Below, one piece after another: positions 1 through 64,000 of a stretch of 64,000 bases of DNA. This stretch comes from Alphaproteobacteria bacterium (lineage in GTDB: Bacteria; Pseudomonadota; Alphaproteobacteria; UBA828), in assembly GCA_965221125.1 (NCBI GenBank), contig CBDCRW010000004.1, forward strand, positions 192,001-256,000, given 5' to 3'. Every line of letters begins with the position of its first letter. Within the stretch, counting starts at the first letter, position 1. Under the pieces are notes generated by a model. The model searched no databases, was not told the origin of the DNA, and saw nothing but the letters and a program-made list of their open reading frames with translations. Both the position numbers and the translations under genes were made by a program.

Positions 1-538
1 TGCGGTGGAGGGTGTCCACGTCGTTGACGTCGAGCGATGCGGTCGGCTCGTCGAGCAGCAGTACCTTGGGCTTGGAGACGAGGGCCTTCACCACCTCCAG
101 AAACTGTCGCTGGGCCGGAGAGAGAGTGGCGACGCGCGCGGAGGCACCGATCGCTAGATCGTATGGGGCGAGCTGCTCCTCGGCCCAGGTTTCCAGCCTG
201 CGATAGGGCAGCGCTTCAGCCATCGTGCCGAGATAGAGGTTCTGGGCGACGGTGAGCTCCGCCACGAGGGAGTTGTCCTGGTAAACGGTGGCGAGCCCGA
301 AGTGATGAGCCTGCGACGTGTCGGCCGAGGCCAGGCGATTGCCGAGGATTTCGACCGTGCCCTCGTCTGCCGCCAGCGCGCCGCTCGCGATCTTGAGCAG
401 CGTGCTCTTGCCCGAGCCGTTCTCGCCGAGCACCGCATGGACCTCTCCGGCCACGCAGTCCAGGTTCACGTCACGCAGCGCCTGGACTCCGGGGTAGCGC
501 TTGGAGATCCCTGACAGGTGAAGCGACGGTTCGGGCAT
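1..538 (-). CDS. Sugar (RbsA/MglA-type) ABC transporter ATP-binding protein, 3'-truncated by window edge
   Basis: Not in ORF track because it has no stop in the window. Manual translation from ATG 538: MPEPSLHLSGISKRYPGVQAL...GENGSGKST (Walker A)...LLLDEPTASL (Walker B). Confidence 0.9.
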   Translation of the reverse strand, partial: MPEPSLHLSGISKRYPGVQALRDVNLDCVAGEVHAVLGENGSGKSTLLKIASGALAADEGTVEILGNRLASADTSQAHHFGLATVYQDNSLVAELTVAQNLYLGTMAEALPYRRLETWAEEQLAPYDLAIGASARVATLSPAQRQFLEVVKALVSKPKVLLLDEPTASLDVNDVDTLHR

Positions 539-572
539 TCTCTCGGCGGCGATCTGCGTTGGTTCTAACGAA

Positions 573-614
573 ACCGCCGGGCGGGGTGCGGCGTCTTCCA
601 CTCCGCCCGGCGGT
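573..614 (-). terminator. GC-rich stem-loop downstream of the SBP gene (mRNA stabiliser or partial terminator)
   Basis: accgccgggcggggtg-N10-cactccgcccggcggt inverted repeat between SBP and ATPase genes. Confidence 0.55.
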
Positions 615-634
615 CAGGCCGTTCGCTGCGGCCG

Positions 635-1822
635 CTACTCCTTGAACATCGCGTTCAGCATGTCGGTGTCCACCAGCGTGGAGACCGGCATCTGATCCGG
701 CAGCGCCTTGTCGCACATGCCCTGCTGCACTTCCTTCATCTTGAAGGGCACATCGACATGGGCGCCGATCTCGGCACCGCCTCTAGCCTCCATGGCGGCG
801 GTCAGCGCGATGCGGACCTGGAAGGTGCCGCCCGACGAGAAGAAGATGCGGAAGTTCGGATTGCCAACCTCCTCCCAATCGCAGAAGAGGCCCTGCTCGT
901 CGGTGCGCAGCGTGACGATCACGTCCATGGCGCGATCGGCGGCGGCATAGGCGCGCACGCCGCCGCGGAAGCCGTCGGCATACTCATAGAGCACCGCGTC
1001 GATATCGGGGTTCTGAGAGAGGAAGCCCGACATCGCCTCGAAGGTGCCCTGCTGGGTCCAGTTGGTGTCGGCCTTGCCGAGCAGCGTCATGGCCGCGTTG
1101 TTCTCCATCTCGGCCTCGGAGCAGGCTTGCCAGGCGGCGCTCAGCTGATTGCCGGGCGTGCCACCGAGTTCCACGATCTCGATGCTTTCCTCGCTGTTGG
1201 CACCGGCCACGAACTGGACGAACTGGCGGCCCAGCTCGCAGAGGTCCTCCGCGACGAAGGTGAGATAGTCTTCGCCCGCGGTGCCGCCGAGACCGGCGAT
1301 GTAGGGGACCACGGTGATGCCGGACTCGGTCGCCTCCTGCGCGGTCGGCAGCAGCGCCGGCCCTGCGTCGGGGAAGGTCACGATGATGTCGACGCCCTGC
1401 GCGATCAGGCTCCGCATGTCGGAGATCGCCTTGCTGGCATCGCCCCGGGCCGAGGTGTAGATGATCTTGCTGACCTCGGGGTAGCTCAGCGCCTGCATGA
1501 CGAACTCCATGTGTGTCACGCGGCGCCAGACGTTCTCGCCGAAGCCGTCGGCGAGCGCGACGGTGAGGTCGCCGCGGCCGGTCTCGCACACCTGCTCGCT
1601 CCAGCACTTCAGCGCGAGCGCGCGGTCTTCCTCGCTGAGCGCCGCGCTGGCGCGCTCGAAGGTGGCCGTGACGATCGGGCCGATCCCCTCGGTGGTGCCG
1701 AGCGCCTTGAGCATCAGCTCGGGATTGGCTTCCGCGCGCGCGCCGCTGTGGGCGCCCAGCGCCAAGGCACCGGCGACGACCGCCGAGGCCGCCGCCTTCG
1801 TCATCCAGTGCAAATGGCTCAT
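635..1822 (-). CDS. Sugar-type ABC transporter substrate-binding protein (periplasmic binding protein type 1)
   Basis: Signal peptide ending ARA-E, RbsB-like motifs (LIAQGVDIIV, ELGGTPG), GGGAG RBS before ATG 1822. Confidence 0.85.
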   Translation of the reverse strand: MSHLHWMTKAAASAVVAGALALGAHSGARAEANPELMLKALGTTEGIGPIVTATFERASAALSEEDRALALKCWSEQVCETGRGDLTVALADGFGENVWRRVTHMEFVMQALSYPEVSKIIYTSARGDASKAISDMRSLIAQGVDIIVTFPDAGPALLPTAQEATESGITVVPYIAGLGGTAGEDYLTFVAEDLCELGRQFVQFVAGANSEESIEIVELGGTPGNQLSAAWQACSEAEMENNAAMTLLGKADTNWTQQGTFEAMSGFLSQNPDIDAVLYEYADGFRGGVRAYAAADRAMDVIVTLRTDEQGLFCDWEEVGNPNFRIFFSSGGTFQVRIALTAAMEARGGAEIGAHVDVPFKMKEVQQGMCDKALPDQMPVSTLVDTDMLNAMFKE

Positions 1823-1948
1823 TTCGGTGTTCTCCCTTGTGTGTGTGTGCCCCGGGGGCACAGTGTCGACCGGTCATTCCCGCGAACGGGATGCTCACGG
1901 GATGCACTCCATAGATAGCAGACCCTCCCCCCCAGAATTAAGTGCGCC

Positions 1949-2971
1949 CTAGGGCGCTTCCGCGCCCGACGCCGCCGGACGGCCGAGCCGCCGGCTCCAC
2001 GCCTCGCGCAGGTCGGAGAAGCGGACCCCGGCAAGCGCCATGCCGACGGCGATGGCGCCGCCATAGACCATGAACTGGATCGCCGTGGTCAGTCCCATCA
2101 TCTTCAGGATCTGCCCGAGATGGGTCAGGAACAGCGCAGCACCTGCCACCGCGATCATGCTGCCGACCCCGCCGGTGATCGCGGTGCCGCCGAGCACGGC
2201 GGCGGCGATGGGCGCGAGCAGATAGGCGGCGCCGACATCGAGGGTCGGGTTGCGGATGAAGGCGGCGAGCAGGATGCCCGCGATGCCGTAGAGCAACCCG
2301 GCGCAGGCGTAGGCCGCGACCCGGTAGCGGTTCACGCCGATGCCGTTGATCCAGGCGGCGACAGGGTTGGCGCCGACAGCGATGAAGCGCCGCCCGTAGA
2401 GGGTAAGACGCAGCAGGAAGGTGGAGACGAGCACGAGGGCCATCGCCACCCACACCGAGAAGTTGATCGAGAGGAAGCGGGTCTCGCCCCAGTCGGCGAG
2501 GATGGGCGGCACGCGGGCCTCCTGGGCGATGCCTTCCCGGTACCAGATCGCAGCCCCCATCATGATGGTCCCGACGGCGAGCGTCACGACCAGGGGATTC
2601 AGCCTGAAGTTGGAGACCAGAACGCCGTTGATCAGGCCGACGCCGGCCGAGACCGCGAGCGCGACGACGATCGCCTGGGCGAGCGCGGCGTCCTGGCCGC
2701 CGGAGATGCCGAGGATCAGGCTGCTGGAGAGCGTGATGACGGCCGGAATCGAGAGGTCGATGCCGCGCGCCATGAGCACCAGGGCTTCGCCCATCGACGC
2801 GATGCAGAGGAAGGCCGCAAAGGGAATGATCGCGAGGATCGAGGTGGCCATCAGGCTGCGCGGCACGAAGATCGCGCTGATCACGATGAGCACCGCCAGC
2901 GCCAGCCAGATCGCGAGAAAGCGCGGCTGCGGCTGCAGTCCTTCGATAACGCCGGGCACCGACAACTTCAT
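1949..2971 (-). CDS. Sugar ABC transporter permease (RbsC-like)
   Basis: Hydrophobic protein with GIDLS, YGRRFIAVGANPVAA and IAAAVLGGT motifs. Confidence 0.9.
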   Translation of the reverse strand: MKLSVPGVIEGLQPQPRFLAIWLALAVLIVISAIFVPRSLMATSILAIIPFAAFLCIASMGEALVLMARGIDLSIPAVITLSSSLILGISGGQDAALAQAIVVALAVSAGVGLINGVLVSNFRLNPLVVTLAVGTIMMGAAIWYREGIAQEARVPPILADWGETRFLSINFSVWVAMALVLVSTFLLRLTLYGRRFIAVGANPVAAWINGIGVNRYRVAAYACAGLLYGIAGILLAAFIRNPTLDVGAAYLLAPIAAAVLGGTAITGGVGSMIAVAGAALFLTHLGQILKMMGLTTAIQFMVYGGAIAVGMALAGVRFSDLREAWSRRLGRPAASGAEAP

Positions 2972-3131
2972 TGCTCGTCCCGAACTCTTCTGCGCCAAGA
3001 GGAGCGAAGAACCGCATTCGACTGCGGACGCCCCAGACAGTCATGGGACAGAATACCTGAAACGCGAAAGCCGTCATCGTGGCAGACATCCAATTTGCCC
3101 CCTGTTCTGCTCCACGGGCGAGTGTTCTTGC

Positions 3132-3449
3132 AGTCCGGGACCACCGTCACTGTACGTGTCCCGCTTCGCACCCATCGAGCCTGCGCTCACCGTGCGCCAA
3201 TTCTTCGGAATCGGCATGCCGGGAGAGATCGGCGACGGTGAGCGGGCGCGTGACCGCCTGGTGTCGGAGTTCGTCGGACCCGAGGATATCCGGCCCTGCG
3301 AGGCGGTGCAGCGGGGCTTGCGACAGCGCGGCTACGGCCAGGGACGCTACGTCATCGACGACGCGCGCCACGAGTGGTCAGAGCACGCGCTGCACCACTT
3401 TCACCGGCAGTATCTTCAACACTTGGCCGCCCGATCCGACGCTCCCTGA
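3132..3449 (+). pseudogene. C-terminal remnant of a Rieske non-heme iron oxygenase alpha subunit (choline/carnitine monooxygenase-like)
   Basis: GPEDIRPCEAVQRGLRQRGYGQGRY...SEHALHHFH resembles the CntA/choline monooxygenase C-terminus; no Rieske domain or plausible start upstream. Confidence 0.7.
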
Positions 3450-3576
3450 TCTCGTCAACAACGCCGCTCCCGCGTCGGAGAGGCGAACGGTCACGGTTCC
3501 TGCATGCAGGTAGCATCCGGGTTGGAGGCCCCCATGAAACCGGCGCCGATCACGCCCATGCCCAGGCGCCCGCTCG

Positions 3577-4677
3577 TCATGTTGCTGCCTCCTCCTCGCG
3601 TTCAGGGCGGGAGAGAACCTGCCCGGCGTGATTGAACAGGAGGCAGTGCGCGGGGTCGGGCTGCGCGTGGAGCCGGTCGCCGACCCGGCCCGCGAAGCCT
3701 GGCTCCACCAGGGCGTGCAGCTTGTTGCGGTTGTCGTCCTCGAGGATCACCACCGACTCCCGCCCGAGGTGCTCGACGGCGAAGACCGTGACCGGCAAGG
3801 CGCCGTCCGCGGGCTCGGTGCGAATGTGCAGATGCTGCGGGCGGATGCCGAGGGTCGCAGGGCCGGCGCCGCTGACCGGGAGAGCGGGCTCCACGGCAAC
3901 GTCCGTGGCGACGAAGCGCGCCCGCCCGGCCTCTGCGGCGATCTCGCCCTCGATCAGGTTCATGGGCGGCGAGCCCACGAAGCCTGCGACGAAGAGCGTG
4001 GCGGGCCGGTTGTAGATCTCGTCCGGCGTGCCGATCTGCTCCAGCCGGCCCTCGTTCATGACCGCGATGCGGTCGCCCATGGTCATCGCCTCCACCTGGT
4101 CATGGGTGACGACGATCATGGTGGTCCCGAGCCGCTTCTGCAGATTGACCAGCTCGGCGCGCAGGGTGAGCCGGAGCGCAGCGTCGAGCGCGGCGAGCGG
4201 CTCGTCGAGGAGGAACGCGCGCGGCTGGCGGACGATGGCCTTGGCCGTAGCGACGCGCTGACGCTCCCCGCCCGAGAGCTGGCTCGGCAGCTTGTCCAGC
4301 AGCGCCTCGATGCCGAGGACCGACGAGGCCTCCGCGATCCGCCTGTCGGTTTCCGCCCGGTCGAGCTTCTGCTTGGCGAGGCTCGTGCGGATGTTCTGCC
4401 GTGCCGTCATGTGGGGGTAGAGCAGCGACGACTGGAACACCATGGCGATGTTGCGCTGGTGCGGCGAGGCCGTGGTGACGTCGTCGCCGCCGAACAGCAC
4501 ACGGCCGGATGTCGGCGCTTCCAGGCCCGCGATGCAGTTGAGCGTCGTCGTCTTGCCGCAGCCGGACGGCCCGAGCAGCACCAGGAGCTCGCCGTTCTCG
4601 ATCGTCAGATAGAGATCGCGCACGGCGACGTGGCGATGGAAGGTCTTGTGCAGGCGATCGAGCTGGATACGGGACAT
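3577..4677 (-). CDS. MalK/UgpC-type ABC transporter ATP-binding protein
   Basis: GPSGCGKTT, LSGGERQRV, LLDEP, VTHDQVEAMTMGDRI, C-terminal TOBE-like region. Confidence 0.95.
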   Translation of the reverse strand: MSRIQLDRLHKTFHRHVAVRDLYLTIENGELLVLLGPSGCGKTTTLNCIAGLEAPTSGRVLFGGDDVTTASPHQRNIAMVFQSSLLYPHMTARQNIRTSLAKQKLDRAETDRRIAEASSVLGIEALLDKLPSQLSGGERQRVATAKAIVRQPRAFLLDEPLAALDAALRLTLRAELVNLQKRLGTTMIVVTHDQVEAMTMGDRIAVMNEGRLEQIGTPDEIYNRPATLFVAGFVGSPPMNLIEGEIAAEAGRARFVATDVAVEPALPVSGAGPATLGIRPQHLHIRTEPADGALPVTVFAVEHLGRESVVILEDDNRNKLHALVEPGFAGRVGDRLHAQPDPAHCLLFNHAGQVLSRPEREEEAAT

Positions 4678-4680
4678 GGC

Positions 4681-5547
4681 TCAGCGCACCGGGTCGACGA
4701 GGTTCATTTCAGCGATGTGCCGCTGCAGGAAGAATGCGACAAGCGCCGGCGGCACCATGGTCAGCACGACCGCTGCCGCCAGATGCGACGGCTCCGGATG
4801 CTGGAACAGGAAGCCGGAAATGGCGGTCGGCAGCGTGTTGGCGGTGGTGCCGTTCACCAACATCAGTGCATAGGTGTACTCGTTCCAGGAGAAGAGGAAG
4901 GCGATGACCGCCGCCACCGCGACGCCGCTTCGCCCCAGCGGCACGATGATCTTGACGAAGGTCTCGAAGCGCGAGAATCCGTCGATCCGCGCCAGCCGCT
5001 CCACCTGGGGCAGGTTGCGGAAGTAGCCGATCAGCATCCAGGTCACGAAGGGGATGGTGATCGTGAGCGTCACGATGATGAGGCCGACCAGCGTGCCCGA
5101 GAGGCCGAGGCGGACGTACATGGCGTAGAACGGGATGAGGGTCGAGACCGGCGGCAGCGCGACCGCGAGCAGGATCGCAAACAGCAGCTTGTTCTTGTGG
5201 GGAAAATCGAGGCGCGCGAAGACGTAGGCCAGCGGCAGCACCACGAACAGCGTCACCACCGTGACGACCGCCGAGACGATGAGGCTGTTCCCGAGTCCCC
5301 GGATGATCTGGTTGGCCTGGCCCGAGCCGCGGCGAACCAGGCCGTCGGCCATTTCGTACTCGAAGCCGAAGATGTTGAAGAAGGCGGCGGGTGTCGGTTC
5401 CAGGGGATAGAGAGGCTGCGGGAAGCGCGCGATCTCGTCGGGCGTCAGCAGGGAGTTCTTCAGGAACCAGTAGATCGGCAGCAGGGTCCAGATCAGGACG
5501 ACCGCAAGCGCCAGCCATGACCAGATCGTGGAGAGGCGCATCCTCAT
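4681..5547 (-). CDS. Carbohydrate ABC transporter permease (MalG-type)
   Basis: ERLARIDG EAA-like loop, FLFSWNEY; ATG 5547 overlaps upstream stop (ATGA). Confidence 0.9.
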   Translation of the reverse strand: MRMRLSTIWSWLALAVVLIWTLLPIYWFLKNSLLTPDEIARFPQPLYPLEPTPAAFFNIFGFEYEMADGLVRRGSGQANQIIRGLGNSLIVSAVVTVVTLFVVLPLAYVFARLDFPHKNKLLFAILLAVALPPVSTLIPFYAMYVRLGLSGTLVGLIIVTLTITIPFVTWMLIGYFRNLPQVERLARIDGFSRFETFVKIIVPLGRSGVAVAAVIAFLFSWNEYTYALMLVNGTTANTLPTAISGFLFQHPEPSHLAAAVVLTMVPPALVAFFLQRHIAEMNLVDPVR

Positions 5548-6443
5548 ATCGACCGCGCCTCCCGCCGGCCCCAGAAGGCGTAGAGAAGCAGCGTGGTGCC
5601 CAGGATCAGCGCCAGCAGCATGAAGGACATGGCAGCGCCGTAGCCGAGGTCGAGGTCCTTGAAGCTTTCCTTGTAGATCCGGTAGGTGAGCGTCGACGAT
5701 GACGTGCCCGGCCCGCCTCCCGAGAGGACGAAGATGAAGTCGAACAGCTTCATCGAGAGCACGGTCGTGATGCAGGTGAAGACGAAGAGCGTGAAGCGAA
5801 GCGGCGGGAGCGTCACGTTCAGGAACGTCCCCACCCGCGACATGCGGTCGATGGCCGCGAGGTCGTAGAGCCGGCTCGGGATCGTCTTGAGGTTGGCCAG
5901 CAGGAAGAACGCGACCAGCGGCGCCATGTTCCACGCGTTGCCGACCGCCAGCACCTCGATCACCCACTGGCGATTGACCACGTTCACCGCCTCCTCGATT
6001 CCCAGTGCGTAGGCGATGGCGGTGCCGATGCCGGTCTGCCCCTTGGCCAGATAGGAGAAGATGATCCCGGTGCCGTAAAGTGAGATGCACCAGGGCAGGA
6101 TCACGATGGTGCGCACCAGGCCGGCGAAGCGCATCTTGCGGTTGAGCACCAGGGCGATCAGCAGGCCGATCACCATCGCCAGCGCCACCGATTCCAGGGT
6201 GAACCGGACCGTGATCCAGAGCGATTTCTTGAACTTCCGGTCGTCGATGACGTCAGCGTAGTTTTCGGCGCCGACGAAGGTCGCCTTGTAGCCGCCAAAG
6301 AAGCTGATCTCGTGCACGCTCATCCAGAGCGCGTAGCCGAGCGGATAGGCGACGACCAGAACGAGAAAGACCAGAACGGGCAGCGCAAGCAGGAGAGAGA
6401 ACTGAAAGTTGGATAGCTCGGCGGTGCGCTGCTTGAGGCTCAT
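5544..6443 (-). CDS. Carbohydrate ABC transporter permease (MalF-type)
   Basis: FVGAENY, LYDLAAID, GGGPG, DLGYGAA motifs. Confidence 0.9.
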   Translation of the reverse strand: MSLKQRTAELSNFQFSLLLALPVLVFLVLVVAYPLGYALWMSVHEISFFGGYKATFVGAENYADVIDDRKFKKSLWITVRFTLESVALAMVIGLLIALVLNRKMRFAGLVRTIVILPWCISLYGTGIIFSYLAKGQTGIGTAIAYALGIEEAVNVVNRQWVIEVLAVGNAWNMAPLVAFFLLANLKTIPSRLYDLAAIDRMSRVGTFLNVTLPPLRFTLFVFTCITTVLSMKLFDFIFVLSGGGPGTSSSTLTYRIYKESFKDLDLGYGAAMSFMLLALILGTTLLLYAFWGRREARSI

Positions 6444-6459
6444 CAGGACAGGGAAATCA

Positions 6460-6495
6460 TGCCGGCGGACGGCCCCGTCGAGCCGCCCGCCGGCA
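6460..6495 (-). terminator. Stem-loop downstream of the SBP gene
   Basis: tgccggcggacggc...gccgcccgccggca inverted repeat. Confidence 0.5.
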
Positions 6496-6503
6496 CGTCA
6501 GCA

Positions 6504-7841
6504 CTAGAGTCCGTACTTCTTGTTGAGGTCGGCGATCTCTTCGTTGATCGCCTCGATGGTCTCGACGATGTCACCGTCGTCCTGCAGGAACTCCTGCAGC
6601 GTCTCCTTGAGCCAGCTGTTGAACTCCTCGGCCCAGACGACGCTCCAGATGCCCTTCGGGTAGGGCGTCGCGGCGTAGACCCCGAGCACCGCCTGAATGT
6701 CCTCGGCGCGGGCGAGAGCGCTCTTCATCCGCTCTGCCGCCGCCTCGCTCTCCATCACCGACCTGTAGCCGGAGAAGAGCATGGACTCCTGCATCCAGCG
6801 GTTGCCGACGAAGACGTTGCCGGTCTGATCCTGGTAGCCGTACCAGCTGGCGAAGCGCTTCACGTCGTCGGTGTGGCCGTCGCCCCGCTCCCGGCTCGTC
6901 ATCAGGTAGACGGCGGAATCGAGCAGGCCCCAGCTCTGGCCCTGATAGGGCAGGAGGCTGGCGTGGCCGGCGATCTGCGAGCGGTCCTCGCGGTTGAAGG
7001 TCTCAAGATCGTAGAGCTGCTGCGGGCTGAAGACGTAGCGCCCCGACGCATAGGCGTCGATGTAGGAGCTCTCGTTGTAGGTCAGCACCTCTTCCGGCAC
7101 CAGGCCGTCGTTCCAGATGCGCTTCCAGTCCTCGAGCGTCTTGTAGGCCGCGCCGTCCGCATCGGTGGTGAGCAGAGGCTCGTGGGTGTCGGGATGGGCA
7201 ACCTCGCCGCCCCGGTTCATCACCTCGAAGTCGAAGGCCCAGGAGATGCCGTACCACTCGTTGATCCAGTGCGGCAGGAAGGGCTGGTCGAGGCCCTTCT
7301 CACGCATCTCGTAGAGCTGGTCGTAGAGGGCATCCCAGTTCGCGGGGAAGTCCGCGTCCGAGTAGCCGAGCTCGTAATACTTCTTGAGGTTGACGTGCAT
7401 CACGCCCCGCGTGCTCACGAAGTAGGAGAGCCCCAGCAGGTTGCCCTTGTAGGTCCAGGCATCGAGGATGTTGGGGTACATGTCCGCCTTGATGGCATCG
7501 ATGTTCGGCAACGCATCGGCCGGCATGATCCAGCCGCCGTCGAAGTAGCGGCCGGCCTGGGACGGGTTGGCGTAGAGCACGTCGAGCTCCGCGCCCGCCA
7601 TCAGGTTCTGCTCCATGATCGCCGGGTAGTCGCCGGTGACCGTCGCGTAGTCGACGTTGCCGCCTTGCTCGGCGTTGTAGCGATCGACATTGTCCTGGAC
7701 GATGTCGGTCTTGTACTGCCAGCCGCGGAAGAAGACCGTCTCGCCGCTCTGGGCTTCCAGCCCACTGTCTGCGAGCGCGGCGCCGGTCATCAACACAAGC
7801 GCGCCTGTAATTGCTATTGCTGTTACGCGGAGTTTCATCAA
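6504..7841 (-). CDS. Carbohydrate-type ABC transporter substrate-binding protein (SBP family 1)
   Basis: Signal peptide (ALA-D), acidic periplasmic protein leading the permease-permease-ATPase operon; GGAG RBS. Confidence 0.85.
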   Translation of the reverse strand: MMKLRVTAIAITGALVLMTGAALADSGLEAQSGETVFFRGWQYKTDIVQDNVDRYNAEQGGNVDYATVTGDYPAIMEQNLMAGAELDVLYANPSQAGRYFDGGWIMPADALPNIDAIKADMYPNILDAWTYKGNLLGLSYFVSTRGVMHVNLKKYYELGYSDADFPANWDALYDQLYEMREKGLDQPFLPHWINEWYGISWAFDFEVMNRGGEVAHPDTHEPLLTTDADGAAYKTLEDWKRIWNDGLVPEEVLTYNESSYIDAYASGRYVFSPQQLYDLETFNREDRSQIAGHASLLPYQGQSWGLLDSAVYLMTSRERGDGHTDDVKRFASWYGYQDQTGNVFVGNRWMQESMLFSGYRSVMESEAAAERMKSALARAEDIQAVLGVYAATPYPKGIWSVVWAEEFNSWLKETLQEFLQDDGDIVETIEAINEEIADLNKKYGL

Positions 7842-8149
7842 CTTTCTCCTCCTTCCCTAGGGTCAGTAAGTTCACCTTGCTCAACTCTGCGATCACGCGA
7901 GCATGTTCCAGGCCGAGTGTACACACCTCCCGTTGGGGTCGCCAAGACCGCGAAGTCGGGTGTTTCGCGACTTTACCTGGATATACCTGGATACAGGTGG
8001 ACCCAAGACTCCGAATTGATCCAATAGGCCCCGGTTGGTCCCTGGTGGGCGGAGGAGCCGTGCTCGCTGCGGGTTGAGGTCTGTCGTACAGTCGCGTTGC
8101 TGGCACCCGTCCTGGGTGTTGTAGTGGTTGCCGGAGGAACGCTGCCTCA

Positions 8150-8362
8150 ATGCTCCGCGAGACCAGCGCGCGACAGTCACTTGCCGAGGACGTTCAGACC
8201 CGTGCGCGGGCGGGCGGACTCGCGCTGGACGCGAAGCGGGCCGCTGCGCTCGCACCCATATGCGACGCGCTCGCAGAAGCCGACCGCCGCCTCCGCGCTC
8301 TGCGGATGATCGAGAGTGCCGCTGCTGGTCCGCCTTGGGGGCAGGAAGAGCGCGATGGCTGA
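8150..8362 (+). CDS. Small (70 aa) helical protein overlapping the amidase start; possible GatC/AtzG-like amidase partner
   Basis: GGAGG upstream; stop overlaps amidase ATG region; AGGLALDAKRAAALAP pattern. Confidence 0.5.
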   Translation: MLRETSARQSLAEDVQTRARAGGLALDAKRAAALAPICDALAEADRRLRALRMIESAAAGPPWGQEERDG

Positions 8363-9731
8363 CGCTGACGCCTTCCGCTCCATCGAATCACTCGGCGCGG
8401 ACTACCGCCGCGGCGCGCTGACTCCGACTGCGGTCGCGGAAACCTGCCTGGCGCGGATCGAGCGCTACGACGGCCCGCTCAACGCCATCGTCCCCGGCCT
8501 CGCCGACGAGGCCGGCGCCGAGGCCGCGAGGGCCGGGGAGGAACTGGCGGCCGGCCATGATCGCGGCCCTCTCCACGGCATCCCCATCGGCATCAAGGAC
8601 CTTGTCGATATCGCCGGCACGGTCACCGGCTTCGGCTCCGATCCCGTGTTTGCCGCCCGCGCCGCGCGGGACGCCGCCATGATTGCACACCTGCGCGCAG
8701 CGGGCGCCGTCCTGGTCGCCAAGACCAACCTGCTCGAATTCGCCTACGGCGCGGTCAATCCCCGGGTGGGGCAGACCAACAACCCGTGGGATGAGGCCCG
8801 CACCGCCGGCGGCTCCAGCGGCGGCTCGGCGGCGGCCGTCGCCGCCGGCCTCTGCCATGCGGCCGTTGGCACCGATACCGGCGGCTCGATCCGCATCCCC
8901 GCCGCCTATTGCGGCGTGGTAGGGCTGAAGCCGACCCATGGCCTCGTGCCGCTCGCGGGCGTCTCGATGCTCTCCTGGTCCCTCGATCACGCCGGGCCGA
9001 TGGCGCGGAGCTGCGCCGATGCGGCGGCGCTGCTCGGCGGGCTTACGGGCACGACTGTCGACGCGAGGCCGCAACCGCTCCGCGGCCTCCGTTTCGGCCT
9101 CATCGCGGCGCTCAGGGACGACGACGCCACCACGCCCGGCGTTCGCGCCGGCATGGAGGACGCCTGCGCCGCCTTACGCGATGCGGGCGCTGCCGTGGAG
9201 GAGGTCGAGATCGAGGGGCTCTCGGAATCGGCCGAGGCCCTGCTTCACGTGCTGCTGCCGGAGACGAGCGTGATCCTCGGGCATCTTCTCGACGAGCACC
9301 CCGAAGCGCTGGCGGAGCAGACCCGCGCGCAGCTGGAGCTCGGCTTCGCGCTGCCGGCCACCGCACACGTCCGCGCGCAGCAGTTCCGGCGCTTCCTCGG
9401 CCAGCGCTTCCTGGACCAGCTTGCGCGCTACGACGTTCTGCTCTCGCCGGGCGTCCCATGGGAGGCGCCGCCGGAGGATCCGGCAATCGACGGCGCGGAG
9501 GGCTACGGCGAGATGCTGTGCAGCGCGCCCACCAACCTCTGCGGCCTGCCGAGTCTCGTCCTCCCCTGCGGGCGGGGGGAGGGCGGCATGCCCGTGAGCC
9601 TGCAGCTCATCGGCCCGCCCCACAGCGACGATCGCCTGCTTCAGATCGGCGCGGCGCTCGAGCCCGCGTTCCCGCTCGGACCGCCGCCCGGATACGGCGC
9701 GTCGCTGTCGGCGGCGGAGGGTTTCGGGTAG
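8355..9731 (+). CDS. Amidase-signature family amidohydrolase
   Basis: [35 protein letters not shown] (Ser-cisSer-Lys triad); start placed at ATG 8355 after AGGAAG. Confidence 0.92.
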
Positions 9732-9906
9732 AGCGCGTCCGTCATAGACGGACGCGCGACAGGCCGCGACCGCGGCCCGCCGCGAATGCGGCGCGCCCGC
9801 GCAGGCGCCGGTCGTCGCGCCGATAGGCGCGCGCAAGCGCACGACGACCGGCTGCCGTGAGCGACAAGGACTCGGAGCGTTTCCGTGTGAGACGGAAACG
9901 CTCTAG
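9729..9906 (+). repeat. Dispersed multi-hairpin intergenic element, copy 1 (with internal insertion and terminal palindrome)
   Basis: Aligns by eye with 15335-15483 and with the reverse complement of 61124-61234; begins TAGAGCG, ends CGCTCTAG. Confidence 0.88.
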
Positions 9907-9948
9907 AGTGATCCCCTGCCCGCGCTCGAAGGGGAGCGTCGCGCACGG

Positions 9949-10887
9949 ATGCAACGGTTCAAGTTCGTTCTTTATCGGCCGATTCAACTGATCCCGGTTC
10001 TGTTCGGGATCAGCATCATCACCTTCGTGATGATCCAGTCGATTCCGGGCGATCCCATTCGCACCCTGCTGGGCATCAAGGCGACACCCGAGGCGGTCGA
10101 GCGCGTGCGCGCCCACTACGGGCTCGATGAGCCGATCATGGTGCGCTACGGCTACTTCCTCAAGAACCTGGTCAACGGCGACATGGGCCGCTCGCTCGTC
10201 TACCGCGCGCCTGTCATGGAGATCGTGGGCGAGCGGGTGGGCGTCACGCTGTTCCTGCTGGTCTACGGCGTTCTCTTGTCGCTCGTGCTCACCCTGCCGC
10301 TTGCGATCGTGGCGTCGCTCTACCGCGGCCGACCACCAGACCATGCCATCCGTGTGTTCTCCACGGCGGGGCTCGGCTTCCCGCAGTTCTGGATCGGAAT
10401 CATGCTGATCCTTGTGTTCAGCGTGTGGCTGAAGCTGTTCCCGGTCTCAGGCGCGGGCGTGACCTTCGTGGAACGATTGCATCATCTATTCCTGCCGGCG
10501 TTTACCATCGCGCTCGCACTGTCGGCGGTGCTGACGCGCAACCTGCGCGCGAGCCTGCTGGCCGAGATCGATTCCGACTACGTCGCCGCGGCGCGCGCCA
10601 AGGGGCTGCCCGGCGCCTGGATCTTCACGCGCCACGTCTTCCGCAACTCGCTGATCCCGACCATCAACTTGCTCGGCGTGAACATCGGCTGGCTGATCGG
10701 CGGCACCGTGGTGATCGAGACGGTGTTCTCGGTTCCCGGCCTCGGCTGGCTGCTGACGCAATCCATCTTCGCGCGCGACTACATGACCGTGCAGGCGGTG
10801 GCGCTCGCCTTCGCCTTCGCCACGGTCGTCGTCAACTTCGTGGTCGACGTGGCGACCGTCGCCCTCGACCCGAGGATCAAGATGTGA
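9949..10887 (+). CDS. Dipeptide/oligopeptide ABC transporter permease (DppB-like)
   Basis: PGDP, GDMGRS, DYVAAARAKGL, IETVFSVPGLG motifs. Confidence 0.93.
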   Translation: MQRFKFVLYRPIQLIPVLFGISIITFVMIQSIPGDPIRTLLGIKATPEAVERVRAHYGLDEPIMVRYGYFLKNLVNGDMGRSLVYRAPVMEIVGERVGVTLFLLVYGVLLSLVLTLPLAIVASLYRGRPPDHAIRVFSTAGLGFPQFWIGIMLILVFSVWLKLFPVSGAGVTFVERLHHLFLPAFTIALALSAVLTRNLRASLLAEIDSDYVAAARAKGLPGAWIFTRHVFRNSLIPTINLLGVNIGWLIGGTVVIETVFSVPGLGWLLTQSIFARDYMTVQAVALAFAFATVVVNFVVDVATVALDPRIKM

Positions 10888-11747
10888 CGATCGCGACACT
10901 GGAGCGGGCGCTGCCCGAGCGCCGCCCCTGGCAGATCCGCTTCGGCAACCATCCGGCGGTGCTCTATGCCGGGGCGGGGGTCGTGCTCGTCTGGTTCATC
11001 ATCGCCGTCTTCGCCGACGTGATCGCGCCCTACGAGCCCAACGCCCACAACCTGAAGGAGGTCCTGCAGTCGCCCAACTGGGTCCACTGGCTGGGGACCG
11101 ACAACTTCGGCCGCGACGTGCTGTCGCGCATCATCCACGGCACGCGCATCGACCTGCAGATGGGCATCGTCGGCGTGGCCCTACCCTTCATCATCGGCAC
11201 CATGCTGGGCGCCATCGCCGGCTACTTCGGCGGCATCGTTGACACCATCCTCATGCGCATTCTGGACGTGGTGCTGGCCTTCCCCTGGCTGGTGCTGCTG
11301 ATGGCCATCATCTCGCTGCTGGAGCCCGGCCTCACCAGCTTCTACATCGCGATCACCCTCGTCGCCTGGGTGTCCTACGCCCGGCTCGTGCGCTCACAGG
11401 TGCTGGTGCTCAAGAACAGCGACTTCGTGGTGGCGGCGCGCAGCCTCGGCTACGGGCACGCGCGTATCATGTTCCGCCACATCCTGCCCAACGCGCTGGT
11501 CCCCTCCATCGTGTTCTCGATGTCCGACGTCGTGCTCGTGATCCTGGCCGGCTCCGCCATCAGCTACCTCGGCCTCGGCGTGCAGCCGCCCACGGCCGAG
11601 TGGGGCGTGATGATCGCGGAAGGGCAGAACTTCATCTTCACCGCCTGGTGGATGACGACCTTCCCCGGGCTCGCCATCGTCTTCCTCGCCCTCGGGTTCA
11701 GCCTTCTCGCCGACGGCCTCGGCGAGAAACTCGGCATCAGGGAGTGA
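10884..11747 (+). CDS. Dipeptide/oligopeptide ABC transporter permease (DppC-like)
   Basis: HWLGTDNFGRDVLSR, HILPN, LGLGVQPPTAEWG; GTG start overlapping upstream TGA. Confidence 0.93.
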   Translation: MTIATLERALPERRPWQIRFGNHPAVLYAGAGVVLVWFIIAVFADVIAPYEPNAHNLKEVLQSPNWVHWLGTDNFGRDVLSRIIHGTRIDLQMGIVGVALPFIIGTMLGAIAGYFGGIVDTILMRILDVVLAFPWLVLLMAIISLLEPGLTSFYIAITLVAWVSYARLVRSQVLVLKNSDFVVAARSLGYGHARIMFRHILPNALVPSIVFSMSDVVLVILAGSAISYLGLGVQPPTAEWGVMIAEGQNFIFTAWWMTTFPGLAIVFLALGFSLLADGLGEKLGIRE

Positions 11748-12730
11748 TGGGAGAGATCCTGCAGGTCGAGAATCTGGCGGTCGAGGTCGTGACGCCGGCG
11801 CGCACGCTGCGCGCCGTCGACGGCGTGACGCTCTCCCTCGACGAAGGCGAGGTCCTGGGCCTGGTGGGCGAGAGCGGCTCGGGCAAGACGCTCACCTGCC
11901 GCGCCGTCATCGGCTTGCTGCCGAGCCGGCGGCTGCGCATCGCGGACGGCGCCATCCGGCTCGACGGCCGGGACATCACCCGGCTCACCGAGGACGAGAT
12001 GCGCGGCGTGCGCGGGCGCGAGATCGGCATGATCTTCCAGAACCCCACCTCGCACCTCGACCCGCTGATGACCATCGGCAACCAGATCGCGGAATCGCTG
12101 CGGGTCCATGACGGCCTGCCGGCCAGGGAGGCCCTGGAGCAGGCGGCCGAGCTGCTGCGCCAGGTGGGCGTGCCGGACCCCCGCACCCGCATCCACAACT
12201 ACCCGCACGAGTTCTCCGGCGGCATGCGCCAGCGGGCGATGATCGCAGCGGCCTTGGCCTGCCGGCCCCGTGTCCTCATCGCCGACGAGCCGACCACCGC
12301 GCTGGACGTGACCGTGCAGGCGCAGATCCTGCGGCTGCTGCTGGACCTGAGAGACAGGCGCGGGCTTTCCATCATCCTCGTGACCCACGATCTCGGCGTT
12401 GTTGCCCAGGTCTGCGATGCAATCGCGGTGATGTATGGCGGCCAGATCGTGGAGCGCGCCGCCAAGGCGGAACTGCTGCGCCGCCCGCTGCACCCCTATT
12501 CGCGCGGGCTCATCGCCTCGCAGCCGGGCTCCGCCGAGCCGCTCAAGGAGCTGCCGACGATACCCGGCCAGCCGCCCGCGATCGCCGCCATGCCGAGCGG
12601 GTGCCGCTTCCATCCCCGCTGTTCGCTGGCGGAGGAGGCCTGCCGGCACGAGCCGCCGGTGCTGACCGCCGCGGCCCACGCCCACGAGACGGCGTGCCGG
12701 CGCTGGACCGCGCTGGTGGAGGCGGCGTGA
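11747..12730 (+). CDS. Dpp/Opp ABC transporter ATP-binding protein (DppD-like)
   Basis: [21 protein letters not shown]-terminal GCRFHPRC. Confidence 0.93.
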
Positions 12731-13755
12731 GCGCGCTGCTCGAGATCGAGGATCTCGACGTCCATTTCGCGCTGCCGCTTGGGCTCAGCGGGCTGGTGTC
12801 CAAGCGTCTGCGGCGCAAGGTGCGCGCGGTCGACGGCGTGAGCCTCGCTCTCAGGCGGGGCGAGACCCTGGGCCTGGTGGGGGAGAGCGGATGCGGCAAG
12901 ACCACGCTGGGCCGCGCCGCGCTTCGGCTCATCCCGGCCTCAGGCGGCGCCATCCGGTTCGACGGCGAGGATGTCAGGGCGCTCAAGGGCGAGAGGCTGA
13001 AGGGCTTCCACCGCCGCGCGCAGATGATCTTCCAGGACCCGCACTCCTCGCTGAATCCGCTCTACAGCGTCGGCCGGACGCTGCGGGAGGTGCTGGAGGT
13101 GCACAAGCTGTGCCCGGCGGCGGAGATGCGCGGGCGGATCGCCGAGCTGCTCGTCCAGGTCGGGCTGCAGCCGGAGCTGATCGACCGCCGGCCGTCGGCG
13201 CTGAGCGGCGGCCAGTGCCAGCGCGTCGGCATTGCCCGTGCGCTCGCGGTCGAGCCGGAGCTGATCGTCGCGGACGAGTCCGTCTCCGCGCTCGACGTCT
13301 CGATCCAGGCGCAGGTGCTCAACCTGCTGATGCAGCTTCAGCGCGAGCTGCATCTCACCATGATGTTCATCTCCCACGACCTCTCCGTGGTCCGCCACCT
13401 CTGCCAGCGGGTCGCGGTGATGTACCTCGGGCGCATCGTCGAGCTGGGGCCGACGGAGGAGATCTTCGCGGCACCGAAGCACCCCTACACGGTCTCGCTG
13501 ATCGAGGCGATCCCCAAGATGGCGCCGGACGCGCGGCTCGGCGAGGCGCTGCTCTCGGGCGAGCCGCCGAGCCCCATCGACGTGCCCCGCGGCTGCGCCT
13601 TCCATCCGCGCTGCGATAAGGCGATGGACGCGTGCCGGAACGGCACCGTGCCTCGGCTGCGCACCCTCGGCGCGGTCGATGTCCGCTGCCACCTCTACGG
13701 CGACGGCGCGACGGCGCAGGACCGCGGCGTTGCCTCGCCGCCGAGCGTCGGCTAG
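12727..13755 (+). CDS. Dpp/Opp ABC transporter ATP-binding protein (DppF-like)
   Basis: GESGCGKTT, LSGGQCQR, ALDVSIQAQ, GCAFHPRC. Confidence 0.93.
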   Translation: MSALLEIEDLDVHFALPLGLSGLVSKRLRRKVRAVDGVSLALRRGETLGLVGESGCGKTTLGRAALRLIPASGGAIRFDGEDVRALKGERLKGFHRRAQMIFQDPHSSLNPLYSVGRTLREVLEVHKLCPAAEMRGRIAELLVQVGLQPELIDRRPSALSGGQCQRVGIARALAVEPELIVADESVSALDVSIQAQVLNLLMQLQRELHLTMMFISHDLSVVRHLCQRVAVMYLGRIVELGPTEEIFAAPKHPYTVSLIEAIPKMAPDARLGEALLSGEPPSPIDVPRGCAFHPRCDKAMDACRNGTVPRLRTLGAVDVRCHLYGDGATAQDRGVASPPSVG

Positions 13756-13819
13756 CGTCAAAGAAATGCCTGTGCTGCAGCACGGAGCCTAGAAGAATCA
13801 ACGGAGAAGGGAGGAAACC

Positions 13820-15337
13820 ATGTTGGGTAAACCTGCACACTTCCTCGTCGCGTTCCTGTTGGCGGCGGGCTTCATGGTCGAGGCGGCACTGGCCGAGAGC
13901 GTGTTCCGGCTCGGCAGGGAGGCCGACGCCAAGGCGCTCGATCCGCCGCTGACGATCGAGAACCTCGACATCTGGACCATGAACAACATCAACGCGTACC
14001 TGGTCCGCGCGACCAAGAACGCCGATGACATCGAGCCCGATCTGGCGACGCACTGGGATATTTCCGAGGACGGCCTGACCTACACGTTCCATCTGCGTGA
14101 GGCCATGTTCTCCGACGGCTCGCCGGTCACCGCGCAGGACGCCAAGTTCAGTATCGAGCGTGCGCGCGACCACGAGCTCGCAACCCAGGCGGCGCTCTAC
14201 CAGAACATCGCGTCGGTCGAGACGCCGGACGACCGCACGGTCGTGTTTACGCTCAAGGAGCCGTCGGCGCCGTTCCTTTCGATCCTCGCCATGTTCCCGG
14301 CCTCGATCCTGCCGCAGGCGGCGGTCGAGGAGCGGGGCGAGGACTTCGGCAGCAGCCCGGTGGGCGCCGGCGCCTTCCGCCTCAGTGAGTGGCGGCGCGG
14401 CGAGGTCATCGTCCTCGAGCGCAACCCCCACTACTGGGAGGAGGGACTGCCGCTGGTCGACCGGGTCGAGTGGCACGTCGTCTCGGAGGACAACACGCGG
14501 ATACTCAAGGTCCAGGCCGGCGAGCTGGACGCGGCGCTGTTCGTTCCCTTCAACCGCATCGCCGAGCTCGAGGCCAATCCCGACATCCAGATGATCCTCG
14601 ATCCCTCCAGCAAGACCGATCACCTGCTGCCCAACCACGCCAAGCCGCCGCTGGACAACCTGAATGTCCGCAAGGCGATCAGGTTGGCCATCGACTCCCA
14701 GGCCATCATCGACGTGGTGACCTTCGGCTACGCCACGCCGGCCAACACGTTCCTGTCCGCCGGCATGATGCACCACGACGGCGATGCGCCGCTGCCCGCC
14801 TACGATCCCGAGGAGGCCAAGGCCATGCTGGAGGCCGAAGGCGCGACCGGAACGACGCTCGGGCTCACGATTCAGGCAGGCAACCGGGTCGACGAGCAGA
14901 TATCCGTGCTGCTCCAGCAGCAGCTCGCGGAGGTCGGCATCACCATCGACATCAGGAAGGTCGATCCCAGCCAGTGGATCAATTTCCTGATCGAGGGCGA
15001 CTACGATCTCGGCACCGTCTACTGGACCAACGACATCATCGACCCGGACCAGAAGACGGCGTTCACCCTGATCGGGGACGACAACCGCAATTTCTTCAGT
15101 AACTGGACGTCACCCCCGGAGGTCACGGAACTCGTCAAGCAGGCGCGGGTCGAGCAGGACTTCGAAGAGCGCAGCGCTCTGTACGCTGCGCTGCAAATGA
15201 TCGCCAACGACAACGAGGTCCTCTACAGTCTGTACAACAGCCCCTTCCGCAACATCGCGCGCTCCTGCGTGCAGGGCTTCTTCCAGAGCCCGCTCGGCCG
15301 TGTCGACCTGGAACACGTCGACATGTCCGGCTGCTAG
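13820..15337 (+). CDS. Dpp/Opp family substrate-binding protein (SBP family 5)
   Basis: Signal peptide, EPDLATHWDISEDGLTYTFHLR, FSDGSPVTAQD, PVGAGAF. Confidence 0.93.
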   Translation: MLGKPAHFLVAFLLAAGFMVEAALAESVFRLGREADAKALDPPLTIENLDIWTMNNINAYLVRATKNADDIEPDLATHWDISEDGLTYTFHLREAMFSDGSPVTAQDAKFSIERARDHELATQAALYQNIASVETPDDRTVVFTLKEPSAPFLSILAMFPASILPQAAVEERGEDFGSSPVGAGAFRLSEWRRGEVIVLERNPHYWEEGLPLVDRVEWHVVSEDNTRILKVQAGELDAALFVPFNRIAELEANPDIQMILDPSSKTDHLLPNHAKPPLDNLNVRKAIRLAIDSQAIIDVVTFGYATPANTFLSAGMMHHDGDAPLPAYDPEEAKAMLEAEGATGTTLGLTIQAGNRVDEQISVLLQQQLAEVGITIDIRKVDPSQWINFLIEGDYDLGTVYWTNDIIDPDQKTAFTLIGDDNRNFFSNWTSPPEVTELVKQARVEQDFEERSALYAALQMIANDNEVLYSLYNSPFRNIARSCVQGFFQSPLGRVDLEHVDMSGC

Positions 15338-15483
15338 AGCGCGTCCGTCATTGACGGGCGCGCGACAGGCCGTGACAGCGGCCCGCCGCGAATGCGGCGC
15401 CCTCGCGGAGGCGCCGGTCGAAGACCGGCTGCCGTGAGCGATAAACTGTTGGAGCGGTTCCGTCTTGGAAGGAAATTCTCCAG
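15335..15483 (+). repeat. Dispersed multi-hairpin intergenic element, copy 2
   Basis: tagagcgcgtccgtcattgacgggcgcgcgacaggcc...ccggctgccgtgagcgataaa, followed by a degenerate terminal palindrome. Confidence 0.88.
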
Positions 15484-15599
15484 CGGTCGTTTGTCACTAA
15501 GCGGGGCGTCCTCCGGGGCGCCCCGCACCGTCCTCGGCCCGTAGCGTCCGAACGGAGGACACCCGCGCCGCGCGTCGGCGAGACGAGGAGGGCAGGCCC

Positions 15600-16301
15600 A
15601 TGCGCATCAGGGACATGAACTGGATGCAGGTCGAGGCCTACCTCGAGCGGGACGACCGCGCCGCGATCCCCCTCGGCAGCACCGAGCAGCATGCGCAGCT
15701 CAGCCTGATGGTGGATTGCATCCTCTCCGAGCGAGTGGCCGTCGACGCCGCCGAGCCCCTCGGCATTCCGGTCTTTCCGCCGGTCAACTACGGCATCACG
15801 CCCTACTTCAAGGCCTATCCCGGCACCATCTCCATGCGGCCCGAGACCCTGATCGCCGTCTTCCGCGACGTCTTCGATTCCCTCAAGCGGGCCGGCTTCC
15901 GCCGCATCATGGTGGTCAACGGCCACGGCGGCAACGCGCCCGTCGCCTCGCTCGCGCAGGACTGGATGAGCGAGAACGAGGGCGTCACGGTCAGGTTCCA
16001 CAACTGGTACAACGCGCCTGAGACGTGGAAGCAGGTCCAGGCGATCGACCCCATCGCAAGCCACGCGTCCTGGATGGAGAACTTTCCGTGGACGCGGCTG
16101 CTCGACGCCGCGGCACCCGCAGGCGGGAAGGAGATGGTCGACATCTCCCGCATGATGTTGATGGGCCCGGCCGAGATCCGCGCCTACATCGGCGACGGCA
16201 ACCTTGGCGGCGCATACGAGAAGCCCGACGACGTGATGATGACGCTCTGGCGGACGGCCGTGGAGGAGACCCGCGCCCTTCTCGACGGCCCGTGGTCGTG
16301 A
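15600..16301 (+). CDS. Creatininase family amidohydrolase
   Basis: PLGSTEQH, VVNGHGGN, HASWME motifs. Confidence 0.9.
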   Translation: MRIRDMNWMQVEAYLERDDRAAIPLGSTEQHAQLSLMVDCILSERVAVDAAEPLGIPVFPPVNYGITPYFKAYPGTISMRPETLIAVFRDVFDSLKRAGFRRIMVVNGHGGNAPVASLAQDWMSENEGVTVRFHNWYNAPETWKQVQAIDPIASHASWMENFPWTRLLDAAAPAGGKEMVDISRMMLMGPAEIRAYIGDGNLGGAYEKPDDVMMTLWRTAVEETRALLDGPWS

Positions 16302-17317
16302 CGGCGCCGCTGCTCGTCTGGGGCGCCGGCGCCATCGGCGGCACCGTTGGCGCCTGCCTCGCGCGCGCGGGCCACGCGGTGACGTTCGTCGACATCGTGG
16401 AAGAGCACGTGGCGGCCATCGCGAGCACGGGGCTCGCGATCGAGGGGCCGGTGGATACCTTCCGCATCGCCGCGCCCGCCCACACGCCGGAGCGTCTGAG
16501 CGGCCGCTACGACCGCGCGCTCCTCTGCGTCAAGGGCCAGCACACCGAGGCCGCGGTGCGGAGCCTCGCCCCCTTCCTCGCCGATGACGGCTACGCCGTC
16601 TCCGTGCAGAACGGGCTCAATGAGCCCGCGATGGCGACGGTGCTTGGGCGGGAGCGCGTGATCGGCTGCTTCGTCAACTTCGGGGCCGATTACCTGGAGC
16701 CCGGCCGCATTCACTTCGGCGGCCGCGGTGCCGTCGTGCTGGGCGAGTTGGACGGGGAGATCACGCCGCGCCTCCACGCGCTCCTCGCCGTCTTCCGCGA
16801 CTTCGACCCCGACGCCCGGTCGAGCGCGAACATCTGGGGCTACCTCTGGGGCAAGCTCGGCTACGGCGCGCTGCTGTTCGCGACCGCGCTCGGCAACGAG
16901 TCGATCGCCGACGCGCTGGCGCACCCACCCCACCGCGCGCTCTACCGTGCGCTCGGCGAGGAGGTGATGCGCGTCGCAGGCGCCAACGGCATCGCGCCCG
17001 AGGGCTTCAACGGCTTCGACCCGGCAGGCTTCGTGCCCGGCGCGGACTCAGGCCTCACCGAGCGCTCGATGGCGGCCATGGTGGCCTACAACCGGGGCTC
17101 GGCAAAATCGCACAGCGGGGTCTGGCGCGACCTCGCCGTCCGCAAGCGGCCGACGGAGGTGGAGCCGATGATCGGCGCCGTCGTCCGCGAGGCTACGGCG
17201 CAGGGGATCGAGACGCCGCTGCTGGCAAGGCTTACCGCCATGATCCACGAGGTCGAGGAGGGCCGCCGCCCGCTCGACCGCGCCAACATCGACGCGCTTG
17301 CGGCCGAGGCGGCGTGA
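16298..17317 (+). CDS. Ketopantoate reductase (PanE/ApbA) family oxidoreductase
   Basis: WGAGAIGG, LCVKG, VQNGL, LWGKL, SGVWRDL; GTG start overlapping upstream stop. Confidence 0.88.
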   Translation: MTAPLLVWGAGAIGGTVGACLARAGHAVTFVDIVEEHVAAIASTGLAIEGPVDTFRIAAPAHTPERLSGRYDRALLCVKGQHTEAAVRSLAPFLADDGYAVSVQNGLNEPAMATVLGRERVIGCFVNFGADYLEPGRIHFGGRGAVVLGELDGEITPRLHALLAVFRDFDPDARSSANIWGYLWGKLGYGALLFATALGNESIADALAHPPHRALYRALGEEVMRVAGANGIAPEGFNGFDPAGFVPGADSGLTERSMAAMVAYNRGSAKSHSGVWRDLAVRKRPTEVEPMIGAVVREATAQGIETPLLARLTAMIHEVEEGRRPLDRANIDALAAEAA

Positions 17318-17321
17318 CGCG

Positions 17322-18089
17322 ATGGAGGGCTCGTTCCGGGACAGGACGGTAATCGTGACCGGCGCAGGGCACGGCTTCGGCCGCGCCATCGCCCATGCGT
17401 TCGCCGCGCGTGGCGCGTGGGTCTCAGCCTGCGACATCAACGAGGATGCGCTTGCCGTCACCGCCCGCGAGGCCCCGGCAGGCGGCACGCTGACGGTGGG
17501 TCGCCTCGACGTCACGGACCGGGCCGCCGTGCGCGATTATGTCGGCTCGATCCAGGTGGAGCGCGGCGCGGTCGACATCCTCGTCAACAACGCCGGCGGG
17601 GTCGTGGGCCAGACCGGGCAGCCGCTGGAAGCGATCGGCGAAGAGGCGTGGCACGCCATCGTCGACGTCAACATGACCGCCGTCTTCACCATGGTGCAGG
17701 CGGTCGCTCCTGGCATGAAGGCTGCGGGCTACGGCCGTGTGGTCAACATCTCCAGCGGCGCCGGGCTGCGCTTCAGCCTCACCGGCATCCAGGCCTACGC
17801 CGCCGCCAAGGCGGGGCAAATCGGCCTCACCCGCCAACTGGCTTTCGAGCTCGGGCCCCACGGCGTCACCGTCAACAGCGTGGCCCCCGGCTTCGTCAAG
17901 TCCAACCCGATGACAGAGCGGCAGTGGGAGGCGATGGGCGCCGAGGGCCAGGCCGCGCTGATCGAGAGCATGGCGACGCGGCGGCTCGGCTCGGCGGAGG
18001 ACATCGCGCGCGCCGTCCTCTTCTTCGCATCCGAGGACTCCGGCTGGATCACCGGCCAGACCCTCTCGGTCGACGGCGGCAGGCTGTGA
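17322..18089 (+). CDS. Short-chain dehydrogenase/reductase
   Basis: TGAGHGFG, LVNNAG, YAAAK catalytic motif. Confidence 0.93.
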   Translation: MEGSFRDRTVIVTGAGHGFGRAIAHAFAARGAWVSACDINEDALAVTAREAPAGGTLTVGRLDVTDRAAVRDYVGSIQVERGAVDILVNNAGGVVGQTGQPLEAIGEEAWHAIVDVNMTAVFTMVQAVAPGMKAAGYGRVVNISSGAGLRFSLTGIQAYAAAKAGQIGLTRQLAFELGPHGVTVNSVAPGFVKSNPMTERQWEAMGAEGQAALIESMATRRLGSAEDIARAVLFFASEDSGWITGQTLSVDGGRL

Positions 18090-19489
18090 CGCCGGAGGCT
18101 TTCCTCGACGCCAACGTCGATCGCTTCATCGGCGACCTCTGCGCTTTCGTTCGCATCCCCAGCATCAGCACCGATCCCGCTTATGCCGACGGGATCGACG
18201 AGGCGGTGCGCTTCGTCGCGGCCCGTATGGAGCGCGCCGGCCTCGAGAACGTGGCGGTCCTGCCGACGGAGGGTCATCCCCTCGTCTATGCCGACTGGCT
18301 GCGCGCGGGCGACGCGCCAACGGTGCTGGTCTACGGCCATTACGACGTGCAGCCGCCGGACCCGCTGGAGGACTGGGCGAGCCCGCCGTTCGAGCCCAAG
18401 GTGCGGGACAGCCGCCTCTACGGCCGCGGCGCGTCCGACGACAAGGGGCCCATGCTCATCCCGCTCAACGTGGCGGAAGCCTTTCTGCGGACGAACGGGG
18501 GCCTGCCCGTCAATCTGAAGTTCGTGATCGAAGGCGAGGAGGAGATGGGGAGCGCCCATCTTGCAGCGGCCGTGCGCGAACACCGCGAGCGGCTCAAAGC
18601 CGACGTCGTCCTCTCAGCGGACGGCGCGCAGTGGCGGCCCGACCTCGTCACCGTGAACGTCGCCTGCCGCGGCATCGTCACGCTCGATGTCAGCCTGACC
18701 ACGGCCGGCAAGGATCTCCATTCCGGACGCTACGGCGGCACCGTCGCCAATGCCGCGCACGCGCTGGCCCGTCTCGTCGCAGGCCTCCACGACGAGACCG
18801 GCCGCATCGCCGTCGCCGGCTTCTACGACGACGTGCGCCCGCCAACCAACGCCGAGCGCGACAGGGTGGCGGTCATTCCCTTCGACGAGGCGGCCTATCT
18901 CGCCGCCATCGGCGCCGAGGCCGGAATCGGCGAGCCCGGCTACACCACGCTGGAGCGCCAGTGGCTCCGCCCCACGCTCGACGTCAACGGCCTGGGCAGC
19001 GGCTACCAGGGGCCCGGCGTCAAGACGGTGATCCCGCACCGGGCCCACGCCAAGATCTCCTGCCGGCTGGTGCCGGACCAGACGCCCGAGCGCATCCGCG
19101 CGCTGCTCGTCGGCCATTGCGAGCGGCACATGCCGCCCGGCGCCCGGATCGAATTCGCGGATGACGGGGTCGGCATGCGACCGGCACGCGTGCACGAAAA
19201 CCATCCGGCGCTCACCGTCGTCGAAGACGTGCTGGAGGAGGTGCGGGGCACGCGCCCCTTGCGGGTCCGCATGGGCAGCTCGATCCCCATCGGGGGTATT
19301 TTCCGTAACGTGCTCGGGATCGAGACGGTGTTCCTCTCCTTCTCGACGGCGGACGAAGACTTTCATGCGCCCAACGAGTTTTTCCGGCTTTCGAGCCTGC
19401 GCGTCGGGCACGTCGTCTGGGCGCGCTGCCTCGAGCGTCTCGGGCGTCAGACTGCCGCGCTTTACGCGGCGTACCGCCCCATTGCTTAG
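18086..19489 (+). CDS. M20 family dipeptidase/amidohydrolase
   Basis: YGHYDVQP, GRGASDDKG, EGEEEMGS, DLHSG, HAPNE. Confidence 0.92.
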   Translation: MTPEAFLDANVDRFIGDLCAFVRIPSISTDPAYADGIDEAVRFVAARMERAGLENVAVLPTEGHPLVYADWLRAGDAPTVLVYGHYDVQPPDPLEDWASPPFEPKVRDSRLYGRGASDDKGPMLIPLNVAEAFLRTNGGLPVNLKFVIEGEEEMGSAHLAAAVREHRERLKADVVLSADGAQWRPDLVTVNVACRGIVTLDVSLTTAGKDLHSGRYGGTVANAAHALARLVAGLHDETGRIAVAGFYDDVRPPTNAERDRVAVIPFDEAAYLAAIGAEAGIGEPGYTTLERQWLRPTLDVNGLGSGYQGPGVKTVIPHRAHAKISCRLVPDQTPERIRALLVGHCERHMPPGARIEFADDGVGMRPARVHENHPALTVVEDVLEEVRGTRPLRVRMGSSIPIGGIFRNVLGIETVFLSFSTADEDFHAPNEFFRLSSLRVGHVVWARCLERLGRQTAALYAAYRPIA

Positions 19490-19614
19490 TTCAGCGGCAA
19501 CGACGGCCCTTCGGTGCATTGTTGCTCATGGCCAAGCGGCATTGTTTCGGCGCACCGCGACTGGCAGCGCGCCGAAATCCTGGCGCCCCATGATCGCCTT
19601 GCAGCGCGCAAATC

Positions 19615-21067
19615 GATCGTGTCCCGAGGAGTGGTGTAAGAGCGTCGCGCTTTACGCGGCATCCGGCGGGTAGGGCCGGGTTATTCAGGCTGCCACAGCG
19701 GACAGCTTGATCGTGGGATTGTCGCTCAGGGGAGCGATCGATTCCAGCGTCATGTACCTCCTTCCGACGGTCCATTCGTCGTTCTGCTCGAGCAGCACGG
19801 CGCCGACGAGGCGGGTGATGGCGTCCTCGTTGGGGAAGATGCCGACGACGTTGGTGCGTCGCTTGATCTCGCCGTTGACGCGTTCGAGCGGGTTGGTCGA
19901 GTGAAGCTTGACCCGGTGCTCCTTGGGGAAGCTCATGTAGGCGAGGACGTCGTGCTGGGCCTCGTCCATGAGGGCCGCCAGCTTGGAGGCCTTGGGCCTG
20001 AGCTGGTCGGCGATCAGGCGCCACTGGGCGGCAGCGGCCTCGGCATCGTCCTGGGCGAAGGCGGTGGCGACGAAGGCGGAGACGACGCGCCGGCCCTGCT
20101 TGCCGGCATGGGCCAGCAGGTTGCGCATGAAGTGGACGCGGCATCTCTGCCAGGTGGCGCCGAGGATCCGGGTGGTGGCGGCCTTCAGGCCCTTGTGGTC
20201 GTCGGAGATCACCAGCTGCACGCCGCGCAGGCCGCGCCTGGTCAGCGAGCGCAGGAACTCGGTCCAGAAGGTCTCGGCCTCGGAGGCGCCGATCGCCATG
20301 CCGAGGATCTCGCGCCGGCCCTGGTCGTTGACCGCGACGGCCACGGTGACCGCGACCGGGACGATGCGCCCGGCCTCGCGCACCTTCACGTAAGTCGCAT
20401 CCAGCCAGAGATAGGGCCAGTCGCCTTCGAGCGGGCGGTCGAGGAAGCTGCGGATCTTGTCGTCTATCTCCCCGCAAAGGCGCGAGACCTGGCTCTTCGA
20501 TATCCCGCTCATGCCCATGGCCTGAACCAGTTCGTCGACCGAGCGGGTCGATACCCCCTGGATGTAGGCCTCCTGGATCACCGCCGTGAGCGCCTTCTCC
20601 GCCGTCCGTCGGGGCTCCAGGAAGCCGGGGAAGTAGCTCCCCTTCCTGAGCTTCGGAATCTTCAGGTCGACCGTGCCGGCCCGGGTCTCCCAAGGCCGAT
20701 CGCGGTAGCCGTTGCGCTGGTTGATCCGCTCCGGCGTCCGCGCGCCATGCTCGGCGCCGGTCAGGCCCTCGACTTCCAGCTCCATAAGGCGCTGCGCAGA
20801 GAAGGCGATCATCTCACGCAGCAGATCGGCGTCAGAGCTCTTCTCCAACAGCGTCCGCAGGGTAAGCTTGTCATCGGTCATCGTGGTTCTCCTTAGGCTC
20901 GGGTCGATTCGGATTCACCCAAACCCTAAACCGGAACCGCGATGGCCACCCCGCTGTGGATAACCGGCTTGGCGCCACCAGACTCGAGGGCGGTCGCGGC
21001 GCCAAGCCGGTTACCCACAGCTACCGGGGGTAGCGGGAGCTCCTACACCACGTCTGGGGACACAACC
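19615..21067 (-). mobile_element. IS256-family insertion sequence, complete
   Basis: Imperfect terminal IRs (gatcgtgtcccgaggagtggtgtaagagc / gctcctacaccacgtctggggacacaacc) flanked by an 8-bp direct repeat CGCAAATC at 19607-19614 and 21068-21075. Confidence 0.92.
19685..20881 (-). CDS. IS256-family DDE transposase
   Basis: [54 protein letters not shown]. Confidence 0.96.
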
Positions 21068-21237
21068 CGCAAATCGATCCAGCGCGTAGTCCCAGTCGCT
21101 CGCGACGTGATACGCGGGCGCGGGACTCCAGTTGACAGGCATGATGCCGCGCCGCACGTGAACGGTCGGGCCGCAATGCGGCCGCCTGCCAATTGCTGAT
21201 TGGTGAGAAATTTCCACTGCTGCATCGGAAACTCTAT

Positions 21238-21425
21238 TCAGTCGGCGATGCGTTGCGCCGGTTCGCGAAGTTGTCCGATGGTCCAGTTGGACGCGTAGCC
21301 TTCGGTGACGTCGCTTGACCGGGCATAGTTGACCAGCCGCCTGGTCAGTGATTGCGGCAGAAGAAGGTCGAGAAGCGGCGGGGCACCGCCAGCATGACGG
21401 GGCCGCCGACCTTGAGAAGACTCGT
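21238..21425 (-). pseudogene. Decayed C-terminal fragment of a third tyrosine recombinase
   Basis: 21366->21238 reads LLLPQSLTRRLVNYARSSDVTEGYASNWTIGQLREPAQRIAD*IE, a box II (H...T..Y) region with Tyr at the expected His position and an internal stop. Confidence 0.65.
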
Positions 21426-21502
21426 CGTGTGCGTGTGCGCCTCCAACGTCACAATGAGATTTGACGGCTCGGTACGGGCGGATGAGCGTCAGCGATCATC
21501 GC

Positions 21503-22720
21503 TCAGGAGCCTGTCAGATGAAGATGTCCACCGTCCTTCCCGCGGTGCCTGTAAAGGTCCGCCCCGATGCTGGCTGCGACCTTGGCCGCGGACTCCTTGA
21601 CGGAATCGCGCGCCAGGTGCGCGTAGCGCGCGGTGGTCTCGACCTGCGTGTGGCCCAGCAGCCTGCCGATCATCGGCAGACTCTCGCCGAGCGCCAATGC
21701 ACGCGAGGCCCAGGAATGACGCAGGTCATGAAGCCGTACGTCTTCCAGTCCGGCGCGTCGGCGGATGATGTCCCAGGGCTGGCTGAGGTTGTGCAGGTGC
21801 GTGCCGCGCTTCCTGCTCACGATCACCCAGGGATTGTCCGGAACGCGCGGCAGATCGGTCAGCACCCGCGCTGCCGCCGGCGACAGAGGCAGCGCTCGGG
21901 GACCCGTTTTCGAATCGGCGAGGTGCAGCACCTTCGCCTCAAGGTCCACATCGGTCCAGCGCAGGCGCAGAATCTCGCTGCGACGGCACCCCGTCAACAT
22001 CAACAGGCGCAGCGCGGCAACCGCGTACCGTGACGCGCCGCCCTCGTGGGCGGCCTCGGCCAGCACGCGACCAAGGCGGCGAAACTCCTCTTCGGTGAGA
22101 AAGCGCTCGTGCTTGCGGGCCTTGTACTTCGGAAACGAGCGGCACGGATTGGTCCCCTCCGGCACCAGTTCCCACGCCTCCGCCCGATTGAACATCCGGG
22201 ACAGGACGGCCACCACGTGGTTCGCCGTGGCAGGCCGGTCGCGTAGCCGGAAATGAATGTCGGCAACCTGCTTGCGCTCAAGCGCCTCGATGGGAACGTG
22301 GCCCAGCTCGGGAACGATATGGTTCTTCAGCAGCAGGCGGCACAACTCCACCGTCTTTGGCTTGCAGCGGACCGCCACGTGCTCCGTCAGGTAGCGCTCA
22401 GCCAGCGCAGCAATCGTCGGTCCCTCCGGCCTGGACGTTTCGGGATTCGACGGGTTCAAATCCTCTCCCGCCTTGATGCGCGTGATCGTCTGCGCTGCTC
22501 GCTGGCGCGCCTGCTCGGCCGTCAATACGCCGTGGCGGCCTATCGTGACCCGCCTCGACTTCCCCTTGGCGCGGGCCTGCACGATGTAAACCTTCTTGCC
22601 TGACGCATAGGCGCGCACGCCGAAGCCCGAAAGCTCCCGGTCCCAGAAGATCGTGTCCTGCTCCACCTCCAGCGCCTCGACCATGCGTTTCGAGATCGAC
22701 CTGTAGCGCAGCTTAGCCAT
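21503..22720 (-). CDS. Tyrosine recombinase/integrase with N-terminal arm-binding (DUF4102-like) domain
   Basis: FWDRELSGFGVR N-terminus; catalytic R (TGCRRSE), K (DSKTG), HDLRH, LGH...TARY all intact. Confidence 0.93.
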   Translation of the reverse strand: MAKLRYRSISKRMVEALEVEQDTIFWDRELSGFGVRAYASGKKVYIVQARAKGKSRRVTIGRHGVLTAEQARQRAAQTITRIKAGEDLNPSNPETSRPEGPTIAALAERYLTEHVAVRCKPKTVELCRLLLKNHIVPELGHVPIEALERKQVADIHFRLRDRPATANHVVAVLSRMFNRAEAWELVPEGTNPCRSFPKYKARKHERFLTEEEFRRLGRVLAEAAHEGGASRYAVAALRLLMLTGCRRSEILRLRWTDVDLEAKVLHLADSKTGPRALPLSPAAARVLTDLPRVPDNPWVIVSRKRGTHLHNLSQPWDIIRRRAGLEDVRLHDLRHSWASRALALGESLPMIGRLLGHTQVETTARYAHLARDSVKESAAKVAASIGADLYRHRGKDGGHLHLTGS

Positions 22721-22756
22721 GGCGCGCGGCGTCCTCCGTGCCCGATCCCCAAGCCA

Positions 22757-23947
22757 TCATGCTGCCTCGGAGCTCGGACTCATGATGTCGGCCTCGATGC
22801 TGCCCGCCACCTTGGCCGCCGAGACCTTCTCCGTGTCCTGCGCCAGGTGAGCGTAGCGTGCCGTCGTCTGGACCTGCGTGTGACCGAGTTGCCTGCCTAT
22901 CATCGGCAGGCTCTCCCCGAGAGCCAGCGCGCGCGAGGCCCAGCTATGTCGAAGGTCGTGGAGGCGCACGTCTTCAAGGTCGGCCTGCACCCGCAAGCGA
23001 TACCAGAGGTCGTTGACGTTCCTCAGGTGCTTTCCCGGCCTCTTTCCCACGATCACCCAGGGATTGTCCGGCTTGCGTGGGAGGGCGTCCAGTACCGCCG
23101 CCGCGGTGGGGGTCAGCGGCACCATCCGCCCTCCCGTCTTCGCGTCCCTGAGGCGCAGCTCGCCGGAGGTCCGGTCAACGTCGTCCCATCGCAACGACAG
23201 GATCTCGTTGCGCCTGCATCCGGTCAGGATCAGCAGGCGGATCGCGGCGATGGCGGGGCTCCAGGCCGCGCCCTCTGCCTCGGCCTCGTCCAGGACCCTG
23301 CCCAGGCGCTGGTACTCTTCGGCGCTCAGAAACCGCTGCGGCCTGCGCTCCTTGTACTTGCGAACCGACCGGCACGGGTTCCGACCCTGCGGGTGAAGAC
23401 CCCAAACCTCCGCCAAGTTGAACATCTTCTTCAGAATGTCGACCGACCTGTTCGCCGTGCTCGGCCGGTCACGCAGCGCATGGTGCAAGTCCGCCACATG
23501 CGCGCGCTCGACCGAGCCGATGGGCATTGAACCGAGCACAGGCAGGATCCTGTTCCTGAGCAGCCCCCCATAGCGCACCGCCGTCGCCGGCTTGCAGTTC
23601 ACCGCCACATGGGCGCGCATGAAGCGGTCGGCCAGATCGGCTACGGTCGGGCCCGTGTCCTTCTCAGGCTCGGCGGGAACTGGCTCAAGCCCGGTCTTGA
23701 TCCTGTCGATGATCCCGGCGGCACGCTGGCGCGCCTGGTCTGCGGTGATCTGCCCGTGCCGGCCCAGCGTGACCCGCCTGGAACCGCGCGGCCCCCGGCT
23801 CTGGACGACATAGACCTTCTGGCCCGAGGGGTAGATGCGCACCCCGAAGCCCTGCAAGTCCCGGTCCCAGAAGATGGTGTCCCTATCCTCGACGGAGAGG
23901 GCATCGACAGTCCGCTTGGAGATTGCGCGTTCCTGGCGCTGTGACAT
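22757..23947 (-). CDS. Tyrosine recombinase/integrase with N-terminal arm-binding (DUF4102-like) domain, paralog of 21503-22720
   Basis: FWDRDLQGFGVR; TGCRRNE, DAKTG, HDLRH, LGH...TARY intact. Confidence 0.93.
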   Translation of the reverse strand: MSQRQERAISKRTVDALSVEDRDTIFWDRDLQGFGVRIYPSGQKVYVVQSRGPRGSRRVTLGRHGQITADQARQRAAGIIDRIKTGLEPVPAEPEKDTGPTVADLADRFMRAHVAVNCKPATAVRYGGLLRNRILPVLGSMPIGSVERAHVADLHHALRDRPSTANRSVDILKKMFNLAEVWGLHPQGRNPCRSVRKYKERRPQRFLSAEEYQRLGRVLDEAEAEGAAWSPAIAAIRLLILTGCRRNEILSLRWDDVDRTSGELRLRDAKTGGRMVPLTPTAAAVLDALPRKPDNPWVIVGKRPGKHLRNVNDLWYRLRVQADLEDVRLHDLRHSWASRALALGESLPMIGRQLGHTQVQTTARYAHLAQDTEKVSAAKVAGSIEADIMSPSSEAA

Positions 23948-24232
23948 AAAATCAACATATCCTTGACTGTCGAGCGCAGGCGTTCATTCGTGGGACAACC
24001 ATGGTCAGGAAGCCTGTGGCGACCCGCGTCTGCCGCGCCGCGCCGGCCTGCGCTCGGTGCCTCAATCGCGTCCGCCACCGCGTGGTCGAACGCCTCGAAC
24101 ACGCCCGGAGAGGGTACACAATCCCGTAAGCGCCACGCAAGCGAGCGACGCAGAATGGTTGCGTAGGCCTGCATACGCTAATCACAAATCCGATACAGAG
24201 GGTAGGGGGAGAGAGGGGCGATAAGGATATAA

Positions 24233-24245
24233 AATCAATTATTTA
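24233..24245 (+). promoter_or_regulatory. Putative IHF binding site at the island end
   Basis: AATCAATTATTTA matches WATCAANNNNTTR exactly, in an AT-rich patch upstream of the integrases. Confidence 0.5.
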
Positions 24246-24559
24246 CAGAAGACGAACGTAATCAGGGGTTACACATGACACATGGGTGAAGCGCTTTCTT
24301 ATGCTGTGCGCTTCCTTCTTTATGCTCCCATCCTCTTCATTCGCGCGATCTAGAGAGTTCCATGCATGGATCAGCGGCGGAGCGTCTCTCACGCAGCGCG
24401 ACCCGCCACGCCGAGACAATGGTACACGCGGGGTCTGTAGCGCAACCCTGCTCCTAACGAAATTATGACCGAATTCAGCCATCAAGAGCTTTTCTTGTCG
24501 TGTTGTGATGAAAACGCCACAGCTGTTGGCATTGTCGCCCACCCCACGGCGTCAGGCGT

Positions 24560-25252
24560 TCACCCCGCGCTTGAATCCAGGGCGTAGCCGGCCGAGCGGA
24601 CGGTCCGGATCAGGTCGGGGCGCCGGTCCGCGTTGAGCGCCTGCCTCAGCCGGCGCACGTGCACGTCGACCGTCCGGCTCTCGATGAAGATGTCCGGCCC
24701 CCAGACGGAATCGAGAAGCTGCTCGCGCGAGAAGACGCGCCCCGGATGCTCCATCAGGTGGCGCAGCAGGCGGAACTCGGTCGGGCCCAGGTGCACCGGC
24801 GCATCCCCCCGCGTGACCCTGTGGGCGGCGAGGTCCATCGTGAGGTCGTCGTAGCGCAGCGTCTCGTCGCCGAGCGCCGGGCGCATGCGGCGCAGGATCG
24901 CGCGGATGCGGGCCAGAAGCTCGGCCGGGGAGAAGGGCTTGACCACGTAGTCGTCGGCGCCGCCGTCGAGGCCGCGCACCCTGTCCGCCTCCTCGCCCCG
25001 CGCCGTCAGCATGATGATGGGGAGCGGCCGCGCGTCGGGCTTGCGCCTGATCCTGCGGCAGACCTCGATGCCGGAAAGCGTCGGCAGCATCCAGTCGAGC
25101 ACCATCAGGTCGGGGCGCCGCTCGTCCACCATGAGCAGCGCCTCTTCGCCGTCCACGGCCTCGCCCACCTCGAAGCCGCCCTTCTCCAGGTTGTAGCGGA
25201 GCAGCGTGAGCAGCGCCGCCTCGTCCTCGACGATCAGGATGTAGGGCTTCAT
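24560..25252 (-). CDS. phoB: Phosphate regulon response regulator PhoB
   Basis: LDWMLP, GADDYVVKPFS, LGPTEFRLL, RTVDVHVRRLR; last gene of pst-phoU operon. Confidence 0.96.
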   Translation of the reverse strand: MKPYILIVEDEAALLTLLRYNLEKGGFEVGEAVDGEEALLMVDERRPDLMVLDWMLPTLSGIEVCRRIRRKPDARPLPIIMLTARGEEADRVRGLDGGADDYVVKPFSPAELLARIRAILRRMRPALGDETLRYDDLTMDLAAHRVTRGDAPVHLGPTEFRLLRHLMEHPGRVFSREQLLDSVWGPDIFIESRTVDVHVRRLRQALNADRRPDLIRTVRSAGYALDSSAG

Positions 25253-25977
25253 GACGCCGCCGCCTCCGATTCATCGTCGTCCTGGTGGAAGGACGTGACG
25301 TCGCCCTTCGGCCGCTCCTCTTCCACCGGCGTTCCGGTCACCACGTAGCTCACGATCTCGGCGATGTTGGTCGCGTGATCGCCGATCCGCTCGATGTTCT
25401 TGGCGATGAAGAGCAGGTGCGCGCACGGCGTGATGCGGCGCGGGTCCTCCATCATGTAGGTCAGCAGCTCGCGGAACAGGCTGTTGTAGGATTCGTCGAC
25501 GTCCTCGTCCCGCCGCCAGACCGCCATCGCCCGCTCCACGTCGCGGTCTCTGAAGGAATCCAGCACGTCCTTGATCATGCCCTGGGCGATGCCCGCCATG
25601 CGCGAGATCGCGTGAGTGAGCCGGATGGGATCGATATCCTGGATCGCGATGGAGCGCTTGGCGACGTTGGCGGCGTAGTCCCCCATGCGCTCCAGGTCGC
25701 TCGCCACCTTGAGCGAGGCGGTGATGACGCGCAGATCCACCGCCACCGGCTGCCGCAGCGCCAGAATTCGCACGGCGAGCTGGTCGATTTCCGCCTCCAG
25801 CGCGTCCACCCGGCGGTCCTCGGTGATGACGCGCGAGGCCAGATCGTCGTCGCGGCGGACCAGTGCCACGATCGAATCGGCAAGCTGCTGCTCGACGATG
25901 CCGCCCATCTCGAGGATCGCGTTGTCCATGCGATCCAGCTCTTCGTCGTAGGCCTTGACCGTGTGCTCGGCAGCCAT
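25249..25977 (-). CDS. phoU: Phosphate signalling protein PhoU
   Basis: RQPVAVDLR, DLERMGDYA, ERIGDHATNIAE. Confidence 0.96.
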   Translation of the reverse strand: MAAEHTVKAYDEELDRMDNAILEMGGIVEQQLADSIVALVRRDDDLASRVITEDRRVDALEAEIDQLAVRILALRQPVAVDLRVITASLKVASDLERMGDYAANVAKRSIAIQDIDPIRLTHAISRMAGIAQGMIKDVLDSFRDRDVERAMAVWRRDEDVDESYNSLFRELLTYMMEDPRRITPCAHLLFIAKNIERIGDHATNIAEIVSYVVTGTPVEEERPKGDVTSFHQDDDESEAAAS

Positions 25978-26006
25978 CGGTCGCTCTCCCTATGCTCTAC
26001 CCGCGC

Positions 26007-26858
<852 letters not shown>

Positions 26859-26877
26859 GATAGCACTCCTTGCCCGC

Positions 26878-28188
26878 TCACCAGCGGATCTCGAACCGGC
26901 GCCGGAGGTAGATCGCCACTCCGTTCATCAGGATCAGGAACGCCAGCAGCACCAGAATCGCCGCCGAGACTTTCTCGACGAAACCCCGCTCCGGGCTGTC
27001 CGCCCAGAGGAAGATCTGCACCGGCAGCGCCGTCGCGGGATCGAACGGGCCGCCCGGAATGTCGACGATGAAGGCGACCATCCCGATCATGAGCAGCGGC
27101 GCGGTCTCGCCCAGCGCGCGCGCCATGCCGATGATCGTCCCGGTGAGGATGCCGGGCGTCGCGAGCGGCAGCACGTGGTGGAAGACCACCTGGATCGGCG
27201 AGGCGCCGACGCCGTAGGCGCCCTCGCGGATCGACGGCGGCACCGCCTTCAGCGCGGAGCGGGCCGCGATGATGATCGTCGGCAGGGTCATCAGCGTGAG
27301 TGTGAGCCCGCCCACGATGGGCGCGGAGCGGGGCAGGTGGAACAGGTTGATGAAGACCGCAAGCCCGAGCAGGCCGAACACGATGGACGGCACCGCCGCG
27401 AGGTTGTTGATGTTGACCTCGATCAGGTCGGTGACCCGGTTCTTGGGCGCGAATTCCTCGAGGTAGATCGCCGCCGTCACGCCGATGGGGAAGGTCAGCA
27501 CCAGGGTCACCAGCAGCATGTAGAACGAGCCTGCAATCGCGCCGCCGATGCCGGCGATCTCGGGCTCCCGCGAGTCCGCGTTGACGAAGAACGCGCCGTT
27601 GAACCCGGTCTCGATGAAGCCCGAGGCATCCAGCGTGTCGATCCACGCGATCTGCCGGTCGCTGAGGCGGCGTTCGTCCTCCGGCACGTCGCGGGGCGCG
27701 CTGCCCTTGATCAGCATGTCCACGTCGCTGGATGCGGTGAGCCAGACGCGCCGCGTGGTGCCGACGATCGAGGGGTCGTCCACGACGAGCTCCCGCAGCT
27801 CGAAGCGCGCGGCCGTGCTCACGAGCTTCAGCAGCTTGCGCCGCTCCTTCCGCGCCGTCACGTCGGGGAAGGCGGCAAAGACGGATTCGCGCAGGAGCTT
27901 GCCGTAGTCCGCCTTTCGCAGCTCTTCCGCGCTCGCTGCCTCGCCGACGCCGAGGACGTCCGGATCGAAATCGACCTCCAGCGCGACCGAGGTGCGCACG
28001 AAGGCCGGATAGCCCTCGGCGATGACGCTGCCGATCAGGAGCGCGAGGAAGGCGAGCGCCACGGCCACGGCGATGATGCCGTAGGCCTTGAAGCGCCGCT
28101 CGGCGCGGTAGCGCCGGCGCAGCCTGCGCTTCGTCCAGTCAGCGTCCTGCCAGGCGCCGCCGAGCGCCGGTTCCGCGAGGTCAGTCAT
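26878..28188 (-). CDS. pstA: Phosphate ABC transporter permease PstA
   Basis: [27 protein letters not shown]; N-terminal DUF3333-like extension. Confidence 0.95.
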
Positions 28189-29563
28189 ACTGCTCCCAGT
28201 ACTTGCGCGCGATGTGGAGCGCGAAGACGTTGAGCGCGAGCGTCACGACGAAGAGCATCAGGCCGAGCGCGAAGGCGGCGAGCGTCTTGGCGCTGTCGAA
28301 CTCCTGATCGCCCACCAGCAGCGTCACGATCTGCACCGTGACGGTGGTGACCGCGTCCAGCGGATTGGCCGTGAGATTGGCGGCGAGACCGGCAGCCATG
28401 ACCACGATCATGGTCTCGCCGATGGCGCGGCTCACCGCGAGCAGGCAGGCGGCGACGATGCCGGGCAGCGCCGCCGGCAGGATCACCCGCACCACCGTCT
28501 CCGACCTGGTGGCTCCCATGGCGAGCGAGCCCTCGCGCAGCGAGTTGGGCACCGCGACGATGGCGTCGTCGCTCAGCGACGAGATGAAGGGGATGATCAT
28601 GATGCCCATGACGACGCCGGCGGCGAGCGCGCTCTCGGACGCCACATCCAGGCCGATGGATTCGCCGATGCCCCTGACCGCCGGCGCCACCACCAGCGCC
28701 GCGAAGAAGCCGTAGACCACGGTCGGCACGCCGGCCAGGATCTCCAGGATCGGCTTGGTGATGTTGCGGAACCGGGGGCTCGCGAACTCGGCCATGTAGA
28801 TGGCGGCGAAGAGGCCGACCGGCAGCGCCACCAGCATCGCGATCAGCGTGATCATCAGCGTGCCGGTGAAGAGCGGGATGGCGCCGAACGCGCCGGTGCT
28901 GCCCACCTGATCGGCGCGGATGGCAGTCTGCGGGCTCCACTGCAGGCCGAAGAGGAAGTCCCAGAACGGAATGATCGAGAAGAAACGGATCGATTCGAAC
29001 AGCACCGAGAGGACGATGCCGATGGTGGTGACGATGGCGACGCAGGAGGAAAGGATGAGCACGATGTTGACCACCCGCTCGACCTTGTTGCGCGCGCGCA
29101 GGCCGGGGGAGATGCGCCGCCAGGCCCAGGCGAAGCCGGCCCCGGCGAGGGCCACGCCGATCGCGAGCACCGCCGCGTGCGCCGTCGCCTTCATGCTGGC
29201 GTAGCGGTCCGCCGCCGCCTGCAATGCCGGGTCGACCTCGCGGCTCACCACGTCGCCCGAAGCCAGGTTGCGCACGTCGTTGAGCAGCAGGCCGATCATC
29301 GCCTCCGACTGCTCCGCCGCCACGGGGCCGAGGTAGGAGAGCAGCAGCGCCTCCAGGATCGGCGCCTCGATGATCAGCCAGACGACGAGGACGATACCCG
29401 ATGGGATGCCGCACCAGAGCGCCACGTACCAGCCGTGATAGCTCGGCATGGAGTGGAGCCGGCTGAGGTTGGTGCCGGCAGCGCGAAGCGCCCGCCTGCG
29501 GCCGAAAAAGAGGCCGATGAGCACCAGCGCCAGGATCGCGATAAGGAGGATGGTGAGCTGCAC
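28181..29563 (-). CDS. pstC: Phosphate ABC transporter permease PstC
   Basis: EILAGVPTVVYGFF, SRAIGETMIV; GTG start. Confidence 0.95.
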   Translation of the reverse strand: MQLTILLIAILALVLIGLFFGRRRALRAAGTNLSRLHSMPSYHGWYVALWCGIPSGIVLVVWLIIEAPILEALLLSYLGPVAAEQSEAMIGLLLNDVRNLASGDVVSREVDPALQAAADRYASMKATAHAAVLAIGVALAGAGFAWAWRRISPGLRARNKVERVVNIVLILSSCVAIVTTIGIVLSVLFESIRFFSIIPFWDFLFGLQWSPQTAIRADQVGSTGAFGAIPLFTGTLMITLIAMLVALPVGLFAAIYMAEFASPRFRNITKPILEILAGVPTVVYGFFAALVVAPAVRGIGESIGLDVASESALAAGVVMGIMIIPFISSLSDDAIVAVPNSLREGSLAMGATRSETVVRVILPAALPGIVAACLLAVSRAIGETMIVVMAAGLAANLTANPLDAVTTVTVQIVTLLVGDQEFDSAKTLAAFALGLMLFVVTLALNVFALHIARKYWEQYD

Positions 29564-29651
29564 GCCCTCGGCCGCCCCTGCACCTTGCGCCCGGTCGAAC
29601 GGACGCCAGCCCGACTCTGCGAACGGGCCGATTCAGGGATACGTCAGTTTC

Positions 29652-29669
29652 GTTACGATTTCGTGACGC
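29652..29669 (-). promoter_or_regulatory. Putative Pho box upstream of pstC, overlapping the phoR stop
   Basis: Minus strand gcGTCACgaaatcGTAAC: two half-sites at 11-bp spacing, resembling the CTGTCAT-N4-CTGTCAC consensus. Confidence 0.6.
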
Positions 29670-31149
29670 TCGCCGGGGCCGCTTCGTCCGTCCCACCCGG
29701 GGCCATATCGCCCGCCGCCCGTGCCGCCCCGGCCGGCAGCGCGTCCTCCTTCGCCGGGACCGGCTGCAGGTAGACGGTGAACGTGCTGCCTTCGCCGGGC
29801 GTGCTGTCGATGGCGAGCGCCCCCCGGTGCCGGTTGACGATGTGCTTGACGATGGCGAGGCCTAGGCCGGTGCCCCCCAGCTCGCGCGAGCGCGCCTTGT
29901 CCACGCGGTAGAAGCGCTCGGTGAGGCGCGGCAGGTGCTCGCGGGGAATGCCGGCGCCCTGGTCCCTGATGGAGACCGTGACCGCGCCGTCCTTGCCCGC
30001 AACCCATCCGGCCGCCTGCGCTTCCGCAGCCCGGTGCGCCGACACGCTGACCGCGCCCCCGGCCTCGCCGTACTTGATCGCGTTGTCGACGAGGTTGAGG
30101 AACACTTGGGTCAGCTCGTCGCCGTCGCCGATCACGGCAGGCAGGTCCTCTTGCGTGTCGATGGCGACGGTGACGCCGCGCTCTTCCGCCCGCCATGCGA
30201 GCGTGCTCTGCACGCTGGCGAGCAGGGAGGGGAGCGGCACGGCATCGGTCGGCGGCGTGTGCTCGTTCATCTCGATGCGCGAGAGCGAGAGCAGGTCGTC
30301 CACCAGGCGGGCCATGCGCCTGCCGTGCTGATCCATGATGGCGAGAAAGCGCTCGCGCGCCGCCGCGTCGTCGCGGGCCGAGCCCTGCAGGGTCTCGATG
30401 AACCCCATCAGCGTGGCCAGCGGAGTCCTGATCTCGTGGCTTGCGTTGGCGACGAAGTCCGCCCGCATCTGATCGGTGCGGCGCACCGCCGTGAAGTCGA
30501 CCAGCGCGAGCAGCACGGCGGCGCCGCCCTCGCGCGCCTCCGCCAACGGCTCCACCCGCGCGGCGAAGGTCCGCTCGACCGGCGCCTGCAGGGTGAACTC
30601 GATGTCGCGTCCGCCGGCGCCCTCCAGGGTCTGCTCGACGGCCTCGATCAGCTGCGGGTTGCGCAGCGAGGCCGCGATGTCACGGCCGATCACCTCGCCT
30701 TCGAGGAGGGACGTCGCCGCCCGGTTGGCGCGCACGATTCTGCGGTCGGAATCCAGGAGGAGGAGGGGTTCGGGCAACGCGTCGAGCGCGCGCTCCAGCT
30801 CCGCCCGTTCGCTCGCGAGCTGCGCCCGGCCTTCGGCGCCGATGCGGGCCATGCGCTCGACCGATGCCGAAAGCTCGCGGGTGAGCAGACCCGCCGGCAC
30901 GGGGTCGCGCTCCGCGTGCGCCCCGCTTGCGGCCGAGGCGTCCACGTGGCGTGCGAGGGTGCCGACATCCGCGAGCATGAAGCCGGCCACGGTTGCCGCG
31001 AGCAGGCTGAGGCCGGCCCAGGCCAGCACCGCCGCGACGGGCGGCGTGAGGCCGAGCGCGCCAAGCACCAGGAACGCGAGGCCGAGCGGCACCGCCGCCG
31101 CAAGGCTGAGGCGCGCCCAGCGGCGGAGCGGAAGGTCGCGCACCGCCAT
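29653..31149 (-). CDS. phoR: Phosphate regulon sensor histidine kinase PhoR
   Basis: Two TM helices, PAS region, [44 protein letters not shown]; GGAGGAG RBS before ATG 31149. Confidence 0.93.
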
Positions 31150-31286
31150 CGATCGGCTCTCCTCCGCAGCCTGGTTCCGAGTCCCTGAGTCTACCAAAGG
31201 GGCGCGGGCGGCGGCATGGCGAAACTGTGGCCGCTGCGGGGTCGGCGCCGCGAAACGGCGGCTGCTCCCTGTGCTACTGTCGCGCC

Positions 31287-34022
31287 ATGCCCAACGACGC
31301 CGAGGCGCAAGCGAGCGCAGCGCCGGCCGCCGGCCGCAGCACCCGCCGGGCCCGGCCGCGTGCGCGCCGCGCCGAGCCGGCAACGCCGATGATGGCGCAG
31401 TACCTGGAGATCAAGGGCGCCCACCCCGACCACCTCCTCTTCTACCGGATGGGCGACTTCTACGAGCTTTTCTTCGACGATGCGCGGGAGGCCTCCGAGG
31501 CGCTCGACATCGCGCTCACCAAGCGGGGATTGCACGAGGGGCAGGAGATCCCCATGTGCGGCGTGCCGGTGGTGAGCGCCGAGGGCTATCTCCAGCGGCT
31601 GATTCGCAAGGGCTTTCGGGTCGCGGTCTGCGAGCAGGTCGAGGATCCGGCCGAGGCGCGCAAGCGGGGCGCGAAGGCGGTCGTCCGCCGCGAGGTCGTC
31701 CGTGTGGTCACGCCGGGGACGCTGAGCGAGGACGCGCTGCTCGATGCGCGCGCGGCCAACTACCTCGCGGCGCTGGCCCAGGCCGAAGGCGCGCTGGCGC
31801 TGGCCTGGGCCGAGATGTCCACCGGCGAGTTCGCGGTCATGGGCGTCTCGGAGGCGTCCCTTCCCGCTGCGCTCGCGGGCCTCGACCCCGGCGAACTCCT
31901 GGTGCCCGAGCCGCTGCTCGAAGCGCCCGCCCTCTTCGAGCTCTTCGCCGAGTGGAAGGAGGCGCTCACGCCTCAGCCGCGCTCGCTCTTCGACAGCGTC
32001 GCCGCAGGCCGCGCGCTCGCGGCCTTCTACGGCATCGCCTCCCTCGACGGTCTCGGCTCGTTCGGGCGCGCGGAGCGCGCCGCGGCCGGCGCCGTGCTCG
32101 GCTATCTCAAGCTCACGCAGAACGGCCAGCTGCCCCGGCTTGCGCGACCGCGCGCGACGGAGACCGGCGCGGCGATGGCGATCGACGCCGCGACCCGGCG
32201 CAACCTGGAGCTCACGGCGACGCTGGAGGGCGCCGCCGCCGGCAGCCTGCTTGCCGTCATCGACCGGACCGTGACCGGCGCGGGCGCCCGGCTGCTCCGG
32301 GCAAGGCTCACCGCGCCGCTGACCGACCCCGACGCCATCGCAGAGCGCCTCAATGCCGTGGGCTTCCTGGTCGAGGCGGAGGGGGCGCGGGCCGGCCTGA
32401 GGGAGAGGCTGCGCCGTTGCCCCGACGTGGAGCGCGCGCTCTCCCGGCTCAGCCTCGGGCGCGGGGGCCCGCGCGACCTCGCTGCGGTGCGCGAGGCGCT
32501 CGGCCAGATTCCGGCGATCCGCGATGCCCTCGGCGCCGATGCCACTGGCGCCCTGCAGGCGCCGCCGCCGGCGCTCGCGGCCTCTCTCCAGGCGCTCGGC
32601 CACCACCAGACCCTTGTCGACCGTCTTAACAGCGCCCTTGTCGAAAGCCCGCCGCCCGGCATCCGCGACGGCGGCGTCATCGCGCGTGGCTACGACGAGG
32701 CGCTCGACGACGTGGTGGAGCTGCGGGACCACAGCCGGCGCCTGATCGGCGGGCTGGAGGCGCGCTACCGGAGCGAGACCGGCGTGGGCGCCCTCAAGGT
32801 GCGCCACAACAACGTGCTCGGCTACTACGTCGAGGTGCCGCCGCCGCGGGCCGAGGCGCTGGGCGAGGCCTTCATCCACCGCCAGACCCTCGCCAGCGCC
32901 ATGCGCTACACGACGGTGGAGCTGGGCGAGCTCGAGGCCAAGATCAACGGCGCGGCGGACAAGGCGCTCGCGCTCGAGCAGGCGCATTTCGAGGACCTTC
33001 GCGCCGATGTCGTCCGCCGGTCGGAGGATATCGCGCGGGCCGCCGGCGCGCTGGCTGCGCTCGACGTGGCGCACGGGCTGGCGCAGCTCGCCGTCGAGCG
33101 CCGCTACTGCCGCCCGGTCGTCGACCGCTCGCTGGCCTTCGAGATCGAGGGCGGCCGGCACCCGGTGGTGGAAGCGATGGGGGCGGGCGGGGACACGCCC
33201 TTCGTCCCCAACGACTGCGACCTCGGCGACGAAGCCCGCATCTGGCTGGTCACCGGCCCCAACATGGCCGGCAAGAGCACCTTCCTGCGCCAGAACGCGC
33301 TGATCGCGGTGCTGGCCCAGATGGGCTCGTTCGTGCCCGCCACCGAGGCCCGCATCGGCGTGGTGGACCGGCTCTTCTCCCGCGTCGGCGCGGCCGACGA
33401 TCTCGCGCGCGGGCGCTCCACCTTCATGGTCGAGATGGTGGAGACCGCCGCCATCCTCAACCAGGCCGGCGAGCGCGCGCTGGTGATCCTCGACGAGATC
33501 GGGCGCGGCACCGCCACCTATGACGGCCTCTCCATCGCCTGGGCCGCGATCGAGCATCTGCACGACGGCAACCGCTGCCGCGCGCTCTTCGCCACCCACT
33601 ATCACGAGCTCACGGCGCTTGCCCAGAAGCTCGACCGGCTCGCCTGCCACACCATGCGGATCAAGGAATGGCAGGGAAAGGTCGTGTTCCTGCACGAGGT
33701 GGCGCCGGGTGCCGCCGACCGCTCCTACGGCATCCACGTGGCGCGCCTCGCCGGCCTGCCCGAGGCGGTCCTCGCCCGCGCCGAGGAGGTGCTGACGCTG
33801 CTGGAACAGGGCGAGAAGGCCACCGCCGCCTCCCGGCTCGCGAACGATCTGCCGCTCTTCGCAGCGCGAGCGACGGCGGCGCCTGCCCGGGCGGAACCTG
33901 CGCCCGACCCGCTTCGGGTGCGCCTCGCCGAGATCAACCCCGACGACCTCACCCCGCGCGATGCGCTGGATCTGGTCTACGCGCTCCGCGCCGGGCTCGA
34001 TGACGATGAGAACCAAGACTGA
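31287..34022 (+). CDS. mutS: DNA mismatch repair protein MutS
   Basis: [54 protein letters not shown]; start uncertain. Confidence 0.97.
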
Positions 34023-34085
34023 CCGGCGGCCGCGCGGCGCTACGGGACCGGGGCCGCCCGATCGCGATCAGGATCACGCCGGCCG

Positions 34086-34952
34086 ATGAAGCCGCCGCCT
34101 TTCGCCTACGAATGCCCGCGCGACGTGGCCGGGGCAGTCGCGCTTCTCGCGGCGCACGGCGGCGACGCGCGCCCGCTCGCCGGCGGGCAAAGCTTGGTGC
34201 CGCTGCTCAACTTCCGCTTGGCGCGGCCCGCGGTCCTGGTCGATCTCAACCGCATCGAGGCGCTCGGTCGGATCAAGGTCGAGGATGGCGCGCTTTGCAT
34301 GGGCGCCATGGCCCGCCAGGCGGCGGTCGAGGCCGATGCCCGCGTGGCGCGCGGATGGCCGGTCTTGCATGAGGCCATCGGCCACATCGCCCATCCGCAG
34401 ATCCGAAACCGCGGCACCATCGGCGGCAGCCTCGCGCACAACGATCCGGCGGCCGAGCTGCCGGCGGCGATGCTGGCCCTCGATGCCGAGATGACCGCGC
34501 AGGGTCCGGCGGGAGTGCGCACCATCCAGGCCGGAGACTTCTTCGCGGGCACGATGGAGACGGCGCTGGCGCCGGACGACCTGCTCACCGAGGTTCGCGC
34601 GCCTGCGTTGCCCGAGGGGACCGGCTGGGCCTTTCAGGAGGCCGCGCGCCGCCAGGGGGATTTCGCGCTCGTCGCGGTTGCGGTGCTGCTGCGGCCGGAT
34701 GGCGCAGGCGGTATCGCCGCCCGCGTCGTCGTCACCGGAACCGGCGACGGGCCCGCCCGGATGCCGCAAGCCGAGGCGATACTGGCCGAGCGGGGCATGG
34801 ATGTCGATGCGTGCGCGGCGGCCGCCGACGCCGCGGCGGAGGCCTCCGAGCCGGCGGACGACCCCCATGCGCCCGCCTGGTACCGCCAGAAACTCGTGGC
34901 CGCGCTCACGCGGCGTGCCTGCCGCGAGGCGCTCACCAGGATGGGGCGCTGA
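34086..34952 (+). CDS. Molybdenum hydroxylase FAD-binding medium subunit (CoxM/XdhB-like)
   Basis: MKPPPFAY, LAGGQSL, QIRNRGTIGGS. Confidence 0.92.
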   Translation: MKPPPFAYECPRDVAGAVALLAAHGGDARPLAGGQSLVPLLNFRLARPAVLVDLNRIEALGRIKVEDGALCMGAMARQAAVEADARVARGWPVLHEAIGHIAHPQIRNRGTIGGSLAHNDPAAELPAAMLALDAEMTAQGPAGVRTIQAGDFFAGTMETALAPDDLLTEVRAPALPEGTGWAFQEAARRQGDFALVAVAVLLRPDGAGGIAARVVVTGTGDGPARMPQAEAILAERGMDVDACAAAADAAAEASEPADDPHAPAWYRQKLVAALTRRACREALTRMGR

Positions 34953-35441
34953 ATGCCGAATCACGAACGCAGCGTGCGCGTCACCATCAACGGCGAGGCC
35001 CACGAACGGCAGGTCGAGCCCAGGCTCCTGCTCTCCGACTTCATTCGGCACGAAGCGGGACTCACCGGCACCCATGTGGGCTGCGAGCACGGGGTCTGCG
35101 GCGCCTGCTCCGTGCTGCTCGACGGCGCGCCGGTGCGCTCCTGCCTCATGTTCGCGGTGCAGGCGGACGGGGCCTCGGTCGAGACGGTGGAATCGCTCGC
35201 CGACGGCGAGGCGCTCCACCCGCTGCAGGAGGCCTTCCGCCGCGAGCACGGGCTGCAATGCGGCTATTGCACGCCCGGCATCCTGATGACGCTCAAACCC
35301 TTCCTCGCAGCCAACCCGGCGCCGAGCGACGCCGAGATCAGGCGCGCGCTTTCCGGCAACCTCTGCCGCTGCACCGGCTACCAGCAGATCGTGGCGGCGG
35401 TGCGCCGCGCCGCGGCAATGCTGCGGGGTGAAGAGCCATGA
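34953..35441 (+). CDS. Molybdenum hydroxylase 2x[2Fe-2S] small subunit (CoxS-like)
   Basis: GCEHGVCGAC, LQCGYCTPG, NLCRCTGY. Confidence 0.95.
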   Translation: MPNHERSVRVTINGEAHERQVEPRLLLSDFIRHEAGLTGTHVGCEHGVCGACSVLLDGAPVRSCLMFAVQADGASVETVESLADGEALHPLQEAFRREHGLQCGYCTPGILMTLKPFLAANPAPSDAEIRRALSGNLCRCTGYQQIVAAVRRAAAMLRGEEP

Positions 35442-37798
35442 CCACGCGTCTGATCGGCGAGCCCGTCGAGCGGCGCGAGGATGCGCGGCTGCTCACCGGG
35501 CGCGCGCGCTTCATCGACGACATCGGCCTCCCCGGCATGCTGCACGCTGCTGTGCTCCGCAGCCCCCATGCCAAGGCGCGGTTTGCGCGCGTCGATGCGT
35601 CCGCCGCGCTCGCGCTCCCCGGCGTGTACGCGGTCATCACCCACGAGGACTTGGGCGAGGCCAATGCGCCCATGCCGCTCCTCAACGAAGACCCCGGCTT
35701 CATCCATCCGCGCACCCACCAGGCGCTGGCGCCCGGCCAGGTGCGCTTCGTCGGCGAGGCGGTGGCGCTGGTGGTGGCCGACAGCCGCTATATCGCCGAA
35801 GACGCGCTCGACCTGATCGAGGTGGACTATGCGCCGGAGGCTGCGGCGGTCGATCTCGTGGCGGCGGCGGAGCCCGGCGCGCCGCTCGTCCACGACGACA
35901 CCGATTCCAACGTCGCCTGCCGCACCGCCGACAGCAACGGCGATGTCGAAAGCGCCTTCGCCCAGGCCGACTTCGTGCTGCGCGAGGAGCTCCGGCCCGA
36001 ACGGGGCGCGGCCCAGCCGATGGAGACGCGGGGCGTCGTCGCCCGCTTCGATGCGAGCCTCGACCGGCTCACGATCTGGGACACCACCCAGGCGCCCATC
36101 GCGGCCCGCGGCGTGATCGCAGAGAAGCTCGGGCTGCCGGAGGCCGCCGTCACCGTCATCGCGCCGGACGTGGGCGGCGGCTTCGGCGTCAAGATCTACC
36201 TGGTCTATCCGGAGGAGCTGCTGGTCCCCTTCGCCGCCCGCCTGCTGGACCGCCCGGTGAAGTGGATCGAGGACCGCCGCGAGCACTTCATCGGCTCCAA
36301 CCACGAGCGCCTGATGGTGCACCGCGTCGAGGTCGCGGCGACGAAGGACGGGCGCATCCTTGGGATCAGGGACCGCTTCCTCTACGACAGCGGCGCCTAC
36401 TGCCCCTACGGCCCCATCAACGCCCAGTGCGCCCAGGCCATCCTGCCCGGCCCCTACAGGATTCCGGCGGTGCACACGGAGTACGAGGCGGTCTACACCA
36501 ACACGCCGGTCGTGAGCCCGTACCGCGGCGCAGGCCAGCCGCACGGCAACTTCGTCATGGAAGCGGCGATGAACCACGTCGCCCGTGCGCTCGGCCTCGA
36601 TGCGGCCGAGATCAGGCGGCGCAACCTGGTGCGGCCCGAGGACTGCCCCTGGGATTCGGGCCGTATCTTCCAGGGCAACACGCCGCTCATCCACCGGGAC
36701 AGCGACTACCCCGCCCAGCTCGCGAAGACGCTGGAAGCGCTCGACTACGCGGGCGTGAAGCGGAGCCAGCCGGCGGAACGCGAGCAGGGCATCTTGCGCG
36801 GCGTCGGCATCGCCTTCTTCGTCGAGGGCACCGGCATCTCGCCCTACGAGGGGGTCGAAGTGCGGGTGGAGCCCACCGGGCACGTGCACGTGACGACCGG
36901 CTATCCCTCGCAGGGGCAGGGCCATCACACGACGCTCGCGCAGGTGGTGGCGGAGACGCTGGCCGTCCCGCCGGAGCAGGTGGTGGTGGAGAGCGGGCGC
37001 AGCGACCGCTTCGCCTGGGGCGTCGGCACCTTCGCCAGCCGCTCGGCCGTGGTGGGGGGAAGCGCTGCGTTGGGCGCGGCCGAGGCCGTCCGTGCGCGGG
37101 CGCTCGACCTCGCATCGGACGAGCTGGAGGCGGCGCCCGAGGACCTGGTGCTGGCCGATGGCGCGGTGCACGTGAAGGGGGCGCCGCAGCTGGCGGTCAC
37201 GCTGGCCGCACTCGCCCGTGCGGCAGACCCCATCAACACGCTCGCGGCGGGCGCCGAGCCCGGCCTGCGCGCCGCCGACTATTACCGCAGCCCGGACGGC
37301 GCGTTCGCGAGCGGGGTCCACGGGCTGATCGTGGTCGTCGATGCCGCCACCGGCATGGTGGAAATCGAGAAGTACGTCGTGGTCCACGACTGCGGCGTGA
37401 TGATCAACCCCACCATCGTCGACGGCCAGATCCTGGGCGGCACGGCGCAGGGCATCGGGGGTGCCTTCTACGAGAAGCTCAGGTTCGACGACGACGGCCA
37501 GCCGCTGGTCACCACCTTCATGGACTACCTGATCCCGACGGCGATGGAGATCCCGCCCATCGAGATCCATCACATGGAGAGCCGCTCCAGCCTCAATCCC
37601 CTCGGCGTCAAGGGGGTGGGGGAGGGCGGCGCGATCCCGGCGGCGGCGGCCTTCGCGGGCGCGGTGGAAGACGCGCTGGAGCCCTTCGGCGCCCGCGTCC
37701 GCGCCGTCCCCCTCGACCCTCCCGCCATCCTCGCGATGATCGAGGGGCGCGGCGACGAGGCCAACAATGCGGCAATGGTGGGCAATTACCAGCTCTAG
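35438..37798 (+). CDS. Xanthine dehydrogenase family molybdopterin-binding large subunit (form II CoxL-like)
   Basis: VGGGFGVK, PYRGAGQP, QGQGH, GQILGG, KGVGE. Confidence 0.93.
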   Translation: MTTRLIGEPVERREDARLLTGRARFIDDIGLPGMLHAAVLRSPHAKARFARVDASAALALPGVYAVITHEDLGEANAPMPLLNEDPGFIHPRTHQALAPGQVRFVGEAVALVVADSRYIAEDALDLIEVDYAPEAAAVDLVAAAEPGAPLVHDDTDSNVACRTADSNGDVESAFAQADFVLREELRPERGAAQPMETRGVVARFDASLDRLTIWDTTQAPIAARGVIAEKLGLPEAAVTVIAPDVGGGFGVKIYLVYPEELLVPFAARLLDRPVKWIEDRREHFIGSNHERLMVHRVEVAATKDGRILGIRDRFLYDSGAYCPYGPINAQCAQAILPGPYRIPAVHTEYEAVYTNTPVVSPYRGAGQPHGNFVMEAAMNHVARALGLDAAEIRRRNLVRPEDCPWDSGRIFQGNTPLIHRDSDYPAQLAKTLEALDYAGVKRSQPAEREQGILRGVGIAFFVEGTGISPYEGVEVRVEPTGHVHVTTGYPSQGQGHHTTLAQVVAETLAVPPEQVVVESGRSDRFAWGVGTFASRSAVVGGSAALGAAEAVRARALDLASDELEAAPEDLVLADGAVHVKGAPQLAVTLAALARAADPINTLAAGAEPGLRAADYYRSPDGAFASGVHGLIVVVDAATGMVEIEKYVVVHDCGVMINPTIVDGQILGGTAQGIGGAFYEKLRFDDDGQPLVTTFMDYLIPTAMEIPPIEIHHMESRSSLNPLGVKGVGEGGAIPAAAAFAGAVEDALEPFGARVRAVPLDPPAILAMIEGRGDEANNAAMVGNYQL

Positions 37799-37853
37799 AC
37801 GTCTCTAATTCTGCCCGAATTATACTGGCCCTAGAGTTGTTAGGAGAGAGCTC

Positions 37854-38567
37854 TTGAAGTTACGGAAAGTAGTGAACGAATCAGACACCTTGCCGGGTAA
37901 GGTATTTGATTTTGTCGTTCTCTTTCTAATCCTAGTTTCGGTTGTCGCGTTGACAATAGATACGCTGCCGGACTTGCCCGAATTTGCACAAGACGTACTC
38001 GATATTTCTGAGATTGCTATTACTGTTCTGTTCACAATAGAATATTTTGTTCGTGTTGTAGCGTCTCCGAGGAAAAGGGATTACATATTTAGCTTTTACG
38101 GAATTGTCGATTTAATCGCGATTCTTCCCTTCTATATTGCGTTAGGAGTCGATCTTCGTGCCGTTCGAGCCTTTCGTTTATTCCGTATCATTCGCATCTT
38201 GAAGCTAACTCGATACAGCCGAGCAATGGAGCGCTTTGCCAAAGCTCTAGCGTATGCCAAGCAAGAAGTGGTGATATTCCTGGTGGCAACGATGATAGTC
38301 TTGTATTTGGCTTCAGTGGGCATGTATTATTTTGAGCATGAAGCTCAGCCGGAAGCCTTCCGGTCGATTTTTGATGGATTATGGTGGGCTGTCGCTACAC
38401 TGACGACAGTAGGATACGGTGACGTCTATCCGGTTACCGTTGGCGGTAAGATTTTCACATTCATAATATTGATGTGTGGTCTAGGTATCGTGGCAGTCCC
38501 AGCAGGACTCATCTCCGCGGCGTTGTCGAAGGTTCGGCGGGATGAGGAGCGACAAAGAGAGCAGTAA
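37854..38567 (+). CDS. Voltage-gated-type potassium channel (6TM ion transporter)
   Basis: S4-like RAFRLFRIIRILK, pore WWAVATLTTVGYGD; TTG start after AGGAG; visibly AT-richer than flanks. Confidence 0.9.
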   Translation: MKLRKVVNESDTLPGKVFDFVVLFLILVSVVALTIDTLPDLPEFAQDVLDISEIAITVLFTIEYFVRVVASPRKRDYIFSFYGIVDLIAILPFYIALGVDLRAVRAFRLFRIIRILKLTRYSRAMERFAKALAYAKQEVVIFLVATMIVLYLASVGMYYFEHEAQPEAFRSIFDGLWWAVATLTTVGYGDVYPVTVGGKIFTFIILMCGLGIVAVPAGLISAALSKVRRDEERQREQ

Positions 38568-38811
38568 GTTGAACCTAAATTCGCATCGCCGTTCGAACTG
38601 AATAGAATTGCCGCTGTTGTCTCTTCTCCTAAATTTTGCTGATCCTTAAACAGCCTCATCAAGCGGGACCTGACCGAGAGTGACTGATTGCATCATCTGG
38701 TGCAGCCTCAATGGGCCATAGGCCGCTTGGCGCAGGTGCGGCGGGCGACTATCGTGCGCGGCTTGTCGCGAGAGCGCGGGGCAACGCCGTGACCGGAGAA
38801 CGTGAGGCGGG

Positions 38812-40878
38812 ATGAGCAGCGCTGAGGAGGGCGCGCGCTACGTGCTCGCCGTCGATGTCGGCGGCACGTTCACCGACGTGATCCGCCACGACACGCAGAG
38901 CGGCGCGGTGGAGGTCGCGAAGACCGCGTCGACGCCGCCCGATTTCATCGACGGCATGCTGGCCGGCATCGCGGCCGTGGGCGCCGAGCCCGCTGCCATC
39001 AAGCTCATCAAGATCGGCACCACCATCGCCACCAACACGGTCATCATGCGCACCGGCGCGCGGACCGCGCTGGTGACCACGGCGGGCTTCACCGACGTGC
39101 TCCACGCCGCCCGCGCCGCGCGCCCCACGCTCTACGATTCCGACTGGGACCCGGCGCCCGCCCTGGTCGACCGCCGCGACACCATGACCGTGGCCCAGCG
39201 CACCACCTACGAGGGCGAGGTGCTGGAGCCCCTCGACGAGTCCGGCTTGCGCGAGACCGCGGCGCGCCTGCGGGAGCGCGGGATCGAGGCGGTGGCAGTG
39301 AGCTTCCTCCACAGCTACATCAACGACGACCACGAGCGCCGCGCCCAGGAAGTTCTCGGCGAAGAGATGCCAGGCAGCTACGTCTGCCGCTCGTCGGACA
39401 TCCTGCCCGAGATCCGCGAGTTCGAGCGCACCAGCACCACCGTCGCCAACGCCTATCTCGGCCCGGTGCTGGAGCGCTACCTCGCCTCGCTCCTGGCCCG
39501 GCTGGAGGGCATCGGCTACGACGGGCCGGTCCTCATCACCCATTCCGGCGGTGGCGTCATGTCCATCGAGGCCGCGCGGCGCATCCCGGCGCGCATCTGC
39601 CAGTCAGGGCCGGCTGCGGGCGTGATGGCGGGCGCCGCCATCGGCAGGCTCGCGGACAGGCCTGACGTGATCGTCCTCGACGTGGGCGGCACCAGCGCCG
39701 ACGTCTCGCTCTCGCGCCGGGGCCGCCCGCTGATCCGGCCCGAGTGGAACATCGAGTTCAACATCGTCATCAGCTTCCCCTCGGTGGACGTCACCGCCAT
39801 CGGCGCCGGCGGCGGCTCCATCGCCCGCATCGACGAGGGGGGCGTGCTGAAGGTGGGGCCGGCCAGCGCCGGTGCGCGGCCCGGCCCCGCCTGCTACGGC
39901 CAGGGCGGGACCCAGCCGACCGCGACCGATACCAACCTCGTGCTCGGCCGCCTCGGCGCCGGGACCAGGCTCGCCGGCCGCGTGGCCTTGCATCCGAAGC
40001 TTGCCGAAGAGGCCATCGACCGCATCGCGGAGCCTTTGGGCTATTCGCGGGCGGAGGCCGCGGCCGGCATCCTGCGGGTCATGCGCGCCAACATGGCGGG
40101 CGCGATCCGCCTCGTCTCGGTGAAGCGCGGCCACGACCCGCGCGACTTCGCGCTCGTCGCCTTCGGCGGCGCCGGGCCGCTCTACGCCGTGGAGCTCGCT
40201 CGCGAGCTCGGCATCCCCGAGGTGATCGTGCCCTTCCGTCCCGGCCTCGGCTCCGCCATGGGCGTGCTGCACGTGGAGGTGCGGCACGATTTCGTGCAGT
40301 CGATCTTCGCCACCGACGAGCGCTTCGATTCCGGCGAGATCAACGACGCCTTCACCGCGCTGGAAGGGCGCGCGCTGGCGCGGCTCACGCGGGACGGCGT
40401 GGCGGCCCAGGACGTGGTGCTCCGCCGCGAGATCGATGTGCGCTACTATGGCCAGGTCTCGGGCGGCCTCACGCTCGCGGTCAAGGCGGGCGCGCTCGAC
40501 GACGACGATATCCGCGGGCTCTTCCGCGCGTTTCACGAGCGCCACACCGAGGACTATGGCTACAGCTTGCCGGAGGACCTTGCCGAGCTCGAGATCGTCA
40601 ACGCCCGCGTCGCGGCGGAGGCGCGCGCTGCGACCGGCGCGGCGCCTGCGTTCGGCGCGAACGGCGCGGGCGACCCCGCTCCGCGCGGGCGCAGAAAAAT
40701 GTTCGACGAGGCCGAGGGCTGGGTGGAGGCGCCGGTCTACGAACGGACGACGCTCCCGGTCGGCTTCGAGATTCCCGGCCCCGCCATCATCGAGCAGCTG
40801 GACAGCACCACCCTGCTCGTCCCCGGCTCGCAGGCGCGGGTCGATGAGCGCTTCAACCTGATCTGCACGAGCGGGTAG
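38812..40878 (+). CDS. Hydantoinase A / 5-oxoprolinase ATP-binding subunit family
   Basis: DVGGTFTD, SGPAAG, DVGGTSAD, IGAGGGSIA, GPASAGARPGPACY. Confidence 0.93.
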   Translation: MSSAEEGARYVLAVDVGGTFTDVIRHDTQSGAVEVAKTASTPPDFIDGMLAGIAAVGAEPAAIKLIKIGTTIATNTVIMRTGARTALVTTAGFTDVLHAARAARPTLYDSDWDPAPALVDRRDTMTVAQRTTYEGEVLEPLDESGLRETAARLRERGIEAVAVSFLHSYINDDHERRAQEVLGEEMPGSYVCRSSDILPEIREFERTSTTVANAYLGPVLERYLASLLARLEGIGYDGPVLITHSGGGVMSIEAARRIPARICQSGPAAGVMAGAAIGRLADRPDVIVLDVGGTSADVSLSRRGRPLIRPEWNIEFNIVISFPSVDVTAIGAGGGSIARIDEGGVLKVGPASAGARPGPACYGQGGTQPTATDTNLVLGRLGAGTRLAGRVALHPKLAEEAIDRIAEPLGYSRAEAAAGILRVMRANMAGAIRLVSVKRGHDPRDFALVAFGGAGPLYAVELARELGIPEVIVPFRPGLGSAMGVLHVEVRHDFVQSIFATDERFDSGEINDAFTALEGRALARLTRDGVAAQDVVLRREIDVRYYGQVSGGLTLAVKAGALDDDDIRGLFRAFHERHTEDYGYSLPEDLAELEIVNARVAAEARAATGAAPAFGANGAGDPAPRGRRKMFDEAEGWVEAPVYERTTLPVGFEIPGPAIIEQLDSTTLLVPGSQARVDERFNLICTSG

Positions 40879-40882
40879 GACC

Positions 40883-42745
40883 ATGCAGCTCGACCCCATC
40901 ACCTTCGAGGTGCTGCGCAACGCGCTGGGCAGCATGTGCGACGAGGGCAGCGAGATGATCGCCCGCCTCGCCTATGCACCCACCATCAGCGAGGGGCACG
41001 ACCATTCCTGCGCGCTGCTGACGGCGGAAGGCCGCCTCGTCGCCCACGGCAACCGCGACCAGGCGCCGCATATCGGCTCCTTCGAGCCCTCCGTGCGGGT
41101 GGTGAAGGAGTGGGTGGGAGACGAGTTCGAGCCGGGCGACATCTACATCTTCAACGACCCCTACACCGGCGGCATCCACTGCAACGACGTGAAGCTGATC
41201 CGCCCGATCCATCACGAGGGCCGCCTCGTCGCCTTCAACTCCAGCACCGGCCACTGGCCGGACGTGGGCGGCGCGCTGCCCGGCAGCTTCAACCCGCGCG
41301 CGGTGGACTGCTACTCCGAGGGGCTGCGGATGCCGCCCATGCGGCTCTTCCGGGGCGACGCGCTCGACCGCACGGTGATGACGCTGATCGAGTACAACAT
41401 GCGCACCGGGCGCGAGCGCATCGCCGACATCCACGCCCAGCGCCAGGCCGGCGCGCTGATCGAGGACCGCCTGCTGGAGCTCTACGCGCGCCACGGGGCG
41501 GAGACCATCGAGGCGCTGTTCGAGGACATCTTCGACTACACCGAGGAGCGCTTCCGCGCCCAGGTCGCGCAGCTGCCGGACGGCGACTACGAGTTCGAGG
41601 ATTTCTCGGACAAGGACATCATGCACCCCGACGAGCCCCGCATCCGGGTGCACTGCCGGCTCACCATCGAGGGCGACCGCGCCAGCTTCGACTATCGCGG
41701 GAGCGACGCGGCGCCGGTCGGCCCCTTCGGCTTCCCCCGCGCCTCGCTCGAGACCGCGGTCTTCGACGGCACGCTGCACTGCTTCCCCCAGCTCGCGCCG
41801 CTCAACCACGGGCTGAGCCGGGCCGTGGAGGTGTTGTCCACGCCCGGAAGCTGCGTCCACATCGAGGAGCCGACGCCGGCGTCGGGCTACGCGAGCGGCG
41901 CCTACGAGAAGGTCGCGGCGGTCACCATGGCCTGCTGGGCCGCGGCGTTCCAGGATGTCGAGCCGAAGCGCATGTACGCCGCCGGCATCAACCTCGCGAA
42001 CCTCTGCATCGGCGGGGTCCATCCCAAGACCGGCAAGCACTACGTCAACTACCTTTGGAACGAGGGCGGCCAGGGCGCGCGCAGCTACAAGGACGGCAAC
42101 CCCTTCCAGATGATGATCTTCATCGGCGGCGCCACCAACCAGCCGGTGGAGATCCTGGAGCGCTGGTATCCGCTGCTCTACACCAACTGCGAAGGGGTCA
42201 CCGATTCCTGCGGCGATGGCACCTGGCGCGGCGGGGTCGGTATCGACCGCAGCTTCAAGACGCTCGGCGCCATGACCATGACCATGCACGGCGACCGCGC
42301 CGAGGTGACGCCCTTCGGCCTCGCCGGCGGCACCAACGGCGGACCCAACACGCTCCGCCTCCGCCGCGCGGCCTCTCCGGAGACGGAAGAGGAGCTTGGC
42401 ATGCACGCCATGGGCATCCGGCTCGCGCCCGGCGACCAGCTCATCTACCGCTCCAACGGCGGCGGCGGCTTCGGCGATCCGCTGGCGAGAGTGCCCGAGG
42501 CGGTGCTGGCCGATGTCGAGCAGGGCTGGATCACGCCGGAGAAGGCCATGCAGGTCTATGGCGTCGTCGTCGCGGGCGGCAACGGCGCGGGCGATCCGCT
42601 CCGCATCGACGAGACGGCGACGGCGGCGCGGCGCGCTGCGGCCCGGCCCGCGGCAGAAGGCTACGGGCCGGGCGAGGTGCATCCGCTAGGCCGAAAGCTG
42701 AAGGCGCCCGCGAACGGCGCCGGCGGGGAACAGACCACGGCATGA
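40883..42745 (+). CDS. Hydantoinase B / 5-oxoprolinase family subunit
   Basis: LDPITFEVL, NDPYTGGIHCND, HWPDVGG, GGGGFGDP. Confidence 0.93.
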   Translation: MQLDPITFEVLRNALGSMCDEGSEMIARLAYAPTISEGHDHSCALLTAEGRLVAHGNRDQAPHIGSFEPSVRVVKEWVGDEFEPGDIYIFNDPYTGGIHCNDVKLIRPIHHEGRLVAFNSSTGHWPDVGGALPGSFNPRAVDCYSEGLRMPPMRLFRGDALDRTVMTLIEYNMRTGRERIADIHAQRQAGALIEDRLLELYARHGAETIEALFEDIFDYTEERFRAQVAQLPDGDYEFEDFSDKDIMHPDEPRIRVHCRLTIEGDRASFDYRGSDAAPVGPFGFPRASLETAVFDGTLHCFPQLAPLNHGLSRAVEVLSTPGSCVHIEEPTPASGYASGAYEKVAAVTMACWAAAFQDVEPKRMYAAGINLANLCIGGVHPKTGKHYVNYLWNEGGQGARSYKDGNPFQMMIFIGGATNQPVEILERWYPLLYTNCEGVTDSCGDGTWRGGVGIDRSFKTLGAMTMTMHGDRAEVTPFGLAGGTNGGPNTLRLRRAASPETEEELGMHAMGIRLAPGDQLIYRSNGGGGFGDPLARVPEAVLADVEQGWITPEKAMQVYGVVVAGGNGAGDPLRIDETATAARRAAARPAAEGYGPGEVHPLGRKLKAPANGAGGEQTTA

Positions 42746-42766
42746 GCTGACCGGAGGAGACGCGGC

Positions 42767-43789
42767 ATGGAGTTCGGGATTGCCTTCAAGGGCGACATCA
42801 GTATGGAGCGCACCATCGCGATCGCGCGCCAGTGCGAGGCGGCGGGCTTCGACTATGTCTGGTTCTTCGATTCCCACATCCTCTGGTCCGACTGCTACAC
42901 CAAGATGGCGGTCTGCATGGCGCATACCGAGCGGGTGCGCTTCGGCCCGCTGGTGACCAACCCCAAGGTGCGCGACTGGTCGGTGGCGGCCAGCCTCTTC
43001 GCCACGCTGAGCGACATCGGGCGCGGGCGCTTCGACATCGCGGTCGGCCGCGGCGACAGCTCCATGCGGGTCATGGGCAAGTCGCCGGCGAATCTCGCCT
43101 ATACAGCTGCGTTCTGCGACGCCATGCGCAAGATGGTGGCGGGCGATACCGTGCAGTACGCGGATTGCCCTGAGCCCGTCTACATGGACTGGGTCGCGGG
43201 CCATCCCATGCCGGTCTGGTTCGCGGCCTACGGGCCGAAGGCGCTCAAGACGGCCGGCGAGGTCGGCGACGGGCTCATCATCCAGCTTGCGGACGTGGGG
43301 CTCTGCGAGTGGTTCGGCGGCCAGGCCAAGGCGGCGGGCGAGGCTACTGGCCGCGACATGGGGGGCTACCGCGTGCTGTCCGCAGCCCCCGTCTGGGTCG
43401 GCGACAAGGAGGAAGGCGTCGCCCAGACCAAGTGGTTCCCGGCGCTGGTCGGCAACCACGTGGCCGACATCGTGGAGAAGTACGGCGCCGGCACCGACCT
43501 CGTGCCGGAGAGCCTCACCGCCTACATCGAGGCGAGGCGCGGCGCGGGCGCGGGCGGCGAGGGCTACAACTATCGCCAGCACGCCGACAAGGTCTCCGAC
43601 AACACCTATTACATCACGCCGGAGATCACGGACTCCTTCTGCATCCTGGGCGAGCCCGACGAGCACGTGGCCAAGCTCAAGGCGCTGGAGGCGGCGGGCG
43701 TGACCCAGTTCACGATCTACCTCACCAACGGCTCGGAGGAGCGCATCGTCGCCGACTACGGCGACCACGTGATCCCCAACTTCCGCTAA
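42767..43789 (+). CDS. Luciferase-like (LLM) oxidoreductase, resembling the TIGR03842/CPS_4043 putative F420-dependent family
   Basis: GFDYVWFFDSHILW, GPLVTNP, GRGDSS, ALVGNHVADIV. Confidence 0.8.
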   Translation: MEFGIAFKGDISMERTIAIARQCEAAGFDYVWFFDSHILWSDCYTKMAVCMAHTERVRFGPLVTNPKVRDWSVAASLFATLSDIGRGRFDIAVGRGDSSMRVMGKSPANLAYTAAFCDAMRKMVAGDTVQYADCPEPVYMDWVAGHPMPVWFAAYGPKALKTAGEVGDGLIIQLADVGLCEWFGGQAKAAGEATGRDMGGYRVLSAAPVWVGDKEEGVAQTKWFPALVGNHVADIVEKYGAGTDLVPESLTAYIEARRGAGAGGEGYNYRQHADKVSDNTYYITPEITDSFCILGEPDEHVAKLKALEAAGVTQFTIYLTNGSEERIVADYGDHVIPNFR

Positions 43790-43803
43790 GCGGCGGGCGG
43801 TAG

Positions 43804-44190
43804 TCAGAGCGCCTGGATCGGCCCCGGATAGCGGGCAAGCGTCGAATCCGCCGTCAGGAGGGTGAGGCCCTCGATCTGCGCTTGGGCGATCAGGATGCGG
43901 TCGAACGGATCCCGATGGATCGGCGGCAGCAGGTCTACGGCCGTCGCGTGAGCGCCAGTGATCGGCAGTTCACGGTAGTCGTTCTCCAGGAGGTTCCGCC
44001 GCAACAGGCGCGGATCGACGCTGAACGACGCACGCCCGAGCCCGTTCTTGATCGCGATTTCCCAGAGTGACGCGGCGCTGAAGACCAGCTCGGTCGCTTC
44101 TTCCTCCATCGACGCCCGCGCGTCGGGCGGCAGTCTATGCGGCTCACCCACCGCCCAGAGGACGACGTGGGTATCGAGCAGGAGCTTCAC
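43804..44190 (-). CDS. VapC-like PIN-domain toxin
   Basis: LLLDTHVVLW, SLWEIAIK, HRDPFDRILIAQA, LLTAD. Confidence 0.93.
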   Translation of the reverse strand: MKLLLDTHVVLWAVGEPHRLPPDARASMEEEATELVFSAASLWEIAIKNGLGRASFSVDPRLLRRNLLENDYRELPITGAHATAVDLLPPIHRDPFDRILIAQAQIEGLTLLTADSTLARYPGPIQAL

Positions 44191-44432
44191 TCGTCACCGT
44201 CGAACATGGCCTCGATCTCGGCCGCGCCGATACGGTCGAAGTTCTCCGGTATCGTGACTTGCCCTTCCATGATTCCGAGCCGGCGCTTGGTGCCGGCCGC
44301 CGGCGTATCGACTGCGACCACCTTGACCAGCGGCTTGCCTGCGCGCGCGATGACGAACGGCTCGCCGCTGGCAGCGGCGGCGACCAGTCGCGACAGATGG
44401 GTCTTGGCCTCGTGCATATTGACGGTGCGCAT
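44187..44432 (-). CDS. Phd/YefM family antitoxin
   Basis: VNMHEAKTHLSRLV...GEPFVIARAGKP; stop overlaps toxin GTG. Confidence 0.93.
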   Translation of the reverse strand: MRTVNMHEAKTHLSRLVAAAASGEPFVIARAGKPLVKVVAVDTPAAGTKRRLGIMEGQVTIPENFDRIGAAEIEAMFDGDE

Positions 44433-44445
44433 GGCGGCGTTCCCA

Positions 44446-44472
44446 TAGACTTAGTCTAGTAAACTTAGTCTA
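44446..44472. promoter_or_regulatory. Tandem palindromic operator of the TA operon
   Basis: TAGACTtAGTCTA followed by TAAACTtAGTCTA, immediately upstream of the antitoxin start. Confidence 0.7.
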
Positions 44473-44510
44473 TCAGTCCGGCCCGCGCAAGGCCCGCTTC
44501 GAGACGCCCC

Positions 44511-45512
44511 CTAATCCAGCCGCACCACCTCGCCGGTCGCGGCAGAGCGTTCCGCCGCCAGCGTCGTCCGCACCGCTTCCATCGATTCTCGGGGCGTGAT
44601 GATGGTGGGCGGCGTGCCGTCCCGCACGCAGCGGGTGAAGTAGAGGAACTCCTCGCGGAGCGCGCCCGAGAGCCTGCCGTGCAGCGCCGGCCAGTAGGTG
44701 GTGTCGGGGCTGCGGAAGCCGTCCTTCGTGCAGATGCCGATGTTGGGGAAGGTGTCCTGGATGTGGATGAAGCCTTCCGTGCCGATGATCGACATGCGCT
44801 CGTCGATGTCGAACGGGGTTTTTTCCGGCATGCACCAGACCGTCTCCAGCGTCGCCGTGGCGCCTGAATCGAAGCGGTACATGGTCTGGCCGATGTCGGG
44901 GTACCTGAGCCCGCGCACGTCCACGGTCTGGGCGTATGCGCTCACCACGTGCGCGCCGGTGAACCACAGCATCAGGTCGGTGTCGTGGATGGCGTCGCCG
45001 ATTATCGGCCCGATCTTGTTCAGGATCTCGGGCGTCCACGCCGCCGGGATGTTGCGGCGCGAGCTGAGCGCCACGATGCGGCCGATACTGCCGGCCTCGA
45101 TCGCGCGCTTGGCGGAAGCGTAGCGCGGGTTGAAGCGGCAGATGTGCCCCACCATGAGGTAGCCGGGCGCCGCCTCCGCCGCGGCGACGATGCGCGCGCA
45201 GTCCTCGACCGTCGACGCCATGGGCTTCTCGAGGAAGACATGCTTGCCCGCCGCGAGCGCATCCAGCGTGGGCCCGGTGTGCTGGTCCCACATGGTGACG
45301 ACGCTCACGGCATCGAGGTCGCCCCGCCCCAGCAGCGCGCGGTAGTCGGTCTCCAGCACGCCGACCCCGTACTTGGCTCCAAGGTCGGCGAGCCTGGATT
45401 CGGTCCGGGTGCAGAGCGCGGCAAGCTCCAGGCCCGGCGTGGCCTCGATCGCGTCGCAGTGGACCTCGCCGAACCAGCCGAGGCCGATCACGCCGATGCG
45501 CACGCTCTCCAT
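44511..45512 (-). CDS. Gfo/Idh/MocA family NAD(P)-dependent oxidoreductase
   Basis: GVIGLGWFG, AGKHVFLEKPMA, DAIHDTD. Confidence 0.92.
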   Translation of the reverse strand: MESVRIGVIGLGWFGEVHCDAIEATPGLELAALCTRTESRLADLGAKYGVGVLETDYRALLGRGDLDAVSVVTMWDQHTGPTLDALAAGKHVFLEKPMASTVEDCARIVAAAEAAPGYLMVGHICRFNPRYASAKRAIEAGSIGRIVALSSRRNIPAAWTPEILNKIGPIIGDAIHDTDLMLWFTGAHVVSAYAQTVDVRGLRYPDIGQTMYRFDSGATATLETVWCMPEKTPFDIDERMSIIGTEGFIHIQDTFPNIGICTKDGFRSPDTTYWPALHGRLSGALREEFLYFTRCVRDGTPPTIITPRESMEAVRTTLAAERSAATGEVVRLD

Positions 45513-45539
45513 GGCGCTGCCCTCCCGCCGCCCCGCCGC

Positions 45540-46121
45540 TCAGGCGGCCTCCTCCTTCTGCGCGGTGAACGTGAGGCCCTTGGCCGCGAACTTCTCCTTC
45601 ACGCCCGCCTGGATGGCGTCGAGTCTCACGGCGGTGGACGGCGCCATGTCGATATCGGTCATGTCGTGCACGCCGCCGGAGATGATCACCTGCAGGATGG
45701 CCTCGTCGTCGCCGATGTTGCGGAAGGCGCGGTTGACCCTGGGCGGCACCGAGATGGTGTCGAGCTCGTCGAGCTCCACCCGGCCGCTGCCGTCGTCGTT
45801 CCACGTCACCTCGAAGCGGCCCTTGAGCACGGTGAAGGTCTCGTAGGTCTGGTGATGCGCGTGGAGCGCGGGGCCCTGGCCCGGCGGGCAGACGGCGAGC
45901 GTCATGGTCATGCCGGCCGCGTCCACGATGGGCGCGCCGGTGTTGATCGGCGTCTCCACGTCGCCGCCGAGGCCGATGACGGAGAGCAGCTTGCGCGCAT
46001 AGATGACGTCGTTGGCCTCCTGCGGGATGTCCGGGTCCTGCTGGATCGGCAGCGGCTTCAGCGCGCCGTAGCGCGAAATCCGGGCCTGCATCTCGTCCTG
46101 CGTGATCTCGATCGTCTTCAT
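45540..46121 (-). CDS. Cupin domain protein
   Basis: PPGQGPALHAHHQTYETF, DTISVPP; GGAGG RBS before ATG 46121. Confidence 0.85.
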   Translation of the reverse strand: MKTIEITQDEMQARISRYGALKPLPIQQDPDIPQEANDVIYARKLLSVIGLGGDVETPINTGAPIVDAAGMTMTLAVCPPGQGPALHAHHQTYETFTVLKGRFEVTWNDDGSGRVELDELDTISVPPRVNRAFRNIGDDEAILQVIISGGVHDMTDIDMAPSTAVRLDAIQAGVKEKFAAKGLTFTAQKEEAA

Positions 46122-46266
46122 CGCATCCTCCCTGGCGCGCACCGCGGCGCCGCGCCCGGAATGGTAGAGCGATCCGCGCCCGATTGGAATCGCCCGTGCG
46201 CGTCCCGCATCGCACTATGGAGTGGATGACACGCCGGGCGTTACTTTGCAGGGGAGGGGATTCGGA

Positions 46267-46383
46267 TTACCCGACTCCACTGGAGAGAGCTTCGGGCTTG
46301 TTGGGCGGATCCTCAGGAAATTGGGCGTCGTTGGGGTAAACCAAGACGTTGGCGTCAATCGGGTTTGGGGCTGCCGCGCTCGT
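46267..46383 (-). pseudogene. Truncated PIN-domain toxin remnant
   Basis: Reads (ACG)SAAAPNPIDANVLVYPNDAQFPE...VG*; D(T/A)NVLVY is the PIN N-terminal motif; ACG instead of ATG and an early stop. Confidence 0.55.
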
Positions 46384-46564
46384 AGAGTTCTTCCCTCGTC
46401 CAGCCGCGCTCGCGGGTGGTGCGCGCGATTGGTTCGGCTCCGCCCTTTCGCTTCCGGGAGGTCGATTCTCTGGACAGACGAAGGAGCCTGTCGACGGGGG
46501 ACCCTTCGGTTGCCGGGTCGACAGAGGGCTCCTTGATCTGAGGCTTCCCCGTTTTCTCGCTCAT
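46355..46564 (-). CDS. Small putative antitoxin (possibly degenerate)
   Basis: C-terminal WTREELYER motif typical of PIN-associated antitoxins; overlaps the PIN remnant. Confidence 0.5.
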   Translation of the reverse strand: MSEKTGKPQIKEPSVDPATEGSPVDRLLRLSRESTSRKRKGGAEPIARTTRERGWTREELYERGSPKPD

Positions 46565-46586
46565 ATCAATATCATTATTGATATGA
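46561..46586. promoter_or_regulatory. Perfect 11-bp inverted repeat operator overlapping the start of the putative antitoxin
   Basis: TCATATCAATA-tcat-TATTGATATGA. Confidence 0.65.
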
Positions 46587-46635
46587 CGTGATTGTCAACA
46601 GCGACGGAACCAGAGGCGACGCCCGCGCCCCTCGC

Positions 46636-47550
46636 TCACGCTTCCCGCGCCGAGATCGGGTCGACGATGTTGAGGCGCGTGATGAAGCGCTGGAAGAACA
46701 GGGCCAGGAAGAGCGGCGGCAGGATCGAGAGCGTGCTGGCCGACGCAAACAGGACGATGTTCTGCGAGACCGTCTGCAGGGCCGGCGAGAGGGTCTGGGC
46801 GGTGGTGCCGCCGACCAGGATGATGCCGAAGAGCAGCTCGTTCCAGCAGAACAGGAAGGCGATGATGAAGGAGGCGCTGATGCCGGGCATCGCCATCGGG
46901 ATCATGACGTGCCGCAGCACGCCCAAGCGGCTGCACCCGTCGATCCGCGCGGCGCGCTCGATGTCGGCCGGCAGCGTCGCGAAGTAGCCCATCAGGATCC
47001 AGGCGAGCAGCGGCGTGATGCCGGTGAGATAGGTCAGGATCAGGGCGCCCTGGTTGCCGATCAGGCCGAGGGAGCGGAAGAAGGTGTAGTAGGGGATGAG
47101 GATGGCGATCGGCGGCAGCACGCGGGTGACGAGAAGGGCGAAGAGCAGGCCCATCCGGCCCGAAAAATCGAAACGCCCGAAGGCGTAGCCTGCCACGGTG
47201 GCGATGGCGGTCGCGGCGAGCGCCGTGGGCAGCGCCACGATCAGGCTGTTGAGGAAGCCGAGGCCGATCTGCCTGGTCTGCCCGCCGAAGAGCGCATCCG
47301 TCTCCGCGATGCCGAGGATGCGCGCATAGTTGTCCAACGTCGGCGCGTCGATGGTCTGGACGATGCCCTCGACGATCTCGGGCTTGGTCATGAGCGAGGC
47401 CCAGACCATCCAGAAGAAGGGCAGGATCGTCCACAGCACGACGAGGAGCCCGGCGGCGGCGACACAGACCTTGAGCCGGGCGGTTCCGCTGAGCGAGGCC
47501 CAGCGCGCCCGCGCGCGGCGCAATCTCGCGAGGAGCCCGACCGGGGCCAT
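46636..47550 (-). CDS. Orphan carbohydrate ABC transporter permease (MalG-type)
   Basis: DIERAARIDG, FLFCWNE; similar to 4681-5547. Confidence 0.88.
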   Translation of the reverse strand: MAPVGLLARLRRARARWASLSGTARLKVCVAAAGLLVVLWTILPFFWMVWASLMTKPEIVEGIVQTIDAPTLDNYARILGIAETDALFGGQTRQIGLGFLNSLIVALPTALAATAIATVAGYAFGRFDFSGRMGLLFALLVTRVLPPIAILIPYYTFFRSLGLIGNQGALILTYLTGITPLLAWILMGYFATLPADIERAARIDGCSRLGVLRHVMIPMAMPGISASFIIAFLFCWNELLFGIILVGGTTAQTLSPALQTVSQNIVLFASASTLSILPPLFLALFFQRFITRLNIVDPISAREA

Positions 47551-47577
47551 TCGCCCGGCCGCCCCGCCGCCCGGCCC

Positions 47578-49131
47578 CTAAATCTTCCTTTCGTGGCCTT
47601 CCCAGAAGCGCTCGCGGACCTTGCGCTTCAGCACCTTGCCGACGCCGCTGCGGGGCAGCTCGTCCCAGAACTCCACCGTCTTCGGCGCCTTGTAGGGGGA
47701 CAGCTCCTGCTTGCAGAGCGCGATCAGGTCGTCGCCGCTCACGCGCTCGCCCTGCTTCAGCTCGACCACCGCCTTCACCGCCTCGCCCCACTTCTCGTCG
47801 GGCACGCCGATCACGGCGCAGTCCTGCACCGCCGGGTGGCTCCAGATCACGCGCTCGATCTCGATCGGGAAGACGTTGAGCCCGCCCGAGATGATCATGT
47901 CCTTCTTGCGGTCGACGATGTAGACGAAGCCGTCCTCGTCCTTGTAGCCGATGTCGCCGGTGTGGTGCCAACCGTGCGCCCGCATCTCCGCCGTGCCCTC
48001 CGGGTCGCCGAAATAGCCGAGGGAGACGAAGGTGCCGCGCACCACGATCTCGCCCCACGCGCCCTGCGGCATCATGGTGCCGTCGTCGTCCATCATCTCG
48101 ACCTCGACGAAGACGGGCGGGCGGCCGCAGCTCTTGAGCCGATGGCGCTTGCTGGGGTCGGCGAGGGCCTCCAGGTGGTCGGCGGGCGTGAGGATACCGA
48201 TGGTGCACGGGCACTCGGCCTGGCCGTAGATCTGGGTCATGCAGGGGCCGAAGAGGTCGATGGCCTCGGCCACCTTGTCGGCCGACATCGGCGCGCCGCC
48301 ATAGACGAAGTAATCGAGCGTCGAATAGTCGAACTCGCGGGCACGCGGGTGCGCGATCATCATGTAGATCATCGTCGGCGGCATGAAGGTGTGGGTCACG
48401 CCGTGGCGGTCGATCGCCTCCAGCACCGTGAGCGGATCGGGCTTCTGGATGCAGACCGTGGTGCCGCCGAAGGCCATGGCGGGCCAGGCGAAGACGCCGG
48501 CGCCGTGCGCCATGGAGGTCGCCACCAGGTGCACCGGCGGCTTCCTGATCGGCATGTGGGCGTAGGCGTTGGCGCACCAGGCCTCCCAGATGAGGTTCGA
48601 CCACATCGCGCCCTTGGGCCGGCCCGTGGTGCCGCCCGAGGTGAAGTGGCTGATGACCGCGTCGCGCTCGTCCGCAAGCTCCGGCGCCACGTCGCCGTGG
48701 CCCGCGATGAAGTCCTCGAAGGAGGGCGCGTGCGTGCCGGTGCGGTCGAGGCAGACGAGATGGCGGAGTTTTGGGCACCGGGCGCGGATCTGCGCGATCA
48801 CGGGCTCGAAGCTCGAATGGTAGAAAAGCCACGCGGCCTCGCGCTGGTCGATGACGTAGGCGTTCTCGTCCGCTGACGCGAGCGCGGCGAGGCCGACCCA
48901 GACGCCGCCGGCCCGCGCAGCGCCGATCCAGGCCTCGAAGGCGCGGGACGCGTTGGGGCTCAGGATTGCGACGCGGTCGCCGGCCGCGAGCCCGCCCGCG
49001 ATCAGCGCGTTCGCCGTGCGGTGGCTGCGCTGTGCCACCTCGCGGTAGCTGAGTTCGCCCGCCCCGTCGATGAGGCAGGCGCGGTCCGGGTGGTAGCGGT
49101 GCCCGCGCTCGAAGTAGTCGATCAGCCTCAT
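47578..49131 (-). CDS. AMP-binding acyl-CoA synthetase/ligase
   Basis: TSGGTTGRPKG, YGQAE, HTGDIG, DRKKDMIISGG, GKVLK; AGGAG RBS before ATG 49131. Confidence 0.93.
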   Translation of the reverse strand: MRLIDYFERGHRYHPDRACLIDGAGELSYREVAQRSHRTANALIAGGLAAGDRVAILSPNASRAFEAWIGAARAGGVWVGLAALASADENAYVIDQREAAWLFYHSSFEPVIAQIRARCPKLRHLVCLDRTGTHAPSFEDFIAGHGDVAPELADERDAVISHFTSGGTTGRPKGAMWSNLIWEAWCANAYAHMPIRKPPVHLVATSMAHGAGVFAWPAMAFGGTTVCIQKPDPLTVLEAIDRHGVTHTFMPPTMIYMMIAHPRAREFDYSTLDYFVYGGAPMSADKVAEAIDLFGPCMTQIYGQAECPCTIGILTPADHLEALADPSKRHRLKSCGRPPVFVEVEMMDDDGTMMPQGAWGEIVVRGTFVSLGYFGDPEGTAEMRAHGWHHTGDIGYKDEDGFVYIVDRKKDMIISGGLNVFPIEIERVIWSHPAVQDCAVIGVPDEKWGEAVKAVVELKQGERVSGDDLIALCKQELSPYKAPKTVEFWDELPRSGVGKVLKRKVRERFWEGHERKI

Positions 49132-49214
49132 GCGGCTCCTCCCGGATCGCCCCTCGGATGCCCGTCCGCCCGCAGCGCGGGCCGCCACGCTCTACGCGGA
49201 ATTGACTCGGATTT

Positions 49215-49228
49215 CAAACAAGTGTTTG
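49215..49228. promoter_or_regulatory. Palindromic operator in the divergent promoter between the ligase and Fe-ADH genes
   Basis: CAAACAagTGTTTG just downstream of a TTGACT -35-like hexamer (49202-49207). Confidence 0.5.
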
Positions 49229-49274
49229 CTCGGCGCCACCCGACCCCCGCCGGCCGCCGCAATCGGAGAGACAC

Positions 49275-50492
49275 ATGCTTTCGCTGCCCAAGCAGGAGCT
49301 CAAGGGGCACTTCACCATGCTGCCGATGGACGAGGTCCATTTCGGCTCCGGCAGCCTCGACAATCTTTCCGCCGAGCTGGACAAGCAGGGCGTGAGCCGG
49401 GCCGTCATCATCACCGGCAACTCCTTGGCCAAGAACACGAATCTGGTGGACAAGATCGCCGCCGCCACGGGCAACAAGTGCGCCGGCGTCTTTCACGAGA
49501 CGTCGCAGCACGTACCGCGCCGCACCGTGATCGCGGCCGCCGACTACGCGCGCGAGCGGGGCGCGGATGCGCTCATCAGCTTCGGCGGCGGCACGCCCAA
49601 CGATACCGCGAAGGCCGCCACCATCTGCCTCGCCGAGGGGATCACCGAGCCTTCAGGTCTCGATGCCTACATGATCAAGTTCACCTATCCGGACAAGGTG
49701 GAGATCCCCTCGCTCACCAACGACCCGATCCCGATGTTCGCGATCCCGACGACGCTGTCTGCGGGCGAGTTCACCTACTTCGTCGGCATCACCGACGAAG
49801 AGCGCAAGGTGAAGGACCTCTACGTCGACCGGCGGATCACGGCGAAGGCGGTCATCCTAGACCCGGAGCTGACCCTGGAGACGCCGGAGCGGCTCTGGCT
49901 CGGCACCGGCATGCGCGCGGTCGACCACTGCATCGAGGCGATGTGCTCGACCACGGCCCAGCCCTTCATCGACGCGCTGGCCTACCGCGCGCTCGACATG
50001 CTGGTGCGCTACCTGCGCGAGACCAGGGCCGACCCCGGCGACGCGGCGGCGCGCGCACAATGCATGGTGGCGGCGTGGATGTCGGTCTGCGGCCTCGCCA
50101 ACGTCACGCTGGGCTTGAGCCACGGCATCGGCCACCAGTTGGGCGCGCGCTGCAACGTGCCCCACGGCGAGACCTCCGCCGTGATGATGCCGCACGTCAT
50201 GGCCTTCAACCGCGAGCAGACCATGACGCGCCAGGCCTGGGTGGCCGAGGCGATGGGCGTGGACCTCGCCGGCATGAGCGAGGAGGACGCTGCCACCGCC
50301 GCGGCCGACGAGGTGGCGAAGCTGGTGCGCGACGACATGGGCCTCCCCTGGCGGCTCCGCGACGTGGGCGTTGGCCACGACGACTTCCCCGGCATCGCGA
50401 AGGACGCCCTGGAAGACATCATCGTCGCCAGCAATCCTCGCCAGGTGACGTCCACGGACGAGGTCATCGACCTCTTGCACAAGGCCTGGTAG
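49275..50492 (+). CDS. Iron-containing alcohol dehydrogenase family protein
   Basis: SFGGGTPND, IPTTLSAGE, DHCIE, LSHGIGHQLG, PHG. Confidence 0.9.
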   Translation: MLSLPKQELKGHFTMLPMDEVHFGSGSLDNLSAELDKQGVSRAVIITGNSLAKNTNLVDKIAAATGNKCAGVFHETSQHVPRRTVIAAADYARERGADALISFGGGTPNDTAKAATICLAEGITEPSGLDAYMIKFTYPDKVEIPSLTNDPIPMFAIPTTLSAGEFTYFVGITDEERKVKDLYVDRRITAKAVILDPELTLETPERLWLGTGMRAVDHCIEAMCSTTAQPFIDALAYRALDMLVRYLRETRADPGDAAARAQCMVAAWMSVCGLANVTLGLSHGIGHQLGARCNVPHGETSAVMMPHVMAFNREQTMTRQAWVAEAMGVDLAGMSEEDAATAAADEVAKLVRDDMGLPWRLRDVGVGHDDFPGIAKDALEDIIVASNPRQVTSTDEVIDLLHKAW

Positions 50493-50524
50493 CGCAGGCT
50501 TGCTTCCGGGTTAGGGAGACTCCC

Positions 50525-52612
50525 ATGAGCTATCGCATTGCCGTCGATACCGGCGGCACGTTCACCGATGTCGTGCTCGCCGACGAAGCGGGCCAGCTCA
50601 CCGTCGGCAAGGCGCTGACCACGACCGAGCGCACCTTCGAGGGATTTCGCGAGGCGCTCGCCAACGCCGGCGAGATCGTGGGCGTCGACTACGAGCGCCT
50701 GCTCGCCGAGACCGAGATGCTGATCTACGGCACCACGCGCTCCACCAACTCGATCATCGAGGGCAAGGTCGCGAAGACGGCGCTGCTCGCGACCGAGGGC
50801 TTTCCCGACACGCTGCTCTACCGCCACGGCGGCAAGCGCGAGCCGCTCAACCTCGCGATGGAGTTCCCGCCGCCCTACATTCCGCGCCGCCTCACCTTCG
50901 AGATCCCGGAGCGCATCAACGCCGAGGGCGGCGTCGAGCGCGCGCTGGACGAGGCGGCGGCACGGGCGATCATCGAGGGCCTGCCGCGCAAGCGGATCGA
51001 TGCGGTTGCGGTGGCGCTGCTCTGGTCCATCGTCAATCCCGACCACGAGCTTCGCATCGGCGAACTGATCGCCGAGATCGTGCCGGGCGTGCCGTATACG
51101 CTCTCGCACCAGCTCAACCCGATCATCCGCGAGTTCCCGCGCACGTCGTCGACCGCCATCGACGCCTCGCTCAAGCCGCTCATGCAGGCTCATCTGGCCG
51201 GGTTCGAGAGCGACCTGCGCGCCGCCGGCTGCGAGGGCGAGGTCCTCATCAGCACGTCGTCGGGCGGCGTCATGCACGTGGACGACGTGGTGGCGAAGCC
51301 GATCTACACCGTGAAGTCGGGCCCTGCGATGGGGCCGCTCGCCGGCATCGCCTACGCCGGCGCGGAGGCGCAGGGCGACGACGTGATCATCGTCGATACC
51401 GGCGGCACCACCTTCGACGTGAGCCTGGTCCGCAGCGGCCAGGTGAAATACACCCGCGACACGTGGCTATTGGGCGAGTGGATCGGCCACAACCTCGGCC
51501 TCTCCTCGGTGGACGTGCGGAGCGTCGGCGCCGGCGGCGGGTCCATCGCCTGGATCGATTCCGGCGGGCTGCTGCGCGTCGGCCCGCAGAGCGCGGGCGC
51601 GCGCCCCGGCCCCGCCTGCTACGGCCTGGGCGGCGAGGAGCCCACCGTCACCGACGCCGCCGTGGTGCTCGGCTACATCGACCCCGACTACTTCCTCGGC
51701 GGGCGCATGAGCCTCGACGTGGCGGCGGCAGGGCAGGCGATCGAGCAGGTGGCGGAGCCGCTCAAGCTCTCCGCCGAGGAGGCGGCGTCTGCCGTGCTCA
51801 CGCTCGCCGGCGAGCAGATGATCAAGGCGATCCAGGAGATCACGGTCCAGGACGGCGTGAACCCCGGCGAGAGTATCATCGTCGCCGGCGGGGGTGCCGC
51901 CGGACTCAACATCATCCCCATCGCCCAGGCTTTGGGTTGCCGCCGCGTGCTGCTGCCGCGCACGGCGGGCGCGCTCAGCGCCTGCGGCGGGCAGTTCTCC
52001 AACATCGTCACGGAGTTCAGCGCGAGCCGCTACGCGCACTCCAACACCTTCGATTTCGAGGGCGTCAGCGCGACGCTCTCCGGCATCGCTCAACGCATGG
52101 ACGCGTTCGAGGAGAAGCTGCGCGGCCGCAGCATCGAGCGCTTCGGGCGCGAGTATTTCGTCGAAGCCCGCTACATCAACCAGCAGTGGGAGATGGAAAT
52201 CCCCATGCCCATGGACCGCTTCGAGGGCCAGGCGGACGTGGAGCGGCTGGTGGAGGCCTTCCACGATGTCCACTTCCGCCGCTACGCGGTGAAGGAGGAG
52301 GGCGGCGCCATCGAGTGCATCAACTGGAAGGGCCGGATCACGGCGTTCCTCGACAAGCCGTCGTTCCCGACGGAAGCCGCGGCGGAGGCGCCCCTGCCCG
52401 CGCCGCGCCACACCACGCGGGCCTACTTCGGCGAGGCCGGAGCCTTGGACACGCCCTTCCATCTCGGCGATGATCTGCACGCAGGGATGGTGGTGCCCGG
52501 GCCGGCGATCATCGAGGAGCCCACGACCACGATCGTGGTCTATCCCGGCTCGTCGGCGATCGTGACCGCCGGGCGCAACTACCTGCTGGAGACCGGCGCC
52601 GCCGGCGCCTGA
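50525..52612 (+). CDS. Hydantoinase A / oxoprolinase family subunit (second copy)
   Basis: DTGGTFTD, SGPAMG, DTGGTTFD, GAGGGSIAW; GGGAG RBS before ATG 50525. Confidence 0.93.
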   Translation: MSYRIAVDTGGTFTDVVLADEAGQLTVGKALTTTERTFEGFREALANAGEIVGVDYERLLAETEMLIYGTTRSTNSIIEGKVAKTALLATEGFPDTLLYRHGGKREPLNLAMEFPPPYIPRRLTFEIPERINAEGGVERALDEAAARAIIEGLPRKRIDAVAVALLWSIVNPDHELRIGELIAEIVPGVPYTLSHQLNPIIREFPRTSSTAIDASLKPLMQAHLAGFESDLRAAGCEGEVLISTSSGGVMHVDDVVAKPIYTVKSGPAMGPLAGIAYAGAEAQGDDVIIVDTGGTTFDVSLVRSGQVKYTRDTWLLGEWIGHNLGLSSVDVRSVGAGGGSIAWIDSGGLLRVGPQSAGARPGPACYGLGGEEPTVTDAAVVLGYIDPDYFLGGRMSLDVAAAGQAIEQVAEPLKLSAEEAASAVLTLAGEQMIKAIQEITVQDGVNPGESIIVAGGGAAGLNIIPIAQALGCRRVLLPRTAGALSACGGQFSNIVTEFSASRYAHSNTFDFEGVSATLSGIAQRMDAFEEKLRGRSIERFGREYFVEARYINQQWEMEIPMPMDRFEGQADVERLVEAFHDVHFRRYAVKEEGGAIECINWKGRITAFLDKPSFPTEAAAEAPLPAPRHTTRAYFGEAGALDTPFHLGDDLHAGMVVPGPAIIEEPTTTIVVYPGSSAIVTAGRNYLLETGAAGA

Positions 52613-52623
52613 GGGAGGAAGCG

Positions 52624-54441
52624 ATGGCACAAGCACTCGCGGAAGCTGGGCGGGAGAACCGCATAGACCCGGTCCTGCTGCCGGTGATGGCGAACCGTAT
52701 GGACGCGGTCTGCCGCGAGATGACCAACACCATGCTGCTGGCGGCGCGCTCGTCCGTCATCGGCATGGCGCGCGACTTCTCCTGTGCGGTCATCACGTCG
52801 GACAATCAGGTACTCGCCGTGGCCGAGGGCTTCCCCATCCACGTCTGGGGCACCAACATCCAGACCAGGTCGATGCAGGACCTGCATCCCGACTATGCCG
52901 AGGGCGATGCCTACCTGCACAACGACCCCTACCTCGGCAACACGCACCCGGCCGACCACACCATCCTGGTGCCGGTGTTCCACGAGGGCGAGCACTTCTT
53001 CACCGTCGCCGTGAAGGCGCATCAGGCCGACGTCGGCAACAGCCTGCCCACCACCTACATGGCGCAGGCGGCCGACGTCTATCAGGAGGGCGCGCTGATC
53101 TTCCCCTGCGTGCAGGTGCAGCGCGACTTCAAGGACATCGACGACATCATCCGCATGTGCGAGCGCCGCATCCGCGTGCCGGAGCAGTGGTACGGCGACT
53201 ACCTCGCCGCCGTCGGCGCGGCCCGCATCGGCGAGCGCTCGCTCAAGGCCTTCATCGCCAAGTACGGCGCGCACACGGTGCGCCACTTCACCGAGGAGTG
53301 GTTCGACTACTCCGAGCGCCGCTGCATCGAGGCGATCCGCACGCTGCCCAAGGGCAAGCTCAAGGGCTCGCAGGCGCACGATCCGGTCGAGCCGTGGGTG
53401 CCGGACGGGATTCCCATCAACGTCACCATCGACATCGACCCCGACGCGGCGAAGGTGACGGTGGACCTGCGCGACAACATCGACTGCATCGATGCGGGGC
53501 TGAACCTCACCGAGACCACGTCCACCATGGCGGCGGTGCAGGGCGTGCTCACCTGCCTCGGCGAGGACCTGCCGCCCAACTCCGGCACCATGCGCCGCAT
53601 CGAGGTGCTGCTGCGCGAGAACTGCGCGGTCGGCATCCCGCGCTTCCCCCACAGCTGCTCGGTGGCGACCACGAACCTCACCGACGTGATCGTGAACGTG
53701 ACGCAGTCCGCCTTCGCCGAGCTCGGCGAGGGCCAGGGTTTTGCCCACGGCAACTACTGCAACTCGGCTGCGGCCGGCGTCGCATCGGGCACCGACTGGC
53801 GCAGGAACGGCGAGCCCTACATCAACCAGATGTTCATGATGGGCGGCGGCGGCGGCGCGTCGGCCGAGAACGACGGCATGCACTACCTCTTCGTGCCGGT
53901 GGCGGCGGGCCTGCTCTACCGCGACAGCATCGAGATCAACGAGCAGCGCTTCCCCGTGCTCATCGACAAGATGCACGTGATGACCGATTCCATGGGCCAC
54001 GGCCGCCGGCGGGGCGGGCCCGCCACCGAGGTCGTCATGGGACCGCGCAACGATCCCATGCGCATCCTCCATGTCTGCAACGGGCTCGAGAGCGCGCCCA
54101 AGGGCGTGCGCGGCGGCACCGGCTCGCGGCTCGGCGGCAACGCCAAGATCGCGCAAGACGGCTCGGAGCACCCCTACCCGGCGGTGATGGTCTGCGATCT
54201 CGAAGGCGGCGAGCGCCTGCGCGCGCGCGACCAGGGGGGCGGCGGCTACGGCACCCCGGCGGAGCGCGAGACCCATCGGGTGCTGAACGACGTGGCCGAG
54301 CGCTACATCTCGGCCGAGACGGCGCGCGCGGTCTATGGCGTCGCCATCACCGGCAGCGTGGACGACGACAGCCTCGCCGTGGACGAGGCCGCGACCGCCC
54401 GGCTTCGGGCCTCGATGAACGGCGGCGGCGCTCCGGCCTGA
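52624..54441 (+). CDS. Hydantoinase B / oxoprolinase family subunit (second copy)
   Basis: HNDPYLGNTHPAD, KAHQADVG, GGGGYGTP. Confidence 0.93.
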   Translation: MAQALAEAGRENRIDPVLLPVMANRMDAVCREMTNTMLLAARSSVIGMARDFSCAVITSDNQVLAVAEGFPIHVWGTNIQTRSMQDLHPDYAEGDAYLHNDPYLGNTHPADHTILVPVFHEGEHFFTVAVKAHQADVGNSLPTTYMAQAADVYQEGALIFPCVQVQRDFKDIDDIIRMCERRIRVPEQWYGDYLAAVGAARIGERSLKAFIAKYGAHTVRHFTEEWFDYSERRCIEAIRTLPKGKLKGSQAHDPVEPWVPDGIPINVTIDIDPDAAKVTVDLRDNIDCIDAGLNLTETTSTMAAVQGVLTCLGEDLPPNSGTMRRIEVLLRENCAVGIPRFPHSCSVATTNLTDVIVNVTQSAFAELGEGQGFAHGNYCNSAAAGVASGTDWRRNGEPYINQMFMMGGGGGASAENDGMHYLFVPVAAGLLYRDSIEINEQRFPVLIDKMHVMTDSMGHGRRRGGPATEVVMGPRNDPMRILHVCNGLESAPKGVRGGTGSRLGGNAKIAQDGSEHPYPAVMVCDLEGGERLRARDQGGGGYGTPAERETHRVLNDVAERYISAETARAVYGVAITGSVDDDSLAVDEAATARLRASMNGGGAPA

Positions 54442-54480
54442 AGGCGGCCGGGACGGCCAACCGGGCCACGCCGGCGCGGT

Positions 54481-54813
54481 TCAGAGCGCGGCGAGAGCGT
54501 CGGCCTGCGACGGGTAGACGGGGATCAGCTGTTCCATGCCGCTGAGCTTGATCACCTTGGCGATCGGTTTCGGCGGAGAGCACACGGCGATCCCGGCATC
54601 GCGCTTGTCGAGATCGGACGCCGTCATGAAGACGGCGCGAAGCCCCGCGCTGCCGAGGAACTTGAGCGCCTCGAAGTCCATGACCACGGCCCGGTCGCCG
54701 GCATCGATCTCGGCTCTGACCGTCCTGTAGAAGTCCGCGGCATTGGCGGATTCCAGCCGCCCGCTTGCAGAAACGATCAGCACGCCGTCGCGACGTTCGA
54801 ATTCCACATCCAA
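54481..54813 (-). CDS. STAS-domain anti-sigma factor antagonist
   Basis: SGRLE...DFEALKFLGSAGLR with conserved Ser; TTG start after GGGGAGG (alternative start 54888). Confidence 0.85.
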   Translation of the reverse strand: MDVEFERRDGVLIVSASGRLESANAADFYRTVRAEIDAGDRAVVMDFEALKFLGSAGLRAVFMTASDLDKRDAGIAVCSPPKPIAKVIKLSGMEQLIPVYPSQADALAAL

Positions 54814-54955
54814 GGCACCCGCCTCCCCCTGTCGTGTCAGCGTAACGCCATACTTGTCCATATAGGGACGGAGCCATTGTACATTCAATTCCCTGGTGTG
54901 GGACCGGCCGCCGACGCCATGATCGCGCGCACGCCGCTCGGCCGCGCTGTAGGGG

Positions 54956-55996
54956 CTACGAGACGAGGGCCGCGAACAGGAGCCCGCTCAGGATCGCGCC
55001 GGCGATGCCAAAGCAGAGGTAGGCGGCGAACACCTGCCCGCGCACGATCGACCAGACGGCCACCATGGCCGGGATGCAGCTCACCGCGCCCGCTACCATG
55101 AATGCCATCGCGGCGCCCGAGCCCATGCCCTGCTCCATGAGGCCGGCGACGAGCGCGGGCGCGGCGTAGCCGTTGAGGTAGGCGGGCGCACCCACCAGCG
55201 CGCCGATCACGACGGGCCCCGGTCCCTCGCCGCCGACGACGCCGGCGATCATCTCGGCCGGCACGTAGGTGACGAGCAGACCCTCGATCAGATAGGCCAG
55301 CACGAGCCATTTCACGAGGAAGCGCGCGTTCGCGATCCCTTCGGCGCGGAATGCGGCCCGCCGGGCCGGCTCGCGCCAGAAGCGCCAGACGGGTTTGCCC
55401 TCTTCCAACCCGCTGGCGGTGCCGCAGCAACCGCCGCCCGCGCCCGGCCGGAGCGGTTCGGCGAAGGCGCCGCGCGAGACGAGGAGGCGCGCGCCAAAGC
55501 CGCCGAAGAGGCCGAGCGCCACCGCCGCAGCCGCCTTGCCCACCGCGAAGTCCCAGCCGAGTGCTGCGGCGGTGATGAGCATGCTCGACGGGTCGATGAG
55601 CGGCGAGGAGAGCCAGAACGCCATGATTGCCGAGAGCGGGACGCCCACGGCGAGCAGTCCTGCGATGAGCGGAATGACCTCGCACGAGCAGAATGGCGCG
55701 AGCCCGCCGATGAGCGCCGCGAGCACGATCATGCGCGTCTCGCGGCCCTCGAAGGCGCGGGGGACGAGCGCGGTGGCCCCTGTCGCCTTCAGCGCCGCGA
55801 TGAGCAGGACGGCTGCGGCGATGTAGGGCAGGGTTCCGGCGAACGCCTCGGCGGCGATGAGGAGGATGTCCACGACGTTCGCCGCATCCAGCAGCGCCAC
55901 CGCAAGCGGGATGACGAGGATCAGGGTCCAGGCGGACAGCACGCTCCGCGCGTTCGTGCGGAGGCCGTGGACGCTGCGAAGAACGAGCGCGGTCAC
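54956..55996 (-). CDS. ArsP-like (DUF318) permease
   Basis: APFCSCEVIP, central CCG loop, GAPAYLNG; GTG start overlaps the arsR stop. Confidence 0.85.
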   Translation of the reverse strand: MTALVLRSVHGLRTNARSVLSAWTLILVIPLAVALLDAANVVDILLIAAEAFAGTLPYIAAAVLLIAALKATGATALVPRAFEGRETRMIVLAALIGGLAPFCSCEVIPLIAGLLAVGVPLSAIMAFWLSSPLIDPSSMLITAAALGWDFAVGKAAAAVALGLFGGFGARLLVSRGAFAEPLRPGAGGGCCGTASGLEEGKPVWRFWREPARRAAFRAEGIANARFLVKWLVLAYLIEGLLVTYVPAEMIAGVVGGEGPGPVVIGALVGAPAYLNGYAAPALVAGLMEQGMGSGAAMAFMVAGAVSCIPAMVAVWSIVRGQVFAAYLCFGIAGAILSGLLFAALVS

Positions 55997-56376
55997 CCCG
56001 TGTGTCCCTCCAGCGCGGCCCGCGCGGCACGGGCTTCGGGCGAGGGCCTGGCGTCGGCGCAGCACGCTTCCAGCAGGAAGGCGGCGAGGGCCTCGATGCG
56101 CCGATAGGCCGCGCGGTTGATGACGGTGCGGCCGCGGCGCTCCTGTTCGACCAGCCCGCCCGCAGCGAGAAACCCGAGGTGATGGGCGAGGGTCGACGCC
56201 GGGATGGCCGTGCGCTCCTGAATCTCGCCGACGGTGAGCCCCTCCGCGCCGGCGCGCACCAGCAGCCGCAGCACCATGAGCCTCGGCTCGGAGCCGCAGG
56301 CGGCGAATCCCTGCGCCGCTTCCTCCAGCGCCACGGCAGTCGGGGACAGCGCGTGAGTGTGTTGTCTCACATCCAT
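55993..56376 (-). CDS. arsR: ArsR/SmtB family transcriptional repressor with C-terminal vicinal cysteines
   Basis: RLMVLRLLV, STLAHHL, GLVEQERRGR, FLLEACC. Confidence 0.88.
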   Translation of the reverse strand: MDVRQHTHALSPTAVALEEAAQGFAACGSEPRLMVLRLLVRAGAEGLTVGEIQERTAIPASTLAHHLGFLAAGGLVEQERRGRTVINRAAYRRIEALAAFLLEACCADARPSPEARAARAALEGHTG

Positions 56377-56657
56377 ATAACTAGGTTTATAGTTTTGTTG
56401 GCGAATGTCAAGGGCTACCCTGCTTCAGAATCCATGCAATCCACGGTCTTCGGGAGTTGTGAGCGCGCGTCCGCTTTTGCTGCCGGCCGCGGGCTGGCTC
56501 CGGACCATGGTGCGGTGCACGGGGCAGGCGAGTGGGGGCAGGCTCTGCGGATGCAGCGCGCAGACCATCGCACGTCAGGGAAAGCCGGGCCGGAGCGGCT
56601 CGGGGGAGTCGGCTCGTCGCCGGGCGCTCGTCCAGCGGCCTCCCGCCGCCGCCGGGG

Positions 56658-56781
56658 ACGGGCCAGCTTGGGCCATCTTGAGCCACCTTGTGCCACTTTG
56701 GGCCACTTTGTGCCGCCCGTTTCGGACCACCTTGGGCCACTTTGGACCACTTTGGACCGGCATAGACCGGAATGGACCGCT
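56658..56781. repeat. Tandem array of 12 degenerate 10-bp units (consensus approximately TTGGRCCACT)
   Basis: acgggccagc ttgggccatc ttgagccacc ttgtgccact ttgggccact ttgtgccgcc (cgtt) tcggaccacc ttgggccact ttggaccact ttggaccggc atagaccgga atggaccgct. Confidence 0.85.
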
Positions 56782-56814
56782 TTAATGCCGTTCCGTGAAA
56801 AACGGGAAAGCGCG

Positions 56815-57345
56815 CTAGGCCGCGAAGGTACCGAAGGCGCCGCGGGAGTAGAGCAGGGGCTCCTGGGCCGAGTCGGTGCGCACCGCCTGCACCCGGCCGG
56901 TGAGCACCGTGTGGGTCTCCGCCCGCAGCGTCTGGCCGAGCAGGCAGTCGAAGCTCGCGAGCGCGTCCATCAGCACCGGCGCGCCGGTGGCGAGCGTGCC
57001 CCAGTTGCCGGAGGTGAAGCGCTCGCCCACGCGCGAGGACGAGGCGAACTGCGCCGCGAGGTCCAGGTGCCGCTCGCCCAGCACGTTGACGCAGAAGACC
57101 CGGCTTTGCAGGGTCGGGTCGTGGGCACCGGCCTCGCGGTTGACGCAGGCGAGCAGCATCGGCGGTGCGGCGCTCAGCGAGCAGACGGCGGTGGCGGTCA
57201 ACCCGTTGCGCTGCGCGCCGATGGAGGTCGTGACGATGGTGACGCCGGCCGCGAGCTGGCGCATGCCCTCCCTGAAGTCGTCGGAATCGACCGCGACGAC
57301 CGGCGCGGCCAGGGAATCGAAATCGAAATCGTCCAACAGCGACAT
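56815..57345 (-). CDS. Flavin reductase (HpaC/DIM6/NTAB family)
   Basis: FREGMRQLAAGVTIVTT, GLTATAVCSLS, PPMLLACVN, THTVLTG, PLLY. Confidence 0.92.
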   Translation of the reverse strand: MSLLDDFDFDSLAAPVVAVDSDDFREGMRQLAAGVTIVTTSIGAQRNGLTATAVCSLSAAPPMLLACVNREAGAHDPTLQSRVFCVNVLGERHLDLAAQFASSSRVGERFTSGNWGTLATGAPVLMDALASFDCLLGQTLRAETHTVLTGRVQAVRTDSAQEPLLYSRGAFGTFAA

Positions 57346-57448
57346 GCAGCCCTCTCCCGGCGCGGCGCCAGCGCTCCCTCGCCGCCGCCGCATTATGAAG
57401 ACCGCCGCCGCAGGGGTCCACGGCGGGCGGGCGGCACGAGCGCCGCGC

Positions 57449-58093
57449 TCAGTACGCGACCGGGAGCGGGTCGAGGCTCCGCCACAGGTGCCAGACCGCG
57501 ACCGAGCGCCAGGGCCGCCAGCACGCGGCGCAAGCCTCCATCGCGTCCGTGCTCATCTTCCTGCCGTCGCCGTAGTGTCTGGCGATGGCGCGCTGCACGC
57601 CGATGTCGGCGAGCGGCAGCACGTCCGGCCGCTGCAGATGGAAGATCAGCACCATCTCGGCGGTCCAGCGGCCCACCCCCCTCAGCGCCAGCAGCTCGGC
57701 GATCACCGCGTCGTCGTCGGCCTCCTGCCAGCGGCCGGGGTCGATGTCTCCCGACACGAAGCCAGAAGCGATGTCGCGCAGGTAGCCGGCCTTGCGCCGG
57801 GTGAGGCCGGCGCCGTGCAGCGCTTCTTCCGCGTGGGCGGCGACGGCGGGCGGCGTGACGCTGCCTACGAGCGCTTCCAGGCGCGCCCAGATGCTGTCTG
57901 CCGCGTGTACCGATATCTGCTGCGCCACGATGGCGCGCGCGATGGTGAGAAAGGGGTCGCCCTGGCCGACCAGCCCCTCGCCCTCGTAGCGCGCGACGAG
58001 CCCCGCCATCACCGGGTCGGCTGCGGCGAGCGCATCGCGCGCCTCGTGCCAGTAGGCCGGCTGCCCCCGCGGCCCGCTCGCCCAGCGCGGCAT
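57449..58093 (-). CDS. DNA-3-methyladenine glycosylase (AlkA, HhH-GPD family)
   Basis: AIVAQQIS, LRGVGRWTAEM, DVLPLADIG, WRPWRS. Confidence 0.92.
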   Translation of the reverse strand: MPRWASGPRGQPAYWHEARDALAAADPVMAGLVARYEGEGLVGQGDPFLTIARAIVAQQISVHAADSIWARLEALVGSVTPPAVAAHAEEALHGAGLTRRKAGYLRDIASGFVSGDIDPGRWQEADDDAVIAELLALRGVGRWTAEMVLIFHLQRPDVLPLADIGVQRAIARHYGDGRKMSTDAMEACAACWRPWRSVAVWHLWRSLDPLPVAY

Positions 58094-58126
58094 GGCGATC
58101 CTCTCCCTGTTCCCCGTCGGCCCGCG

Positions 58127-59062
58127 TCAGCGCCGGGCGAAGCTCGGCATGGGCTCCTCGATGCCTTCCGGGTCGGCGTGGATGAGGACCTCCGCGTGGG
58201 GGAAGGCCTCGCGAATCCGCGCTTCCACGTCGTCCGATATCTCGTGCGCGCGCAGCAGCGTGAGCGAGCGGTCCATCTCCACGTGGACCTGGATGAACGA
58301 ATCGAGACCCGAGCGCCGCGTCCGCAGGTCGTGGCAATCCAGCACCTCCGGGTGCTCCAGCACGATCCGGCGGATGCGCTCGCGGTCCTTCTCCGGCAGC
58401 TCGTGGTCCATCAGCTGCTGGATCGAGCTCCACGCGACGCGGAGCGCGGCATGGATGATGACGCCTGCGATCGCCATCGCGATGATCGGATCGGCGAGCC
58501 CCCAGCCCAGGGTCGTCGCCAGCGCCAGCGCCGCGATCACGCCGACGTTCATCAGGATGTCGGAGGCATAGTGCAGGGCATCGGCCCTGATCGCGGTGGA
58601 CCCGGTGAGCCGCACGACGCGGCGCTGGTAGGCCACCAGCGCCGTGGTAACGACGATGGCGAAGACCATCACGCCGATCCCCACCGGCGCGCGCGCGATC
58701 GGCTCCGGCTCCATGATGCGCCCCACCGCCTCGACGATCAGGAAGATCGCCGAGGCCGTGATGAAGAGCGCCTGGCCGAGGCCCGCCAGCGGCTCCGCCT
58801 TGCCGTGGCCGAAGCGGTGCTCGCGGTCCGCCGGCTGCAGCGCATGGCGCACGGCGAACAGGTTGATGAGCGAGGCCAGCACGTCCATCACCGAATCGGC
58901 CAGCGACGAGAGCAGGCTCACGGAATCCGTGACGAGCCAGGCGCCGAGCTTGGCGGCGATCATCAGGGCGGCGGCTGCGACCGCGAGATTGGTCGCACGC
59001 CGCATCAGCCGGCGCGCGCGCTCGGGCTGGGTCCTGGGGCCGCTCGGGATTTCGGGTTTCAC
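58127..59062 (-). CDS. fieF: Cation diffusion facilitator FieF/YiiP
   Basis: SLADSVMD, PADREHRFGHGKAE, ADALHYASD, HDLRTR, IHADP. Confidence 0.88.
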   Translation of the reverse strand: MKPEIPSGPRTQPERARRLMRRATNLAVAAAALMIAAKLGAWLVTDSVSLLSSLADSVMDVLASLINLFAVRHALQPADREHRFGHGKAEPLAGLGQALFITASAIFLIVEAVGRIMEPEPIARAPVGIGVMVFAIVVTTALVAYQRRVVRLTGSTAIRADALHYASDILMNVGVIAALALATTLGWGLADPIIAMAIAGVIIHAALRVAWSSIQQLMDHELPEKDRERIRRIVLEHPEVLDCHDLRTRRSGLDSFIQVHVEMDRSLTLLRAHEISDDVEARIREAFPHAEVLIHADPEGIEEPMPSFARR

Positions 59063-59215
59063 GCCGGCTGCTTATAGCACGGCCACGGCGGATGGCCGTA
59101 TCGGGCAGCGGAACAGGGACGATCCGGGCTGCTGGAGGCACATGCACGTTGCGGCGCCGCGGGTTTCGTGTAGGATGCGGCAACACACCGGAAATCAAGG
59201 CAAAACGAGGCTTCG

Positions 59216-60031
59216 ATGGCGGATGCTTCGCCGCTGATGGCGGGCAAGCGGGGCATCGTGATGGGCGTCGCGAACGCGCGCTCGCTTGCCTGGGGCGTGG
59301 CCAGGTCCCTCGCCGACCACGGCGCGGAACTGGCCTTCACCTACCAGGGCGAGGCGATCGAGAAGCGGCTCCGGCCGCTCGCCGAATCGGTGGGCTCCGA
59401 TTTCCTGCTCCCCTGCGACGTGACCGACCGGGCGAGCATGGACGCCACCTTCGAGGCGCTCGCCGGGCGCTGGAGCAGCCTCGATTTCCTCGTCCACGCC
59501 ATCGCCTACTCCGACAAGGAGGAGCTGAAGGGGCGCTATCTCGACACCTCGCTCGAGAACTTCCAGAACACGCTCCAGGTCTCCTGCTATTCGTTCACCG
59601 AGCTCTGCCGGCGCGCCGTCGCGCTGATGGGGGACGGCGGCGGCGGCCTGCTCACGCTCACCTACATGGGGGCCGAGCGCTGGGTGCCGCACTACAACGT
59701 CATGGGCGTCGCCAAGGCCGCGCTGGAGGCGAGCGTGCGCTACCTCGCCGCCGATCTCGGCGATCGCAACATCCGGGTCAACGCGATCTCCGCCGGCCCC
59801 GTCAAGACGCTGGCCGCGTCCGGCATCGGCGATTTCCGCTACATCATGAAGTGGAACGAGCTGAACTCGCCGCTCAAGCGCAACGTCACCATCGACGAGG
59901 TGGGCGGCGCCGCGACGTATCTCCTCAGTGACCTCGGCCGGGGCGTCACCGGCGAAGTCCACCACGTCGACTGCGGCTATCACATCGTCGGCATGAAGCG
60001 GCCGGACGCGCCCGACATCTCGGTGGTCTAG
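59216..60031 (+). CDS. fabI: Enoyl-ACP reductase FabI
   Basis: [33 protein letters not shown]. Confidence 0.96.
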
Positions 60032-60048
60032 GCGCGGCGAGCGCCGCC

Positions 60049-61119
60049 ATGGCCAGCAACAGCTTCGGCCTGCTCTTCCGCGTCACCACCTGGGGCGAGA
60101 GCCACGGGCCGGCCATAGGCTGCGTCGTCGATGGCGTGCCGCCGCGTATTCCGCTTGCCGAGTCCGACATCCAGCCCGCGCTCGACCGGCGCCGGCCCGG
60201 CACGTCCCGCTTCGTGACCCAGCGGCGCGAATCCGACACCGTGCGCATTCTCTCCGGCGTGTTCGAGGGCCGGACCACCGGCACGCCCATCGCGCTCGTG
60301 ATCGAGAACGAGGACGCGCGCAGCCGCGACTACGGCCCGATCAAGGACACCTATCGCCCCGGCCACGCCGACTTCACCTACGACGCGAAGTACGGCATCC
60401 GCGATTACCGGGGCGGCGGGCGGGCCAGCGCGCGGGAGACCGCGATGCGCGTGGCGGCCGGCGCCATCGCGCAGAAGATCCTGGGCGCGGGCGTGACGAT
60501 CCGGGGCGCCGTCATCCAGGTCGGCGGGATTGCCGTCGAGCGCGCACGCTGGGACTGGGCGGAGACCGCGCGCAATCCCTTCTTCTGCCCCGATGCCGAG
60601 ACGGTGCCGCAATGGGAAGACGCGCTCGATGCGGCGCGCAAGGCCGGCACCTCCTTGGGCGCCATCATCGAGGTGGAAGCCGGCGGCGTGCCGGCGGGGC
60701 TGGGCGCGCCGGTCTACGGCAAGATCGACGCCGACCTCGCCGCCGGCATGGTCGGCATCAACGCGGTCAAGGGCGTCGAGATCGGCGCCGGCTTCGCCGC
60801 CGCAGCCTTGGGCGGGGACGAGAACGGCGACGAGATCCGCATGGAAGGGGGCAAGCCGACGTTCCTCACCAACAACGCGGGCGGCGTACTCGGCGGCATC
60901 ACCACCGGCCAGCCGGTCCTGGTCCGCTTCGTGGTCAAGCCCACCAGCTCCATCCGCACGCCCCGCCGCACGATCACGCGGGACGGAACCGAGACCGAGG
61001 TCTCGACTGAAGGCCGGCACGATCCCTGCGTCGGCATCCGCGCGGTGCCGGTGGGCGAGGCGATGATGGCCTGCGTGTTCGCCGACCACCTGCTGCGCCA
61101 CCGCGCCCAGTGCGGTTGA
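60049..61119 (+). CDS. aroC: Chorismate synthase
   Basis: [40 protein letters not shown]. Confidence 0.97.
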
Positions 61120-61123
61120 GAAA

Positions 61124-61234
61124 TTTGTCGCTCACGGCAGCCGGCTTGCAGCCGGCGCCTCCGCGAGGGCGCCGCATTCGCGGCGGGCCGCTGTCGCGGC
61201 CTGTCGCGAGCCCGCCCAAGACGGGCTCGCTCTA
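61124..61234 (-). repeat. Dispersed multi-hairpin intergenic element, copy 3 (inverted, lacks terminal palindrome)
   Basis: Reverse complement reads tagagcgagcccgtcttgggcgggctcgcgacaggccgcgacagcggcccgccgcgaatgcggcgccctcgcggaggcgccggctgcaagccggctgccgtgagcgacaaa. Confidence 0.88.
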
Positions 61235-61271
61235 AGCTACCGCACGCAAATCATCGCCAGGGGAGAGAGCC

Positions 61272-61862
61272 ATGCCGGCCAAGCGAGCGCCGCGCAAAGC
61301 GGATCGCGTCCACGCGCTGCGCCTTCCGGATCAGCGCAGCAACACGCCCGAGATCCGCGCCGTCTTCGCGCGCTGCCTGGAGAAGATCGGCTTCGTGCCG
61401 AACGTGCTCCGCTCCTACACGCTCCGGCCCCGCAAGTTCGAGCTGTTCCGCACGTACAACAACGAGCTGATGCTGGGCGACTCCGGCCTCTCCCCCCTGG
61501 AGCGGGAGATGATCGCCGTCGTCGTCTCCTGCGTGAACCACTGCCACTACTGCCTGGTGGCCCACGGCGCGCAGGTGCGCGTCCTCGCAGGCGACCCGGT
61601 GCTCGGCGACCAGCTCGTCGCGAACTACCGCGCGGCGCCGCTCTCGAAGCGCCAGCGCGCGATGCTGGATTTCACCTGGAAGCTCAGCGAGAGCCCGGAT
61701 TCCGTGGGCGATCCCGACCGCGCGGCGCTCAGGAAGGCCGGCTTCGGCGACGAGGACATCTTCGACATCGCCGAGGTCGCGGGCTTCTACAACATGACCA
61801 ACCGGCTCGCCGCCGCCATCGACATGCGCCCCAACCGCGAATACTACGGCATGGGGCGCTGA
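61272..61862 (+). CDS. AhpD/CMD family peroxidase-related enzyme
   Basis: EKIGFVPNV, EREMIAVVVSCVNHCHYCLVAHG, YNMTNRLA. Confidence 0.9.
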   Translation: MPAKRAPRKADRVHALRLPDQRSNTPEIRAVFARCLEKIGFVPNVLRSYTLRPRKFELFRTYNNELMLGDSGLSPLEREMIAVVVSCVNHCHYCLVAHGAQVRVLAGDPVLGDQLVANYRAAPLSKRQRAMLDFTWKLSESPDSVGDPDRAALRKAGFGDEDIFDIAEVAGFYNMTNRLAAAIDMRPNREYYGMGR

Positions 61863-61926
61863 GGGATGCAAAGGGCCAGCCCCGGTGACGGGACAGGCCC
61901 CCTAGCTTCTCGGCATTTGTTTCCAA

Positions 61927-62829
61927 TTAGGGGTGTGCGACGGCGGCCTCTTCACGCTGCCGGCGGTGGGCGGCGCGCATCGCCTTCTGCAGCTTCTTGA
62001 AGGCGCGCTCCTCGATCTGGCGGATGCGCTCGCGCGAGACGCCGTAGACCTTGCTCAGCTCCTCCAGGGTGGACGGCTCCTCCTTCAGGCGCCGCTCGGC
62101 CAGGATGTGCTGCTCGCGCTCGGTGAGCACCTCGAGCGATTCGGTGAAGAGCTGCCTGCGGTGGTCGAGCTCGTTGGCCTCGAGGATGTCCGTCTCGTGG
62201 CTCTCTCCGGGGTCTTCCAGCCAGTCCTGCCACTCGCCGCCGCCTTCCTCGCGGACGGGCGCGTTGAGCGACTGGTCGGGGCCGAGCATCCGCCGGTTCA
62301 TGGAGACCACGTCGGCGGCAGGCACATTGAGCGCGGTCGCGATGTGCTCCACCTGCTCCGGCGTCAGATCGCCGTCGTCGATGGCTTCGATCTCGCCTTT
62401 CAGCTTGCGCAGGTTGAAGAAGAGCTTCTTCTGCGCCGCCGTGGTGCCCATCTTCACCAGCGACCAGGAGTGCAGGATGTATTCCTGGATCGAGGCGCGG
62501 ATCCACCACATGGCGTAGGTCGCAAGGCGGAAGCCGCGATCCGGATCGAAGCGCTTGACCGCCTGCATGAGCCCGACGTTGCCCTCGGAGATCAGCTCGC
62601 CCACCGGCAGCCCGTAGCCGCGATAGCCCATCGCGATCTTGGCCACCAGGCGCAGGTGGCTGGTCACGAGCTGGTGCGCCGCCTCGGCATCGTCGTGCTC
62701 GCGCCAGCGCTTGGCCAGCATGAACTCCTCTTCGGGCGAGAGGAGCGGAAACTGCCGAATCTCGCGGAGATAGCGGGAGACGCCGCTCCCCTCCATGGTC
62801 GCCGGCATCGGGACGGTGCGCGATGTCAT
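61927..62829 (-). CDS. rpoH: RNA polymerase heat-shock sigma factor RpoH (sigma32)
   Basis: SHLRLVAKIA, GYGLP, RpoH box QKKLFFNLRK, VSRERIRQIE; downstream of rluD. Confidence 0.96.
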   Translation of the reverse strand: MTSRTVPMPATMEGSGVSRYLREIRQFPLLSPEEEFMLAKRWREHDDAEAAHQLVTSHLRLVAKIAMGYRGYGLPVGELISEGNVGLMQAVKRFDPDRGFRLATYAMWWIRASIQEYILHSWSLVKMGTTAAQKKLFFNLRKLKGEIEAIDDGDLTPEQVEHIATALNVPAADVVSMNRRMLGPDQSLNAPVREEGGGEWQDWLEDPGESHETDILEANELDHRRQLFTESLEVLTEREQHILAERRLKEEPSTLEELSKVYGVSRERIRQIEERAFKKLQKAMRAAHRRQREEAAVAHP

Positions 62830-62918
62830 CGTTCCATCCCCCTTTCCACAGGAGCCCCTCCGATCCTCCGCAGGTGCCGCCCCAGGCTCTTCGGCCGGTC
62901 CTGCGCATGCACAATAGG

Positions 62919-62947
62919 AATTGGCGCCCAAAAGCGGCGTTTTCAAG
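62919..62947 (-). promoter_or_regulatory. Putative sigma32-type promoter of rpoH
   Basis: Minus strand CTTGAA-N17-CCAATT. Confidence 0.45.
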
Positions 62948-63005
62948 GCAAAATCATGCCCGTCACGTAAGTGTTATAGGCGCGTTATACAATACTTATA
63001 GCAGT

Positions 63006-63989
63006 TTAGTGCTCATCTATGTCATCGCCGGACAGTGCCGCGATCAGCGCCTTCATGTCCGCCGGAAGCGGGCTCTCGAACGCGAGCTCTGCGCCGCTCA
63101 CCGGGTGAACGAACGCGAGCGCGACCGCATGCAGCGCCTGGCGCGGGCAGAGCGCAAGCGCGGCACGCAGGCTCTCGTCGAGGCTCCGCCGGCGCGCGCC
63201 GCCGTAGAGTGTATCGCAGAGCAGCGGGTGGCCTGCGTGCGCCATGTGGACCCTGATCTGGTGGGTGCGCCCGGTCTCCAGCCGGCACTCGACGAGGCTC
63301 CAGCGCGCGTCTGCCGATTGCAGCACGCGATAGCGCGTGACGGCCGGCTTGCCGCCGCTCCTCCGCACGGCCATGCGCTTGCGGTTGCGGGGGTCGCGTC
63401 CGATGGCGCCTTCGATCCGCCCTTGGCCGGGCCTGGGCACGCCCCAGACGACGGCGCTGTAGGTCCGGCCGAGCCGCCGCGTCGCGAACTGGGCGGAAAG
63501 CCCGTGGTGCGCGGCGTCGTGTTTGGCCGCGACCATGAGGCCGCTCGTGTCCTTGTCGAGGCGGTGGACGATGCCGGGCCGCCGCACGCCGCCGATGCCC
63601 GAGAGGCTGGCGCCACAGTGGGCGAGCAGCGCATTCACCAGCGTGCGGTCGGGGTTGCCCGGCGCCGGGTGGACCACCAGGCCCGCCGGCTTGTCCACCA
63701 CGATCAGGTCATCGTCCTCGTAGGCCACCTGGAGCGGAATGGCTTGGGCGCGCGGCGTCACGTCCACCGGCGGCGGAATGACGAGGGTCACGGCTTGCCC
63801 CGGTTTGACCCGATATCCCGGCTCCGTTATCGTCTCGCCCGCGATCGAGACCCGGCCGGTCTCGATCAAGTTTTTGAGCCGCGAGCGTGACAGCGCCGGC
63901 ACGTGGTCTGCCAGGATCCGGTCCAGCCGCGCGCGAGCCTCCGCCCGAGCGACGGTGAACCGGCGGCGCGTATCAGTGGCGGTGCTCAT
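63006..63989 (-). CDS. rluD: 23S rRNA pseudouridine synthase RluD
   Basis: S4 domain (RLDRIL...LSRSR), KPAGLVVHP, GIVHRLDKDTSG, TGRTHQIRVH, RQALHA. Confidence 0.93.
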   Translation of the reverse strand: MSTATDTRRRFTVARAEARARLDRILADHVPALSRSRLKNLIETGRVSIAGETITEPGYRVKPGQAVTLVIPPPVDVTPRAQAIPLQVAYEDDDLIVVDKPAGLVVHPAPGNPDRTLVNALLAHCGASLSGIGGVRRPGIVHRLDKDTSGLMVAAKHDAAHHGLSAQFATRRLGRTYSAVVWGVPRPGQGRIEGAIGRDPRNRKRMAVRRSGGKPAVTRYRVLQSADARWSLVECRLETGRTHQIRVHMAHAGHPLLCDTLYGGARRRSLDESLRAALALCPRQALHAVALAFVHPVSGAELAFESPLPADMKALIAALSGDDIDEH

Positions 63990-64000
63990 ATCCGGTACGG

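Follow-up and report, generated by a model that had tools for sequence, protein, structure and literature searches.

The three repeats found in the window (the whole 64-kb stretch of DNA analysed here) are very probably copies of one small, non-coding MITE of the IS630 type, which inserts at TA dinucleotides and is present in about 100 copies per genome. The family is small, multi-copy and dispersed, and carries no transposase gene; it is labelled non-coding because of its size and not because of stop codons, many copies having a reading frame that is open from end to end. The family is probably a new one of an already known kind, the TA-inserting MITE; the CIR, RIME and Sm repeats were compared with it mainly by description. 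It is unusual only in a multi-hairpin middle that is kept across distant Alphaproteobacteria. Its hosts are uncultured alphaproteobacteria associated with sponge metagenomes. The features of the window are the following.

9729-9905, + strand: copy 1, long form of 177 nt (covariance model, E = 4e-34, 144.7 bits)
9729-9730, + strand: left TA of copy 1, target-site duplication (sequence of the empty orthologous sites: GGG TA GAGTGA)
9731-9903, + strand: element proper of copy 1, long form of 173 nt, GAGCGCGTCCG...CGGAAACGCTC
9733-9757, + strand: hairpin 1 of copy 1, left terminal inverted repeat folded on its inner inverted copy, GCGCGTCCGTC ata GACGGACGCGC
9762-9793, + strand: hairpins 2 and 3 of copy 1, GGCCGC-gacc-GCGGCC and CGCCGC-gaat-GCGGCG
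9795-9802, + strand: mini-hairpin 4 of copy 1, G-C and C-G pairs around the loop CCGC
9804-9856, + strand: hairpin 5 of copy 1, lengthened by about 29 nt (long form)
9857-9874, + strand: conserved tail GTGAGCGACAA and variable linker of copy 1, with GACTC (a GANTC site) at 9869-9873
9873-9905, + strand: hairpin 6 of copy 1, inner inverted copy and right terminal inverted repeat, right TA at 9904-9905
15335-15482, + strand: copy 2, short form of 148 nt (covariance model, E = 5e-36, 152.4 bits)
61116-61234, - strand: copy 3, without hairpin 6 (covariance model, E = 1e-29, 126.8 bits)
8316-9731, + strand: amidase gene (PF01425, E = 7e-96), stop codon rebuilt by copy 1
13820-15337, + strand: solute-binding protein gene (SBP_bac_5), stop inside copy 2
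60049-61119, + strand: chorismate synthase gene, neighbour of copy 3

The original prediction had placed three related copies in this window, each at the 3' end of a gene, and the covariance model recovered all three there, adjoining the amidase, SBP_bac_5 and chorismate synthase genes. The left TA of copy 1 also supplies the T and A of the amidase stop codon TAG (9729-9731). The first three bases of copy 2 are the stop codon TAG (15335-15337) of the SBP_bac_5 gene; this copy is flanked by TA on the left and CA on the right, and its hairpin 6 is degenerate. The truncated end of copy 3 adjoins the chorismate synthase stop codon TGA (61117-61119), and the same truncated copy occupies this site in 5 of 19 genus genomes. 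The stem variants quoted from hairpin 1 (copy 1 versus copy 3) and hairpin 5 (copy 2 versus copy 3) are present, as are the G-T pair in hairpin 2 (copy 2), a hairpin 3 invariant among the three copies and the conserved tail GCTGCCGTGAGCGAYAA. The predicted core of five hairpins was correct as far as hairpins 1-5 are concerned, but it had taken in only part of a further, terminal hairpin, the sixth, in copies 1 and 2.

A search for further copies, which had been proposed as a check, gave 119 repeat matches in the 4.58-Mb genome (nhmmer), spread over all 7 contigs, and 74 of these are near full length. The recurrence of the three window copies throughout the genome is far beyond chance. The canonical repeat unit is 148 nt long and contains six hairpins, the element proper between the TA dinucleotides being 144 nt; in the long form these lengths are 177 and 173 nt, and 17 of the 74 copies are of this long type (173-179 nt). 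The terminal inverted repeats read GAGCG[C/T][G/T]TCCG. The left end of the family is TA GAGCGCGTCCG and the right end, reverse-complemented, TA GAGCGTTTCCG; each terminal inverted repeat folds on an inner inverted copy of itself, which gives hairpins 1 and 6. Elements are mosaic: some lack hairpin 6, some are of the long form, and one and the same core may carry different termini.

The statement that this is not a recognised family holds for Rfam: the gathering-threshold search of the 64-kb window returned no match, and E-value searches of the copies yielded only generic, sub-threshold alignments of GC-rich hairpins, the best being CC1840 (22 bits for a threshold of 50) and MH_s15 (19 bits for a threshold of 123). 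With the 148-nt unit, blastn found no match among the PLSDB plasmids. The family was described in none of the papers found in a literature search, and no searchable paper prints its core motifs, although supplementary files may list repeat sequences. Three other candidates were dropped: integron attC sites, as arrays are lacking and insertion involves no cassette; self-cleaving ribozymes and group II intron domains, as Rfam gives no match; and a peptide encoded by the core, as the stems change by compensation and not by synonymous change. Unless they are recognised as mobile elements, such copies risk being miscalled as small RNAs, terminators or gene extensions.

We then compared orthologous sites. 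These were located with protein queries, because the flanks are too diverged for a DNA-level search, in which flank queries matched only the repeat itself in sister genomes. At the site of copy 1, three sister genomes (G020, G009 and G004) read ...TTCGGG TA GAGTGA, where the filled site reads ...TTCGGG TA[GAGCG...CGCTC]TA GAGTGA. In addition, a metagenome DNA contig of 2439 nt (run X7, ~97% identical) joins position 9728 directly to position 9904. Copy 1 is thus a precise insertion into the TAG stop codon of the amidase gene, with duplication of the TA; the test on empty orthologous sites suggested with the original prediction gave a precise absence in four records, three genomes and one contig. 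Copy 2 is also absent from the orthologous site of the same three genomes. Its right junction, at the TA...CA end, is not fixed by the empty sites, which differ among relatives. Copies 1 and 2 are both lineage-specific insertions. Moreover, 13 further sites are filled in relatives and empty here; six of them show a clean TA junction (L003, L054, L032, L029, L004 and L033) and the remaining seven are too diverged to be read. Copies of the family mark insertion polymorphisms at the level of the strain. In the flanks of the 74 copies, a pyrimidine precedes the insertion site (-1) in 65 and a purine follows it (+1) in 64, while TA is found at both ends of only 15. Insertion would take place at TA, preferably within YTAR, and would duplicate the TA.

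The termini (TA|GAGCG..TCCG) resemble the ends of IS630-family elements of about 1.05 kb carried by sister species. The best of these ends, from elements in L073 and L070, share 17 of 20 bases with the right end of the MITE. The L073 element (L073:1387-2436) is 1050 bp long and bounded by TA|GAGCGTATCCG...CGGATACGCTC|TA, and its ORFs match NF033545 (IS630 family; E = 2e-40 and 8e-18); similar elements of about 1050 bp were found in L070, L076, L079 and L080. By the likeness of these ends, an IS630-family transposase supplied in trans would excise the element and reinsert it at another TA. The DDE_3 domain of this transposase family is present in 16 of 20 sister genomes. Two complete sister genomes (G016 and G017) carry neither the MITE nor DDE_3, so the element is dispensable. 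Within the present assembly, which is 92% complete, we found no DDE_3 match and no element of about 1.05 kb with TA|GAGC(G/A)..TCCG ends. That DDE_3 is missing here, yet copies 1 and 2 are lineage-specific, is an observation that counts against a MITE, as are the lack of clear inverted repeats at the termini in some distant families, the small share of copies with TA at both ends and the TA...CA flanks of copy 2.

The original prediction had left two routes of spread open, and the MITE route is the one supported by the precise, TA-flanked insertion polymorphism and the IS630-like termini. The other, a REP/BIME-like system in which a REP-associated tyrosine (Y1/HUH) transposase acts on single-stranded hairpins, is now very improbable. 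Such a system would account for the hairpins at both element ends, for six solo hairpin units lying outside elements and for the mosaic build described above. Copies also lean weakly to one orientation with respect to local GC skew (63:32 for 50 kb, 61:34 for 25 kb and 55:40 for 10 kb), which such a system would fit, but GC skew is uninformative on strand in this genome because genes are split 1749:1770. The termini match IS630-family ends, and the TA is duplicated at empty sites, whereas no target duplication is expected of a REP/BIME system; nor is the strand asymmetry of mismatches robust, although strand-specific hairpins would be expected. We reject it because no Y1_Tnp domain (PF01797) of the Y1/RAYT type was found in any of the 21 genus genomes, the positive control being matched in six named genomes.

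Insertion into stop codons is not restricted to the window. Among 95 copies, the stop codon of an upstream gene falls exactly on the left TA(G) in 29 (TAG in 26), that of a convergent gene falls on the right end in 28 (TAG in 24), and 53 adjoin the stop codon of at least one flanking gene. With G as its first base and C as its last, the element shows TAG at either junction when this is read inwards; the upstream protein is therefore left unchanged when a copy enters, in either orientation, the TA of a TAA or TAG stop. The crude expectation for stop overlap among non-disruptive sites, which is based on our own calls of only ~3500 genes, is 8% for any TA, 18% for YTAR and 29% for CTAG. The excess over the CTAG expectation may be small, and for this reason we claim no targeting beyond the YTAR preference and purifying selection. 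As for the cause of this bias, we suggest that copies would accumulate on stop codons as harmless TA sites are scarce in a genome of 69% G+C. The family provides a clean example of a TA-specific element that stays harmless in a GC-rich genome by rebuilding TAG from either end.

The stem covariation noticed in three copies extends to the whole family. Changes on both sides were found for 21 of 49 base pairs (116 cells), with 95.9% of cells paired; none of 500 shuffles reached this level of double changes, and controls in which the pairing was slid left only 33-47% paired. Double changes affect 5 of 11 pairs in helix 1 and 6 of 10 in helix 5, and, of 62 sequences, 34 have C-G and 28 have G-C at the hairpin 4 pair formed by columns 68/75. 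Hairpins 2 and 3 are nearly invariant in the genus and are the most conserved part of the family (conservation of 0.956 and 0.961 over 62 copies, with the linker at 0.45). For a MITE it is unusual that conservation should be higher in the interior than at the termini, and this is counted against that assignment. The interior, i.e. hairpins 2-5 and the tail GUGAGCGA, is kept in sequence and in pairing beyond what transposition should need. We take this as a constraint on the folded strand (RNA or DNA), or as the effect of a process that restores pairing at the DNA level. The claim that structure is under selection is retained for the conservation of structure but not for its cause, since hairpin-templated correction or gene conversion could give the same pattern.

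Covariation also reaches bases that come from the host. Columns 120 and 151 (inner arm of hairpin 6 and right end) combine as A-T in 41 copies, G-C in 10, G-T in 3 and A-C in 2 (Fisher, 5e-7); at the right-end dinucleotide, G-C is found in 10 of 13 copies with an inner G and A-T in 41 of 47 with an inner A. At columns 119 and 152, C-G occurs 6 times versus 14 for C-A, and T-A 29 times versus 1 for T-G (p = 0.012). The host-derived TA bases thus change in step with the inner arm of hairpin 6, and a model of pure TA duplication then needs changes after insertion.

Hairpin-templated correction is a mechanism familiar from the literature on quasi-palindrome mutation. It is possible, though we hold it only tentatively, that the compensatory pattern arises in this way at the DNA level, by templated correction of quasi-palindromes (through a switch of template or the correction of mismatches within extruded hairpins) together with gene conversion among the ~100 copies, keeping arms complementary and the core uniform with no selection on function. 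The right-end TA bases, which have changed to pair with the inner arm and must have done so in place, argue for it; since these bases are host-derived, the correction events would date from after insertion. Moreover, at the orthologous chorismate synthase site hairpin 5 takes forms that also occur in paralogues, as gene conversion predicts, and the orientation of elements is not biased with respect to flanking genes. Paired arms are accounted for by templated correction; the conserved loops and joints are not, nor is a core that recurs across families with different termini. If it is at work, the family is a natural record of a mutational process.

Evidence from distant genomes bears on the same question. 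Core matches were found in 9 of 150 other alphaproteobacterial families, true distant members scoring 43-97 bits. In these families, compensatory changes affect hairpins 2, 3 and 5 and the pair 78/99, while the motifs of loops and joints (GCGACnGC, CCCnCGCGGAG and CGUGAGCGA) are unchanged and the terminal hairpins differ. The interior is thus of note in being conserved above the transposase-binding ends, in covarying and in recurring elsewhere between different termini. Such constant loops and joints between compensating stems could mean that the core (hairpins 2-5 and the tail) is a functional structured module carried as cargo by the MITE, most likely a 3'-UTR RNA, and kept by selection on folding; it might act as a protector of mRNA ends, an insulator or a protein-binding site. 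This suggestion, which adds to the MITE and does not replace it, is a possible one that we put forward with limited confidence. It agrees with the double changes beyond all shuffles and with the contrast between hairpins 2 and 3 and the linker. In addition, five species show much stronger conservation of the orthologous copy next to chorismate synthase than of the adjoining intergenic DNA, and for L082 either strand folds much better than shuffled sequences do (z = -7.0 and -5.9).

Orientation speaks against an RNA role: among the 95 copies, a gene 3' end lies on the sense side of 60 and on the antisense side of 51, and tandem gene pairs are split 22 sense to 16 antisense. Nor does any Rfam family match, and the absence of the element from two complete sister genomes, which makes it dispensable, also speaks against such a role. 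Two alignments show an excess of G-U over A-C mismatches (61:36 and 92:50), but it is not robust, the ratio being 54:58 in 81 of the genome's own copies; as its result depends on the alignment, we rejected this comparison as a strand test. Split by transcriptional context, the mismatches number 25:23 in sense-only and 8:15 in antisense-only copies (Fisher p = 0.21). If the conservation of the interior does reflect function, it would be a widespread structured module that comes with a ready-made natural mutagenesis series.

A wider scenario, which we regard as unlikely, combines these elements: the ~75-nt core would be a functional structured nucleic acid, most likely a 3'-UTR RNA, that TA-inserting MITEs have carried as cargo through the Alphaproteobacteria, with terminal hairpins exchanged to fit local IS630-type transposases and pairing actively restored after insertion even with host-derived bases. 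In this family, bacteria would then have their counterpart of SINE-like elements that carry a payload.

Finally, we compared the family with described repeats. The CIR repeats of Caulobacter and Brucella were reportedly described by Chen and Shapiro in 2003. It is doubtful that the MITE found here is a member or close relative of CIR1-4 or of the rhizobial RIME, Sm-repeat and AB/C palindromes. According to the passages of a review that deal with them, CIRs are about 110 bp long, with TA at their termini, a stem-loop in each of the 5' and 3' sections and a conserved GANTC, and are highly conserved between alphaproteobacterial species (PMC2229807). The TA ends, the terminal hairpins, a GANTC at a fixed tail position in 27 of 74 copies and a core shared across families all recall them here. 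However, GANTC is missing from the other 47 copies, and the same passages give CIRs two long arms and a linker, no TIR and an unknown TSD (PMC2229807), against six short hairpins, four of them lying between the terminal ones, a comparison made by description only. As another source puts it in the part concerned, CIR and rhizobial repeats are intergenic and conserved in sequence and structure, with unknown function (PMC2573895); being alphaproteobacterial and about 100-150 bp long, they share these general traits with our family. Sinorhizobial kinship might be suspected from S. meliloti pSymB, which has hairpins with a near-identical terminal sequence (TAGAGCGTTTCAGTG, 7 matches versus 0 in the control). 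This replicon shares the terminal hairpin motif only and not the core, its best score being 25.9 bits against 43-97 for true distant members, and blastn with the 148-nt unit matched no plasmid record.

Elements of other bacteria offer likenesses of kind. RUP of pneumococcus is a MITE attributed to IS630-Spn1, and both RUP, as presented in the review, and our family are non-coding, 100-150 bp long, present in ~100 copies and inserted at TA with IS630-like terminal inverted repeats (PMC2229807). The entry on RUP gives no signature of structure or function beyond the inverted repeats (PMC2229807), whereas the family described here has six local hairpins, palindromic ends and an interior conserved with covariation across families; it also differs from RUP in that no cognate transposase was found in the genome. 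ERIC/IRU, which are likewise small TA-flanked repeats conserved across genera, would be the best analogue of a MITE with a conserved interior. In the section devoted to them, ERIC/IRU are co-transcribed with neighbouring genes and have a proposed role in mRNA stability (PMC2229807). Several short hairpins and the lack of an orientation bias set our family apart from ERIC, one long imperfect palindrome whose effect depends on orientation; the family bears no sequence relation to ERIC, as compared via Rfam only. The Correia/NEMIS elements of Neisseria are TA-duplicating MITEs too; their 24-bp inverted repeats, IHF site and RNase III processing are features of Correia that were not seen in this family. 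According to the review, the stem-loops formed by Correia/NEMIS transcripts affect neighbouring mRNAs (PMC2229807).

The three repeats of the window are copies of a real and abundant IS630-type MITE family, unlisted before as far as we searched. As originally predicted, these stretches are similar to each other over about 120-150 nt and contain the stem variants quoted for them. A covariance model of the element places them as follows.

9729-9905, + strand: copy 1, abutting the amidase gene (E = 4e-34)
15335-15482, + strand: copy 2, abutting the solute-binding protein (SBP_bac_5) gene (E = 5e-36)
61116-61234, - strand: copy 3, abutting the chorismate synthase gene (E = 1e-29)

The expected further copies were found in number: by iterated nhmmer over the whole source genome (G000; 4.58 Mb, 69% G+C, 7 contigs, 92% complete), we obtained 119 element matches, 74 of them near full length. 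Among these 74, 36 are exactly 148 nt long and 51 do not exceed 150 nt, 17 (the copy 1 type) have a long form of 173-179 nt in which about 29 extra nt lengthen hairpin H5, and 4 reach at least 180 nt. Two complete sister genomes, G016 and G017, gave zero element matches with both BLAST and the model, and the repeat signal is therefore not an artefact of composition. The copies of the source genome are mutually distant (36 copies; mean pairwise identity 0.837, maximum 0.926), which fits cut-and-paste movement or age. At G000:C5:586673-586719, a site filled by a complete copy in a relative (L036), there is only a 47-nt remnant of the H1 region, interpreted as a deletion derivative or else as a solo terminal hairpin.

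Parts of the element from left to right, with mean identity to the consensus in 62 copies
Left end and H1: TA, then GAGCGCGTCCGnC-ttt-GnCGGACGCGC; GACA joins H1 to H2
H2: GGCCGC-gacn-GCGGCC; 0.956
H3: CGCCGC-gaat-GCGGCG; 0.961
H4: mini-hairpin of two pairs
H5: GGC-GCCGGCC-gaa-GGCCGGC-t-GCC
Tail and linker: GTGAGCGAnAAA (tail, 0.927), then a 6-nt variable linker (0.45)
H6 and right end: TAGAGCGTTTCCGT-gcaaa-ACGGAAACGCTC, then TA; H6, 0.87
Flanking TAs: 0.72-0.73

The five hairpins first described are all present, and the unit has a sixth, H6, which forms its right terminus and is missing from copy 3. The ends are mutual inverted repeats, and each also folds onto an inner inverted copy; in the source genome, 6 solo terminal hairpins occur outside elements vs. 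56 inside. The two strands are each predicted to fold much more stably than dinucleotide shuffles, with z = -4.5 and -3.6 for copy 2, and z = -7.0 and -5.9 for a well-kept copy (L082).

Orthologues of the copy 1 site were sought in the genus with the 200 C-terminal residues of the amidase as query, and amidase orthologues were found in the sister genomes G020, G004 and G009. Empty orthologous sites, proposed earlier as a check, do exist: all three genomes read ...TTCGGG TA GAGTGA..., and the source genome reads ...TTCGGG TA [GAGCGCGTCCG...CGGAAACGCTC] TA GAGTGA.... Copy 1 is also absent from a 2439-nt contig of a metagenome DNA run (X7; flanks about 97% identical), where 9728 is joined straight to 9904. 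The duplicated TA belongs to the TAG stop codon of the amidase. A BLAST search in the source genome with the flanks of relatives' copies revealed 13 more sites, filled in the relative and empty in G000. Six of them (L003, L054, L032, L029, L004, L033) present a clean TA at the junction, with a perfect letter match on both sides for the L003 pair; the other seven (L014, L011, L035, L030, L048, L023, L024) are too diverged for the junction to be read. The element is mobile and duplicates TA when it inserts. Moreover, among the 74 near-full-length copies, a pyrimidine (C or T) precedes the left TA in 65 and a purine (G or A) follows the right TA in 64, so the target is YTAR. IS630 itself prefers CTAG and duplicates TA.

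We then considered the position of the insertions relative to genes, using coding frames inferred from third-position G+C around the 95 G000 copies of at least 100 nt. A co-directional gene ends at the left of 60 copies and a convergent gene at the right of 51; 29 copies lie between convergent genes, 38 inside tandem gene pairs (22 sense, 16 antisense) and 6 between divergent starts. The stop codon of the left gene is exactly the element TA and first G in 29 copies (26 TAG, 2 TAA, 1 TGA), the mirror case at the right end concerns 28 (24 TAG), and 53 of the 95 copies show at least one such overlap. As the element starts with G and ends with C, TAG is read inward at both junctions, and insertion into the TA of a TAA or TAG stop therefore spares the protein in either orientation. 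The overlap crudely expected from the supply of non-disruptive sites is 8% for TA, 18% for YTAR and 29% for CTAG. Target preference and purifying selection suffice to explain this habit; since the gene calls are incomplete, our claim is limited to that sufficiency. According to crude third-position-GC gene calls, TAG ends 1368 of 3519 genes (39%) in this genome, a high share for 69% G+C that may partly be a gene-caller artefact.

The original prediction had proposed, as an alternative to a structured 3'-UTR RNA, a mobile element of REP/BIME or MITE type. The MITE part holds, given the TA at empty sites; the REP/BIME-RAYT system is rejected, as Y1_Tnp was found in 0 of 21 genus genomes, with none in G000. 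The IS630-family domain DDE_3 was detected in 16 of 20 sister genomes. In L073 (1387-2436), an element of 1050 bp lies between two TA dinucleotides (TA, GAGCGTATCCG...CGGATACGCTC, TA) and carries a pair of ORFs adjoining at an A8 run, both matching the NCBIfam IS630-family model (E = 8e-18 and 2e-40). Elements resembling it, again about 1050 bp long and with TA and GAGC(A/G).. ends, are found in L070, L076, L079 and L080, the L070 element having at least 22 copies in its genome, G009. The L070 and L073 ends share 17 of 20 bases with the right end of the MITE, including a small subterminal hairpin (CCGTTTTAGACGG vs. CCGTTTTACACGG). Judging from these sequences, the mobiliser is likely an IS630-family transposase. 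DDE_3 is absent too from G016 and G017, both without the MITE, and was not found in G002, G010 and G000 (92% complete), which have it. Copies 1 and 2 are missing in the closest relatives, so the family moved recently in the G000 lineage; the transposase source may later have been lost, lie in the unassembled 8% or be external. In L076:1251-2456 (genome G006), an IS630-family element of about 1058 bp and a MITE copy (1251-1400) share the TA at 1399-1400, which closes the MITE and opens the IS630-family element; one of them has inserted at the flanking TA of the other.

Covariation of the stems, part of the original prediction, was confirmed on a six-helix structure in 62 aligned copies (alignment A2; 36 from G000, 26 from other species): 95.9% of cells are paired, 21 of 49 pairs show both-side changes (116 cells), and 0 of 500 shuffles attain any of five measures; slid controls are just 33-47% paired. 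Covariation concerns H1, H4, H5 and H6, with an H4 pair that is C-G in 34 sequences and G-C in 28, and double changes in 6 of 10 H5 pairs. H2 and H3 are near-invariant in the genus, hence uninformative there. The covariance model R1 was run beyond the genus on 150 other alphaproteobacterial families, each represented by a single genome, and matched in 9 (E <= 1e-5). In these, H2 (GGCCGC/GCGGCC) becomes GCCCGC/GCGGGC, AGCTGC/GCAGCT or GGTCGC/GCGACC, H3 (CGCCGC/GCGGCG) becomes CGGCGC/GCGCCG or CGCGCA/TGCGCG, and H5 and pair 78/99 are compensated as well, while the motifs GCGACnGC, CCCnCGCGGAG and CGTGAGCGA of loops and joints are unchanged. Their terminal hairpins differ (e.g. TAGACCATGATTG..CAATCATGGTCTA and TAGACCACTTTCGA). 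Conversely, hairpins on S. meliloti pSymB have a near-identical terminal sequence without the core: palindromic units at NC_003078 1670065-1670197 and 1000516-1000547 carry termini TAGAGCGTTTCAGTG, nearly those of the MITE right hairpin (7 motif matches vs. 0 in the reversed control), around a different interior. The family is thus mosaic, and a conserved core lies between exchangeable TA-flanked terminal hairpins.

Pairing is also maintained after insertion. Of 19 genus genomes compared at the chorismate synthase site, five (G000, G011, G005, G004, G002) share the same H6-less copy and 14 lack it (L161, which stops at a contig end, was left out). This copy is near-unchanged among the five and the adjoining intergenic DNA has diverged; its H5 differs by paired changes (CCGGCT/AGCCGG, CCGGCC/GGCCGG, CCAGCC/GGCTGG). 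Extra GC-rich hairpin segments were gained inside the element at different places in the orthologous copies L153 (G004) and L158 (G002), so long forms arise in place. Furthermore, the right-hand TA, newly made from host DNA at each insertion, covaries with the inner H6 arm. Its T is changed to C in 10 of 13 copies with inner base G, vs. only 2 of 47 with A; its A is changed to G in 6 of 22 copies with inner C (6 C-G, 14 C-A, 1 C-C, 1 C-T), vs. only 1 of 31 with inner T (29 T-A, 1 T-G, 1 T-T; Fisher p = 0.012 for 6:14 vs. 1:29). Pairing is therefore restored in place. Selection on a folded strand could do so, as could gene conversion among paralogues or hairpin-templated correction of quasi-palindromes.

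If a single strand were the folded one, G-T mismatches should outnumber A-C mismatches. The ratio is 61:36 in A2 and 92:50 in the model-fitted alignment A3 (29:5 for distant copies), and no excess appears in 81 G000 copies aligned by nhmmer (54:58); this signal is not robust. The 95 copies show no orientation bias relative to genes. RNA contigs from two metatranscriptome runs touch the locus and carry no transcript-end or strand information; the site is spanned in its empty form by one contig, and a second contig contains a copy from elsewhere. Elements tend to be oriented against the locally G-rich strand (63:32 over 50 kb, 61:34 over 25 kb, 55:40 over 10 kb), and genes show no link to it (1749:1770).

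No Rfam family fits the element, in agreement with the prediction that it is not a described one. For specialists, the interest lies in the interior, whose several hairpins form a covarying core. Its sequence is kept better than that of the transposase-binding ends; the core is common to lineages with different termini and has its pairing restored after insertion, even using host-derived bases. As described in PMC2229807, RUP, the IS630-Spn1-associated MITE, is similar in its TA target, inverted repeats resembling IS ends and about 100 copies, and for a TA-flanked repeat that keeps its interior, the best analogue is ERIC, for which an mRNA-stability effect is proposed. The same account gives CIR repeats about 110 bp, terminal TA, stem-loops in the 5' and 3' parts, a conserved GANTC and maintenance between species (PMC2229807), features that overlap with ours: GANTC, the CcrM methylation motif, stands at 9869-9873 directly 5' of H6, and at that one fixed position in 27 of 74 genome copies, in a subfamily reading AAAGAnTCAGAGCG where the other reads AAATTCATAGAGCG. 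A kinship with these alphaproteobacterial repeats, compared by description only, nevertheless seems rather unlikely. In a paper on rhizobial sRNAs (PMC2573895), intergenic repeats conserved in sequence and structure are described as common and of unknown function.

Two neighbouring features were also noted. At 61251-61871, two ORFs overlap on opposite strands: the one on the - strand lacks a Pfam match and is probably spurious, and the one on the + strand (61272-61862) has a ribosome-binding site and start (GGGGAGAGAGCC ATG) conserved in all sister genomes. Downstream of copy 2, a GC-rich hairpin at 15502-15528 (GCGGGGCGTCCTCCGGGGCGCCCCGC) is kept at the orthologous site of G020, G009 and G004, all without the MITE there, and probably represents a terminator-like hairpin native to the solute-binding protein gene.
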